A stretch of DNA of 64,000 bases from Entomortierella parvispora E1425 (Eukaryota; Fungi; Mortierellomycota). The position numbers were made by a program, and so were the translations under genes. The stretch spans positions 806,001 through 870,000 of the forward strand of contig BQFW01000010.1 of the NCBI GenBank assembly GCA_020891255.1, written 5' to 3'. Under the pieces are notes generated by a model. That model was given only the letters and a program-made list of their open reading frames with translations. It had not been told where the DNA came from and ran no database searches. Shown here piece after piece: positions 1 to 64,000 of the stretch. Each line of letters opens with the position of its first letter. The first letter of the stretch is position 1.

Positions 1-649
1 TTCTCCAGTGGTCCTGTCTGACGTTCGAGGCGGAGATGGTGCGTCCGTGGTCGTCCTGCAAGGATGGGAGAGTGGTTCAGAGAAGAAAAGAAGAAAGAGG
101 AGAGAGAAGGGGGGAGAGAGTAAAAAAAAAATCTTTTTCTTGCGAGCCGTGTGTCGGTGTCGGTGTCTGTGTGTGCTCTCGTTTGCGTGCTCTGTCTGGG
201 TGCCCTGCATTGAACTGGACTGCGAGGCACAATCCCTCCCCGTCCTGGCCTGTCTTTTCATCCAGAAGAGCCTGTCTCTAAGCCACAATGTCGCTGCAGT
301 GTCGGCGATTAATCTATATTCTATCACGTGAATGCTAACTAAGACTAAGGGGTGGGGGAGGGGGATTTCGACTGTTTTGTGGCGGTTTACGGTGTGTGGT
401 GTGCCGTGGTACGCCCTTTTGCTGGTTTGCATCTCTCTTTCTCTTCGTTGCATCCATTCATTGCTTCTTCCCTGCTACCTACCCCTCTTCTCTGTCTGTC
501 TTGTCTGTCCCATGCCCTCGGTTGAGGTGAATTCTTTTGATCCGATTCTCCCTCCATCTCATTCCCCCTCTTCACTCATCGCATCTCTCTTGTCCTTGTT
601 GCTTTGCTCATACTCCGTCGTGCTGGCGTCGTCGTAGGATATTGCAGTT

Positions 650-3600
650 ATGACCGGACTCTCTCAATCCACAAGTGGCAGGATTACTTCTACCGAATTA
701 AAAGATGGCACTGTCATATCTATCAATGGTAAGCACTCTTGTCATCATAACAGCGCTGTTGTCAGCCAGACTGGTTGACAAAGAGCGGAACCTCGGGGAC
801 AACCCAGCGTCCTAGTGTTTCTCAACTGAATGACAGCGTCGCAGCATCTGTGAGACTGGGATACAGGACCTTTCGTCCATTTCCACTTATTTCCTATGTT
901 CTAATCGACTGCTGGATGCATAGATCATGTATACATGGCTTCAGAGTTCACTGGAGAGTCATATTATATTGGACGAGTAATGGAGTTTGGAAAACTGATC
1001 AAAGGGAAGCCCCTTCAAGTGAGGGTGGGCTGGTACTATCGCCCTAAAGATGTAATGGCAAGGAAGAACCATGACCCTCGACTCCTCGTGGCGACCATGC
1101 ACTCTGATATGAACCCCGTTTCTAGCATCCGTGGCCGTTGCACTGTCCTCCACCAGGCTTACATTTCAGATCTGGATAGCTACAAAAAAATCCCGGATCA
1201 TTTTTACTACAATCAGCTTTTTGACCGATATATCCATCGGTTCTACGACGTGCTCCCTGTAGAATCCGTACGTAATCTACCATCAGACGTGGCAGAAGAG
1301 CTTGGTAGACGGTATCAGTATATCGTGGTTGAGGCTGGAACTGCTTCAGAATATACAGACGCTCACAGGGTTTGTCTGATCTGCAAGCGTTGGTGTGCAA
1401 GGTACTTACGAAGTTCTAAACTGATGGAGGAGCGCAGTTGCTCAAATATTGAGGTTTATTATGAAATCCTCAAATCTAATGAGCCCTGAGACTGAATCAT
1501 ACCTTCGCTATACTTATCGCACACTCTCCACTCTGACATAGTGGCGAGGCGCTAAAGTGTATCATGTGCCATGGATTCCACCATATGTTATGCATTAACC
1601 CACCTATGCTTCGAAAGCCTTCTAAAGGGTTCGCTTTTCAGTGTGCAGTCTGTACAAAGCTCGCCATGGAATCCCCCTCCTTGCCGCCAGGGCCGAAAAC
1701 ATCTGCCAATAACAACAGCAGCAACATCAACAGCAGTAATGGTGTCACCGTTGGTTCTAGCGCTTCATCTGGACAAAACTCGCCTCGAGGATCTCCCAAG
1801 CAGACATCTGTATCCACTCTAACGGTCATTCCGACTGCCAATGGTCACTCTGGTGGCCCAAACTCACGCACCAATTCTCGAATTGGGTCAAACGCTATTT
1901 CGTTCACTACTGCTCCACAGGAAGAAAAAATGTCCCACATGTGGCCATTTCGATACTTTGGGACACATGCAGACATCCGTGACATTTTCGGTATGGTTTT
2001 CCTTTTGTAGTGCAAAGTCCCACGTATTTTTTTAGTTTGTATATATCCTGACATGTTATATTACAGATCCCGATGATCGTGTCTATCCTAGGGCCTCTAG
2101 TCGGGTGGGGACTCGATATCAGGCCATGGTAGTTAAATGGGAAGGACCAGGCCAAATTCTTGCAACATCTACAATCTTCGATGATCCACAAAACTCAACT
2201 GCGCGAGGACGTTCAAGAAAAGGAGGTCGAGGTGGACGACCATCCAACAAACTGCGGGTTGTAGAAGGTAAATTCCCGATCTCATGTGCCTCAAATATGT
2301 TCATGATTCACCAGAATGCTTATTGACTCTTAACTACTAGAATTAACAGAGTCCCAGTCTCGCGCACACTCGGCCTCATTGGATGCTGTTCAAGACGGCC
2401 CGGAGACTCCAGTGACCCCCTCGTCCCCTGCTCGATCAGCTGCGGATGACCTTATCCACACTGAGAGAGGAGGGGATGACACTGTATCGCTTCTGTATTC
2501 AAAGCCAAGCCATATTGCCGATGAGTTTGGTGAGTCAAAAGGGAACACTGCCATTGCATACTACTTGTCTCGTAATTTTGACTCAACTTTTCCTTTTATT
2601 ATTTAGTAACCTCCTACCTGGACCGGATCAAAGAGATCAAAAATTTACCACTTCCTATGCACTCTGCAGACTTGGTCGACAAGGCGTTGAATACCTTGCA
2701 GCGATCAGGGTTCGATGCAGACAAAGCAATTGCGGAGTTAGGGAAGGTGAATCAAAAGACTTTTGATATTCAAGATTGGTCCCAGGATGAGATTGAGGCA
2801 TTCGAAGAGGGGATCCGACTCTTTGGGCACGAGCTCTTTGCTGTGAAGAAGCGGGTGGAAACTCGGTCTATGAAGGACATTGTCCGGTTCTTTTATCAAT
2901 GGAAAAAGACCGAGCGTTATCAGCCCGTCTATTCAATATTTACAAATGTCAACAAGCCAAAGTAAGCTGTCACAATTGCCTTGCTTAAGTGCACCATGAA
3001 CGCTCAATCTAACACATATGTTTTTCTACATGCAGTAAGAAGTTCAAGTCCGTGGGTCGTGGTGAAGTTACATCGCCTATTCTTGGAGCAGGTCGACTAA
3101 AGCCGTCTGAACAAGAGTCAAGTGCTGCAGACTCGTTACTGGATTTCGATGCCATTATTCTGCCTTCTTCTGAGAACGCCAACAAATTCGAGTGTGCACA
3201 CTGTGGAACCTCCACCACGACGGCCTGGAGACGAGCACCAGGGGAAATCGACAAGAAAAAAAGATACCCCAAAGTGTATTGCAATGATTGCGGTAACGAC
3301 TGGGCCCGCTACGTAACTCTTCCCCCCCTGGATGCACAGAAGGAGGGTAGTAAGAAATTCAAAAAGGACCGGGAGAAGGACAAGGATAAGGATAGGGACC
3401 TGGCAGGTATGGGCATGATGTTATATTAGAGAAGTTGTCATGCTAGCATATTCCTGATATCTCGTATCCTATATTTTGTTTTTGATGAATCAATTAGCCA
3501 AGTCGTCCGTAGTCACTTCCACGGACTCGTCTATGGCCGTGAAGCGGAAACGCGCTGACATGAAAACTACGACCTCTAAAAAAGTCAAGGAGCAGGTAGA

Positions 3601-4907
3601 TATTTGGCAACTGCGCCTGAGAGAATGTTGGGTCTGTAATTTGATTCTCAACACAATAATCATCAACGATATTCTCAATTACTAGTCACGCTCTCCGTCA
3701 CCAGTACCAGAGGCTCCTTGTGCTGTTTGTGATAATTTGGCTGGACCAAATGAGCACTTGTTGAAGTGCCATGGTTGTCGACTTCTGGTGCATCGCGGTA
3801 AGCATTTGATCCTGGCATGGTAGTTGGTTTGTAATAGGTGGTTAGTTCTAATTCAAACTCCTCTGCCGCCATTGTTAGACTGTTATGGTATTGCAGAGTC
3901 CGTTTCTAACCGAAAGTGGTACTGCGATCCTTGTACCAACAACCAGAACCCGACTTGTTCAACAGTAGGTTTTTATGGTCACTCGGAGTTACCGTTGTTG
4001 GCCATTCAAAGATGCTTGCCTGACAGTTTTGTTATTAATGGTTACATTATAGACATACAATTGTGTACTCTGCACAAAGACATCGGAGGGCGCACCCCAG
4101 GCTCTAAAGAGGACAAGTGGGAATAACTGGGCCCATGTCCTTTGTGCAATCTGGATTCCAGAAACCAACTTTGTAAGCGTGAGCTCTTTTTCGCCAGTGG
4201 AGTCCATTGGCAAAATCCGTCATGAACGCTGGAAGCAAGCATGTTCAATCTGTAAAAAGAAAACTGGCGCCTGTGTTGGCTGCGGGGAAGGATGCAAAAA
4301 AGTATTCCATGTCAGTTGCGCCCGAGATGCTGGGTACAAGATTGCTTTTGAGATGCAGCCAACACGGACTGTCAAGGCAGGAATCATGGTGCCTATGATT
4401 TGGTGCCCAAACCACGATCTGAGTGCACGTAAAGTGATCCAGATCCGAGACCAACCCGACGCACAGACCGACCGAACGGCCCTTCAAACATATGCTTTTT
4501 ACTACAAACAATGTGATGTGTCCGTCCCTGGAGCCATGCGCAAGTGCAGGTTGTTGATGGCCATGAATCCCGGAATAGGTAGCGCCTCCTCTTGGTCAGG
4601 AAATGGGGTGCCCAGTGGCCGCCGAGTGTCCTACAATAGTCCGGGCCCAAAGGCAGTGTTATCAAAGCGTCGCGTAATGCCAGAGGAATTGTCCTGTAGG
4701 CTTTGTTTCACAAACTCATCGCCTATCTGGTGGAACGACGAAAAGTCAAGAGCGTCTACTCTACAAGATGTTCACAACGGTACGGCCATCAAAATCGAGG
4801 GGGGTCGCTCTCTAGATAGGGAGTTGCTGGCCGATGGTGATTCGCCGTCTGTTGTATGTCATGCCTGCTTTTGGGACACCAATGATTCAGCCACTAGGAT
4901 ACAATAA
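650..4907 (+). CDS. SNT2: SNT2-like chromatin E3 ligase (BAH, PHD, ELM2-SANT, GATA-type Zn finger, PHD, extended PHD); multi-exon
   Basis: ATG 650, intron 729-923, then BAH (DHVYMASEFTGESYYIGRVMEF). PHD (CIMCHGFHHMLCINPP...FQCAVC), ELM2 (RVGTRYQA), SANT (WSQDEIEAFEEGIRLFG), CAHCGTSTTTAWRR, second PHD and ePHD (NWAHVLCAIWIPE...CSICKKKTGACVGC...FHVSCA). The introns I checked are GT-AG and keep frame; stop TAA 4905-4907. Confidence 0.88.
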
Positions 4908-4961
4908 ATTGCACATCTGATTCTGGGGACCTTGAAAACACAATAAAGTCAGTTTGCGGAT

Positions 4962-7145
4962 TTATTGTTCGTTCAATTTGATGGACTGCAAAACATGCTG
5001 AACCTGCTCCAGTAAGTCTGGTAGAGCGTCTTCGACCTCTCTGCCTCCTTGCGGATCCTGTTCGCTATCAGCGAGATTGCCATCACTGACACTGTCCAGA
5101 CTGTGCTTTTGCTGCTTTTGATTGGCTTCAAGAAGAGAAAGTCCATTCAACAAAGTCTCTAAAGCTTCCTCCGTTTCATCGGCATCCATCAGCCTACAAG
5201 GCCGCCTGCCTAACGGTTTCTGATCCAGATCAATATCACCATCGACATCAGCGTTTGTTTCCATGCCATCCTCATTGTCATCCTCATAACCATTCATCTC
5301 TCCAATATTTTCCCCAAATCGTGGCTCTCCCTGCCACAGACTGCCCGGCTCCGTAATATGTATGTGTTGGCGCATGTATTTATCGGCTCTGTCCCATGAC
5401 CTCTCTTTCTGTCGCTCCTTTTGCCTTTCTCCATATTGTAAGCGCTGCTGGCGAAGAACATAAGGACGCAGCAAATTTACAATACCCTTAATCTGGTAAA
5501 GAAGAGCAGGCGACTGAGTTGGTGGGATATGCATAGATCTGTTGTTGCTGTTGTTGTGGTGACCGAAAAAATCAATATATCCAGGTGTCGCGTATGTTGA
5601 TTCCATTGTTGCACCTTCCTGAGCCCGTGACAGCAAATAGCTTAGCCGTGATTCTGCCAGATCCAGGGGGGTCTTGTGCGTCATGGGAGATGCCAATGTC
5701 ATGTCTGCGCCTACGACATATTGCGTTATAATAGACAGTTAAATACGCGGCATTCTTGATGAGAGCAGGCTGTCTGTGAACTTGAAAAACATTTCCTACC
5801 AGCCTTAAGTAAGGATGCAACAACATCTATACGGTTTGATATGATGGCTACGATGGGGGATAGCGAGTGGTCATTATAATGACTTGCGGAATCACATTAA
5901 GCATCAATTCTTTGCATCATACCTAAGTGCAGAGGCATATTCCCAGCAATATCTCGGCCACAGTCCGGCCGTACACCGCGCTCTAACAGGAAGTCGACCA
6001 ACTCCAAGTCTCCCGAAGCTGCTGCAAAGTGAAGGGGAGAGCGTTTCTTCTCATCTACACAGTACGGAGAGGGCCCAGGATGTGAATCTAAAAGTTCTCT
6101 TACAGCTTGAACCGCTAATTGATACGTTGGGCGAGTGAGAGATTATCGATATGGGGTTGAGTAAGGCACGCAAGTAAGTAATATATCACATTGTACTTAA
6201 GATCTACATTCGGAATAGTGACGGCAAAGCCAAAGAAGTAAATGCAGGTGCACATCGCCCATCACGCGATAATATTCGCCACGTGTAGATTCCACTGATA
6301 AATCCTGTAGTGATGTGTGCTGATTAAAGTCGCGCAGCCCTGGATCCTCAATCCTCATCTGAATATATTTTGAAAATATTCGATGGACGATTTGCCGAGT
6401 TGCAATGTAAGCTGTTTTGACAGAGCTCCAGAAGATTGCGAGATTCTGTTGACGAGTCTTTCACTCAATAGCCTTCCCCACCTAACGAGGTGCTTCCACT
6501 GAATCATCCCTGCATGCTGCTGTTCCTCCTGCATAAGTCAAAATACCTACCACTACCAGTGGGTCCTAGTCCTCCTCGAGAAGACGCTGCTTGTAGCAGC
6601 CTCGATTCTTTCATTGCTATTTCGAGTGCTTTTTGGATGGGGAATACTGAGAGGGATGGTCGATGGTACCCAGAGGATGACTTTGTAGGTGATATCCCAG
6701 AGCTTTGATTTTTGCCACCAAAGAGATTGGCGCCACTTCGAACGTGCCCGTTGAAAGATGCATGTATAGTCAATGGACTATCGTAGCTACTGCCTAAGCT
6801 CCTTCCATATCCAATGCCACGCCCGTTACTGATCCCCAATAACCCTCCTGGAGGTCGCGGGGGCCGAGGTGGAGGCGGAGTATCGGACAGTGTCAAGGAA
6901 GGTAGAATTTCGAGATAGGATGATACGGTGGAACGGGGAAGAGCCGAAGGCGGAATGGATGCTGCAGTGGTCGATGAAGAAGACGACGATGCGGGTATGT
7001 TGCTTTGAGAACGAGCCAGCCTGTGGCTTCCATGACGAGCAGAATGAGACCGAATACGGTTCGCGCCCATGGTCTGATGGAGAACCATGTCCTCGAGTTC
7101 GTCTGGGGTCCTCGAAGATGAGAGTCCTTTTCCAGAGCCGCGCAT
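4962..7145 (-). CDS. Ankyrin-repeat protein, 4 exons, disordered N-terminus
   Basis: Likely ATG at 7145 (the ORF-track start at 7265 is GTG). Small exons absent from the ORF track (~6115-5920, ~5848-5800) read VQAVRELLDSHPGPSPYCVDEKKRSPLHFAAASGDLELVDFLLERG...GNMPLHLAIISNRIDVVASLLKAGADMTL...TPLDLA, i.e. about 3 ankyrin repeats. The phase-1 GT-AG junctions are compatible. Confidence 0.8.
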
Positions 7146-7260
7146 AGCTATTTCAAGCTGATATAGATATATTTTAGATCCAGTGTATGAGTGTATGGTC
7201 TGTCGTTGCTGTTCGTCGAGGTCCTTCGTGTCAAGAGTCGCGGGAGGCCGCCAGGTCTCA

Positions 7261-7269
7261 ATCACGTGA
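7261..7269. promoter_or_regulatory. ATCACGTGA bHLH (E-box) element in the ankyrin/CCT4 divergent promoter
   Basis: Lies midway between the two ATGs (116 and 108 nt). The same 9-mer recurs at 323, 27776, 42935 and 51517. Confidence 0.65.
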
Positions 7270-7376
7270 GTGAGCTATTCTCTGGTGGCTTGTGCCGTCC
7301 TTTCTTCCATCCCCTTCATCGCGAGGTTGATGCGATCGCATCCCTCCTCACACCACCCCCTCTCTCATACATTACA

Positions 7377-8627
7377 ATGGTTGACGCAGCTCCAGCACCA
7401 AAGACCGGCGGTGGATCCTTCAAGGACAAGGACAAGCCCGTGGAAGTGCGCCTCAGCAACATCATTGCCGCCAAGGGTATTCTTTCTCTGCACTACTATG
7501 TCGCCAACTACAAAAGTGATCGCGTTGAGCTCTCTGCCATAATATCTCGTCCACTGGACACTAGGGGAGATGGACAGGAACTGCGCAACACTTAACTAGG
7601 GACTCTGCCTTGTGCACACACCGTACTCTGGAATCTGACTTATTTTTGTTCTCTTTCACTCTTCCAGCTGTCAGTGATGCAGTCCGTACTTCTCTGGGAC
7701 CCAAGGGAATGGACAAGATGGTGAGCAGCCTTTTTGATCTAATGTTGCGCTCGACTGCTTTATCTGAGCACAGTATTAACTAAAGCCTATTTTTCAACAT
7801 GAACGCAGATCAAGACTAGTAATGGTGAAGTCATCATTACCAACGATGGTGCCACCATCTTGAAGCATATGGCCGTCCTCCATCCTGCCGCCAAAATGGT
7901 AAACAGTTGTTTTCATCGTGTTATCTACCGCAAGAACATCGAGAGCTAACTCAACGTGCCTCTTAGTTGGTTGATCTGTCCGCAGCTCAGGATGTTGAAG
8001 CTGGTGATGGTACTACTTCTGTTGTTGTTTTGGCCGGGTCTCTCTTAGGAGCTGCTCAAAAGATGCTTTCCAAGGGAATTCACCCAACTACAATCGCGGA
8101 GTCGTTTCAGCGCGCCTCCCACAAGGCTAACGAGTTCTTGACTGAGGTTGCTACCAAGTTGGATCTTGCTGATCGCGAGTCTTTGCTCAAGAGTGCTAGC
8201 ACTTCACTCAACTCGAAGATCGTTTCCCAGTACTCAGGGCTGTTTGCCCCCATTGCCGTCGATGCAGTTCTCAGAGTCATTGATCCCGCCACCGCAATTA
8301 ATGTCGACCTCAAGGACATTCGCATTGTGAAGAAGGTTGGAGGCACCATTGATGATACCGAGTTGGTTGATGGCCTTGTTCTTGCTCAGAACGTTGTCAA
8401 GTCCGCGGGAGGCCCCACCAGAATCGAGAAGGCCAAGATTGGTTTGATCCAGTTCCAGCTGTCACCTCCTAAGCCAGATGTACGTATCGTCCTTATGATG
8501 ACGATAGTGATGACAGTGACAGTGAAGACAATGCTATTGTTTTGTTGTTTTGTAGTTGTTTGAAAAGCCGAAGCGTGTTGTATTCTGGTATTGTCATGCA
8601 GTGAATCTGAAAAAAAAACGTCACTAA

Positions 8628-8661
<34 letters not shown>

Positions 8662-9584
8662 GCACTCTATAGATGGAGAACCAGATCATTGTCAACGATT
8701 ATCGTCAGATGGACAAGATTTTGAAGGAGGAGCGCCAATATCTGCTTAACATGGTCAAGAAGATCAAAAAATCCGGATGTAACGTTGTTTTGATTCAGAA
8801 GTCCATTCTTCGTGATGCCGTCAACGATCTCTCCCTCCATTTCTTAGCCAAGCTGAAGATCATGGTTATTAAGGACATTGAGCGTGACGAGATCGAGTTT
8901 ATCTGCAAGAGCACTGGATGCAAGCCAATTGCCGATATTGACTCGTTCACAGAGGATAAGCTTGGATATGCGGATTTGATTGACGAGGTGCAGGCATCCG
9001 GATCGCGTGTTGTCAAGGTTACTGGAGTCAAGCATGCTGGAAAGACTGTTTCGATTCTCTGCCACGGTGCCAACTCGCTCGTTCTGGAAGAGGCGGAAAG
9101 ATCTCTTCATGATGCTCTTTGCGTCATTCGCTGCTTGGTGAAAAAGAGATATTTGATTGCTGGAGGCGGTGCACCTGAGATCGAAGTTTCGTTGAGACTG
9201 CAAGAGTATGCCAAGACTCTGCGTGGAATGGAAGCTCACTGTTTCCAAGCTTTTGCCGAGGCCTTGGAGGTCATCCCCATCACTTTGGCCGAGAATGCTG
9301 GACTCAACCCCATCGCTATTGTGACCGAGCTCCGCAACCGCCACGCTTTGGGAGAAACCACTGCCGGAATCAACGTTCGCAAGGGTGCAATCACCAACAT
9401 TCTGGATGAAAATGTTATCCAGCCTCTGTTGGTGTCTACTAGTGCGATCGAGTTGGCAGCTGAAACCGTTAAGATGCTGCTTAAGATTGATGATCTGGTA
9501 AGTTGTGTTTAGTCAAGGAAAATTTACGTTGGTTGAACTGTCCCACTCACATACTTTTCCTCTCTCCAGGTCCAAACCCGATAA
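7377..9584 (+). CDS. CCT4: T-complex protein 1 subunit delta (CCT/TRiC chaperonin)
   Basis: MVDAAPAPK...[51 protein letters not shown]. Last intron 9498-9569 followed by a 15-nt terminal exon GTC CAA ACC CGA TAA (VQTR*). Confidence 0.97.
8630..8660 (+). repeat. T31 homopolymer in a CCT4 intron, between branch point and 3' splice site
   Basis: CTAAC followed by 31 T, then GGCACTCTATAG. Confidence 0.9.
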
Positions 9585-9683
9585 ATTTGTCCTTCCCATG
9601 TTGATGTATCGTAATAAAAAAATTTCATCTTTAAAAAATTATTTGGATTTTGATCCCGAACCCAAAAAGATTCTCGCAAGACC

Positions 9684-10676
9684 ATGGACAGGCACGAGGA
9701 TCGCCTTACGCATCTACTTGGACACTGGGGTTGCCTTTCAAATGCGCGAAAAGTGCTTGTTCCAGAGAGCGATGACGACGATGACGACAACAGGAATGAT
9801 CACCGTTTGGGACATGACTTGAACTCTGCAAGATCCAAAGAAGTGTCCCCAAAGTTAATGCGTACATCGGCAGGCAGTAGGCAAGCGTTATGGATGAATG
9901 CTGGAAATCGCATGGAGCTTCTCTCCGCTTCTATTCAGGGAAAGGTCCTTATCTCTCCCTGGCGACAGACGCTGCGGCAACGCAGGCCAAGGATACAGGC
10001 AACGTTGCAGATGCCAAATCAGCATCAAACTCATACTCAAACGCAGACGAGACCACAGGGACTACCGAGGCATGACCTATTGGTACATTCGGATATTAGT
10101 CAAGGACGATCCTCCCAAACTCCAAAAGAAGATATCCGGGATGTTGCTATCAAAAAAGAAGATATCGAGTTTGCAAATGAGTTTGGAGAATACAGAAGTC
10201 AACACGAAATGGAGAGTATCGAGCGCAAGCGCAATTCGCCAAGTGCCTCATGGCATCCCCAGCAATCCGATGACCTTCTTGACTTCACACCAGCACCAGA
10301 GCTGCCCATGTTTTCACAACCGTATCTTACTGCAACCCCGACTTCATCAGGAGCAGTGTTGGCCACGATATCAACAGCAGTGGGATCGACAGCAACCCCA
10401 GGTGACGAAACAACTGATGATAGGCGTCAACTATTCATCAAGTCTAGGGAGCGGCCATTTCAACGGTCTTCTTCTACGCCGAATCTATCTTTGTCGCCTT
10501 TGGCATCTTCTGGGCCCAAGAAAAAAAAGAGCGGCAAACGTAAACGTCGACAATCACAGTCTGTGCCATCCTCGCCATCGTTGTCATCCAGTCTGGTGAT
10601 TGCAGAAAGCATATCTGATATCGCTAAATACGTGGATGATAACCTCTCAGGATATGAACTACGGCCGTCTTATTGA
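9684..10676 (+). CDS. Hypothetical low-complexity protein (330 aa) with basic NLS-like stretch
   Basis: 993-nt uninterrupted ORF, Ser/Pro/Gln-rich, with a KKKKSGKRKRR motif. No domain recognised. Starts only 99 nt after the CCT4 stop. Confidence 0.5.
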   Translation: MDRHEDRLTHLLGHWGCLSNARKVLVPESDDDDDDNRNDHRLGHDLNSARSKEVSPKLMRTSAGSRQALWMNAGNRMELLSASIQGKVLISPWRQTLRQRRPRIQATLQMPNQHQTHTQTQTRPQGLPRHDLLVHSDISQGRSSQTPKEDIRDVAIKKEDIEFANEFGEYRSQHEMESIERKRNSPSASWHPQQSDDLLDFTPAPELPMFSQPYLTATPTSSGAVLATISTAVGSTATPGDETTDDRRQLFIKSRERPFQRSSSTPNLSLSPLASSGPKKKKSGKRKRRQSQSVPSSPSLSSSLVIAESISDIAKYVDDNLSGYELRPSY

Positions 10677-11140
10677 TATCGTGTGCCATGATTTTTGTAT
10701 CCATATACCCCATTCTTTTTTCTACTTATCAAAGACAAAGAAACAAAGAAACACACAAAGCGACCCGAGGCCACGCGCTCGACTGATCTTGCACCTGGGT
10801 TTTGTGCAACCCATTTTGCTTTCTGCAATTTGCTCCAGAGAAGGAAGGTGCGCCTCAACAACAAGAGGCTATTGGATGAATTCCACCACTGCGTGCGACC
10901 TGCCAGCCGACCAGGCGACTTGAGCAAGATTCCAGTGCACAGACACGTCGCATCAACGCTTGTGCCTGGTTGCCCGCTTGCCCTTTTTTTTTTATTTCTT
11001 CTTTTCCTTTCTCGCATTACCTCTTTTCCATCCTTCCAACCATTCATTTTCCTCTCTTTGAATCGGACAAGTAATCCGAGCTCTCTCTCATCCCGATACC
11101 TGGTCAATCTTCCGTCAGTACGCAACAGAAACGCAAGACC

Positions 11141-13002
11141 ATGTCTGATCCTAACACCATTCCTGTCGAGGGCGAGGACACCGAGGTCCTGGACGATGGC
11201 ACCAAGAATATCCTCATGGGGATCATTGCCCAGTTAGGCAAAAGCACAGACTTGTCGCGAGTCACCCTTCCCACCTTTGTCTTGGAACCCAGGAGCATGC
11301 TTGAGCGCATTACAGACTTCATGTCGCACCCTCAGCTCATTAACCAGTAAGTCAAGATTGTTTTCGTCTACAATGTCAACGCTGCAGCTTTAACCAGAAC
11401 GACGATAACGGGAAAAAGAGAGTTTCGTTAGAGGTTGGTGTTTTGGAGTTCAGGTTTGCTCTTGCCCTATTCCGAGGCCAGAGCTCTGAACACCGTGGAG
11501 GGCTGTGTGCTTGCCAAGACAATCTCAAGGGACGCGGGTCTAGTCTTGTTAGCACCGGAAGCATCTATACGCATAGCGCACAGGAGATCCAATCGAGTTA
11601 CCGGATGTTCACCTCTGACCATTCAGCGACAAGAGACGACAACAGGACGCATTGAGGATGTAGTTTTGACCTCTGACTCTTATTATCGCCTAGTGCAAAC
11701 CAGTTGCAGGACCCAGTCGAGCGCTTTGTAGCAGTTACCCGATACTTCCTCTCAGGATGGCATATTAAACCCAAGGTATCGATGGCATCAGAGGAGTGGA
11801 CTGGAAGTCGGTCATGTTCAGTATCATTAGTATAGCTAGCTGACTTATTGCATGATCCGTCGCCTGCCCCTTGGGCTCTTACAGGGAGTAAAAAAGCCGT
11901 ACAATCCCATTCTGGGCGAGCAATTTCGCGCGCAATGGAAATTTGAAGATGGCACAGAGGCATTCTACGTAGCGGAGCAAGTATCTCACCACCCACCTAT
12001 CTCTGCATACTACTACGCCAGTCCAGAGAACAACCTCAGTATCCTTGGTGATCTCCTGCCAAAGTCGAGGTTCCTTGGGAACAGTGCTGCGACTCTCATG
12101 CAGGGCGAAATCAAGGTTTCGTTTACCAATCGTCCAGACGAAGATTACATTATCACTATGCCAAATGTCTACGCGCGCGGTATTCTCTTTGGAACGATGC
12201 TGATGGAGTTAGGAGATGAAGCTGCGGTCAAGTGCCCTAAACTAGACTTGGTCTGCACGTTGGAGTTCAAGGTCAAGGTACTGCCCGAGAGGTTGTGTAG
12301 CGGCTGTTGATATCTTACATACATGACTGGAGCTAATATGCGCGTTAAATACCTTAGGGCTTTTTTTCGGGTTCGTACAACAGCATTGCAGGCAAAATCA
12401 TGCGCGAGTCGACGGGAGAGACACTTTACGAGATCTCCGGAAAGTGGTCTGATGAAATTTTTATCAAAAAGGTACACTCTTAAAATTTCAAAGGAGTTTT
12501 TGCTGTTTGGCGTCGATTCTCTCGGGCTGACCTGCTTGTTGCCATGGAAATAGGGACCCAATAAGGATGTATTGTTTGATGCCAAGACTGCCAAAATCCA
12601 GCCGAAGATTGTTGCTCCAGAAGATCAGCAGGAGCCCAATGAATCTCGCAGACTTTGGAGTAACTTGACAGCAGCCCTCAAGGTGAATAATCAGGATCTG
12701 GCGACTACTGAGAAGAGCAAAGTCGAGGACGCACAGCGTGCAAGGACGAAGGCACGAGCAGACAAAGGGCATCCCCATGTTCCACGATACTTTGATTCAG
12801 ATGGAAAGGGAGGGTTTGATATCAAGCTGAAAAAGTAAGTAGCCACACTGTGATGATATGACATTGCTTAAGGTTCAAGAGATGCAACGTTGGGTCCTAA
12901 AACGAAGAACTCTCATTCTGCTATAGCATTTCATCGGATCCATTGGAAGCCAAGCGACAAATCGTAGACTTCATTTTTAACACGCCAGCACCTACCAACT
13001 AA
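11141..13002 (+). CDS. Oxysterol-binding protein homolog (Osh6/Osh7-like lipid transfer protein); multi-exon
   Basis: DLSRVTLPTFVLEPRSMLE, KKPYNPILGEQF, EQVSHHPPISAYY (OSBP signature), PKSRFLGNS, YARGILFG, KSKVEDAQRAR. Terminal exon ends ...FNTPAPTN TAA at 13002. Confidence 0.93.
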
Positions 13003-13400
13003 GAAAGCCGGCATTAAAATAAAAATGCAGCTAAACGGCTAAACAGCTCTACTATTCAAAAAAAAAATTGTCATCTATATTTTGCTTGAGGCTCCTGCAC
13101 ACGAGGGGAAAAAAGCCAAGGGGAGGGAGGATTAGGCCGAAAAAGATGGGGTAGTACCCAACTTTCAAGGAGGGTTGTCAATGTGTGTTGGAAGAGGGTG
13201 AAGGGCCATCTTACTTGCCACGCTGTTCCTTCTGGCCTACCCCTTTCTCTGTGAACGAACACCTCCTGGTTGGATTTCCCCATTGGCTCTCAAGAGGCTT
13301 TGAAAGTGAAGGCATCTCCTTGGTGTTGGCCAAAGCCAAGGTCACTGTCTGCTTCGCTTATTTGCTCTTCTTCTTACTCACATTCCTTCAGTCATTACGC

Positions 13401-16400
13401 ATGTCACGTCAGCCTTCCCTCAGCACATCCATAGTCAGCACACTGCCAACTCACGCATGCGACGGCCCATGCCACTTAACTGTCTCTTGTACGACTTCAG
13501 TTCCAGACGACCCTTTGGAACCGTCACTACCAATGTCACAGCATCAAGCTTATCAGCAGGCAACCTCGACCTTAATCGAAGGCGCCTTAGTTATCTCCTT
13601 ATTGACCACTTTAATAGCCCTGACCTTATTTTCGTATGTGCGAACGAGAAGGGAGTCTATATTTGCCAGTCGGAGGTTCTTTATCAAAACCGACCATCAG
13701 GCCGATAGTCTCCCAGTCACTTTTTGGGGCTGGATGGATGGCTTGTTATTTTTGGAGAGTCGGCTTGAGAAGGTGACGGCAAGTCAGAAAACACAATCCA
13801 CCGCCTTCGTGCCAGACACCTCAACAACTGCAGGATCCACTGCACCTCCTAATGTTCACAGGCAGTCCCTATGGGCTCGATTTATGAAACCACCCCGTAG
13901 TTCAAAGCCAGCGAGCAAAGTCCCGGTAGACAAAGAGGCGAGTGAGCGAGCAGTTATTCAGGGCAAAGAAGAAGAAGTCCAAAGCGGCGACACTCGTAAA
14001 GAAAGGCAAGATACCGCCGCAGCGACCGCGGCGACGACGCCCTCCTCCACAAGTCCTCCTATGTCCTCGATATTTTCCTCAGCAGTAAATGCCGCCACAA
14101 TCTCAAGCGAATCCACCTCTGGACGACAGGCTTTGATAGCCAAGACAGGGTTAGACCATTACTTGCTTATTAGGTTTTTAAAGATGCTGTTCTCTTTTTC
14201 AGTCACCATCGGAGGATTCTCTATACTGGTTTTGGTGCCGCTCTATAGTTTCGGCCAGTCCGGGGAAGATCCAAGCAGGAGTCTGCCACAAGGACAAAAG
14301 CCACCTCGACGAATCGAGAGCCTACAAATAGGAAATGTGACCGACAGTGCGCGACTCTGGGCAGCAGTGTTTGTCACCTCGATCGTACCAGGTAACAAGG
14401 AGGAACCTCAGTTTTTTAGGTCTACGCGGACGGACAGGCATTTCAGTAACACTCATATCTTCAAATGGTTCCATATCCAGTTGTTTCTCTAGTCTGGTGT
14501 TGGTATGAGTTAATGACATATCTGAAATTGCGACAGGAGTTCTTGTTCCGTTCTTCGACTCGATCCTCGTCTCGCGTGGTTCTTCTCCAGGACCTTCCCC
14601 CATCGCTTCGATCTGTTCAGTCTCTGATACGACTCTTTTCAGACTCTCCAGGTGGCGGGGTTGAACATGTGTATTTGATCCGAGATACAAGAGCGCTTGA
14701 ACGCGCTGTAAAACAACGTCAAAACTGTCTTGATCGACTGGAGAAGGCAGAAGTCCTGTATATGGATGCGATCGCTAGGGCGTCTGCCTTGGTAGCGTCA
14801 ACAACCCTGTTAGGACGATCTACATCATCTATAGGAAGGATGATCTACGGTGTACAATCATTTCTTGGTGGTAGAACCCGCATGACAGAGTCCAGCCTGT
14901 CTCATAATGGAAATGAAAAGGCTAAAATGGTGGCTATTACGTCTGTGGAAACTAAGGGCGAGAATCGCAAAGGATCAGGAAAATTGAATCAACATTCCGA
15001 CGAGGATGATTACGTAGGGCCGTTGAAGCTCTACCAGTTGGAGGATGTTCCACAGCTGTCACTGACAGATCTGTCAAAATCTGCACTTTGTGCTCCATCC
15101 TCAACCACGACTATCCCAGCTGAGGAAGGGCAAGAAAGCCCCACAAGCATTGGTGTCTGTACAGCGGTTTCGGGACTTTCGACATTGAAGTGGTTTCAAA
15201 AACCGCGGCGACCTCATCACTTCATCGGAATCCCATTACTGGGTAAAAGGCAAGATTCGATTAGATATTACCGTGGAGAACTCTGCCGACTGAACAAAAC
15301 GATCGCCCGACTTTCAGAGGAGCAAAGAAAGGCTGTGGCCGCTGACCAAGAGCTACAGTTGCAAATGCAAAACGAGCTTCAGAGAGAGTACACTCAGCGT
15401 CGACAATCAAGGCAGCGTAATGACCCACAGCAAACATGCCCGCCAACGATAGCATCTCTCTCTGCTCAAGGCGCCGATCAACTGCCTGATACTGAGAGAA
15501 CAGGAGAGGCGACAACATTGGCCCCTTTACCCTCAGCATTCCTCCTCATGCGCACCAGGGCAGGGGCTAGATCTATAATCTCCGGGGCAGCAGCCTCAGA
15601 GCAGATCGCGTCACATCTGAGAATACTCGGTATCACACCTCGCGATATCGATTGGCGCGTCCTTGGGCAAGGCGACAGATCTAGGCTTGGCAAGGTTTTT
15701 GGAAGACTTGTGGTCATTGCTATTGGAGCAGTTCTTCTTGTGGGCTGTGGGCTCGTTGTGGTGGCGACTGCACAGTTTGGTGATGATAAGCTAGAGCCCG
15801 GCATCACTGTTTCTGTCAGGTGGATCCTGTCACCGTTGCTTTTGACAGGTCTGATGTTAGCCGCTTCCTGGATTCTGAACGGTACAGAGAGACGGTTTGC
15901 TTTTATATCTGTAATGATAGTAAACAAATGACTAACGGACTCTGCAACATTTTTACGATATTTAAGAGCTGTGTCAATACTGGGGTCGCGTCTCCAAAGT
16001 GCAAACCGAGCTGTCGATGCAGCGATGTTATTTCTTGTTTCTGGTAAAAGATGTGATTCTTAAACTATCGATCGCTTACAGCATGTCACTAACAACGTCA
16101 CTGAATCGATACCTTATGAACTTTGTAGATCATCAACATTGGCCTGATTCATCCTATCGCCTCTCTTTCTTTCTCATGGCAAGAGTCCGTGTTGGCAACA
16201 CCAAGCAGTCAACCCGCATTTCTAGTCCACGCGATTCCCTCCTATTGCTCATTTGCATTTTCATATGTCCTTATTGCAGGGTTGACGCTCCCTCTTTTCC
16301 AACTCCTGCAATTACCACGATTAATTGCAACTTTGCCAGGAATCACCTTGTGGTCAACAATAGGGCCTCTCTCTTGGAGAAAGTCTACTCTACAGTCTTC

Positions 16401-19119
16401 AAGGAAACATGACAGTGAGCGCACTATGGGCACAACTATCCCTCCAGGATTGCCGCCAAATAACACTAGATTACCTACATCATCCTGGGCAAATGATAAC
16501 TACGCAGAGCATGCCCACGATGAAAAGGCCTCCCTGTTTGAAGCCAATTTTGCACCAGCTCCAACACTGACACCCCGTCAGGCGTTCCAGCTCCGTCAGC
16601 CACCTTTCTTTCATCTTCAGAACCTCTACCCACACCTAGTCCTTCTCTTCACCGTTTCTCTCACCTTGATGCCTTTATCGCCACTGCTTTTCCTTCTCTG
16701 GGTCTTTGTCCTGGCCATTCTCAATCTTTCTTACCGATACCTTATCCTGCAAGTTGTGACGACCAAAAATCAGTCTGGTGGATTACACTATCGACAGGCC
16801 ATTGGCCTTTTGATGTTTCCCACGTTGGCCTGTCCACCATTTGTTTTGGCCCTTTTTCTGATTATAAGACAAGCCTGGGCTCAAGCAGGGATCATGATTG
16901 TGGTACTTTTGGCTGTCTTAGGAGCGAGGGTCGTAGTGGGCCGTCAGTTTGAAAAGAGAGAAAAGAAGATGTTAAGTCAAGTTGAAACGTTTCACCTTCA
17001 GCCAAAAGTACGACTGGACACTCGAGACGGCACAAGTAAGACGATGGCCACAGGTTTGCAACCTCCCCGCAACGGTACCCATTCACCAGTTTTAAAAAAA
17101 GCTCCCACTGCGGCAACGAACGCGGCCACTGTAACCAGCAATAGTACGACTATTGTGGGGTTGTGCCAATTGAGATGCGAAACAAGTGGGGCGACTAGTT
17201 TGACAAGTCTTCCGCACAGTCCTCTGGCAGCATCTCCCATGGATTTGGAGTCTGGTTACACTCCCAACGGTGCTAATCTTAGCAGCAGTGCCAATGGCGA
17301 GGGCCAAATCAGGGGTGATATGACCGAGGCTGACGAGCTTTATTTATCGCCTGTTCGTCGACGGATGAAGAGGATTATGCAGCGACCGACAACCATTATT
17401 GGCCAAGTCCGTCATTCCCTTGTTGCTAGTATCATATCTCAAGGAGCGGCCAGCAGTGCTGACGGATCGTCTAGCCCCCGACCCAAAAGTGTGCCCATTT
17501 TTGATCTGGAACGGTACGAGAAGGAAATCTTGGGTATATCGGGCTCCCATCACCGCCGAAGTCATAAAGGCGAGCACGACTTCAGTCAGCACGACGGCGA
17601 CACAACCATGGTGGAGTCCCTGCAGATACGAAGAGGTCGCCATGGCGATGGTGAGCAAATGTCAACTAGTACACCTATGGAAAAGGTGGCGCTCGATATC
17701 TTCCACCATCCCAAGGTTTCTGACCAACTCGCCCGATCCCATACTACCACACTGACCACAAGGTCTTTGGCGCAATATGGCCAAGATCTCTTCGGCTCTG
17801 ACACTCAATCATTCTTTTCTCCGAGCTATAATGGTAACGGCATCGCCCCGGCCTCTGTGATCCGGTCCAAAGAAGAAGAAGTAGATGAGGAAAAAGAGGC
17901 GAAGTATAGAGAGATCGTCATGGCCCTTCGACGTGCCAGCTCTGTCGCCTCAAGAAAGGGCAGTACTCTAGATTCACGACGCATGCAAGCTGCTGGACCT
18001 TCATCCACCCTAGAAGCAGTGACTGAGTCTAGGTTGATAGCAGGTCCATATGCCCGAAGAAGCCCTATGCCAGGTGCGAGCAGCAATATGCACCATCGCG
18101 TCTCGCTCCCCAACCTTCTCGACACTTATGGTGCTGCATCGCCCCCTCCTCACTCTCGGAGTTCTGCTCGCCATCTCCAGAATCCCTATCTTCAACAGGC
18201 TTTTCACTCCAACCTGTCCACCCCTTCTACTTCTTCGATCTCGACACATCTCCGTTGTTCTGGTGGAGCACCCAGTCTGCCCATGCTTCTGATTCACCGC
18301 GAATCCGCCGTGGCAGCAAAAGAGACGAGCCGCATCCGGAACCTTTACCTGAACCCAGTTCTTCAAGAAGCTCGCGCCCGAGTCATAGTATGGCTGCCCA
18401 GTCAGACTGAAGTCTCCTTCATGGGAGGACCAAATGCAAGTGTTTCCTCCCATGGCAGTAGTGCCAGAGCCGACTGGGGCCACTGTAGATATCACGCAGC
18501 ATTGCGGGTTGTTGGCGCCACCAGTGGCAACGTTCAATTGGGTGTCGCTGGAGCTGGAGCAAGTGATCGATTGTTCAGTGCACACAAGAGTCAAGAAGGA
18601 ACTGACGAAAAGCAGGAAGATCAAGACTCTCCTCCTCAGCAACGGACGAATACTGCCCAGAGCATAAGTTATCCTTGCACATGCCGGGTATACCAAGAGC
18701 TGCTCAAGTATGTAGCGGACGCGGTGGCACTTGCGGACCAAGAGATTCGAGACCTTCGGACCATGGGACTCACTGTCTGGCTGGACTCGCGCCATGTAGT
18801 TTGGGGAACAGAAAAGGAGCAGGACGGCCGTCTTGGAGATCGGGTCATGGTCTCAACAGGCCCTGCCTGTGGCGGTATCAGTAATGGCATCAGAGGTCAA
18901 AGCCTCCCTCAACAACAAATAGGCGATGGGTTGTTATCCTGGCTAGAGCCTGAAAATCCAGACTCAGGTCGTCACCATTCGACACATTTGGGAACTGGCG
19001 CAGTCGGGATTATTGGAGGGTCGATAGGCGTGATCATGAAGCGTCCGATCGGGGCATACGGACGTCTTGTTGGTGATGGTGAGGAGGACGAAATTCCACG
19101 AGGATGGCATGGCATGTAG
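13401..19119 (+). CDS. Divergent CSC1/OSCA/TMEM63 (Rsn1/Phm7-like) membrane protein with long disordered C-tail
   Basis: RSN1_TM-like (LPVTFWGWM; GLDHYLLIRFLKML), cytosolic SSRVVLLQDLP, PSAFL, PRDIDWRVL, 7TM-like QRCYFLFLIINIGL and SFAFSYVLIAGL, and tail motif YLNPVL...IVWLP...DQEI. Three GT-AG introns join the ORF-track pieces in frame. Confidence 0.8.
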
Positions 19120-19187
19120 TCACCTCATAGTACCACATAGCATCAAAGAGATATATCAATACCTTAGTAATAACTAGTTGCCTTTAT

Positions 19188-21480
19188 TTACATCCTCTCC
19201 AATGGTTCAAGTCCAAGTACCCGCAAGCCATTGCCGAGGGTCACTCGCGCTGCCCAAAGCAGCAGTCTTCTGGACTCTGCCAATTCTGTGTCTCCAGCGT
19301 CCATAGCAGGTTTGACTTGGAGAACTTGATTTGCGGTACTGATTGCATGCGAGAGTCCAAAGAGATAGTTCACAATCAGTGAAGGCTCAAACGTCTGCAG
19401 AGTGGAGAATGTCACTTCTGGATACATGGATATCGCGTTAGCCAAGTCAAAGGCTTCAGGCTCTGACAACAGCTCGGTTCTGGCTTCGAAGTTCAGTCGC
19501 GTTCCAGACTTTTCTTCGATTCTGTGAAGGCAATATTCATACCCAGGAGACAAGAAAAAGTAATTAGTAAGATGGCCAAACAGCGATTCACTCCAGTGTC
19601 ACCTTGGTCCAATTGAGATTCACTTACCCACAGAGACGTGCATGGGCATACTGAAGGTAGATTCCAGTGTTGCCTGTGGATTCCGTCATTCGTTTCCAGC
19701 TAAAGTCATAGCCTTTGCTACTCTTTGCTTGGAAGTCTTGAATGACCACAGCAGAAATCCCAAGCTTGTCCGCTACCTGCTTAACACCATCCTGTGCATT
19801 GTGAAGTACATCCAGCGAAGAGCCTTGCGAGTTTTCATCATTTTGCTGTTGCTGGATAGACTGCTTCACAGCCTCGTATCTTGTCTCGTTCTCCTTCATC
19901 CTCTCGAGCATGGTGGTCTGTGCGGTATCCAAAATATCTTCTAAAAAGATAGCGGTGCCTTTCCGAGTTGACATGCCCTGAACTTTACCAAATGAAATGT
20001 GCTCCAGGTTTCTACTCCAGTGAGACTTGTCATGGTTTGTGGATGGGTCGAGCTTTTTCGCAAATGCTAGTTCCATAATCTTGAAAAGCCTCTTCATGTG
20101 CAAGTTCTGGTCATCTCCGATCATATAGAGGTGGCGATCAAACTTGAATTTCTCGGCCCTTTGCAAACACGCCGCCACATCCCTGGTCAGGTACAGTGTC
20201 GTCCCATCAGCTCGACGAAGGGTACAGACCCCTAATCCATACTCAGTTAAATCCACGGTCCAGGCTCCATCCTCCTGTTCCTGTAATAACCCAGTTTCCC
20301 GCAACAGAGCGTAGGCTTGCGGAACAAATTGCGCACTCTCGGATTCACCCGAGTAAACGTCAAACTCAATCCCTAATCGTTTGTACATGACCTTATAAAA
20401 GTCGATGGAGAGAGATCGAAACTCTTGCCAGAGTGAAAGCACCATAGGGTCATTTTCTTCCATGCGCTTGAAATATTCGTTTGCCTTCCTGTCCAGCTCT
20501 GGATTTTCGACAATATCCTTGTTGATCTTGACATAGACATTGTACAGGTGCTTAATCGGGTCCTTGACGAGTTCTGCTCGATCTCCATATCGATCAAAAC
20601 CAACAGCCATCAAACCTACAATCAAATGAACTCACATAAGTATATTCCATAAGTTTCGTAGGCCCTGTCCAAGCAAGAGAGCTCGAGGTGGGAAACATAC
20701 CGTATTGTTTTCCCCAATCGCCCAAGTAGTTGATACCAATGACATGATATCCAAATCCTCGCAGTAACCTGGATGCAAAGTTTCCAAGGATGGTCCCACG
20801 TAAATGACCACCATGGAATGGTTTGGCGATATTTGGAGAACTATAGTCGATGGCAACCACCTGTCCTTTACCGATCGACGCATCCATGCCATAGCCCAGA
20901 TGATCGCTACTTTTCAAAGAAGCATTCAATTCTGAATCGCTTTTGTGAGAGTCCAAAAAGCGCAGTTTCGCAGTTTCGGCCAGAATAACGTCCTGAATTG
21001 TGTCCCGGGTATATTGCTTCTCATCGACGCCAAAGTTCAAAAACTGCCCAGCTGGTGTTACCGAGCGGATCAATCCCGTAGTATCAAACTACGATACCAG
21101 AAAGTATATGCTTCTATTAGATCTCATTATCTCACTGAAGCTCGCATTATATTAGGCACATGAAAACTTACGTCATGTCGTAATTGTGACAGTAGATCAG
21201 CCTTGGCAGAATTATTTCCTTGGTCGCGGACAAGCACCCTCTTTGCTTTGCCAGGTCCCGCTGACGCTGTTTGCGCTGTAGATAAGGCGCCATCGAGTGC
21301 TTTTGATTTCTTCTTGGGTAGGGTGGTGTTTGAGGGGAATAGGCGAGGCAAAGGGATGGCAAAGGTTCCGAGTCCCTTCACCTTTGGTCGATCGATGGCT
21401 CGGGCTATCAAAGCGGAGTCTCCACCGGTCAGCATAGCCAGCTGTCCTGCAATCACATTCTTGAACCGCGCTGATGTCAT
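19188..21480 (-). CDS. Arginyl-tRNA synthetase, mitochondrial-type (RARS2/MSR1-like); 4 exons
   Basis: [24 protein letters not shown] (HIGH-like), [43 protein letters not shown]-terminal DALR-type anticodon domain ending PLERM. Confidence 0.95.
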
Positions 21481-21786
21481 GACACTAAAGCAATGGTCAT
21501 GTCCATGAAATGGGGGAAGGAAGGAATGCAGAGCACACCAGAGGTAAAAGAATATGTGCCTGGCATGGGTGGCTTAGCTCGGGGCTCTGCGGGTTGGTGG
21601 CAACCGTTTCTTGTTTTTTTCTTTCGATGCCTGTTCACTCGCACTGCGTTGCGCAGACAGGATCCTTTGCAACAAAGTAAAAGGCACATTCGTTATTTGG
21701 GGGAGCTAGCTTTTGGTTTTTATTTACATTGCAGACAAAGAGGATGCGAAGGGAGGGGAATATGATCAAAAGGTTGTTTTTGCTGT

Positions 21787-22470
21787 TTAAGCGGTCTCGG
21801 TCTTCTTTCCGGGCTGGGTGGTCAAGCGGAGGTAGGGCTTGACGGTGCGGAAACCGGGGAAGAGGGTGGCAGCCTCCTCGTTGGAGACCGAGGGGTGGAC
21901 AATGACATCGTCGCCGTTCTTCCAGTTGGCGGGGGTGGTGATTCGGTTCTTATCACCAATCTGGAGGGAGTCAACAACGCGCAAGATCTCGTCAAAGTTG
22001 CGGCCGGTCGAGGCGGGGTAGGACAAGGTCAAGCGGATGGTCTTCTTGGGGTCGATGATGAAGACGGAGCGGACGGTGAATGGGATACCCTTGGCATCGA
22101 GGTTAGTCAAATCCTGGTAATCCAACATATCGTACAAGGTCGAGATCTCGCGGGAATCGTCGGCGATAATGGGGAAGTTCAAGCTGACATTGTTGACCTC
22201 GTTGATATCGTCGATCCAACGCTCGTGGGATTCGAGGCCATTGGCGGAGAGTCCAATGACCTTGACGTTGCGCTCAGTGAACTTGTCCTGGAGACGGGCA
22301 ACCTCGCCAAGCTCGGTGGTGCAAACGGGAGTGAAATCGGCGGGGTGGGAGAAGAGAATGACCCAGGAGTTGCCAATGAAGTCGTGGAACTGGATCTCGC
22401 CCTTGGTAGTCTGGGCCTTGAAGTCAGGGGCGATGGAGCCAAGACGGAGGGGGGCACGGGAGGGGGACAT
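21787..22470 (-). CDS. PRX1: 1-Cys peroxiredoxin (Prx6 family), intronless
   Basis: LFSHPADFTPVCTTELG active-site motif, TVRSVFIIDP, YPASTGRNFDEILRV, TPANW. Strong C/G-ending codon bias. Confidence 0.97.
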   Translation of the reverse strand: MSPSRAPLRLGSIAPDFKAQTTKGEIQFHDFIGNSWVILFSHPADFTPVCTTELGEVARLQDKFTERNVKVIGLSANGLESHERWIDDINEVNNVSLNFPIIADDSREISTLYDMLDYQDLTNLDAKGIPFTVRSVFIIDPKKTIRLTLSYPASTGRNFDEILRVVDSLQIGDKNRITTPANWKNGDDVIVHPSVSNEEAATLFPGFRTVKPYLRLTTQPGKKTETA

Positions 22471-23410
22471 GGTTGCTATTATATGTAGATGGGGTTGCGA
22501 AAGAGAGTGTGGGGAGAAAGAGAAAAAAGAAGAGGAAAAGGGCGAAAGGGTGGGGACCTTTTATTCAATAAGCGCAAGGGCGAAACGTGAAAGACGACAG
22601 AAGACGACGAACAAAAGATTGAAAAAGCAGTCCTCGAGAATTGCGCGATCGGTCTTTGCGGTGGCGACGGGTTTCTTTCTGTTGCTCTTCCTCGCTTTCT
22701 TTCGTCTCGTTCTCGATATCGCGTCTGTTTGACTCTTGAGCCTCTCCCTCTGAGGTCGCAAATCACGCCATCGACCACCACCTTGGTTGCCAGATGCACG
22801 CACGCACACAGACACACACTCACGCACGCACGCACACTCGCACGCACACACCCTGCGTGCGACAAAAAGATCCGACCTCTCGCGTCCTTTTTGTCAATAA
22901 GGTTCTGTTGCTTTCGATGGTGCGATCGTTCACATCTGCTCGTTCTGTCACAGTGGTGCTTTTCTCTTTCATCGCCTCTGGGCTGGTTTCTAGCATTATC
23001 GATCATTCATTTTAGCACCATCGCTCCCTATTCTCACACCTTCACCATCATCGTTGTCTTGGCTCTGGCTCAATCTTCGAGCATTTTACCTCCTTCACCA
23101 TACTTTAGTTCTCGCACTTTTATTCATCTCGACCACTCTGTTCCCATCTCCTCTCTTTACCTGAGACGCTACCTCAATTGTCACCCACTACTATCACCGT
23201 TCAGTTACAATTCTTTTTCCCTCTCTCTTTCAACAACATAGTTGATGACAGGGACAGGACCTTTATAAACGCCATTGCGTTTGTATGGGAAGTATCTAAG
23301 GGATTGTACAAATAAAACGACATCTATGATTCCACTGCGCTAGGTTGAAAGAAAGGAAAGGGGAGTGGAGAGTTATGGAGTCGAGTGCTGTCAATCCAGA
23401 CCCAATTCAT

Positions 23411-26401
23411 TTAGAGAGATGTAGGCAAGAACCCAAAGTGATTGTGCTGTTGCTGCTGCTGTACATGCGTCGGTTGGAAGCGCGTCTGGGGAGATTGGGG
23501 AGAGAGCATAGAGGTCTGTTGAAGGCTCGACTGAGTAAACGGATGCTGCTTGTGAGTCTGCGATTGGAAATGAAGAGGCATCTGTGGGTATTGAGGGTAA
23601 GACATTGTTTGCTGCTGCTGTTGTTGTTGTTGCTGTTGTTGCTGTTGTTGCTGCTGTGACGATCGAAGAGATGCACTTCCAAGCTGCTGATGTTGTTGGG
23701 GGTGAAGAGGCACTGAGCACGACTGCTGACTAGCGGAGGAATCCTGGGCATATGTTGGGTAGTAGAAGGGGCTCATGGGACTCAAGGGTGATGACACCGA
23801 CTGGCGATGAGGATGTGGCGACGAGGGCGAATTGGTGGAGCTGGAGGAACTTCCACCTTGAAAAGACGTGCTCAAGTGTGGAGGGGGAGAGTGCGACAGC
23901 GATGGTCCACCATTATTGCCACTATTTTGGACCGATGTGGGATTGACTGCATACATCCAGATTCGAGTCTTGTAGATTTTAAAGAGGTCACGGACCAATT
24001 CCCTGAAATCAATCCTGCGTTTAGCAACAAAATAGAACGTCAATTTGCGGCGATCCCTAAAGAGAAGAGCCATTGGATGGCGAACGGTTAGAGCCAGTCA
24101 AAATCAAATTTGAACCCGGGCTGATGAATTCATACCATTGATATTCCGCGTTGACAACTTCCATAGGAAGTCGTTTATGTCGGACTTTGGTTTGGCAGAT
24201 CACCATAGCTTTGAGTTCGTCCTGGTCCTTAATTGCGAGTAACGATATTTCAGAAGGATGCGCCATTCGAAAGATCCGCTTGGGCTGAATGTCTTTGGGC
24301 GCTCTATGACCACCACTGCCGTCCTGAAGGGCTTGAAGGGCAGCAATCTCAGCCTGCCTGGCCTGCAAGACTTTAATTTGCTCTGGTGTAATAGAGTCAT
24401 TTGTAATCTTGCCCAGATCCTTGCCACGGTCAGCCTCAACCATCACATAGTCTCCCACCTGTAGAGCTAGCCCACTATCCTCGGTTACATAGAAAAGGTC
24501 GCTTCGACCTGCCTTGAATTCAACCACGTATAGAGCCCCACGGTTCGGTAGCTCGCTTAGTGCCAATCCTCTGGCACTCTCTCCTGGGACAGACCTATGT
24601 TGCATATAATCCTCGGTTTCATAGGGATCATCCTCACTTTTCCACGGATGGGTGTTACTGTCATCCAGTTGAAGGTTCTCTAGAGAGGTTGATAGGTTGA
24701 AAGGAGCTGGGCTTTGGCGAAGATATGAACCACTTGGGCCAGCCACAGAGTGTCTTCGGGGTGTTTGATGATATACTTGATCATTTTCCATTCTATTCAT
24801 TACATCGAGGAGAGAGATTGGGCTCAATTAAGAGGGGCAACAAACCAGGGTCCATAGTTTTCATCGATAATGATAAATGATTAATGTTACCGATTATATC
24901 CAGAATTAAGTGAGAGAGGTCCAACAGTTTCATTATTTTCGAGAATCGAGTCGAAGGGTTGATATCCTGTCGAAGGTTCTAGCGAAAAGCGCCGAGGAGT
25001 CGTTGTTCTCTCTCCAAGCTGATCCCTAGCAAGATGCGATTGAAATGGACCAGTATTGTCCCAAATTCCAGGCTGATATCCCGAGGTAGAGGTCAAGGAG
25101 CGTCGATGGTTTGGGGGCAGCTCTTCCAGGCCACTGGCGGCGTGGGACCACGATATCGGCCCTCCTGAGAGCTTACGGTTCAGAGATACACGCTCCTGGG
25201 ACGCGGAGTTCGACTCTGGGAAAGGTGCCTGAGCTCTAGAGAACAGATCCTGTACTCCGGCATCGCCGAGAGATGTAACAGGATATCCGGCAGAGAAAAA
25301 GGCCGAGCCCTGAGCAGCCGAGGTCGAGAAGCTTCTGGTGCGAATCATCCGAGGCTCAAACGAGTCCTCAGACTCTTCTTCCATGGTTGGCAATGGTGGG
25401 CGGTATCGAAGCACGTCCTCCTCGTCCAGATCCGGAGCTGAGCTTGCAGACGTGTGCGCAAAGGAGAAACTTGGTTCTGAAAAAGAAAGACTGCGCCCAG
25501 TTCTGGTGGCCCCAAAGCTTCCGCTTTCTATAGATCGGGTTGGCGGCACTGCGAAAAGAGAATCCCGGGTCCGCATCACTCCTTTGCTGGGGCCTGCATT
25601 CACTACGGCATTGTCGGCAGAGCGACCGCTCCAGATACTAGAGAGGCTCACAGAAGATTCGAGTCCACCGCCATTTTGTTTCAAGCTGCCCCTAGGTGGG
25701 CCTGCGGTCTGTCCTCGGTCGTTCAAAGAGATCCCGTTTGCGAACCTGTTGTCTCCTACAATAGGGCTGAGAGAGCTAATGACGGCAGGTCTACTACTTC
25801 CAATGGTTCCTGTGCTCGAGCTTTTGAAGTGGAGCGCCTGAGGCGTCAGTGAGGGGTCTAGTGCAAAAGGGGATGCTATCGCACCCAAGGTTAAGTCAAA
25901 TTTACTACGGGGGCTCTCCAACGCGCTGGGTGAGCCAAAGGTGGTCCTGTGAGGGCCAGTCTGGATACGATGAGGTGGAGGCTGCTTATGCTGCGGCGTT
26001 GTTGGCGAGGCTGGGGTGGAGGTGGAGGATGCGGTCGAGGACGAGGATGAGGACTCGGTGCCTGTGCCAAGCGAAGCCGAGGACACCATTGAGTCGGTCA
26101 TATCCAACGGGTCTGAATAGAGAAAAGCCATGTTGTTTGAGCTGAAATCCGGCCGGGGCTGATTCCTGTCGTTGTCTGTCAAGGCTGTTGAATCCAAACT
26201 GTCGTGAAAGGACCGAGCACGTTCGCGACCACGCTCATGCTCTTGCTCTCGCTCGTGCTCTTCTGGCGGCGACAGGAGGGGTCTCCTTGGAGGGCTGCCA
26301 ACTATCTTCCAGCTCTCGTCTGCAGAGAAGGGTTTCTGGGTTTGAATGGGTTGTGGCGAGACGATGGGAGGAGTGACCAAGCCCGATTGCTTGTTCTCCA
26401 T
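23411..26401 (-). CDS. PSP1 C-terminal-domain protein with long Ser-rich N-terminus and polyQ tail; 3 exons
   Basis: LYVVEFKAGRSDLFY, VMVEADRGKDLG, PKRIFRMA, LPMEVVNAEYQW|DRRKLTFYF...RIDFRELVRDLFKIYKTRIWM, matching the PSP1 domain. Confidence 0.9.
23611..23657 (-). repeat. CAG/CAA trinucleotide repeat encoding a polyglutamine tract
   Basis: + strand gctgctgctgttgttgttgttgctg...; the translation shows a run of about 15 Q. Confidence 0.9.
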
Positions 26402-26902
26402 CGCGTTTAACTGGTGGATGTTGCCGGAGTGTATTCAATGTACTGGGCCAAGAAAACGTAGGTGGTGGTACGGATGGGCAGGATGGGCAGGATGAACAGG
26501 TAGGACTGGACACGAGGGGGCCCTTTGCTGTCTGGCTTGTCTGTCTTTTCTGTCTTCAGGTGAGTCCACTCTCGAGAGTCAAGGTGGCCTTGACAGCAGC
26601 GACCTGGAGAACGTCGGCCGTTGGTGGAAATGGAAAGAAACGAGCAATGGCAGCGAACAAAGATGACTGCGGACAGGCAAGGTTGAAGCGGGCACTGGGC
26701 ACTGGGCACTCGAGGAGAAGAGAAGAACGAGAGAGAACGAGAGAACGAGAAAGAAGGAATGAATAAGGGATGAAGAGAAGGGGCGAGAGGAATGAATGAA
26801 TGAACGAATGGACAGAGCAAAGGGAGGAAAAGAAAGAAAGGAAGAGGGGAGGAAAGAGAGCAAAGAGTGGATGTGTGCAGGTGGGTGTGTGTGCGTTCAA
26901 GT

Positions 26903-26973
26903 GTGCAAAGTGTGCAAAGTGCGCTGTCTGCGTGCAAGTGTGCTGTCTGTGCAAGTGTGCTGTCTGTGCAAGT
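26903..26973. repeat. Short tandem repeats upstream of the PSP1-domain gene
   Basis: GTGCAAAGT x2 (26903-26920), a 19-nt variant unit, then GTGCTGTCTGTGCAAGT x2 (26940-26973). Further SSRs at 27030-27077 (TTGC/TTGCTTTCG). Confidence 0.85.
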
Positions 26974-27775
26974 GCAAAACCCCTACACCCCTTGGCAGAC
27001 GGACTGGGAGAGAGGGTTCATTGCTTGGGTGCTTTCGTTGCTTTCGTTGCTTGCTTTGCTTGCTTTGCTTGCTTGCTCGGGGCAGGACCGAATCGTCCCC
27101 CTTCTCTTCTCTCTCCCCACTCTCCACTCTCCACCCTCCCCTCAAACGGCAGGGCAGAGCAGGGCAGAGCAGGGGCAAGAGAAGAGAAAGGAGGACAGGG
27201 TAGGGAGTGTGTGCACCTCGCGACGTCCTCTTCTGGAGAGCACCGCCTGGTCGCTGGTTGGTCCCACCCCCTTCCTTACATCCCTCTTTGTGCGACGTGG
27301 ACAGAGGTGGACATGGCCAGTGAACAATTGTTTCTCCACATGTCGTTTCTCTGTCTCTCTGCAGACACACACAGCCGTGATGCTGTTGTGATGGGATCAT
27401 CCACATCATCAGCACGATAGCAACATGCCCACCCCCCTATCATCATCAATTTTTCACCTGTCCGTCTCTTTCTGCGCCCAGGCCACCGTCACTTTGGCTC
27501 CGCGCGTTGATTGATGATTGATGATTATTGATGTAAGGTTTCGCCTTCGATGCGGCACCAAGAGTCTGCAAGGGCGCTTCTTGACGGCAGACAGTCTGCC
27601 CACACTGCTCAATGGATCAACAGTCCGTAGCAGAGCAGCGCTGCTTGTCAACGCTGCTTCTGACTGTTGCCCGATGAAAGGGTATAAAGCCATCCTTCTC
27701 AGCTCACCCACTTCAAGACTCGGCTCGTCTCCTTCGCTCCAACGGCTGGCTGCAAGCCTGCGGCCTGAGCGAGTT

Positions 27776-27784
27776 ATCACGTGA
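27776..27784. promoter_or_regulatory. ATCACGTGA E-box upstream of the NDUFAF7-like gene
   Basis: 89 nt upstream of ATG 27873. Confidence 0.6.
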
Positions 27785-27872
27785 GACAAGCCACCTTTTT
27801 GTCGCCTTTCTCCTCCGAGGGCGATCTGCGACATGAAAGCTCGATCCCGCTTGTCAATCATCACCATCGACC

Positions 27873-29558
27873 ATGTCAACCCTGCAGCGACTCTCGGGAG
27901 GAATCGCTAGGAGTCCCTTGAAGGGCAGATATGACTGGAGCCCGTCCAAGGATCTCGCAACAAGACGCCACTATTCATTCTGCTCATTCCATCATCTTAC
28001 TTCCAAGTCCCAGGGGCCACGCCCTCGCGTGGGCCAACTCTATACCGTTGCTCCTTCATCATCATCCAGGTCTCCCCTCCCCAGCACATTCTGCCGTCCT
28101 GTACCATCTTCGGCCTCGCAAGTTTCTGGATTTCATACCTCGGCTGCCCGTTGTAACCTAATCGAGGATCCCCGACACACACCCGCAAAGATTGCCGCGC
28201 GCGCCAAATACCCAATCCTAACTGCGAAGGATACTGCAAAGAGCAAAAACATGCCATTGGAGGCCAAGATGTTGGTCAGAGACTTTATCGATGATTCACT
28301 TTATCACCCTCACTATGGATATTTCTCCAAACAGGCCGTTATTTTCTCACCAGAGACCGACTTTGAGTTTGAGAAGATGAAGGACAATCTCGAGTTCATG
28401 GATGTGATCGCAGACAAGTACAAGGAGATTGAGGATGATATGGATGTTCGAGATGAAGTCGCTCGACAGGTCTGGCATACTCCAACGGAGCTGTTCAAGG
28501 TAAAGTAGAGGAAGGATAGCGGTCAATGATTGACTAAAATTTTATTCTGACGACTTACCTTTTTTTATATTGTTTTATAGCCCTGGTACGGATACGCCAT
28601 CGCAAAGTACATCGTGACAGAGTACAAGCTCAATAACTATCCTCACAAGGATCTGATCATTTATGAAATGGGAGCAGGAAACGGGACATTGATGTTGAAT
28701 ATCCTTGACTACATTCAACAGTACGAACCCAGTGTCTATGAAAGAACCCGGTACAGGATCATTGAAATTTCCAAGAAGCTGGCACAGCGTCAAGGAGAGC
28801 GTCAGGAGGTGCGGGATGCACGCAAGCAGCATTCTTGCGTCGAGATTATCAACAAGAGCATCTTTGAGTGGGATACGCACGTACCAGACCACTGTTTTTT
28901 TGTCGGCATGGAGGTCTTGGACAATTTTTCACACGATTTGATCCGCTACGACACTGTCACGGAAGAACCTTTGCAGGGCATGGTCTCTATTGACGAAGAA
29001 GGCGAATACACCGAAATTTACACCCCAGTGTCCGATCCTTTGATTCAAAAATATCTCTCGATCCGACGTCAGACTGGATACCGACCTCCTGTTCTCTCCA
29101 GGAGGTTCTTGAGACGTTTGAGGAACAGATTACCATTTGCACCCAACATGACGGGACCTGAATTTATTCCCACAAAGTTACTTCTCCTCCTCGAGACTCT
29201 GAAGACCCACTTCCCAAAGCACAGACTGGTCTTAAGCGACTTTTTCACCTTGCCAGAGGCGATTCCCGGGACAGATGCACCAGTGGTACAGACTCGTTAC
29301 AGTGGAACGATGGTTCCTTGCTCGACGTATATGGTCATGCCAGGAATGTTTGACATCTTCTTCCCCACCAACTTTGAGCTCTTGCGGGATATGTATCAGG
29401 AGGTCTGTAGACCCGCACTGGGCATGGAGAAGTCAGTCAAGGTCCAAACCCAGAAAGAGTTCTTGGAGCGCTATGGCGATTTGGAAAAGACGAGAACTTA
29501 TAGCGGCGAGAACCCCATGCTGATGTATTATGAGAACAACAAAATGTTCCTGAGCTAG
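27873..29558 (+). CDS. NDUFAF7/MidA-family (DUF185) mitochondrial SAM-dependent methyltransferase; 2 exons
   Basis: Basic mitochondrial-type presequence; RDFIDDSLYHPHYGYF, TPTELFK|PWYGYAIA, IYEMGAGNGTLM (SAM motif), EVLDNFSHD, DIFFPTNF. Intron ~28500-28580. Confidence 0.9.
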
Positions 29559-29839
29559 GGAGTTTCATAATTAAATAATGTTACATAGACCTATAATACC
29601 TTTTGCAGATACTATTCAAGAAAACAAAAGAGGGAGCAGGAGCAGAGCGAAGGCAGGTAGTGAAAAGTGCGTGCTGGATGCTGGAATCGAGAGGATTTCA
29701 GGCGAGGATGAAGAAAATTAAAGCTCACTAAACCACCCTCAGGGGGCCTGCAAATGCAAATGCAAATGTTAATGAGAGATATCGCTGATATTGCTCGCTG
29801 TCGAAATGGGGCTATATCGATGAGGTAAGAACGCACGCC

Positions 29840-30342
29840 ATCTTTCTCTGTTGTAATACCGGTGTTGGGAAAAGTTCTCTGGCCAACGCCCTTGAGACAG
29901 AATTCAACGCGGGCTTTTCTTTTGGACAATGATAGATAAAGGAAGTTCAGTATTGTGAGCTCAACATCGATGGGGACAACGTGTGGTACTTGATGCACCG
30001 GGAGTGCATGAGGCTTCGAAGCAAAACGCGTTTGAAACTCACGTGCCTCACTAGATCGCGTTCGTTGTGACTTCCAATGCACGATGACCAGCGCAGGGTG
30101 TTGCAGTTATCGACAAGGTAGTGCATTCTGTCAGGACGTCGGACGATTCTCCGATCGAATACGTGCGCATCATTAATCAGATCATGAAGGAGCACCTGTG
30201 CCACTTCCAGAACATGGAGACTTTGGAGACTATGGTTCAGATGCTTGTTGTATCTACAGAAAGTAAACCAACATTCTCGACCACGCCATGCTGTCTCCAA
30301 GTTCCGATCACCTCAGAAAATGCCAACTTGGAGAAGGTATAA
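29840..30342 (+). pseudogene. Decayed AIG1/GIMAP- or septin-like P-loop GTPase
   Basis: IFLCCNTGVGKSSLANAL...FNAGFSFGQ** (G1, stops 29930-29935), a frameshift, VVLDAPGV (G3, 29992), in-frame stops at 30052 and 30085, then IAFVV...VIDKV...YVRIINQIM (G4 region). Confidence 0.7.
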
Positions 30343-30574
30343 GCGCTTTCAATAATTGTTTGCAACAGAAAATGCTCGCGGAGTATTGATCAGTTTTTAT
30401 GTTTCATGGGTCATCAGTTCGGTTCTGGTCGATAGGAATGTTTAAGGGAGGGGTATGTTTGTACGCTTGGTTATGCTCTGAAGAAGATGGTATCTTTAAT
30501 TGTGTAGTAGGTGTATGGCCTAGCATTCATCAGGATGAGAGTGGTGGCAGTAAATTATCAGCGAGAGCTTTTGC

Positions 30575-33262
30575 TCATTCTTCAACAATCTCAATTCCAG
30601 GGATAGCGGCCTTGAAATGTTCTGTCAAGGCTGTTGTCCTTGCATCAAACTGGATACCTTTGATCTTGAACCCCTCCAGGCCTAGAACTCTTTTCAGTTT
30701 CGGCCATTTTTCTCGCATCCACTTGACTTCCTCATGTCTCAACCGATGGTCCAATGCCTTGATGCCCAGCGTCTCTAACTTGGATAGATTGGACAACTTG
30801 TTCAAGCCTAAATCGAGTGATAAGCTGAGGGTGTTGGGGACAGGCTTATCCATCCTCCGGTGTCGCTGAAAATCGGGTCCTCTATGGTCGTCATCCATCA
30901 GGTACTGGTGCACATCCAATGTCTCGCGCTGACCGTCCGCAGAGAAAGTCAGCCCTGGGAATGATTCGTGCAAAAAGACGAACTCTGTCTGGAATTTCAG
31001 AAAAGTGCAGCGCTGACAGCCAAGATCCAAATGGTAGAGTGCCGTCAGTTGCCCAATTGCTCCCAAAACCCGATCCTGGAGTTCCTGTGAATGCTCGTAC
31101 TGGCTTAGAATGGCCTGCCTCTCTTTGGTAAGCGTCGCTCGACCGGTAGCAGTGGTCCTTTGCTCAACAGAAAGGTAGCTCAAGATGCGCTCCTGGTCCT
31201 CTGTCAAGCGTGGAACCTCATGAATTTCGCACTGCAAAACTTCTAACCCGAGACATACCCAAGACAGCTTGTTGGTTGCTGTTAGCATATCCTGCGCTCG
31301 AACCATGAATCCTCTTCCTCGAATAGTCCGTAGACGCGAGCATCGTGTCATCAATAGCGTCATCTCTTGATAGCAGGTTTCCTTCAGGTTGAACTGTATG
31401 TGCTCCAAGGTTCCTGCACACCCTGTCGCCAGGGCTTTAACGAGTGTCCTGCTTCCTGTCGTCAGTTCAAGGCGAACCAGGTGAGGTACATATTGCATGA
31501 GAGAAGCGAGAGACCATGGGCGAGCCATGTTATGACATATTCGAATTTTTTGGAGGCGGGTCAACTGGTAGGGCTGGGCAACCCCTATCGGGCCGCCTCG
31601 AGAGAAACCGACCCTGCGATCCCGATGACTCTCCTGTCCGATGAGTTTAACAACAAAGAGGCTCTCCAGTCGTGGCATTCTTTGAAGGTGATTCCATAAA
31701 TGTGTCATTGAACGACAATTGGGGATAGTGAGATCTGTCAGAGCCTGAAAGACGACAGGGCAGGTCGCCAATCCGGATAAACCACCGATAATCCTCATGG
31801 TTTTCAGCTTCTGGTGAACGAGAAAGGATTCACTCTCTTTCGAAAATGGGGCAGAGCGACTGGGGTTAAAGCCAGGTGATCGAAATTCCTTGACAAGTAA
31901 ATCGTGGTAGGCCAAATCCTGGGAACTTAGTGGGGCTACAGAACAATCTTCAAGGCAGCGTAGCAACCTCAATTTCTCAACACATGGAAACAACTCCAAC
32001 AATAGCCGTAAATGTCTGCACTCCATAGACAAATTGGTCATATCAAGAGCTTGTATGTGACAGTTTTGATACCGAAAGCCCAAAGGGTCCTTTACGTACC
32101 ACAACTGGTACAATGGGAACATGGAGCGACTCGAATAGGTATAGGAGCGTACCGCCGCCGTCATTCCATCCTTAGATCCAGCACATCTGGCGCTGCTCCT
32201 GTTGCTGCTGGCTTTGGTCAATACTCGTAAGATTACACAATCGTCCGCTGACGTCCCCAATGCCAGATGTTTCAAATCCTTGAGTGTTGCCAGGGCCCTT
32301 GTCAGGAATAGCTCTCCAGTGGAATCGAGCTTGGATAGGCCCATACCCCAGCGACTCTCTTCTTGACTGCGGTCTGTGACTCCAGAAAAAACAACGCTGG
32401 CGTAATTAAGGGAAGCTGCGGTAGGATTTGACCATTTCACGGCTTCTGCATTGGCTTCATGAAAATCCCACCCCTTCCGAATATCTGCACATTGCAGAGG
32501 CAAAATCATTAATTCGTGATAACGCCTCTCCCAGGACAACGACACTAGATTGGGATTGTTCAGGGCGAGGCGCCAACAGGCTCGTGTGAGGTCCAAGGCG
32601 CATTCCGATGGAATGGGCTGTCTCTCCGACCTGGACTCAATCTTGCGACTGAAAGCATCACTCGGGGGGTTGTGTGGATCAAGCGAATCAAATGCAGGTA
32701 TGAGCGGACAGTCGGTACTAACCATCAAAGGCTGAGAGAGAATAGTTTTCGCCCAGGATCGGGCTGTGTGGAGGTCATTCCTCTGCGCCAGGTAAAACAT
32801 CAACTCCAAGAGATGGCCCATGCTAGACTCCAAGGCTAAATCGATGGTATAGTGATGATGAATATGAAGGGCTCGGATTCGGTGTTGATGCCTGTCCCAA
32901 ATTTCTCTCGCTCGGCTCTGTATCGGGGTTGGCACCACGCGACAGTAAATCAGAGGCCGCGACCGCTCCCCATGATCCTGTCCAGAGGGCTGTGGCTGTT
33001 GCTGCGGTAGAATAGACCACTCTTTCGGGTTCTGCGTCGCTGGCATCGAATAGAAGGCAGCCAACCGAATCAAATCGCGGAACGCGGGATGATTGTCATC
33101 AACGTTATACCACAGAGAGTCCAGAAAAATGGACCGCCAGAGTCTCGAAACTTTGGCACAATGTGATAGGTGAAGTAAGTCTTCTATGTTGTGTGAGTCT
33201 GCTGGAGGAAGAAGATGGAGAGCAATCAGCTTGAGAATCTCAGGGATCTGTAGGGCCCCCAT
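30575..33262 (-). CDS. F-box-like/LRR-like protein (895 aa), intronless, Mortierellaceae-type expanded family
   Basis: N-terminal LQIPEIL..I...L...CAKVSRLWRSIFLDSLW (F-box-like). C-terminal WVCLGLEVLQCEI and LSLSLDLGLNKLSNLSKLETLGI...HRLRHEEVKWMREKWPKL motifs. Confidence 0.85.
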   Translation of the reverse strand: MGALQIPEILKLIALHLLPPADSHNIEDLLHLSHCAKVSRLWRSIFLDSLWYNVDDNHPAFRDLIRLAAFYSMPATQNPKEWSILPQQQPQPSGQDHGERSRPLIYCRVVPTPIQSRAREIWDRHQHRIRALHIHHHYTIDLALESSMGHLLELMFYLAQRNDLHTARSWAKTILSQPLMVSTDCPLIPAFDSLDPHNPPSDAFSRKIESRSERQPIPSECALDLTRACWRLALNNPNLVSLSWERRYHELMILPLQCADIRKGWDFHEANAEAVKWSNPTAASLNYASVVFSGVTDRSQEESRWGMGLSKLDSTGELFLTRALATLKDLKHLALGTSADDCVILRVLTKASSNRSSARCAGSKDGMTAAVRSYTYSSRSMFPLYQLWYVKDPLGFRYQNCHIQALDMTNLSMECRHLRLLLELFPCVEKLRLLRCLEDCSVAPLSSQDLAYHDLLVKEFRSPGFNPSRSAPFSKESESFLVHQKLKTMRIIGGLSGLATCPVVFQALTDLTIPNCRSMTHLWNHLQRMPRLESLFVVKLIGQESHRDRRVGFSRGGPIGVAQPYQLTRLQKIRICHNMARPWSLASLMQYVPHLVRLELTTGSRTLVKALATGCAGTLEHIQFNLKETCYQEMTLLMTRCSRLRTIRGRGFMVRAQDMLTATNKLSWVCLGLEVLQCEIHEVPRLTEDQERILSYLSVEQRTTATGRATLTKERQAILSQYEHSQELQDRVLGAIGQLTALYHLDLGCQRCTFLKFQTEFVFLHESFPGLTFSADGQRETLDVHQYLMDDDHRGPDFQRHRRMDKPVPNTLSLSLDLGLNKLSNLSKLETLGIKALDHRLRHEEVKWMREKWPKLKRVLGLEGFKIKGIQFDARTTALTEHFKAAIPGIEIVEE

Positions 33263-33415
33263 GTCGATGGGGATGAAATGTGCGATGAATGATCAGAAGA
33301 AAAACATCTGATCAACAAAAAGGCCGAAGTATTGCACTGCCACAATTTTGGGCCTAGATTTTTTTTATTGAAGAGTTATTGTGCATGTCAATTGTTTCCG
33401 CGCGCGAAAAATAAC

Positions 33416-33433
33416 TATTTCGGGCCCGAAATA
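33416..33433. repeat. Perfect 18-bp palindrome TATTTCGGGCCCGAAATA
   Basis: Self reverse-complementary, checked base by base. Confidence 0.95.
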
Positions 33434-33462
33434 TATTTCCACCCTTGGTTTAAATAATCTCC

Positions 33463-33498
33463 GTTGTTTCTAGCACAACTTCTTGTGCTAGAAACAAC
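33463..33498. repeat. Perfect 16-bp inverted repeat with 4-nt loop
   Basis: GTTGTTTCTAGCACAA-CTTC-TTGTGCTAGAAACAAC. Confidence 0.95.
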
Positions 33499-33742
33499 AG
33501 GAATTAACAACTCGAGACCCTCTTTATATATTTCGAGGTGGACTATCCCCCGAGGAACAGTTTTCACGTTGCTGAAAGGAGTGGAAAGAATACAAAGAGT
33601 AACCTTCATTGCACTCTTTTCTCGCTGACCATGGCCCATATTTAAGGTTGCGGCCATTTAAAGGTCGACTTTTGTCATTCAAAGCGCGGAAACACATGAA
33701 ATGCACAATATGGTATTAAAATTTATAGATGTTACCGCTATC

Positions 33743-36700
33743 TTAATGCTTCTCACTATTCTCCACGATTCGGACATGCGGCTGGCTATCGGAAAAAGGA
33801 GGGGGGGGTGACAGTGTGGAGTATGTTGACGTTTGTTCATCAGATGGGAGTGCTGTTGCCTGTTCAACACGCCCAGTGCTTCCTTGGCTCAAATCTTTTG
33901 AGTGCTGTCTGCCCTTTGGAGACCCTAAATGAATTGACGAAGCGGCTCTAGAAAGGTCAATCTGGGTCGCAGCTGATGCGGTGCTACCTTTTCCAGATTG
34001 AACTACAAGCATGCAGGATACGAGCTCCGAGTTCAGGTAGGATTGAGCTACAACTCCGAGAACATTAGCGACCGTCATGGTCGAGTGGAGAACATCTCGA
34101 GAGGAGGGTTGTGTCCTAAGGGTGTGGCGAGACCGTGGACCCTGGTTGCCTGAATTGTCTCCAAGAGGGTTGTCGATTGGATGAGTTGGCGTGCCGGCAG
34201 CCGATTGAGGATGGAGCTGGTATCCTGTAGAGGTGGCTAAAGCCTGCTGGTGGTTATATTCGTTGGTGTGAATCGAAGCTGCAGAGGAATGACGACCTTT
34301 AGTCCTCATGGTCAAGCCTCGGCCGAGCACCAATAGATCTCGAGATCCCAGCACGCCTTTCGCAAGACCAATGGCATCCTGAATTGAGGGTACCTCTTGA
34401 ACAAAAATGTTGTCTCCAGCCTCGGACCCCAAACTGACTCCATTCTCATCGATTTTGGTTTGGCTGGGGGCCTTCTTGCTCGATCGGCGGTCAACCAAAG
34501 CCCGATGGCCGAAGTAGTTTTGAACTAGTGTCGAATTATCCTCTGGCAGTTGCATCCGAGTCTCATCTTCATCTTCATCATCAGAATCGACAGACTGAGC
34601 ATCCACTTCCACTCGAACCTCGGTTTTTTTGTCAATTTCGGATTCGGGACCTCGGATTCGGACAATGATCAGCTTGCAAAATGGGTCATGGCTGAGGGTC
34701 GAGGCCAGCTTCAAAGCTGCCTCGTCATCCGAGGAACCATAAAGCGTCACCATGATATTCAGAAACAAACCAGATCCTCCAAGCTCTCGATCTACAAACA
34801 CGGCTGTTGTCAAACTAGATCTGGCCGTTGTCTGCAAGAGGCGGCTGATAACCTGGGTGTTTGAAGTGACTTGGGGCTTGGCCAGAGCAGCGGGATGATT
34901 GGGACCAAGAAGCTGTTCATCCAAGGTATGACCATTGCCGCTGCTGTGCAGATCAGGAAGCGATGTTGAGTTCCAGGGGAAGATAATAGTGCCTGTACCA
35001 GATTGGACGGCCTCGTCGTAAATGCTTTGGGCAAAATCATCAGGGTCCGTGGAAAGAGTCATCCTCGGCTCGACTTGGATACTGTTCAATTTAGCAAATG
35101 CCTGGAAGACAACCATCAGAGTATCTCGACGAAGGACCTCGACTCTCTCCGTAGCAGCAAGCAACACAGACGAGCTACGCTCAGTCAAGTGCAAGAGACG
35201 GAGAGCAAGAAGCTTGGGGCCAGTAGGAGTATGAGAAGGGACAAGAGGAATGGGGGCGAATGCTACTGAATGGCCGTGAGCAGAGCCGCCTCCGGAGACG
35301 GACAGAGTTGAATCATTTGAAGCGAGGCTAGAAGGCTTGGGGACAGCTTTATGAAGCATTTCCAAGATTGTCATCAGGGCAGGCAGGTTGTGAATCTAAA
35401 AAAGGGCAAACGAAGACCTGTCAGCGACAGTCTGTTTCATATTGACACGTTTAAGAGAACCGAGTCCTTTACCTTGTCGACACAGAGCATGATGCCGTTG
35501 TTACTCTGCTTTGTGGCATTGATAGCATCCGTTCCATGTCCAGCATCAGCGTACTTCAGCTGGTCCTTGGCGAGGGACCGCAGGGCAGCGGCGCGCTGAT
35601 AGTGGACCGGGTATATCCAACTAACCATTGGAGATGTCATGCAGGTCGTAATAAGACACATGGCCACCATGATAACAAAGACCTTATCGTTGATGACTCC
35701 AGCATCGTATCCAATGTTAAGCACGATAAGCTCGATGAGACCCTTACAGTTCATAAGAATACCAATTGCAAAGGATTCCCGCCACTCCATTCCCTGGAGT
35801 TTAGCAGCAGCTGTACATCCTACAATCTTGCCGAAGCACGCTACAAATGTCGTCAAAATGACTAGACCCCAGATGCGACCGTTGTCCAAGAGACCGACTT
35901 GGGTTTTGAGTCCAGACAGAGCAAAATAGATTGGCAGGAAGATGACACTGACAAGATCCTCAATCCGCTTGGTCACTCCGTCGGCGAAGCCTGTCTCGTT
36001 GGGAATGATAAGGCCCACAAGGAATGCACCAAAGATGGCATGGACGCCAATGATATCGGTGACACAGGCGCTAATCATGACGACAGCCATCGTAAAGGCC
36101 ATCATGGTCTGACTAGGTTCGTCGTGGGATTTTGTGACTCGAATCATGTAAATAAACATAGGTCGGGCAACAAAGACAAGAATCAACGTCCAAGCAATAG
36201 ACAACAGGACGACGTATAAAGGCGTGATCTTGCTTGCACTGTTGATGATGGACACCACCAGCGCCAAGAGAATCCAGGCCACAATGTCGCCGACTGCTCC
36301 AGCGCAGATTGTTAGGAAGCCAACCTTGGTCGTCAACAGCTTTTGCTCCGCCAAAATACGAGCTAGAACAGGGAAGGCGGTGATGGACATGGCAACTCCA
36401 CAAAAGAGTAAGAATTGTCCAAACCCAACCGTACTGTTCGGGCCAAGCTCCTCGTACAAGACGTAACTAACTGCCGCTCCAGCACCGAGTGGAAGGACCA
36501 TGCCTGCAAATGTGATTCCGAGCGCAAATTTTGCACGCTTGACTACTTGAGCTGGGTCAAGCTCCAGTCCGACAAGAAAAAGGAAAAAAACCAGGCCAAG
36601 GTTGGAAACCAAGTTGAGGTACGGTAAACCTGCAGGATTGAAGATGGCATTGGCGAAGCCAGGGATACGACCCATGACTGATGGGCCCAGGAGAATGCCG

Positions 36701-37012
36701 GCAATAACCTCGGAAATGACTCGAGGCTGTTTAAGCCTCTTCAGTCCAAAGTGGAGGATATAGCATAGTCCGACGATGATAACTGCCTGGACCACAGAGA
36801 TTTAAGGACGGCAATGTCAGCAAGCGCCGTGAAAAAAGGGACCTGACAATAGAACGAGTGCTTACCTGGATGACGAATAAGGGAAGCGGGTCAGAGGGAT
36901 TGACCGTGGTCGGGTTGAGGCCAGTGACCACACTACCTAAAAGGGGGGAAAGAGAAAAGGTTGGCACGCTGAACACAATAACGACCTGATCTGACAAGAT
37001 AACAGGCATCAT
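33743..37012 (-). CDS. KHA1: K+/H+ antiporter (CPA2 family, KHA1/CHX-like); 3 exons
   Basis: NPSDPLPLFVIQ, QPRVISEVIAGILLGPS, SITAFPVLARIL, HAIFGAFLVG, FLPIYFALSGLKT, MNCKGLIELIVLNIG. C-terminal cytosolic domain LALRLLHLTERSSS. Confidence 0.93.
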
Positions 37013-37965
37013 AGAGGTGTACCTGGAGCTGCGGACATTTGTATCAATGGCTCTTAATGAAGAGATGGATGGGTTGTCTACTGTGGTGTCGCGGTATCTT
37101 GTAGATACTATCGGGCAGGACAAAAAAAAGGTGTGTTAGGATGTAGGAACGGAGGAGAGAAATGAAAGAAACGAAAGAGAAAAACTACAAATCCCAGGGA
37201 TTTCAGGACCCCCCCCCCCCTGCTCTGCACATGATCTCGTTCTCCACGCCTGCAGCACAACAGACAAGTTACCGACATTGCGGTCAATTTCTCATGCAAC
37301 TCTCTTTGGGGACAGATTTCACAGTGAAAACTAGGGGGAGGTCACTTGGGAGCATTGATCCAAGAGACTTAAAGTGGAAAGACACTGCCGCGCGAAAGAT
37401 AGGGGCTGTGATCGATGGCAACATTGGCAATGACGGTCAAGGGGTTCGTGGTATTATTCAAGTTGTAGAGACCACAGTCCAAGACCTCCTTCTTTCGGTT
37501 GACCTCCTTTGTTCCTGCGTTGTTTTCCATTCAGTTTGTTTGTGCGCATACAGAGAGAACACAAGTCATTGCTTTTTGGCAGGATCCCAACAGACATGGT
37601 GCATCTGCATGTGTCCTTACATGAACGGGTGAGGACAGAGAGAGGGAGAGAAAGGATGCGATGGAATGAAGGGAGAGGATGAAGAATGAGAGAGAGGAGG
37701 AATGAAGGTCGCCAGACTTTTGGACGGGACAGCGTTGGTGAGCCAACCAGGCCTCTCCCTGCACTGTCCGCATGTGCATGGAAGCAGCGAATGGTGGCGC
37801 GCAGAAAGTTTATTGGTCTCTCCTTGCCCCGCGCCTTCTTGGAACAACATGTCTGCTGATACTGTGCGCTTGTGCGACCGATGCTGGTATAGTGGACCGT
37901 ATGCAGCCATGGCGTGCTTTGCATTCTTCTTTTTGCCCTGGTCTTCGTCCTCCTTGGCCACAAGG

Positions 37966-40900
37966 TCACAGGGCCAGCGCTGCAATCACCGCCGCTGCCG
38001 TGATGGTCACCACGCCTCTCCACTCACTCATTATCATTGTCATTGTTATCGTTATAGGCACAGCAACATGTCCCTGGTCCTGAAAATGTGGTTTCTGCTT
38101 GTGTTGTTGCTGATGAAAAAGAAATCCTCGTCGTCTTGGCAAGGACCACGACGCAGAAGACTCGGTATCGTTTATCTCTGGGTGTATGATTCGATCTAAA
38201 TGTTGTAGTTTCCAAGCAATCAAGCTTTGTTCGTTAGTCAAGTTCTTATTTTTTTTTTTTTTTTTTTTGTCCGTCAAGAAAGTTCAGCCGTGGGAACGGT
38301 ACCTCGACAATCTAGATTGCACTGGTACGCCAATGTGGTGCTTGTCTCCACAGACGCATTGGGTGGACAGGCTGTAAATGCATTCGGCTGCACCAGACAA
38401 ACTGTGATCTGGGGTGGAGCGATTGCAATTGGAAACAGACCATCAAAATGGTTGTAGTTCAGAACCATGTACTCTAGGCGCGTCAGGTTTTGGATCTCTA
38501 CCGGCAGTGGTCCCGAAAAGTTGTTGTGGCTCAGTATGAGCCGGGTGATCGATATCATATGGCCGATCTTGGGTGACAACGACCCCGAGAGCTTATTGTC
38601 GGTCAAATCAAGGTTCTTGAGATTCGGCAGCCCAAAGATCGACTCAGGGATCTCGCCTTGGAAATGGTTGTCTCCTAGGTCGCTTTTTTTTAAAAAAAAA
38701 AAGTGGGAGTGAGGTAATCAGTCCTCTGCGCAGTCAGCCGGATGGCCCTAAATAAAGAAATAGCCAGTTTTCATACATTATCACAAGCTGTTTGCAGTAG
38801 CCAAACTCCTTGGGGATGGGGCCAGAGAATTCATTGGCACGGGCGGAGCTGAGGAAACACCAAGATTAGTTGACCCTGTATGCTGCTGCGAGTTGGTGAT
38901 AGACATGTTTCTAGCCTGGCTAGACGAACTTACAACTTGACTAGCCCTGTGAGTCCCCCCACTTCTGGACCAATCTCACCGGTGAAGCCATTTTGGTTAA
39001 TGTTGACCACTCGAAGTTTCCTCAGAGACGCAAACAACCCGTCTGGGATCAATCCATCGAACTCATTGTTTGCAATAGATCTAAAAATACGGTATTAGCC
39101 GCGGTCTCGTGACTACAATCATAACAGAGTATTTCTTACTTACAGCTCTGTCATTTGTTTGAGCTTCAAGATAGAACCTGGAAGAGGACCAGTCAAATAA
39201 TTGTTCTTGAGGACACTATCATTGGAAATGAAGGAATAGTGATCCATTTAGTTCAATCGCTCCCCTACTTGTCAACAGTAACCAAGTATACATTACAGTT
39301 CTTGAATGTTGACCATGTTGTTCACCGCGACAGGAAACGCGCCTGTGATCTTGTTAGAGCTCACATCACTATTGAGAGATGGCTGTTAGGCTGCGATATG
39401 ACGACATTGGAATACTGTCTCAAAGGATACTTACAATCTCTTCAGGCGCGTCAGGTTGCCATATGTCTCTGGAATTTCTCCAGTCAGTTCGTTATTGCTG
39501 ATATCAAGGATCAGCAAATTCACAAGTTCGGTCAGCTCCTCAGGAACAGGACCTGTCAGCCCGTTAAAGCCCAGATGCCTAAGGAGATAATCATGATCCA
39601 TCAAGTTACTGAGGCATGCAGAATGAACACATTCTGTTCAGCAGTAATAGTTTCAATTTCAAACAGCTTACAGCTCAATGATGTACCAGTCATCCATCAA
39701 TGGGCGCTGCCATGTGGTGGGTGGCGGATGGAGAGGATCCTGATATTCGTAGTCTGGGCTTTCTTCCACATCGATCGGTTTTCCAGAAGGTGCTGAAGGA
39801 GAGAGCGGTGGTCGAGAGCCGTAGGCATGTTTCTCATCTTCGTCCTCGTCTGGGTCGGCCAGAGGCTTCCCGCCCTCGTTATTACCGTCATCGGGCAAAT
39901 GTTGATTGTTGGCACCTCCTTTAATCGGAGATTTTGGGTGACCAGGGTTCTTATTTCTACCGTCTTTCCCGTGATGCTGTTGGTTTCGGTCATGGTAGTT
40001 GTAATATGGTGCAGCCCTTTTTTTCCTAGAAAGCGGAGCATACGCCGATCTCTTTCCGAATGCAGGTACAGATGGACTTAGTGGGCCAACGACAAATGGC
40101 CCTGTGTTCTGACCCGGACCACCTGATGTTGAGGGGTTCTGACCTGCAGGATTGGCGCTTTGTCCTGCGGTTAGAGGAGGACTAATGGGATTTCCTACAC
40201 GACTGGCAACAAGATCCTCATCATATGGTGGCCATGGAGGGGGCAAGGTGCCATCAGGTCCGATACAAACAACACCATACCATGCGCAGCAGTTGTTCGG
40301 ATCCATGTCCATCATTGGAGTTGGGGCTGGGCCGATAGAAGGGTCAGATCCTATCGGATAATAATTGTCGTTCAAGTCCGGTCCTGAAGGTCGGGGTCGG
40401 CGATTATCGGTTAAGGGGGGCAATACAGCTGGAGATTCTGGCTTTTGGGGGGACGTTGACGATGGAGATTGTGGTTGCGGAGAAGGAACATGGTCGATAG
40501 AAGGAGCGTCATGATCTGGAGGTCGCCGGTCAGGACCCTCTTCAGCGTCGTGGTCGTTATCCCTATCCCGGATACGTTTACTCTCTCCGAAAGTTCTACG
40601 TGTCGGTGCCATGACCGGCGTCCTCTTCTTCCTGTTGCGCTGATTCTGGGACATGTACGACCGACCCCTATTGCCCTGTCCAGGTATGGATTCGGTAGCG
40701 CTATCCACATACTGCCATCCATCTTGATTGCTCCAGGATATACCGCCAGTGCTGTTGTAGAGTCGTCGCAGTATCTCACAGGATACCTTCAGTGGAACAT
40801 GAACAAGGCCAAGAGCGCTTGCAGCCTTGTTTCTTGTGGTGCGCACCGGGTTTTCCGTCGGACCACTGGTTGCGGGATGTGACCTTGTGGGGCTCTGAGT

Positions 40901-41257
40901 GGAGCTAGGGATATGAGTAGTCTTTCTGGAGGCGCCAGATTTTGGTGGATTTGATGGCACTGGAGCCTTGTGATTGGAGTGATCGAGTGAGCCAGGGGGG
41001 TAAAGTGATGGGATCCTGGACGCCAAAGGTAAGAGGATAGATGACGATTCGCCATGGATTGGTGGCAGAGGTTGATCGTCACTCGGACTGTCGGGAGAGT
41101 CTAGAATAGAGGATGATGGGGGAAGTACAATCGGAGTGGACTCTTCGGCGGCTGCAAAAAATATTGACCGTGATGGATCTTTTGGATGCCAGTGTAAAGT
41201 ATGAAGAAAAAGCAGGATGCCAAGTGTCCTGGTATAACGTCTTTGAAGTGCCACCAT
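37966..41257 (-). CDS. Secreted/anchored plant-type LRR receptor-like protein (~11 LRRs), 8 exons
   Basis: ATG 41257 with a hydrophobic N-terminus; N-cap motifs LYNSTGGISW and NCCAWYGVVC. LRR exons such as HLGFNGLTGPVPEELTELVNLLILDISNNELTGEIPETYGNLTRL. Last exon ends in hydrophobic VVTITAAAVIAALAL* (stop 37966). Confidence 0.85.
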
Positions 41258-42022
41258 TAAAAAACTGAACGCAAAGGTAGAAATGGGAAAATCACTTGGT
41301 ATCGTATTGAAGGCGGAAGGGAAGATGTTTTGCAACGAGAAAAGACTTCGTTCATTTAAAGGCAGTCTTTCGCGTCGGCATTTGTCACGGAAGAATCCAA
41401 AAAGAACGAGTTGTCAAGAACGAGTGCCATAGCCCATCATGATCTCGAGCCGTTCCCTTTGCAGTAATCGTTGCTCCCGTCTAATGCAACCGACAATAAA
41501 ACGCAGGACGGCAGTAGGGCTATTTTTGCACATGATCATCGGCAAAAATTGGCTGAGTTCTCGAGATAGCCCTTGTACGACAAATCTGGTAACCTCCAGA
41601 ATGATCCCAAACAGTTACGAGGAGGAGGGAAAAAAAAAAAAAAAAGGTGGACGTGGACGACGTAAAGGAACATGTTTTATTTTCTCGCCACAGTGCCCGT
41701 CATCTTCTGTAGCGGATAGAGTTTTCGAGAGGGAAGCAAAAAACGAAAAATTGCATCCAAAAAAAGTGGAGGGCATTTTTCAAGTATGAAATCATTTTTT
41801 AATGAGTGTTTAAAGAAATACTTATCGACTCATTGTTGAGACTAGATGAAGTGCACCACAGAAAGTAAAGATGACTTGGTTTGATAGAATACACGATTGG
41901 ATGATGAATTTGTTGCGATGCGATGCGAAGATGCAATATGTTACAGCAGGAGCAAAAGATGAAGGGTATGGGTGATGAGTAAATAGAGAATGAACAATGC
42001 AGAGTGAATGAGCAATTGCAAG

Positions 42023-42802
42023 TTATTCCTGCATATCAGAGCTTTCACTCGACTTTTGAGGTCCAGTTGCTGCGGCAACAGCTGCAGCCATCTTGGCCAA
42101 ATGCTTGGGGTCGTTGAGACGGATCATTTTGATACGTCTGATGGAGTTCAAATCGCCGTCCCACTCACGAAGCAGCTTTACATTCTTTGGACTGGAGAAA
42201 TCAGGCATTTCTGTTGTTCAATAGTAAACGAGAGTTCTGTTAGTTTCCGTTGGATGACCAATTGATAGCCATGAGGATGATGTGTAGTTTTTGCTGTCAG
42301 TGTAGACGCTTAATCTCATTATATAGATTCGAATTGAGCTGGGTTTAAAGTAGCATGAAGCGTAGATCATCATAAAAAACAGTGGTTAATCAAGGAAGGA
42401 GATGACTGTGTCCTTACCAAAGCCAGAGGCATACTCCTGACGTTCGTTCGCGATGAAAAGGGCCAACATATCTTCGCGTGCAGCCTTTGGGCGGACCTTT
42501 CCGGGGCGATGCAAGGCCACCAGAGACTCATACTCCTCGTTGTATCTGGAGAGGTATTCCTCAATCAACTCGTGGTGCTCCTCTCTTGTCAAGGTAGCAA
42601 CCTCATCGGGGACAGCGTGGCGGAACCACATTACACGGTCGACTTGAGAGTGCGATTGGTTGGCGCGGACCTTGTTGCGATGATCAAGACGATCTTTGCG
42701 GAGAACAACTCGCATGACCTGTTGAGCCTTTCTAGACGAAGGATGAATCATGTCCTTGTTCTTGATGGCCTTCATCGTGTGACGCTTGTTGTTGGACACC
42801 AT
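42023..42802 (-). CDS. TMA16: Translation machinery-associated protein 16 (pre-60S factor); 2 exons
   Basis: IHPSSRKAQQVMR, RVMWFRH, LIEEYLSRYNEE...RPGKVRPK, E.QEYASGF|EMPDF...LREWDGD. Intron 42211-42417. Confidence 0.88.
42290..42380 (-). ncRNA. Intronic box C/D snoRNA, snR71/SNORD29-like (predicted LSU Am2946-equivalent guide)
   Basis: Within the TMA16 intron, host orientation: box C ATGATGA (42373-42367), box D CTGA (42300-42297), guide TAAACCCAGCTCA (42347-42335) complementary to the conserved LSU sequence UGAGCUGGGUUUA, and a D'-like TCGA (42332-42329) that places the +5 position on that A. Confidence 0.8.
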
Positions 42803-42934
42803 GGCTGCGGTTTGTAGTTGCGTTAATGAAGAAGTGATGATGCGTCGCAAGGGATGTCAATGCAAAGAGGATGAGAAGAGAGGGAGAAGTATGAAAAAAA
42901 GAAAAAAAGTTGTTTGGCCTGGACGCTAAGCCTC

Positions 42935-42943
42935 ATCACGTGA
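42935..42943. promoter_or_regulatory. ATCACGTGA bHLH (E-box) element in the TMA16/VMA12 divergent promoter
   Basis: 133 and 107 nt from the two ATGs; recurrent motif in this window. Confidence 0.65.
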
Positions 42944-43049
42944 ATGGACTGCGATCTGGCGGTGTCGACTCGCGCGCAGACATAGTCGACCAGAGGTCAG
43001 CCGAAGAGCAACGGTGTCCAGTCTACCCCACACTCTTTCATTCATAGCC

Positions 43050-44054
43050 ATGGACCTTCAATGGACACCACGTCTTGAAAGCACCTTTAGAAGACTTTTA
43101 GACACTACCACAGGCGCCACAGATGCCACAAGTACCACCTTGCAGGAGCAAAGAACACTACGAGATGTAAAGACGCTTCTGGAGTCCTCGCCTGTGTGCG
43201 TTAGCATGGAGCTCATCATGCAGGTTTCGGCCATGCTTCTGAGGAATCGCCGTGAAGAGGGGAATGAAGGTATATAAGGAGCATATAATGATCAGCGGCG
43301 AGTCATATACAGAACAGTGTATACTAATGGTGTGCACATATGTACCAGACTGTAGTGAATATTGGATCCACTCCATGATCAGAGGAAGCTCTGTGTATAT
43401 ACCCAAGCAACCACCAAAGGAGCGGGTAGGTGGTTTTTCGAACACCACTGTGAAGTGAATGGATGTAAATGGATGATATAGAAGGGCCCCGGGCGATCCA
43501 CTCAACTTGTACGCGTTCTCTTCCTTTTCACATTCAGAGTCCTGAACTGGAGCGCATCATGGACAGAATCAAAGCCGAAGTAGCAGAGAAAGAGTACCAA
43601 CGAATGGTGTCCAGTATCAATGGTAATGCAGGTGGACCAGTGTCCATAGGAAGTAGCTTAAAGCAGGACATGAAGGAGATGCAGGAAGTGAAAGCCCACC
43701 TCACTGGCATCATCAACGTGCTCTACACAGGCGGTGCCGTCTTTATGGCAGTGTTCATGCTCTCCGCACATTTCACGGAGGATCTCGGCATGGTAAGATT
43801 GGATGGGCCCCATATCCCCCAGGCTTATGTTGTGAGGCATTCTCTAACAACATCTATCACTCTGGCACCTGTCCTACCAGCGTGTCCTTTTAGCGTTCCT
43901 TGCATTTGTGTTAATCGTCGCCTGCGAAGCATATCTTTACACGCGGCATGCTGCGATTGCATCCGAGAACCCGATGGCAAAGAAGACGAAATATGTGCCT
44001 GGCGATGTTGTAGTCGCCACAAAAACACTTCCCACAAAAGAGAAGGCACCGTAG
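43050..44054 (+). CDS. VMA12: V-ATPase assembly factor Vma12/TMEM199-like; 4 exons
   Basis: RGSSVYIPKQPPKER|SPELERIMDRIKAEVAEKEYQRM, two C-terminal TM helices (IINVLYTGGAVF; RVLLAFLAFVLIVACEAYLY), and a C-terminal KEKAP* di-basic-like end. Confidence 0.8.
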
Positions 44055-44644
44055 TTTGGATTAGCACTCAAGCACCCCCTGTAAATTTAAAATGGGCGCA
44101 ATTGCATGCTCGCCACCACACCAATGAAATCTGGAAATATTGAAAAATGCGATTAAATTCTTCTTTGGTACCGGCGCAGAAGTAGCATCGCGGCTCGGGC
44201 TACGAAGAGTTGTGCCTACTTCTTGGAGCAGTCAAGGTCCGCCTCTGTCAGTATCATCGGTGAACCTTGCAGAACTATTGGCTGCGTGAAACCAGTCATG
44301 TCGTATCCTACATGCCGTTAGCAATATCCTCTGCTATAGCAGTGGCTCTCCGTTTTTACCTTCCAGCTGTTGTCCCAGTCGTCCAAGAAAGGATCGCCCC
44401 AGGACTGGGCCGAAGTGGTGCTGGGTATAAAACAACCAACATTTTTGATGATCTTGATTTTTAATTTTGCGATCGAATAAAATACTGTGATTCATTGAGA
44501 TCTTAAGAAAGGTGGCCCCCCTCACTAAAGAGGCGACATCAGCACGTCGCACTCTCGACTCGCCCAACCCAGAAGACCAGACCCATTAACTATCAAGCAG
44601 CTGTCGACAGAGATTCGTCTGCGCTTGCCATCCATCCCTGCGAC

Positions 44645-47600
44645 ATGTTCCTGTACAACTTGACCCTGCAGGCGCCGAATGCCATCAACCAGGCCATTCT
44701 GGGAAACTTCTCGGGTGCAAAGCCTCAAGAGTTGATCGTCTCCCATGTCTCAAGGATCGAGCTGCTTCGACCTGACACAACCACAGGCAAAGTCCATTCC
44801 GTGCTATCGCATGAGGTCTTTGGCGTCATTCGATCCCTTGCCTCGTTTCGACTTACTGGAGCTTCCAAAGGTACTGTGTTCGCCTGATTACATGCCAGCT
44901 TTGTGAATGTAAGAAATCAAATGGCTGATCAGCATCCCTTTCTTTTAAACCGCAATGGCTGCTTCTGCATAGACTTCATCGTCATTGGGTCGGACTCTGG
45001 CCGAATTGTTATTCTGGAATACAACCCTGTGAAGAATGTGTTTGAAAAAGTTCACCAAGAAACATTTGGAAAATCAGGATGCCGCAGAATTGTTCCTGGG
45101 CAGTACCTGGCAACGGATCCCAAAGGACGTGCAGTGATGATCGGTACGTGCTGCGCTTCGGAAATTCAACGATAGAGGTCAAATATTGCATGCAGGAGAC
45201 TGAACTGGAAATGTAAATATCTCCCTAGGTTCCTTGGAAAAGCAAAAGCTTGTCTACATCTTGAACAGAGATATGGCGGCTAGATTGACCATTGGATCAC
45301 CACTGGAGGCTCATAAGAGCCACACAATTGTCCACTACTGTACAGGAGTCGATGTCGGTTTTGAGAACCCAATCTTTGCTTGTCTGGAGGTTGATTATAC
45401 CGAGGCTGATCAGGACCCGACTGGAGAGGCACTCAAGGAAACTGAGAAGATGCTGACCTACTACGAGCTTGACCTTGGTCTGAATCATGTTGTTCGGAAA
45501 TGGAGCGAGGCTGTGGATCCAAAGTCGAATATGCTGCTTGCAGGTACGTGATCCCTCAGGATTGTATTTGCTCTATCCAATCAATATCCAGAGGACTGAA
45601 CCTATATTCTCTTTCTTTTTCTTTCTGAGAATAGTGCCTGGCGGGACGGACGGCCCTTCAGGAGTGTTGGTATGCTCTGAAAACTACATCACTTACAAGC
45701 ACATCGGACACGCTACATTGACAGTGCCTATACCCCGCCGGGAGAACCCACTGGAGGATAAAAGTCGAGGATTGCTGATTGTTTCGGGGGTGGTTCATAA
45801 GATGAAGGTATGATGCGACTAATCAATGATACGTTGGGATGATATGGTTAGTATGTCAAATGGTAACACTCCATTCTCCCTATCATCCGTAGAACTCCTT
45901 TTTCCTTCTTCTCCAAAGCGAGGAGGGCGATTTGTATAAGGTTACAATTGACTATCAGGGCGACACCGTGAATGAGATCAAGATCAAATATTTTGATACA
46001 GTATCAGTTGCAGCAGGACTCTGTATTTTGAAGAGCGGATTTTTGTTTGTAGCAAGCGAATTTGGAAACCAGTAAGTTGACTCAGCGCAACAGCATGGCC
46101 AAGGCTGCGATACTCCTAGGATATTTTGAACTCTAACTATGGTCCTTCACTTTAGTCACTTTTATCAATTCGAGAAATTGGGAGATGACGATGATACTCC
46201 AGAGTACTCAAGCAGTGACTTTATGAGCGATGATGGAGGACGACTGGAAACCATGGTGTATTTTAAGCCAAGACCCTTGGAGAACCTCTTGCTGGTTGAT
46301 GAACTTACTAGCATGTCGCCATTAACGGACGCAAAGGTATGGAGTCTACAGCAAACCCGGTCGATATTTTATTTAGCCAACGAGGCAGTCAACTCACAGA
46401 TATTGCTCATATTGTGCTAGGTCTTGAACCTTACTGACGAGGATACTCCTCAGATATATGCCCTGTGTGGAAGGGGGCCACGATCAACCATGAGGATATT
46501 GCGCCACGGATTGGAAGTTACAGAGATGGCAGTCTCACCTCTGCCAGCAAACCCAACTGCCGTCTGGACAACTCGACTTACTGCTGATGATCTCTATGAT
46601 CAGTATATTATTGTGTCCTTCTCTAACGCTACCCTGGTTCTGTCAATCGGAGAGACTGTGGAGGAGGTCACGGATACCGGATTTTTGGCGACAACCCCAA
46701 CAATCGCCGTTCAGCAGCTTGGACAGGATGCTTTACTTCAGATTTATCCACAGGGTATTCGCCATATTCGTGCCAACAAGCAAGTAACCGAGTGGCGCGC
46801 TCCCGGCGGCAGATCCATCGTGAGAGCTGCGACAAATCGCCAGCAAGTAGTTATCGCGCTTACTGGAGGCGAGCTCGTTTACTTTGAAGTGGATGAGAGT
46901 GGCAACCTTAGTGAATCTCATGTGCGAAGAGAGATGACGAGCAACGTGACGTGTTTGAGCATTCAGCCATTGCCTGTTGGGCGCAGACGTGTCCGCTTTT
47001 TAGCTGTTGGATGCGACGATAACACAGTCAGGATTCTGAGCTTGGACGCCACAACATGTTTGGAGCCTCTGAGCATGCAGGCCATTTCTGCTGTCCCAGA
47101 GTCTTTGGTGATGATTGACATGCCCGATCAGATCTCCGAGGGATCTCTCTCAACACTTTATCTGAACATCGGTCTTCAAAACGGAGTCTTGTTGAGAACT
47201 GTCCTTGACCAGACGACAGGCCAGCTGTCGGACACCAGGACACGATTCCTGGGTGCTAAGGCGGTCAAACTCTTCGAGTTGAACATGGCAGGAAACCCAG
47301 CTGTATTGGCACTTTCAAGCCGACCCTGGTTGAGTTATCAAATGCAATCCCGTATCCACTTGAACCCACTCTCTTACGAAACTCTGGAATTCGCCACCAG
47401 CTTTACATCAGAGCAATGCCTCGAGGGAGTTGTAGCAATTGCAGGCAACGCTCTCAAGATCTTCACTATTGAGAAGTTTGGACAAGTATTTAACGAGACT
47501 CCAATTCCTCTAACCTACACCCCGCGCCGCTTTGTGGTTAATCCCGTTCACAAGACTATCGCCATCATTGAGACCGACCACAACACGTACTCGAATCAGG

Positions 47601-48858
47601 AGAAGAAGAAGAAACTCAAGGCTCTCGGATTCGAGCAGGAGGAGGAAGAAGAGGCTTTGGACCCTGTGGTATTTGGCCACACCAGATCAAAGCCCGGGCA
47701 GTGGGCCTCTTTGATTAGAATTATCGATCCCATTCAGGCGACAACGACATTCCAGCTTGAATTGTCTCAGAACGAAGCAGCTCTCAGCGTGGCGGTTCTC
47801 AACTTTGCTGTGGAGGCTGATCAAATGTTCTTGGCCGTGGGCACGGCAGCCGACCTTCATCTCCAGCCAAAGTCTTTGTCCTCGGGTTTTATTCACATCT
47901 ACAAGTTTGTGAATGAAGGTCGGGAATTGGAACTTGTTCACAAAACTCCAGTGGACGAAGTTCCCCAGGCCTTGTTGCATTTCCAGGGACGTTTGTTGGC
48001 TGGAGTGGGCAAAGCTTTGCGCATCTACGACCTGGGTAAGCGCAAACTGTTGCGTAAGTGTGAGAGTAGGGCGATTCCAACGGGCATCGTCACTCTCCAT
48101 AACCAAGGAGGGCGAATTGTCATTGGAGATGTTCAGGAATCGATCCATTACGCGTCCTATGTGGCTTCAGAGAACAAGATTGTGGTCTTTGCAGACGACA
48201 AGGCGCCTCGCTGGATTACCTGTTCAGCCATGATCGACTATGACACCGTAGCAGCTGGAGACAAGTTTGGCAACTTTTTTGTCTCCAGGTTACCTGCGAA
48301 CCTCTCGCAGGAAATTGACGAGGACGAAGCCGGATCAAAGTCAGTTGGAAAGGGCTACTTGCATGGAGCCGCTCACAAGGTGGATCTGGTTGCACACTAT
48401 CATACTGGCGACATTCTGACCTCCTTGGCCAAGACGAGCTTTGTTGCTGGCGGCAGAGAGATGATCCTGTACACGTCTCTTATGGGTGGCGTGGGTATCT
48501 TTATCCCTTTCCAAACCAAGGAGGATATTGATTTCTTCCAGACTCTTGAGATGCACATGCGCAATGAGATGCCACCTCTTGCTGGTCGTGACCACTTGAG
48601 CTACCGTGGATACCATGTCCCAGTCAAGGTAACAGCATGGTCTGCAGACAAGTAACACCTGTCTTATCTGTTATGACTTGAAACTAATCTCACTGTTTAT
48701 TACTTTTTTTTTCCTCACAGGGTACTGTCGATGGTGACATGTGCGAGCAATACAACCTGCTCTCTGGCGACAAGAAGAGGATGATTGCCGAGGAGCTGGA
48801 CAGGACACCAGCCGAGATTCAAAAGAAGATTGAGGACATGCGTATCCGGGCCATCTAG
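44645..48858 (+). CDS. RSE1: U2 snRNP splicing factor SF3B3/Rse1; multi-exon
   Basis: [92 protein letters not shown]...VDGDMCEQY. Confidence 0.97.
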
Positions 48859-48989
48859 TTTTTTTGATATTTTCGCCATTGAGGCCTCGGGTGGCGTGTT
48901 AGACAACAATCATAAAGAAAGGTTTTCAATCACCAAAAAAAAAGAAACGTCAGTTTTTTAATGGAACTTGAACTTTACAGATGATGAGT

Positions 48990-51390
48990 CTACAAAGAAA
49001 AGACTGCAGACACAGAACGAGCACCGTCAAAGACGAAGGTGTTATCCATAGGAATATACTGATGGGTGATCAACTTGATGATCTCCTGGCTCACAACGCC
49101 GCCCATGAACGAAGCAATGTTGTGGATGGCACCATTGCCATATCGGCAACTATGTAGTTCAAAAAAAAAAAAAAAAAAAAGAACCCATCAGCATCAACTT
49201 TCAGTTGTAGCCACATCAGAATGGTTCAGGATGTCGCAGTTGTCTAAACACTTACATCTCATAAGTCAAGTCCCTGGGCACGGCATCACGTTCAAGTCCC
49301 CAGGATTGCAGCAAGCCTGCAACCAACGAATGGAGTTTTGGAACATCCTCCTCTTCCCAAACGGTTCCGTCACTGGGGCCCTCACCTGGGTACCGACCCT
49401 CCTGCTCAAAGAACGCATCTGATGCTCGCAAGATCACATAGTATGGGAAGACCGACTCCGGGTCTGCAAGCCAGGACGCTATTTTTTTTTTTTTTTAACC
49501 AAAAAGTTGTTAATGATTATTGGTTAATAATTCACTTTATCCAACTGCAGGAACTGAGATCCGTTTCCTTACCAATCTGTTTTGTCTTGGGATGCTGGTA
49601 TTCATCCTCGAGGCTGCGATAACAAATCACCTTTAAAAAGGCCGAGAACTTGCAAAAGCTCTCGATTTCCTGACTAGTGATAGACTCGGCGGCTCGTCCC
49701 AGTCTCTCTAAGATCGAGTTCACATTCTTTGTCACATCCTCAACATCTTGCTTGGCCTTGCCTTTGTAACTATAAACGTGGAATAATACATACAAATGTC
49801 AGGGCAAGAGCAAAACATGAAAATAATCCAAAGGTGAAGAACCAGCTTCACAAATATTACATGCTCTGCAGCGTCACGTAGCTGTCAGTCTGTGCCTTCA
49901 TATCTGGAATAGTTCCAGACAATGGCAAGAAGCCAGAGCTCTTTCCGCTGTCCTCCACAAAGTCCCGAACAGCTCGCAGGATGATCCAGAAGGTTGAAGA
50001 CTACAAAAGTACATCAAACCCCAAAGATGAGAGTCGAACTGCGTTAATTTCAAAAATTTGCGAAGGAGACTGCCCATATACATGTCCCAGAGATACTACA
50101 GGTAATCTTACGTCTGTGGTCAAGTTCTCGCACTTTTCGTCTTTGAAAAGTTCCTTGATGGAGCTAGGTACAACTGTAGCCTGACAAGACCGAAGTACAG
50201 AGTTGATGGCCTCGTCAAAGTTCTCGTCGTCAGGAGACCGCATGCCTGCACGGATGTTGGCTTTGAGCTGGTTTTTTTCAGCGTATGTCGAGGGAATCTT
50301 GCCTCCATGCTGCATTGGTTATTTAAAGAGACCGTACATCAGTCCTCAATAATATAGATCCGCGGTCAACTCCTGTTCCTCTTCGGACACTTACTGTTTG
50401 CTTCCATTCCTCCATATACTTTAAAAGAATGGCCACATAAGGAATGTGGCCAAACTCCATAGTATCTTCCGTGTCGAAATTGAATGAGGTTGCATATGAG
50501 GCGAGCTCAAGGAAGGGGCTATCGATACGGAGGTCTGCGACGTTATCCGGGTGACTCTCCACAACTACTCAAAAGAGAATGGAGGGGTCAACGTAAGCAA
50601 GATTCAGTAGAAACATATAGGAACAACCACAGCAAAAGGGTTACGTACTAACGTGCTCGGGAATAGCAATCCTGACCTGTCCAACAAGACCCACAGTCTT
50701 GACCCAGACAAAGGTCGTGTCTTTTGAACAGAGGTATGCCAGTTTTCTGGCAGTCGCCTGGGACACATTGGAGACAATAACGACGCTGAACTTTGATAAA
50801 TAGTTTGGTTCCTCGGCCAGAATCGAGAGGATGTCCTTGGAGGCCCAGTGTCCCTGCACATCATCGTTCAGCTCTCCCAAGAGCTCGTAAGCTCTCTCTG
50901 CTCTCGACTTTCCCAGACTCTCGGCATCCAGGAAGAAGTTGGATCCAATGTCGTCCAGCGTCACCTGTCCTGCATCAACCACAGTAAATTGACCGATGCC
51001 TATCCAGAATAAATTGTGCTTGCTTTAAATGACAAATTCTGGTAACCCTTTCAGTCTGAACTCCTCACATCTCGAGAACACCTGGCGCTTGGGCGGTGCT
51101 ATTCATGTTTTTCTACTTTACCTGGAAGGACCATGTTCTTGAGAATTTCGCAGCCAACGGCCGAGGCGTTTACCAAAAGGATATGGGCAGACTCCAAGGC
51201 TGCTTGTCCATTGTTTCCCCACAGTCTGTGATATTATTTCAAGCAGTAGCGAGAGAGACGATGGTCAATATCTTAAGTTGTTCTCGTCCGCAGTCGACAT
51301 TGTCGCGTCAAGCATGATGTCGCGTGCGTAGGTCCATTGGAGCATGTTGTACCTTAGCTGTCGGTCATATTTCTGCGTCTTGGCATCCAT
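48990..51390 (-). CDS. ULA1: NEDD8-activating enzyme E1 regulatory subunit (NAE1/APPBP1/Ula1); multi-exon
   Basis: [96 protein letters not shown]. Confidence 0.95.
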
Positions 51391-51516
51391 TGCACTGCTT
51401 GTCTGTGATTGCGTTGCTGCGGCTGTCGATGTGATGTAGGAAGGAATGAAGAGAAAAAAGAGGTAAAGGCACCCATGCAAGCAATGAGCTCAGCAGTGCC
51501 AGCACAGCCGCCGCCC

Positions 51517-51526
51517 ATCACGTGAT
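51517..51526. promoter_or_regulatory. ATCACGTGAT palindromic E-box upstream of NAE1
   Basis: 10-bp palindrome 127 nt upstream of ATG 51390. Confidence 0.6.
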
Positions 51527-51571
51527 CTGTACCGTAAGAACGAATTTGGCGAAACTCACAACGACAGCACA

Positions 51572-51631
51572 TGCGCCCGCAGATAATGTGTGCAGAACCT
51601 CTGCCTCTGCACCCCAGAGTGCGTCAAGGGC
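51572..51631 (+). pseudogene. Fragment of 8-Cys peptide family gene (copy A)
   Basis: Translates CARR*CVQNLCLCTPECVKG, matching the family C-terminal half (C..N.C.C...CVKG). Internal TAA 51584-51586 and no 5' part. Confidence 0.55.
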
Positions 51632-51935
51632 AAATCCTCTCCGGTAGAATCCTCTGGAAATCGGTACGAAATTCTCGAACGGCCATCAACGAAACACCTC
51701 TGCCTCTATTCGAACTGCATAAATTTCCCGTGTAGCAGACGGATGAAAAAGACCAAGAGGAACGACTTTCTGTACCGTTGAGGTTCCCTGTTGCATTTTG
51801 GGAGACTATTCAGAGGCAATGTGCAATGATCTGTTCAGATTTCAGAACGACTACTTTTGCTGCTGTGAAATCTTAATGGAGTTGTATCTATTCACATTTA
51901 CTGTGAGGTATTCCATGTTACTTGGTGCATGTTGT

Positions 51936-52289
51936 TTAGGGAAGGATGCCCTTGACGCAGGACGCACTGCATGCACAAAAGTTCTCTTTGCAAGATGTTC
52001 CAAAGGCGCAACGAGGACAAACAGGTCCACCAGGGCAAACGGCGCAGGCAGGGGGAGTTATGGTCGCAGCTTAATGCTCTAAGATTGTTTGCTTTCAAAC
52101 AACAAACACTGGACAGAAAGGGGAGGTGATTCGTGCAAGGGTGTGCAATTGAGGTTACGAACAGTTGATTGTTCTCGCGTCTCGTGGCGCAACGCGCATC
52201 CCACAGTTTTGGGCCTGCGCATAATAGGCAGAGTGACAGGACTACGGATGGTCCAGACCACGGCTGATTCAAGCACGAAGTTATTTCAT
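51936..52289 (-). pseudogene. 8-Cys small secreted peptide paralog (copy B), probably disabled in exon 1
   Basis: 51936-52070 reads AATITPPACAVCPGGPVCPRCAFGTSCKENFCACSASCVKGILP*, with Cys spacing identical to copy C. The putative exon 1 begins ATG AAA TAA (52289-52281), and the nearest TAG acceptor gives an in-frame TAA. Confidence 0.72.
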
Positions 52290-52830
52290 CTTTTCGTATA
52301 CAAAGACAACAGAGACAACGGACCAGAATCACCCCATATCGCGTCAGTTTCGTGACCATCCACGAATGGTCAGAGACCTCGCATTTTTTTTTTTTTTTTT
52401 TTTTTTGTCTCTATCCAGGGGTGCACGGAAAAGTTTCGACGCAACGACAAACCATACCTTACCGTGTGAAATGTGGGAATCACCCTTGGGAAAATAAACA
52501 TTCTCTCCTGCTGTCCCGTTGATTTTGCAGTGTACGTCCAACAGACAAGAAAAAGCGATCAAGGCTCACAGTTTTCAGATGGGGCATGGACAAAAAATCC
52601 TGCAAGAATCTTTGGCGCACAATCTGACAAAGCCATTTGGTTTTGCTTGCATTTGGATCACAGAGGTGCGCCCTGTGCCAAAGAACTCGATCCAGACCTC
52701 GGAGCCTCTGATCCTTCGCGTGTCCTACAACCCCATCTCATTCGTGCAAAATTGTCGAGCTGGACCAGACTTAACTTCAGAATGGTTGGACCATGGGAAC
52801 TTTGTTACTTCAGAGAGGAAGCTATGGCAG

Positions 52831-52840
52831 GTATAAAAAG
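52831..52840 (+). promoter_or_regulatory. TATA box of the copy C peptide gene
   Basis: GTATAAAA about 90 nt upstream of ATG 52926. Confidence 0.6.
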
Positions 52841-52925
52841 AGTCGAGGTGGTATCCGTTGACTGCCCACCAACCGACCCCTCCTTTCACCTCACCCTCCC
52901 GATTACAATCATCCATCGCGAAAAC

Positions 52926-53205
52926 ATGAAGTCACTCGCCCTCATCGTCTTGGCCGCCATCTTCATCGGCTTGGCTGGTGCTGCTGCAGTTGCTACGCCA
53001 GGTTAGATTATCTCCAAAATAGTGGCTTTATTTATGAGGAACTCAAGATCAGAAGACTGACCTGACTCCCACATGTGTAGAGTCCGAGGCTTGCGCTGTT
53101 TGCACCCAACTCCTTGTTTGCCCCAAATGTCCCGCAGGCTACTACTGCCAAGAGAATGATTGCTCCTGCACTGCCCGCTGCGTCAAGGGAATCCCTCCAA
53201 AGTAA
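52926..53205 (+). CDS. Small secreted 8-Cys peptide (copy C, 66 aa), 2 exons
   Basis: Exon 1 52926-53001 (MKSLALIVLAAIFIGLAGAAAVATP, signal peptide), intron 53002-53080 (GT..CTGAC..TAG), exon 2 53081-53205 (ESEACAVCTQLLVCPKCPAGYYCQENDCSCTARCVKGIPPK*). Confidence 0.88.
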
Positions 53206-53986
53206 ACTGCCAAGTCTATTCTTCAACGCAGCAATTGAGGCCTAGGCGACAGCCTGCTCATGGCCACTGGCCCAAGAAAATACATGTTTCGAAAGGATTT
53301 TTTTCTCCATCCACTGCCGTTCTGAGTATGTTAAAAGAGAGTGCGACAGAGGGCCAAGCATGGATGCTTCGGTCGATCTTTAGTAGTCCAGTCATTATTC
53401 CTCTAACGCGTGACAAATGCTAAAGTCAACCGCCACAAGCCCTCCTGCATAGTCAATGCCTTGACCAAAAGAGCGCCCTCAAAAAATGTTGTCAGATGCA
53501 AATCTCCGTGATGACTTCACAACTTCACTGCTGTCTTTTCCTCTCGTATGATGATGACAACACACCGTGGGGGAGATTCAAACGTATGTCTATACTGGCG
53601 TTTCCGTTGTTGATATTGTCAGCTTGGGAAAATTGATGAGGCAAGCGCCAATCGATTGCGTGGGAACGGCTCTGCCCGATGTTCTGATGCAGCTGGGTGG
53701 TCTGCTTATTAAAAATGCCTCTCATAAACGGAACAGCTACAATGCAGGTGGCACAAACAGAGACGTTTTGTTTCGCTTTTCCTTGGACAGACCTAGTGAA
53801 CTCACGAGTTGTGTTTTCCATGAGTCGCACCCCATTATCGACCAAATATAAACTCGCACAAAACTCCCAGCGCTTGTACCGCTACCTGCAGGAGCGTCTG
53901 TTGGATATAAAATTTCATTCGACTTTCACGGTACTAGAATAATGGCTGCCATCTGACAACATGGCGGGAGGTTCTGGTTCGACAAG

Positions 53987-54251
53987 TTATTTGGCTATTG
54001 TAATATGTTTGGGTCGTTAGATCTAGGAAAGTGTGCAAGAGATGTACCGCTTTCACATGAAATTGTGTGAGCTTACTTTTTTTTGCGCAAATTCCCTGGT
54101 AATTACGTCCGGGGGGTTTGAAGCAGTACTCGTCCGCGTTGCATTTCACTGTAGCACTGCATGTCCTCACTTCAGGGCGTTTAAGTTGCCCAGCAGAAAC
54201 TGCTGCGTAACTCAGAAGAACACAGAGAATAACAGTGAGCTTGAGTTGCAT
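53987..54251 (-). CDS. Small secreted 4-Cys peptide (60 aa), 2 exons
   Basis: MQLKLTVILCVLLSYAAVSA signal + GQLKRPEVRTCSATVKCNADEYCFKPPGRNYQGICAKK. Intron 54076-53995 (GTAAGC..CTAAC..TAG) and an 8-nt last exon give TK*. TATAAAT about 130 nt upstream. Confidence 0.8.
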
Positions 54252-54982
54252 TGTCGAAGATAACGGGAAGGGATAATTTCTTGGAGCTGAAAAAGTGATC
54301 GTCAAAGGCGAAAGAAGTGGAACCGGTTATAAGGGCGAGGTGTAAGGACAGGAAGGCTGGACGTACAAGTGGCATTATTTATAAGGAGTAGAGGTATTAC
54401 TATCAAGTGAGCTTGGCAATGTCGATGTACGCATTGTGTTTAAGCGGCGACGCTCTGTTGAGGGGGTGAAATGTTCCACTCCTTGTTTTTTTTCTTGTCA
54501 TCAGTGTTGCCTTGAGTGATTTCTTCACTTGAACGAAACGTGTGTCAGAAGGGTAAATAAAAATAAAGATGGCAGGATAGAAACAAGCAAACAGGATAGG
54601 GAGGAAAGAAAGGAAAAAGATGTCCAGGTGCCAAGATTTACAGGGGAGTCAAAGAAGGGCCAGAAAAAAATCAAGGAGACAGTAGTGGATAAAAAAAGCC
54701 AAGGACGAAACAGGGCCCCGGGCTAACGTCCGTCGAATTATGGCTGATCACCTACAGGTCAGACTCCGTGCTAAAACGCGAAAACTACAATCTTTTTCAG
54801 ATAGTCAGCAGGACAAGATACTTGGGATCATAAGGAGTAGGAGCTTTTCTGCGAGGTTTTCTCAAGCTATAGAGATCATTTGTGGTTCTCTACTGCACGA
54901 GGTGCGGAGGATCTCGTGCTAGCCCTTTGTATCATCTAGATTGTACGCCCAAGACATTCTCCTCCTCACTTTTACACTCTCC

Positions 54983-55243
54983 ATGACCATCCTCTTCATG
55001 ATTTTGGCAAACACCTCCGTCCATGGCGTTTCTGTTCCAAGTAAGCTTCCTTGACAATTGCTAAGATCATGGTCACCGCAACGTTGAAAATCCTTCGACT
55101 GAACACCCTTAGATGCATTGACCAGGTGCCAAGTTTGTGATGAGCTTCCGTTTTGTTCTCCTCCTTGCAGATATGGCAATTACTGCAACATCATTGATTA
55201 CACATGCAGCACCGTGTGCATGACAGCAACATCCCTTGAATGA
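54983..55243 (+). CDS. Small secreted Cys-rich peptide (copy D, 62 aa, 7 Cys), 2 exons
   Basis: Exon 1 54983-55040 (MTILFMILANTSVHGVSVP), intron 55041-55112 (GTAAGC..TAG, phase 1 as in copy C), exon 2 (NALTRCQVCDELPFCSPPCRYGNYCNIIDYTCSTVCMTATSLE*). AATAAA follows the stop. Confidence 0.7.
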
Positions 55244-55369
55244 TACAATAAAAGAGACCACATTCTCAAGGTCAGCGTAGTGAACGTGATACTTGAATGA
55301 AATATGTCTATTGCTGTGGTTCTTTGGGATATCTGTGGCTTGGGTGTCCTGATTATTATGTTCTCTTTC

Positions 55370-56184
55370 TTAAGCCTCGGCGTTGTAGAAAGCCTCCAAG
55401 TCCTCGACATCTTCCTTGGAACCCAAGAAGATGGGAGAGCGAGAGTGAATTGACTCGGGCTGAACGTCCAACATGCGCTTCTTGCCCGTTGTGGCACGTC
55501 CTCCGGCCTGCTCGACCAAGAAAGCCATGGGGAAGCACTCGTAGAGGATACGCAACTTTCCGTTCTTGGACTTTGAATCGGCGGGGTAGCAGAAGATACC
55601 TCCGTAAAGCATCGTCCGGTGAACATCGGCCACCATGGAACCAACATAACGGGCACTGTAGGGGGACTTTTTGGGATCCTCGGGAAACTTGAGGGAGTGG
55701 AAGTACTTTGTACAGGCGTTGTCCCAGTACTTGGAGTTGCCCTCATTCACAGCGTAGATCTTTCCGCGAGGAGGAATCTGAATCTATTGTCAAATTGGGT
55801 GGAGCTGCATTAGTTTTGTGGGGTTCTTTGGTTGTATCGCTCTTCCGTTTTCCTAGTCTGACAATATATTGACGTACATCAGGATGGGTGAGGATGAACT
55901 CGCCAATTTCGGTGTCGAGGGTGTATCCGTTGACGCCCTGGCCGGTGGTGAGGACCAAGGTCGAGCATGATCCGTATGTGCAGTATCCAGCAGCAACCAT
56001 TTCAGAACCGGGGCGGAGGACATCCGAGATCTGTCCGGTCGAACCCTCCTTCTACAAACACATTGAGTTGAGAGCAATAAGGAAATAGTTAGTTTTGATT
56101 TCTTTTTTTCGTTTCCGTTCCTTCTGTTTGCGCGAGGTGAAGGAATGACACAATTCCCCCATCCCCGGTCCTTTGTTCGTGTTG

Positions 56185-56218
<34 letters not shown>

Positions 56219-57315
56219 TTGAGCTGAGTTGTGAAATGGGTCTGTGTCTGGAAATAGCTTCCGGTCTTTGTCCTTGATGACTCCTCCCTTCTCGTTCTTT
56301 CTGCCGGCAAAAAATCGATGCGGGGAAAACGAATCAAAGTCCAAAGTTCCAAGGGGACGACCGGGTGTAGCCAATCAGAGTGCAGTCCCGTGGAATTAAT
56401 CGCTCGCCTTTCTCTTTCAAACCTGCCAGCTTAGACAGCGGTTTTGAAAGCACGAGATGATGCAACCCTTGCCGTCATGTAGTGGGGTTTGAAGAGGAAG
56501 AGGGTCTGCCGTGCAGAATGTGTCTTGCATGTCTGCTTGATCACCTCTTGCTCCGTTGTGTCCACAGTCAACTCGGCGATGCTCGGGGGTGTTGTGTTTC
56601 TGTGAGACACGGCCGATTCGCGTGCCTGACTTTCATTTTTCATGCGCGCAGTCTTCCCCTCTTCCGGCCATGCACTTCTTTTATCCGTGAGAAAAATAAC
56701 AAAGTAGGGGAGACGACTTACCACTTTGTAAATACCAAAGATTGTTCCGATCGAGACACCGCAGTCAATGTTGGAAGATCCGTCGAGGGGATCAAAGACA
56801 ACACAGTACTTGCCTCTGTGCTGGGTCTCGACCATAATGGCCTCCTCGTCCTCCTCCGAGACCATGACGGCGACCTTGTTGGAGGATCGGAGCGCGTTAA
56901 CAAAGATCTCGTTGGCAATGACATCCAGCTTCTTTTGTTCCTCGCCCTGGACATTGGACGAGTTGGCAAGACCAGTCCTATGAGGAAAAAGCAAAGAGAC
57001 AAAAGAAAGGGGCGGCGAGATTAGAATCTGATGGATGGCAGGGAGGCAATCTGAAAAAAGATGAATTGAATGGCAAGACATGAACAAAGCACAGTAGATC
57101 AGAACTGAGCTATGTGAACAAGCAGGTCGTGTCGTGTGTATTTACATGCTGATCAAACTGGCCTTGCGCACGTTGGAGGCGACAAACTTGCATCCGAGCT
57201 GGATGGCGGTGAGGAGGAGGGTGAGGTCACCCGAGGCCTCCTTGTAGTTCTCGACCTGGTCCTGGAAGACGTGGCGGGTGAGGGTGATGAGGTTGGTCTT
57301 GGATGGGTCGGACAT
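55370..57315 (-). CDS. FBP1: Fructose-1,6-bisphosphatase; 4 exons
   Basis: [77 protein letters not shown]. Confidence 0.97.
56187..56217 (+). repeat. T31 homopolymer (A31 in gene sense) in the long FBP1 intron
   Basis: Directly visible run. Confidence 0.9.
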
Positions 57316-57964
57316 TGTGAGCGAGTGAGTGAGAGCGGGTGGTGAGAGGGTTGAAAGGGAAAAGAATGAAGAAAGAAAGAAAGAAAAAGAAAGAGAAAAA
57401 GAAAGGAAAAAGACAAAAAAATAAACTCTCTGCAACCCGCACCCCGCACACGGATACACCAAAAAGGTGAGAAAATGCTCTCCCGAGGCAGATGATGGCT
57501 CTCGATTCTCACACTCTCTTTTCACGCCTTTTCCTCTCTTTCTTCTCCTTCTCTCGCTGTCTCTCGATGTCGGATCGGCTTATCCCCCCTGCTTGCTTTC
57601 TTACCTCCTCGCCCGCCTGGACAAGTGTGGCCAGCAATAAAGTAGGGAGCAAGAAAAAAGTCAAGGAAAAAGAGAACAAGAGCAAAAAAGAAACAGGGAG
57701 GAGACCCTTCCTCATCCCGACCCGAGTCTGTCCGTGTGGACGATCAATCGAATTGTCCCATTTGCATGTGGATATGGACAGTGCGTGCTGGGTCCACCCA
57801 ACGAGCACACGCTCTTGCTCCCCACCCAAAAATACATACATGTACTTTGTCTGACCCTGTAATTTTAGCCTTCGTGATTCTTCCCACGGCTCTTCTCTCC
57901 CCCACCTGTTTCTGTTCCTGTCGTCTGCCCCTTGTGTGTCTGTACTTTATTGGTGGCGCAAACT

Positions 57965-59917
57965 CTAGTACTCGTCTATTCGACTAAGGATCATGGCTAC
58001 ACGCTTCAGCCATGGGGGCTGTCTCTTCTCTGGCAAATCCTGAAGGCACGATATCTTCCTCTGTGCCTGCTCCTGCGATTCTGCCATATCCTGCACTCGC
58101 CGACAGTACAATGAACAAAAGCAAAAGAGACTGCTAATGCGAATGATTTCTGCTTCCTCCGCGTCAGTTGTCAACCCATATTCTGCTCGCCGAAGAAGGA
58201 TCTGCAGGGAAGCCCGAAAGTACTTCACATCCGGCTGATGAGTCCGTAGTCCTTCCAAATGGGAAACGTCCCATCTCTGTCCTTTTCTATCCTTGCGCGA
58301 CTGTTTCTTTCCATTGACCTGATCCTCGTCTTCATCGCCGTCATCGACATCCTCTTGGTCATCGCCGTTCTTCTTTTTCTTGCCTTTATCAACTTTCACA
58401 TTTTTGTGGCGTGTTACTTGGCTCATGTCTTTCAGGTAGGGCATTTCTCGCCTACCGAGTCGCTTATCCACCGTCTCTAGAGGGATAATATCGGTCTCTC
58501 TGACGCTGTATAATGATCTCTCTGCTAGTCGCGGTTTTGTAACGACGATACCATCCACAATATTTCTGATAATCACGCGTTGGTCGAGAGGAAGCTCCAG
58601 ACGTGAGAGCTTCAATAGAGGTTGAATGTACAAATTCCAGTCCGCCGCTGGATCAATATTGACAATCATTTCCAATGTCTTCAGTCTCTCGCGATTCTCC
58701 AACGCCGCCAGTAATCTGTAGAAATAAAAATAAAAAGATCAGCTATATTTATAACATTCATTTTGTCCATGCATGTGCAAATTTGATAGGTAAACGAGCA
58801 AGGAAAGTGATAAAAAAAATGGACTTACTGTAAACACAGTAGACTCTCCTTGTTTCTGTCAAGAAACTTTTTCAAGAACAATCTTGTCTCATGAATTGCC
58901 AATCGTCGAGTCCTGGACATCCTGCTAGCCGACCCTAGCCCTTCAGGTCCAATCTTGCCACACCGTATCCGAACAAGATAGGTCAAAAACATGTCGTTTT
59001 CCGGATTCTGCTTCAACGCACGCTCTAATAGAGCTTGGGCAGTATTGGCATACCGAGATATGCTTCCAGTCAAGATTACTGCATCCTGGTCCACTGGGTC
59101 GCTTTCACCATCAGACCACTCGTCCAGGTCATCACTACGGACACTGTTTAGACGGTGGTTTTCATCTCGCATGTCCACGTCCTGACCGTCCTGGCGGTCC
59201 TGATCACGATCTGTCATTTGCTTTTGACGAAGTGCTTTCTTCCAGAGTGCGTACTCAACCATTCCAGCGTAGCCTTGGATGACTGCATTCTCGTTGTAAG
59301 GCCATATGTTCACATATGGCTCCAGAGTCGTATGTGCATCTTCAAACTTTCCGCATCTCATTTGATAAAGTGCAAGTTCCAGGAGGATGTGCTGCCGCTA
59401 TAAACAAGATAAAAGGATATATCTGTTTCAGTAAAAACTGCCCAATCTTGAGTTCGCTGGTGTCCGCAGGGTAATCGGAGCAGTCGCTGTATCAAAACTT
59501 ACGCATTCTTTCGACTTTGCAAAGATCAGCTGCATGAATCGTACACACTGTGGTTCATAGTCTTTTGAGTTCATAAGCAACTCGCTGCCGATCTAGGTGT
59601 TTTTCAAAGGAAAAGTATGCCACGAAATCGTTAGATTTGGAATCACAGCTTCAGGGCCTTTACAAACTCGAATGGCTTGTACTTACCTTCCAGACCATCT
59701 CCTCATGAATACCCGGTCGATCCACTATGATCCTGTAAATTTTGAAAGCTCTGCCGTAGTCGCGCCGTGATAGGCACCTTCGCAGGAGCTGGGTTGCGAG
59801 CTCGAGGTGTATCGTACGGTTGGATGCTCTGTGATCTATGCGGGTGCTAGAAAACAAGGTATGTAGCCCCTGGTCTTCCTTTGCCCACATGGAGTCTCTT
59901 TTCTTTGGCCGAACCAT
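57965..59917 (-). CDS. RNA polymerase I initiation factor Rrn11/TAF1A-like; multi-exon
   Basis: LLRRCLSRRDYGRAFKIYRII...EEMVWKVG.ELL, LELALYQMRCGKFEDAHTTLEPY...PYNENAVIQGYAGM. Family assigned from recalled motif resemblance only. Confidence 0.6.
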
Positions 59918-60262
59918 GTGATTGTCGAATGAAGGTAGTAATGGCTGGTGTCTATGTTGTTACTAATGCCGTTTAGGATAAACGGCAATAAGGTATATGG
60001 TGAACTCGGTCCTGTTTGTGTCCGCGTCCGTGTCCGTGTCTGCGTCGCCCTTGGTCTTGTCAAAGTGAGTGTGGTCAAAAGAAGCAACCATGCAGACAAT
60101 GTCAACAGTTTGCAATCAGCAGTCACTCAACTCATAGTTTTTTTTGAGACCCAAAAAAGGGAAGCTGAAAAAGCGGGGAAGACACAATCTCTTCTCAGTT
60201 TCCTGGTCAATCCATCCCTTTTCCTCCCGTTTTCCGTCATCCCACAACCAGCATCACCGCAA

Positions 60263-60883
60263 ATGGCTCCCCGCGTCGTTGTCCTCATCTCTGGCACAGG
60301 ATCCAACCTTCAGGCCTTGATCGATGCCATTGCTCAAGGCACTCTCAAGGCCGAGATTCCCCTCGTCATCTCTAACCGCTCAAAGGTCTTTGGACTCGAA
60401 CGTGCTGCCAAGGCCGGGATCCCTACCAAGGTCCATGCCTTGAAGCCCTATACCACTGCTGGAAAGCCCAGGACTGAATATGATGCAGATCTCGCTCAAT
60501 TGATCGTGGAGGCCAAGCCAGATCTTGTTGTCCTCGCGGGATTCATGCATATCCTTTCTCCCGCGTTCCTGGACCAGTTCCCCTCAACTCCTCTGATTAA
60601 CTTGCACCCAGCCTTACCAGGACAGTTTGATGGCGCACGTGCGATCGAGAGAGCCTTTGAGGCTTTCCAGAAGGGCGAAATTAAGCATACGGGAGTGATG
60701 GTCCACCGTGTGATTCAGGCGGTCGATGGAGGGGAGCCCTTGTTGGTGAAGGAGGTCGAGATCAAGCCCGAGGATGATTTGGCAGCATTGCAGGAGAGGA
60801 TACATTCGGTGGAGCATGTGCTCCTTGTGCAAGGAGCAAGCCTTGTTCTCGAGCAGGAAAGCCACAAGAACAAGTCAGCATAA
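60263..60883 (+). CDS. ADE8: Phosphoribosylglycinamide formyltransferase, intronless
   Basis: VVVLISGTGSNLQALI, DLVVLAGFMHIL, INLHPALPGQFDG, TGVMVHRV...DGGEP, ERIHSVEH. Confidence 0.97.
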   Translation: MAPRVVVLISGTGSNLQALIDAIAQGTLKAEIPLVISNRSKVFGLERAAKAGIPTKVHALKPYTTAGKPRTEYDADLAQLIVEAKPDLVVLAGFMHILSPAFLDQFPSTPLINLHPALPGQFDGARAIERAFEAFQKGEIKHTGVMVHRVIQAVDGGEPLLVKEVEIKPEDDLAALQERIHSVEHVLLVQGASLVLEQESHKNKSA

Positions 60884-61246
60884 TTTTATTTTTTTCATAG
60901 TCGCGTATATTCTTCATTCTCACTTCAATATCAACCATCGTGCCCATAACTCACTGCCTGATTTCGCACATGTTTTGACATTTACTTTCCCAAAGAAACA
61001 AGCAGCAAGAAGTACCAGCATCCTCGATCGGCCGCGCGATATCGATATCCGATCCCACAATCCCACGGGATGAATCACCCAAAAATTGAAGAAAAAAAAG
61101 AAGTCATGTGATCATTTCGTTTCCTGCTTTTCCGTTGATCTTTCCAGGGCAGCCAAACCGTCCGCATCTTTGCATTCGCACCCAAATCCACCACCGAGGA
61201 TCATCCCCAAGGAAACATTCAGGACATCAGCAGAGCATCTCCAAGC

Positions 61247-62787
61247 ATGAGTGAACACGAGGATACCGTCATTTCAACCGCATCCGAGCCCAAAGTGGAG
61301 ATTGTCGAGGAGACTTTGCCCGATGGTACGGTCGTGCGCAAAAAAAAGACTACCAGGACCATTACCAAGCGGGTCCTGACCACCAGAGAAGTTGAGCGGA
61401 CCCAGCTACACCAGACCACCAGCAGCACTAGCACCCATAGCAGCAGTCAGGAAAAGGTTGAGCACGTGGAGAAGGAGGGCAGCGCGGAAGTCTCGGCCAC
61501 GACCTCCTCTACGGAGGCCAGCACAACAGTCGACAGCGAAGAACAGACTTCGTCCAGTGCCACTGCTTCAATTACTGCTGCTACCACGTCGTCTTCCACT
61601 GGATCGATGAGCTCTCGCCTTCAGAGACGCTTGGACTTGTCCAACACACCTCTGTACAGATTCTTGGCAAAGTTTCCTTTGAAGCAATATCCTGCTCCTC
61701 ATCAGAGGCCACGCCCCGTCAAACCTGTCCTGTACGCGTTTACCCCAGGATGGAAGGTTGCAAAGAAGGAGAAGGAGGCTGCATCAGAGTCAGAGGCTCC
61801 CTCTGAGAGCGAGACAAAGGAAGCGCTCGCAAAGGAGGAACAACTGGTTGGAAGCTTTGATGTCGACTCTCTCAAGTGGATGGTGAGTTGTCTCTAACTA
61901 TCATAAACATTATCTTCATATTGAGGGAATGAAAAATGAAGTTGCACCTTATACATTCTTTTTAACGCCTATCTCTACTCATCTTTTTTCTTGCGCTCAC
62001 GTATTAGGCCTATCTCAAATTCAACAAAATCGACTTCGATATCAAGCCTGCGACGGAACCCAACATGTCTCCTTCAGGAAAGCTTCCATTTTTGGCTTTG
62101 CCCGACGGCAAACTGATCACCGCGGAAGGCTTTGAGGCCTTTGTCCAGGAGAATGCCGGGTCGGATGTACCTAGATTGGAGTTGGATGAGGCTGCAGAGG
62201 CAGTCGCGTTTACTGCCTTGGCCGAGTCAAAGATTCACGCCGCCCTTGTAAGTATAACTTGTGTGGCGGCGGTTGAAACCTTCAATGGGGGCGATTTGTT
62301 CTTGTTTTTTTTTTTTTTTATCTAATGACTTTTCTTGAATTCCTTATAGCTTTATACCTTGTGGCTCGAGCAGCCTCATTTCCAGGCGACGACGCGCGAC
62401 CACTACTTTGGCCACTACAACAACCGACTCTTGTCTATGCTCTTGGCCTACCAACAAAAGTCAGATGTCGTGAATACGATGCTCCAGACGCGTACCCAGA
62501 TTGATCGCGAGTTGATCTTTGAGGAAGCTGCACAGGCGATTGATTCGCTTTCGGTTCAATTGGCATCTTCGGATGGCGATTACTTTTTCGGACGGAGTGA
62601 ACCCTCTGGATTGGATGCGGTCGTGTTTGCGTACTTGCATGTGATCTTGACCATGCCTCGGATCGCCAACGCAGAGGATGCCGGTCGCTCGAGCGAGTTG
62701 GCCAGGATTGTGAGGAAGCATGAGAATTTGTTCCGGTACTCACAAAAGATCTGGAAGACCTGGTTTGTCGCAGAGGCTACCCACTAA
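61247..62787 (+). CDS. Metaxin/Sam35-like mitochondrial outer-membrane GST-fold protein; 3 exons
   Basis: FLAKFPLKQYP, DVDSLKWM|AYLKF, SPSGKLPFL, EAAQAIDSLSVQL...YFFG..EPSGLDAVVFAYLHVIL. Confidence 0.8.
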
Positions 62788-63058
62788 GGAGAGAAAATGA
62801 GCAGTTTACTCTTTCTTTGTATCCTTGAAGAGGAAAGCAAAGCACAGAACTGAATGCTAGAAGAAAAAAAAAATAGAAAGTGAAGAAGATCTTATAGATC
62901 ATGGACTGTGCTGGACCTTGGTTTTATCCTAGGAAATCGGCTCCACCCATACCATCCTCAGCATGCACATAATAAACAGCATCTTCAATAAACCACTGTG
63001 CAGGCTTTAATGATTGGTATGTTCTAATGTTGATAATGCGTGTTACAAAAATTCTGAT

Positions 63059-63799
63059 TCAGCTCTTGCTCATATCGCCAGGAGCATGTGGCAGTGTCGG
63101 GGCGCTTGGGGCCGTGTATTGAGGTGGAGGGATATCATCCACGGGCGGCTGAGGAGCGAATTCGGATTGTTGTTGCCAATATCTTTCGTTCCCTTCGCTC
63201 TGGCTGTAACCTTGTGCGGTAGGTGGAGGTGCAACGGATGGAGGAAAGTATTGCTGTTGCTGTTGCTGTTGCTGGCTCTGCTGGTTCTGCTGAGGTTGCA
63301 CTTGCAGTTGCTGCTGCTGCATTCGCTTCATTTGTTTCCGCTGAATCTCTTGCGGGGTCGGCTGGGGGACGAAGGCGTTCGCCATAACAAAAAGTCGCCC
63401 AACAATGCCTCTCGGGGCATTGGGGTCTCTCCTGCCACGGAAACCTCCCAACGGGCTTCCGCCCCTGATACTGTTGTTATTGTCATGGCTGCAGGCGTAA
63501 CCATTGTCATCGTACCCATTTCTGCAATTGCAGCCGTATGGAGAGTGACGGCTCTGGCTCTGGTTCTGATCCTGGTTCTGGTTTGAGTTTTGAACTGATT
63601 GAGCAATGGAACCGACTAGGCCACGGATGACACCATGGCGACGTGGGCCTCCGAGTCCTCCAAAGGTGTTGTTGGGCTCTACTTGTTGATACATCACGGG
63701 AGGTGGAGCTGGGGGTGAGAGAGAGGCGTTGTAACCGGCTCCGGTACTGTATGGGGTGCTTCCGTCGCCGTTGCTGTAGTAGTTGTCGTTTCTTTGCAT
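63059..63799 (-). CDS. Hypothetical Gln/Pro/Gly-rich protein with PPxY-like motifs
   Basis: ORF from ATG 63799 (the ORF-track start is TTG). Contains PPPVMY and PPPQY motifs, repeated RG..G.L motifs and polyQ. TATAAATA at about 63962-63969 on the minus strand. Confidence 0.65.
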   Translation of the reverse strand: MQRNDNYYSNGDGSTPYSTGAGYNASLSPPAPPPVMYQQVEPNNTFGGLGGPRRHGVIRGLVGSIAQSVQNSNQNQDQNQSQSRHSPYGCNCRNGYDDNGYACSHDNNNSIRGGSPLGGFRGRRDPNAPRGIVGRLFVMANAFVPQPTPQEIQRKQMKRMQQQQLQVQPQQNQQSQQQQQQQQYFPPSVAPPPTAQGYSQSEGNERYWQQQSEFAPQPPVDDIPPPQYTAPSAPTLPHAPGDMSKS

Positions 63800-64000
63800 A
63801 GTGGCGGTGATGATAAAGGCCAGTGAAGTATGGTATAGGACGGGCAAAGGGACTTTTGAAGTGTAGAGATGGAAGAGAGTAGCTGTAACGTCTGTGGTTG
63901 GATCGAAGGAGAGATGAAAGATGAAAGATGAGGTTGAAGTGAATGAAAAAATATCCTGGCGTATTTATAAAGGTGATCCTCTTTTCGCATTGCTCGTTGC

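Follow-up and report, generated by a model that had tools for sequence, protein, structure and literature searches.

Cysteine-rich peptide genes between NAE1 and FBP1

We analyzed a 64-kb window of the Entomortierella parvispora E1425 genome, in which the gap between NAE1 and FBP1 holds the remnants of an array of genes whose predicted products are small secreted peptides with eight cysteines (Table 1). A first-pass annotation, made from the sequence alone, had placed four related sequences (A to D) and an unrelated 4-Cys peptide in this gap, and every peptide string that it quoted was found in the window at the place given for it. Overall, this observation is borne out in part. Copies B, C and D lie well outside what chance would give. 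A profile built from them recovers no other sequence in the 38.9-Mb genome (E 1e-19 to 1e-22 for the three), and A, which is weak when taken alone, is considered a relic.

Table 1 Features of the NAE1-FBP1 gap and its flanks (window positions), with the Opy2-domain peptides of contig 8 (contig positions).
Feature	Position	Strand	Evidence or remark
NAE1/ULA1, first coding exon (ThiF family; left flank)	51265..51390	-	ATG 51390; PF00899; tblastx collinear with the ThiF gene of Gryganskiella L013
Relic A	51572..51631	+	family Cys exon from Cys4 to CVKG motif (C-terminal half)
Copy B, Cys exon	51936..52069	-	8 Cys; phase-1 acceptor; TAA 51936-51938
Conserved non-coding element, 5' of copy B	52330..52364	-	contains palindrome CGTGA-N4-TCACG
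TATAAAAA box (TATA box)	52832..52839	+	87 nt 5' of copy C ATG; direct sequence reading
Copy C, exon 1	52926..53001	+	predicted signal peptide with long hydrophobic core; phase-1 end
Copy C, intron	53002..53080	+	79 nt; GT..AG; phase 1; sequence and predicted spliced product
Copy C, exon 2	53081..53205	+	predicted mature peptide of ~40 aa; 8 Cys; GIPPK tail, then TAA
Orphan 4-Cys ORF	54078..54251	-	ATG 54251; signal-like N-terminus; C-x5-C-x5-C-x10-C; then GTAAG at 54077
Copy D, exon 1 (family signal exon remnant)	54947..55040	+	comparison with Gryganskiella orthologue
Copy D, intron	55041..55112	+	72 nt; GTAAGC..TTAG; phase 1; sequence
Copy D, exon 2	55113..55243	+	7 Cys; divergent C-terminal tail; orthologue of Gryganskiella L013:722-855
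Fructose-1,6-bisphosphatase, last coding exon (right flank)	55370..55750	-	PF18913 FBPase_C, E 4e-50
Secreted Opy2-domain peptides (predicted), contig 8	about 638030-640720	-	PF09463, 34.1 and 22.1 bits

Copy C is the sole intact family gene at this locus. Its predicted spliced product of 66 aa is 100% identical to NCBI EMPS_07481. A search for contigs encoding it found none. Its exon 1 is divergent, and its donor (GTTAGA) is unusual. Since copy C is already annotated, the locus is not wholly hidden or unannotated as had been claimed, and about 30 relatives are also annotated, as hypothetical proteins.

The other copies are damaged. The Cys exon of copy B and the NAE1-adjacent copy of Gryganskiella share 74.5% DNA identity across 106 nt, and B is probably a pseudogene that has lost exon 1, given that no family-type signal exon was found upstream of it or elsewhere in the window. 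In copy D, the ancestral ATG of exon 1 is gone and there is a 2-nt insertion (a frameshift) relative to the Gryganskiella orthologue; the sole possible ORF start is an internal ATG at 54983, giving an ORF (54983-55040) with a short hydrophobic stretch. At the Cys6 position D has a tyrosine where the Gryganskiella orthologue keeps the cysteine, so the shared eight-Cys scaffold applies to B and C and not to D. Similarly, the gene plan proposed as common to C and D holds for the exon architecture and fails for likeness in exon-1 sequence, D being a broken family copy and C divergent. An exact database look-up of copy D gave no match. Relic A carries an in-frame TAA (51584-51586) and a loop shorter by one residue, with neither the upstream half nor a signal exon present. 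Its best non-self match in the window is a 13-nt exact match to B (blastn E 0.26). Because it is also the ninth-best profile match in the genome (13.1 bits, E 6.5) and lies 300 bp from B, we accepted it as a family relic.

The separate 4-Cys peptide ORF exists as described and has no relation to the eight-Cys family. Neither a paralogue nor an orthologue of it was found, its Pfam matches were all below threshold, and exact database look-ups of three gene models had no match.

A family of predicted secreted peptides confined to Mortierellaceae

Thirty proteins with lengths of 59-110 aa match a profile of the full-length members, and every one of them belongs to Mortierellaceae, in which they are spread over six genera (Linnemannia, Podila, Mortierella, Gryganskiella, Haplosporangium and Entomortierella). 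An exhaustive profile search matched small Mortierellaceae proteins only, and the family is confined to Mortierellaceae. Among the other candidates, P0003 (metagenome protein of 1910 aa; 21 weak stretches) was uninformative and P0006 was set aside as a fused gene model. As conservation spans six genera, we rejected the reading that these are chance ORFs; a small eight-Cys family bearing signal peptides, as the first-pass annotation had supposed, is real. Members carry the label "hypothetical", except that UniRef calls one an "Opy2 N-terminal domain-containing protein", and we found no description of the family in the literature on Opy2/PF09463 and on small secreted Cys-rich peptides of Mortierellaceae.

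In three other species, gene models likewise place a signal exon ahead of a phase-1 intron and a Cys exon, and the NCBI gene spans there are consistent with the modeled introns. Signal peptides were called by eye and by conservation: in the 30-member alignment the N-terminus starts with M-L-A-N-K-T-F-R-P-L, continues with a hydrophobic core and ends in V-E-A-A-P. The family consensus is C-x2-C-x3-P-x-C-x(1-4)-C-x2-G-x-Y-C-x2-N-x-C-x-C-x3-C-x-K-G-x-I-P. Identity is 55% in the signal region versus 34% at mature non-Cys positions, which bears out the pattern of fixed cysteines with variable loops.

Copy turnover, selection and charge

The Gryganskiella locus (L013) is collinear with the window for RSE1, NAE1 and the D-type copy (tblastx). 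Its NAE1-flanked array holds eight family sequences, versus three plus a relic in E. parvispora; of the eight, one has an in-frame stop, two have Cys3 replaced and one is a fragment. Synteny is limited to the NAE1 side, as the gene flanking the far side of the Gryganskiella array has no homologue within the 64-kb window. Arrays of at least three family copies are also present in Podila and Linnemannia. These contrasts in copy number support copy turnover. The predicted local gain and loss is thereby upheld, with pseudogenes in both species and a copy number that differs between them at the syntenic locus.

Nei-Gojobori pairwise dN/dS was 0.12-0.37 overall and 0.30-0.57 for the loops alone, a test with little power here because dS runs from 0.8 to saturation; judged by the same dS values, the family duplicates are old. 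With dN/dS at 0.1-0.6, no positive selection is evident, and in that sense the description of the locus as fast-evolving could not be sustained. Across the family, net charge varies between -4 and +4 and shows no trend toward cationic values.

The non-coding element 5' of copy B is 88.6% identical over 35 nt to Gryganskiella L013:10431-10465 (E 2.7e-7), and a second, partial Gryganskiella copy lies at L013:7408-7430. It is 261 nt from the B acceptor here versus ~575 nt 5' of an ATG in Gryganskiella. It is a candidate family promoter element.

Probable relationship to the Opy2 cysteine-rich domain

The Cys spacing had been likened to that of the N-terminal cysteine-rich (CR) domain of Opy2, and we uphold this as a probable remote relationship, favored by profile-profile comparison yet below the Pfam cut-off. 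PF09463 (gathering cut-off 22.1 bits) was the most frequent Pfam match, found in eight of the 15 Cys exons (best E 0.0036) and with a best E of 0.14 among the 30 full-length members. Copy C scored 11.6 bits over the whole peptide and 14.1 bits when only the exon was used, and the gathering score was reached by none of the 15 Cys exons or 30 full-length members. Against the genome's own Opy2 domains, hhalign gave a probability of 91.8% with a 15-row alignment and 66.8% with a 29-row alignment; the score of the latter (22.2) was equalled by none of 100 column-permuted controls. When the family profile was run on the genome, the contig-8 Opy2 domains ranked right after the family's own members (E 0.026). 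The likeliest reading makes the family domain a relative, though a divergent one, of the Opy2-type CR domain.

Profile comparisons of Cys-rich sequences readily give false positives. Among structure-based and related searches, the ESM Atlas returned an Opy2 cluster with the top TM-score by query (0.58), a value of little weight for a 40-residue model. The AF2 model of copy C (pLDDT 80.6) has no helix, and that of a contig-8 Opy2 domain (pLDDT 59) was too poor for structure search. There was no significant match with Foldseek against the PDB (best E 2.1) or in a PDB sequence search (best E 0.056), VIA-align found no structure at Z >= 2, and language-model atlas searches with copy C, the 4-Cys peptide and the contig-8 domain gave only leads below 0.85.

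Like the Opy2 CR domain, the family domain has ~35-40 residues, eight cysteines and a location predicted to be extracellular. The spacing of Cys1-5, the proline in loop 2 and a G-x-aromatic-C motif align, and in both an irregular N-terminal part is predicted to be followed by a beta hairpin. The two differ at the last three cysteines, which are C-x-C-x3-C (after C-x4) in the family versus C-x2-C-x4-C in the Opy2 framework (C-x2-C-x5/6-C-x2/3-C-x5-C-x6-C-x2-C-x4-C). They also differ in context. Opy2 adds a Ser-rich stalk, a transmembrane helix and a Ste50-binding tail, whereas the family domain is predicted to be a free secreted peptide: an Opy2-type membrane anchor is absent, as every copy has a stop within 5-9 codons of the end of the Cys domain.

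The contig-8 peptides resemble the family in being small, predicted secreted products of a local gene cluster with the same exon plan, in which a phase-1 intron separates signal exon from Cys exon, and in having signal peptides of similar style, which start MLS(T/A)(K/R)V. Unlike the family, they pass PF09463, have the Opy2-type C-terminal Cys spacing, include two tandem Cys exons in one gene and are unlinked to the NAE1 locus. For the two contig-8 peptides, exact database look-ups had no match, and a word search with a contig-8 peptide gave no candidate. In this genome, Pfam-level Opy2 domains occur only in small peptides predicted to be secreted, and no form with a membrane anchor was seen.

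Discussion

We favor, at a probability of about 0.55, the explanation that the NAE1-FBP1 interval is a Mortierellaceae-specific tandem array of genes for secreted peptides that probably derive from the Opy2 CR domain, decayed in E. parvispora with copy C still intact. Each gene would encode, in two exons, a pre-peptide of ~66-80 aa: exon 1 a cleavable signal peptide and, after the phase-1 intron, exon 2 a mature peptide of ~40 residues with eight cysteines. The peptide would enter the ER, form four disulfides, fold into a small hairpin-containing knot and be secreted. As the CR domain of yeast Opy2 is an extracellular protein-binding module, which binds the HMH domain of Hkr1/Msb2 (PMC13233613), the peptide may act through binding an extracellular target; membrane lysis seems less likely. 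Interaction, whether with other organisms or with the cell surface, is its probable setting. The array itself would turn over by duplication and decay, and here it appears to have shrunk to copy C, with B lacking exon 1, D having lost its start, its frame and Cys6, and A left as a relic.

The main competitor, a possible but clearly less probable one that was also the leading interpretation of the first-pass annotation, is that these are classical host-defence or competition peptides with a direct killing action on bacteria, fungi or grazers, and that a convergent Cys spacing lies behind the likeness to Opy2. Tandem arrays with pseudogenes, predicted secretion of Cys-rich products and a conserved signal peptide before variable mature loops would all suit such a role, as would the failure of every member to pass the Opy2 threshold. 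Precursors of conotoxins, amphibian antimicrobial peptides and legume NCR peptides likewise combine a conserved signal with a variable Cys-framed mature peptide, and their genes form multi-copy arrays with quick copy turnover; the family shares these traits and has no sequence or fold relationship to them. In Mortierella alpina, defensin-like malpisins are already known to have expanded in tandem clusters (PMC4165938). Malpisins and other fungal defensin-like peptides are also small secreted Cys-rich Mortierella peptides subject to duplication and pseudogene formation, with mature parts of 33-48 aa and mixed net charge, but they have six cysteines, with CxxxC...CxC around a helix, while the family has eight, in reversed order and with no predicted helix. 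We rejected CS-alpha-beta defensins, as the two motifs come in the opposite order, AF2 predicts no helix and Defensin_2 matched only 1 of 30 members (E 0.026). The charge range is also unlike that of classical cationic antimicrobial peptides, dN/dS is below 1, and the reciprocal profile evidence favors an Opy2-type origin.

Less probable readings concern what the peptides bind and whether the locus is alive. Soluble mimics of the Opy2 CR domain could bind the HMH domains of mucin-type, Msb2/Hkr1-like surface sensors, on the producer or on neighboring fungi, and so tune or jam MAPK signaling. The restriction of Pfam-level Opy2 domains in this genome to small, predicted secreted peptides speaks for this idea, which we nevertheless hold to be unlikely, as the homology is remote and the C-terminal Cys pattern differs from that of Opy2. 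We are somewhat more doubtful still that the locus is wholly dead, in which case copy C would be silent or without function and would owe its annotation to the gene predictor. Damage is visible in three of the four copies and C itself has a divergent exon 1 and an uncommon donor, but C retains an open frame and eight cysteines, its tail is conserved, a TATA box is present and the signal peptide is strongly hydrophobic, and the published E1425 annotation drew on RNA-seq hints (PMC8759367). It is very improbable that the cysteines bind metal in a module resembling a zinc ribbon or metallothionein, instead of forming the disulfides of a secreted peptide. CxxC pairs and weak Pfam matches to zf-CCCH_tandem, RING and MYND point that way; these matches are all far below threshold, and the conserved N-terminal signal peptide would direct the product into the oxidising secretory pathway, so zinc fingers were rejected.

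Among soil and root-associated fungi, few are more common than Mortierellaceae, many of which harbor endobacteria. For E. parvispora the finding is modest, a single intact gene amid relics. That Pfam-level Opy2 occurs here only in secreted peptides leads to a testable idea on their binding partners. In its boldest form, to which we assign a low probability, Mortierellaceae detached the extracellular Opy2 CR module from the membrane and turned it into many soluble secreted peptides, which would bind the HMH domains of mucin-type, Msb2/Hkr1-like sensors of the producer or of rival fungi; if true, no peptide ligand or decoy would have been known before for the Msb2/Hkr1-type fungal MAPK sensor system, which serves osmosensing and filamentation. 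More than two thirds of the orthologous groups of small secreted proteins in zygomycetes have no Pfam match (PMC9391592), and one family of this Pfam-less type is now defined by its gene plan, Cys framework, taxonomic range, NAE1 anchor and probable origin from the Opy2 CR domain.

A predicted secreted eight-cysteine peptide family in the NAE1–FBPase interval

The first-pass annotation had placed four related cysteine-rich sequences (A–D) and an unrelated secreted four-cysteine peptide in the ~4 kb between NAE1 and the FBPase gene; in the window (contig 10, bases 806001–870000 of the 38.9-Mb assembly), all five lie where claimed, with their peptides exactly as quoted. Across the whole genome, a profile built from B, C and D matched those three alone (E 1e-19 to 1e-22), and a richer, 15-sequence profile again ranked D, C and B at the top. 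Copy C encodes a peptide with 100% identity to 'hypothetical protein EMPS_07481 [Entomortierella parvispora]'; the E1425 genome was annotated using AUGUSTUS with RNA-seq hints (PMC8759367).

When 1.84 billion representative proteins were searched exhaustively with HMMER, the B/C/D profile returned, besides C, small proteins of Gryganskiella cystojenkinii, Linnemannia exigua and Podila horticola and a single repeat protein that was uninformative. A profile from nine full-length members retrieved 30 proteins of 59–110 aa, all from Mortierellaceae (Linnemannia, Podila, Mortierella, Gryganskiella, Haplosporangium and Entomortierella) and all annotated as 'hypothetical'. The array sequences belong to a genuine gene family restricted to Mortierellaceae. 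In a 399-aa protein of Podila clonocystis (P0006), a family peptide is attached to a GTPase domain (PF01926); this is almost certainly a fused gene model.

Six-frame scans of loci from three relatives detected local arrays: Gryganskiella has eight family sequences in 12 kb, P. horticola three in 8 kb (more members are annotated on that contig) and L. exigua three. In the gene models, a signal exon starting M-(L/H)-A-(N/T)-K-x-F-x-P-L is followed by a phase-1 intron of about 70–112 nt and a single Cys exon ending a few codons past the last cysteine; NCBI gene spans are consistent with these introns. One P. horticola copy (L014:4646-4759, +) has lost the intron, carrying signal peptide and Cys domain in one frame, and has a 4-residue loop ahead of Cys5.

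Features of the interval and of the contig-8 cluster
Feature	Position	Strand	Remarks
NAE1 start codon (left edge)	51390	minus	
Relic A	51572-51631	plus	
Copy B	51936-52069	minus	
Conserved non-coding element near B	52330-52364	minus	35 nt, 88.6% identity to Gryganskiella L013:10431-10465 (+), E 2.7e-7
TATA box of copy C	52832-52839		
Copy C exons	52926-53001, 53081-53205	plus	
4-Cys ORF	54078-54251	minus	signal-like N-terminus; GTAAG donor after codon 58
Copy D	54947-55243	plus	
FBPase last exon (right edge)	55370-55750	minus	PF18913, E 4e-50
Opy2-type cluster, two genes (contig 8)	about 638030-640720 (L012:6020-8720)	minus	PF09463 34.1 and 22.1 bits

State of the copies and turnover of the array

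Copy C is intact: its signal peptide is strongly hydrophobic, all eight cysteines are present and the conserved G-I-P-P-K tail is kept. Exon 1 of this copy is unlike the family consensus. The AF2 model of its mature domain (pLDDT 80.6) is irregular in the N-terminal half and forms a beta hairpin (residues 20–25 and 30–35), and solved structures gave no significant match. Copy B retains an intact Cys exon, closest to the NAE1-adjacent Gryganskiella copy (74.5% over 106 nt), and a search for the family signal exon detected none for it. Copy D is the orthologue of Gryganskiella L013:722-1065. Relative to that gene it no longer has an ATG at the ancestral start position, and owing to a 2-nt insertion its K-T-F and M-T-I-L-F motifs stand in different frames; Tyr replaces Cys6, and the tail has diverged. 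The sole possible product has an internal Met start and a short hydrophobic stretch. What is left of relic A runs from Cys4 through the CVKG motif; it contains a stop codon, and its loop is shortened.

In the 35-nt element near B, CTGACGCG comes after the palindrome CGTGA-N4-TCACG. Family genes of two genera have this element upstream of them, with a partial copy at Gryganskiella L013:7408-7430, which makes it a candidate for a promoter element common to the family. Only 261 nt separate it from the B acceptor, and its Gryganskiella counterpart lies ~575 nt upstream of an ATG; the shortened distance would fit B having lost exon 1. A perfect T26 tract (52385-52410; A26 on the minus strand) sits just upstream of the element, and similar A-runs occur within the Gryganskiella array.

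An RSE1-like gene, NAE1 and the distal D-type copy are collinear between the window and the Gryganskiella locus; the far flank of the array differs. Both species keep the NAE1-adjacent copies on the NAE1 strand and the distal copies on the opposite strand. Of the eight Gryganskiella sequences, one is interrupted by an in-frame stop, two carry Tyr instead of Cys3 and one is a short fragment. The two Tyr copies are neighbours (L013:5046-5165 and L013:3375-3506, both minus), one of them with an in-frame stop, and represent either ongoing decay or a seven-Cys subtype. A tree of 38 mature domains was poorly resolved, with several older subfamilies visible, and supported a clade of C, B and four Gryganskiella copies (97/94). 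The array duplicates are old, as C and B can still be aligned as DNA over just 53 nt and dS runs from 0.8 to saturation. Birth-and-death evolution, as originally proposed, is borne out by pseudogenes and by eight sequences against three Cys exons and one relic at the syntenic locus; given the damage to B, D and A, it has been mostly death in E. parvispora.

Identity is 55% in the signal region versus 34% at mature non-Cys positions, as in secreted peptide families with a diversifying mature part. Positive selection on the loops is not demonstrated by pairwise dN/dS (0.12–0.37 overall, 0.30–0.57 in loops), and the loops are relaxed.

The 4-Cys ORF is an orphan. A paralogue search was negative, related loci of other species held no counterpart, none of three candidate products had an exact database record, and Pfam and atlas leads were all sub-threshold; the ORF could be a gene specific to this lineage, or no gene.

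Relation to the Opy2 cysteine-rich domain

The cysteine spacing had been likened to that of the Opy2 N-terminal domain, and this resemblance holds in part. PF09463 was the commonest Pfam match (8/15 Cys exons), but no family member reached its cut-off, and the last three cysteines are spaced differently from those of Opy2. In the E. parvispora genome, PF09463 matched only three Cys exons from two small contig-8 genes (the 22.1-bit match falling exactly at the cut-off), and no membrane-anchored Opy2 was seen among these matches. The contig-8 genes are unlinked to the NAE1 array and share its plan of signal exon, phase-1 intron and Cys exon; neither product had an exact database record. In one of these genes the Cys exon is present twice in nearly the same form, with a phase-1 intron ahead of each.

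Profile comparison (hhalign) of the family with the contig-8 domains gave 91.8% probability using a 15-row alignment (A3) and a score of 22.2 (P 5e-5) using 29 rows, with 0/100 column-permuted controls above 16.9, including those with Cys columns fixed, although Cys-rich profiles are treacherous. Reciprocally, the next-best genome matches of the family profile were the contig-8 domains (E 0.026). In an ESM Atlas shape search, the top match by query TM-score (0.58) was an Ascomycota Opy2 cluster, and the L. elongata AG-77 member goes under the name of an Opy2 N-terminal domain protein in UniRef. We consider homology to the Opy2 cysteine-rich domain somewhat favoured (probability about 0.6–0.65).

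Possible function and novelty

What is observed is the gene plan, a conserved signal region, the eight-Cys framework, a stop codon close behind the domain, and arrays whose copies turn over. The peptide would enter the ER, be cleaved near the V-E-A / A-P boundary, form four disulfides and then be secreted. As yeast Opy2 uses its cysteine-rich domain outside the cell to bind the HMH domains of Hkr1 and Msb2 (PMC13233613), and family net charges range from -4 to +4, we favour action by target binding over membrane disruption; a role in defence, competition or signalling is hypothetical.

We found no paper on this family. The malpisins of Mortierella alpina (PMC4165938) are likewise tandemly expanded, but are CS-alpha-beta defensins and thus a separate family. 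The novelty, not a categorical one, would be an Opy2-type Cys module that is secreted on its own and has multiplied into an array specific to one lineage. Taken from sequence, the result is a solid, useful annotation of the family and a lead to its function that can be tested.
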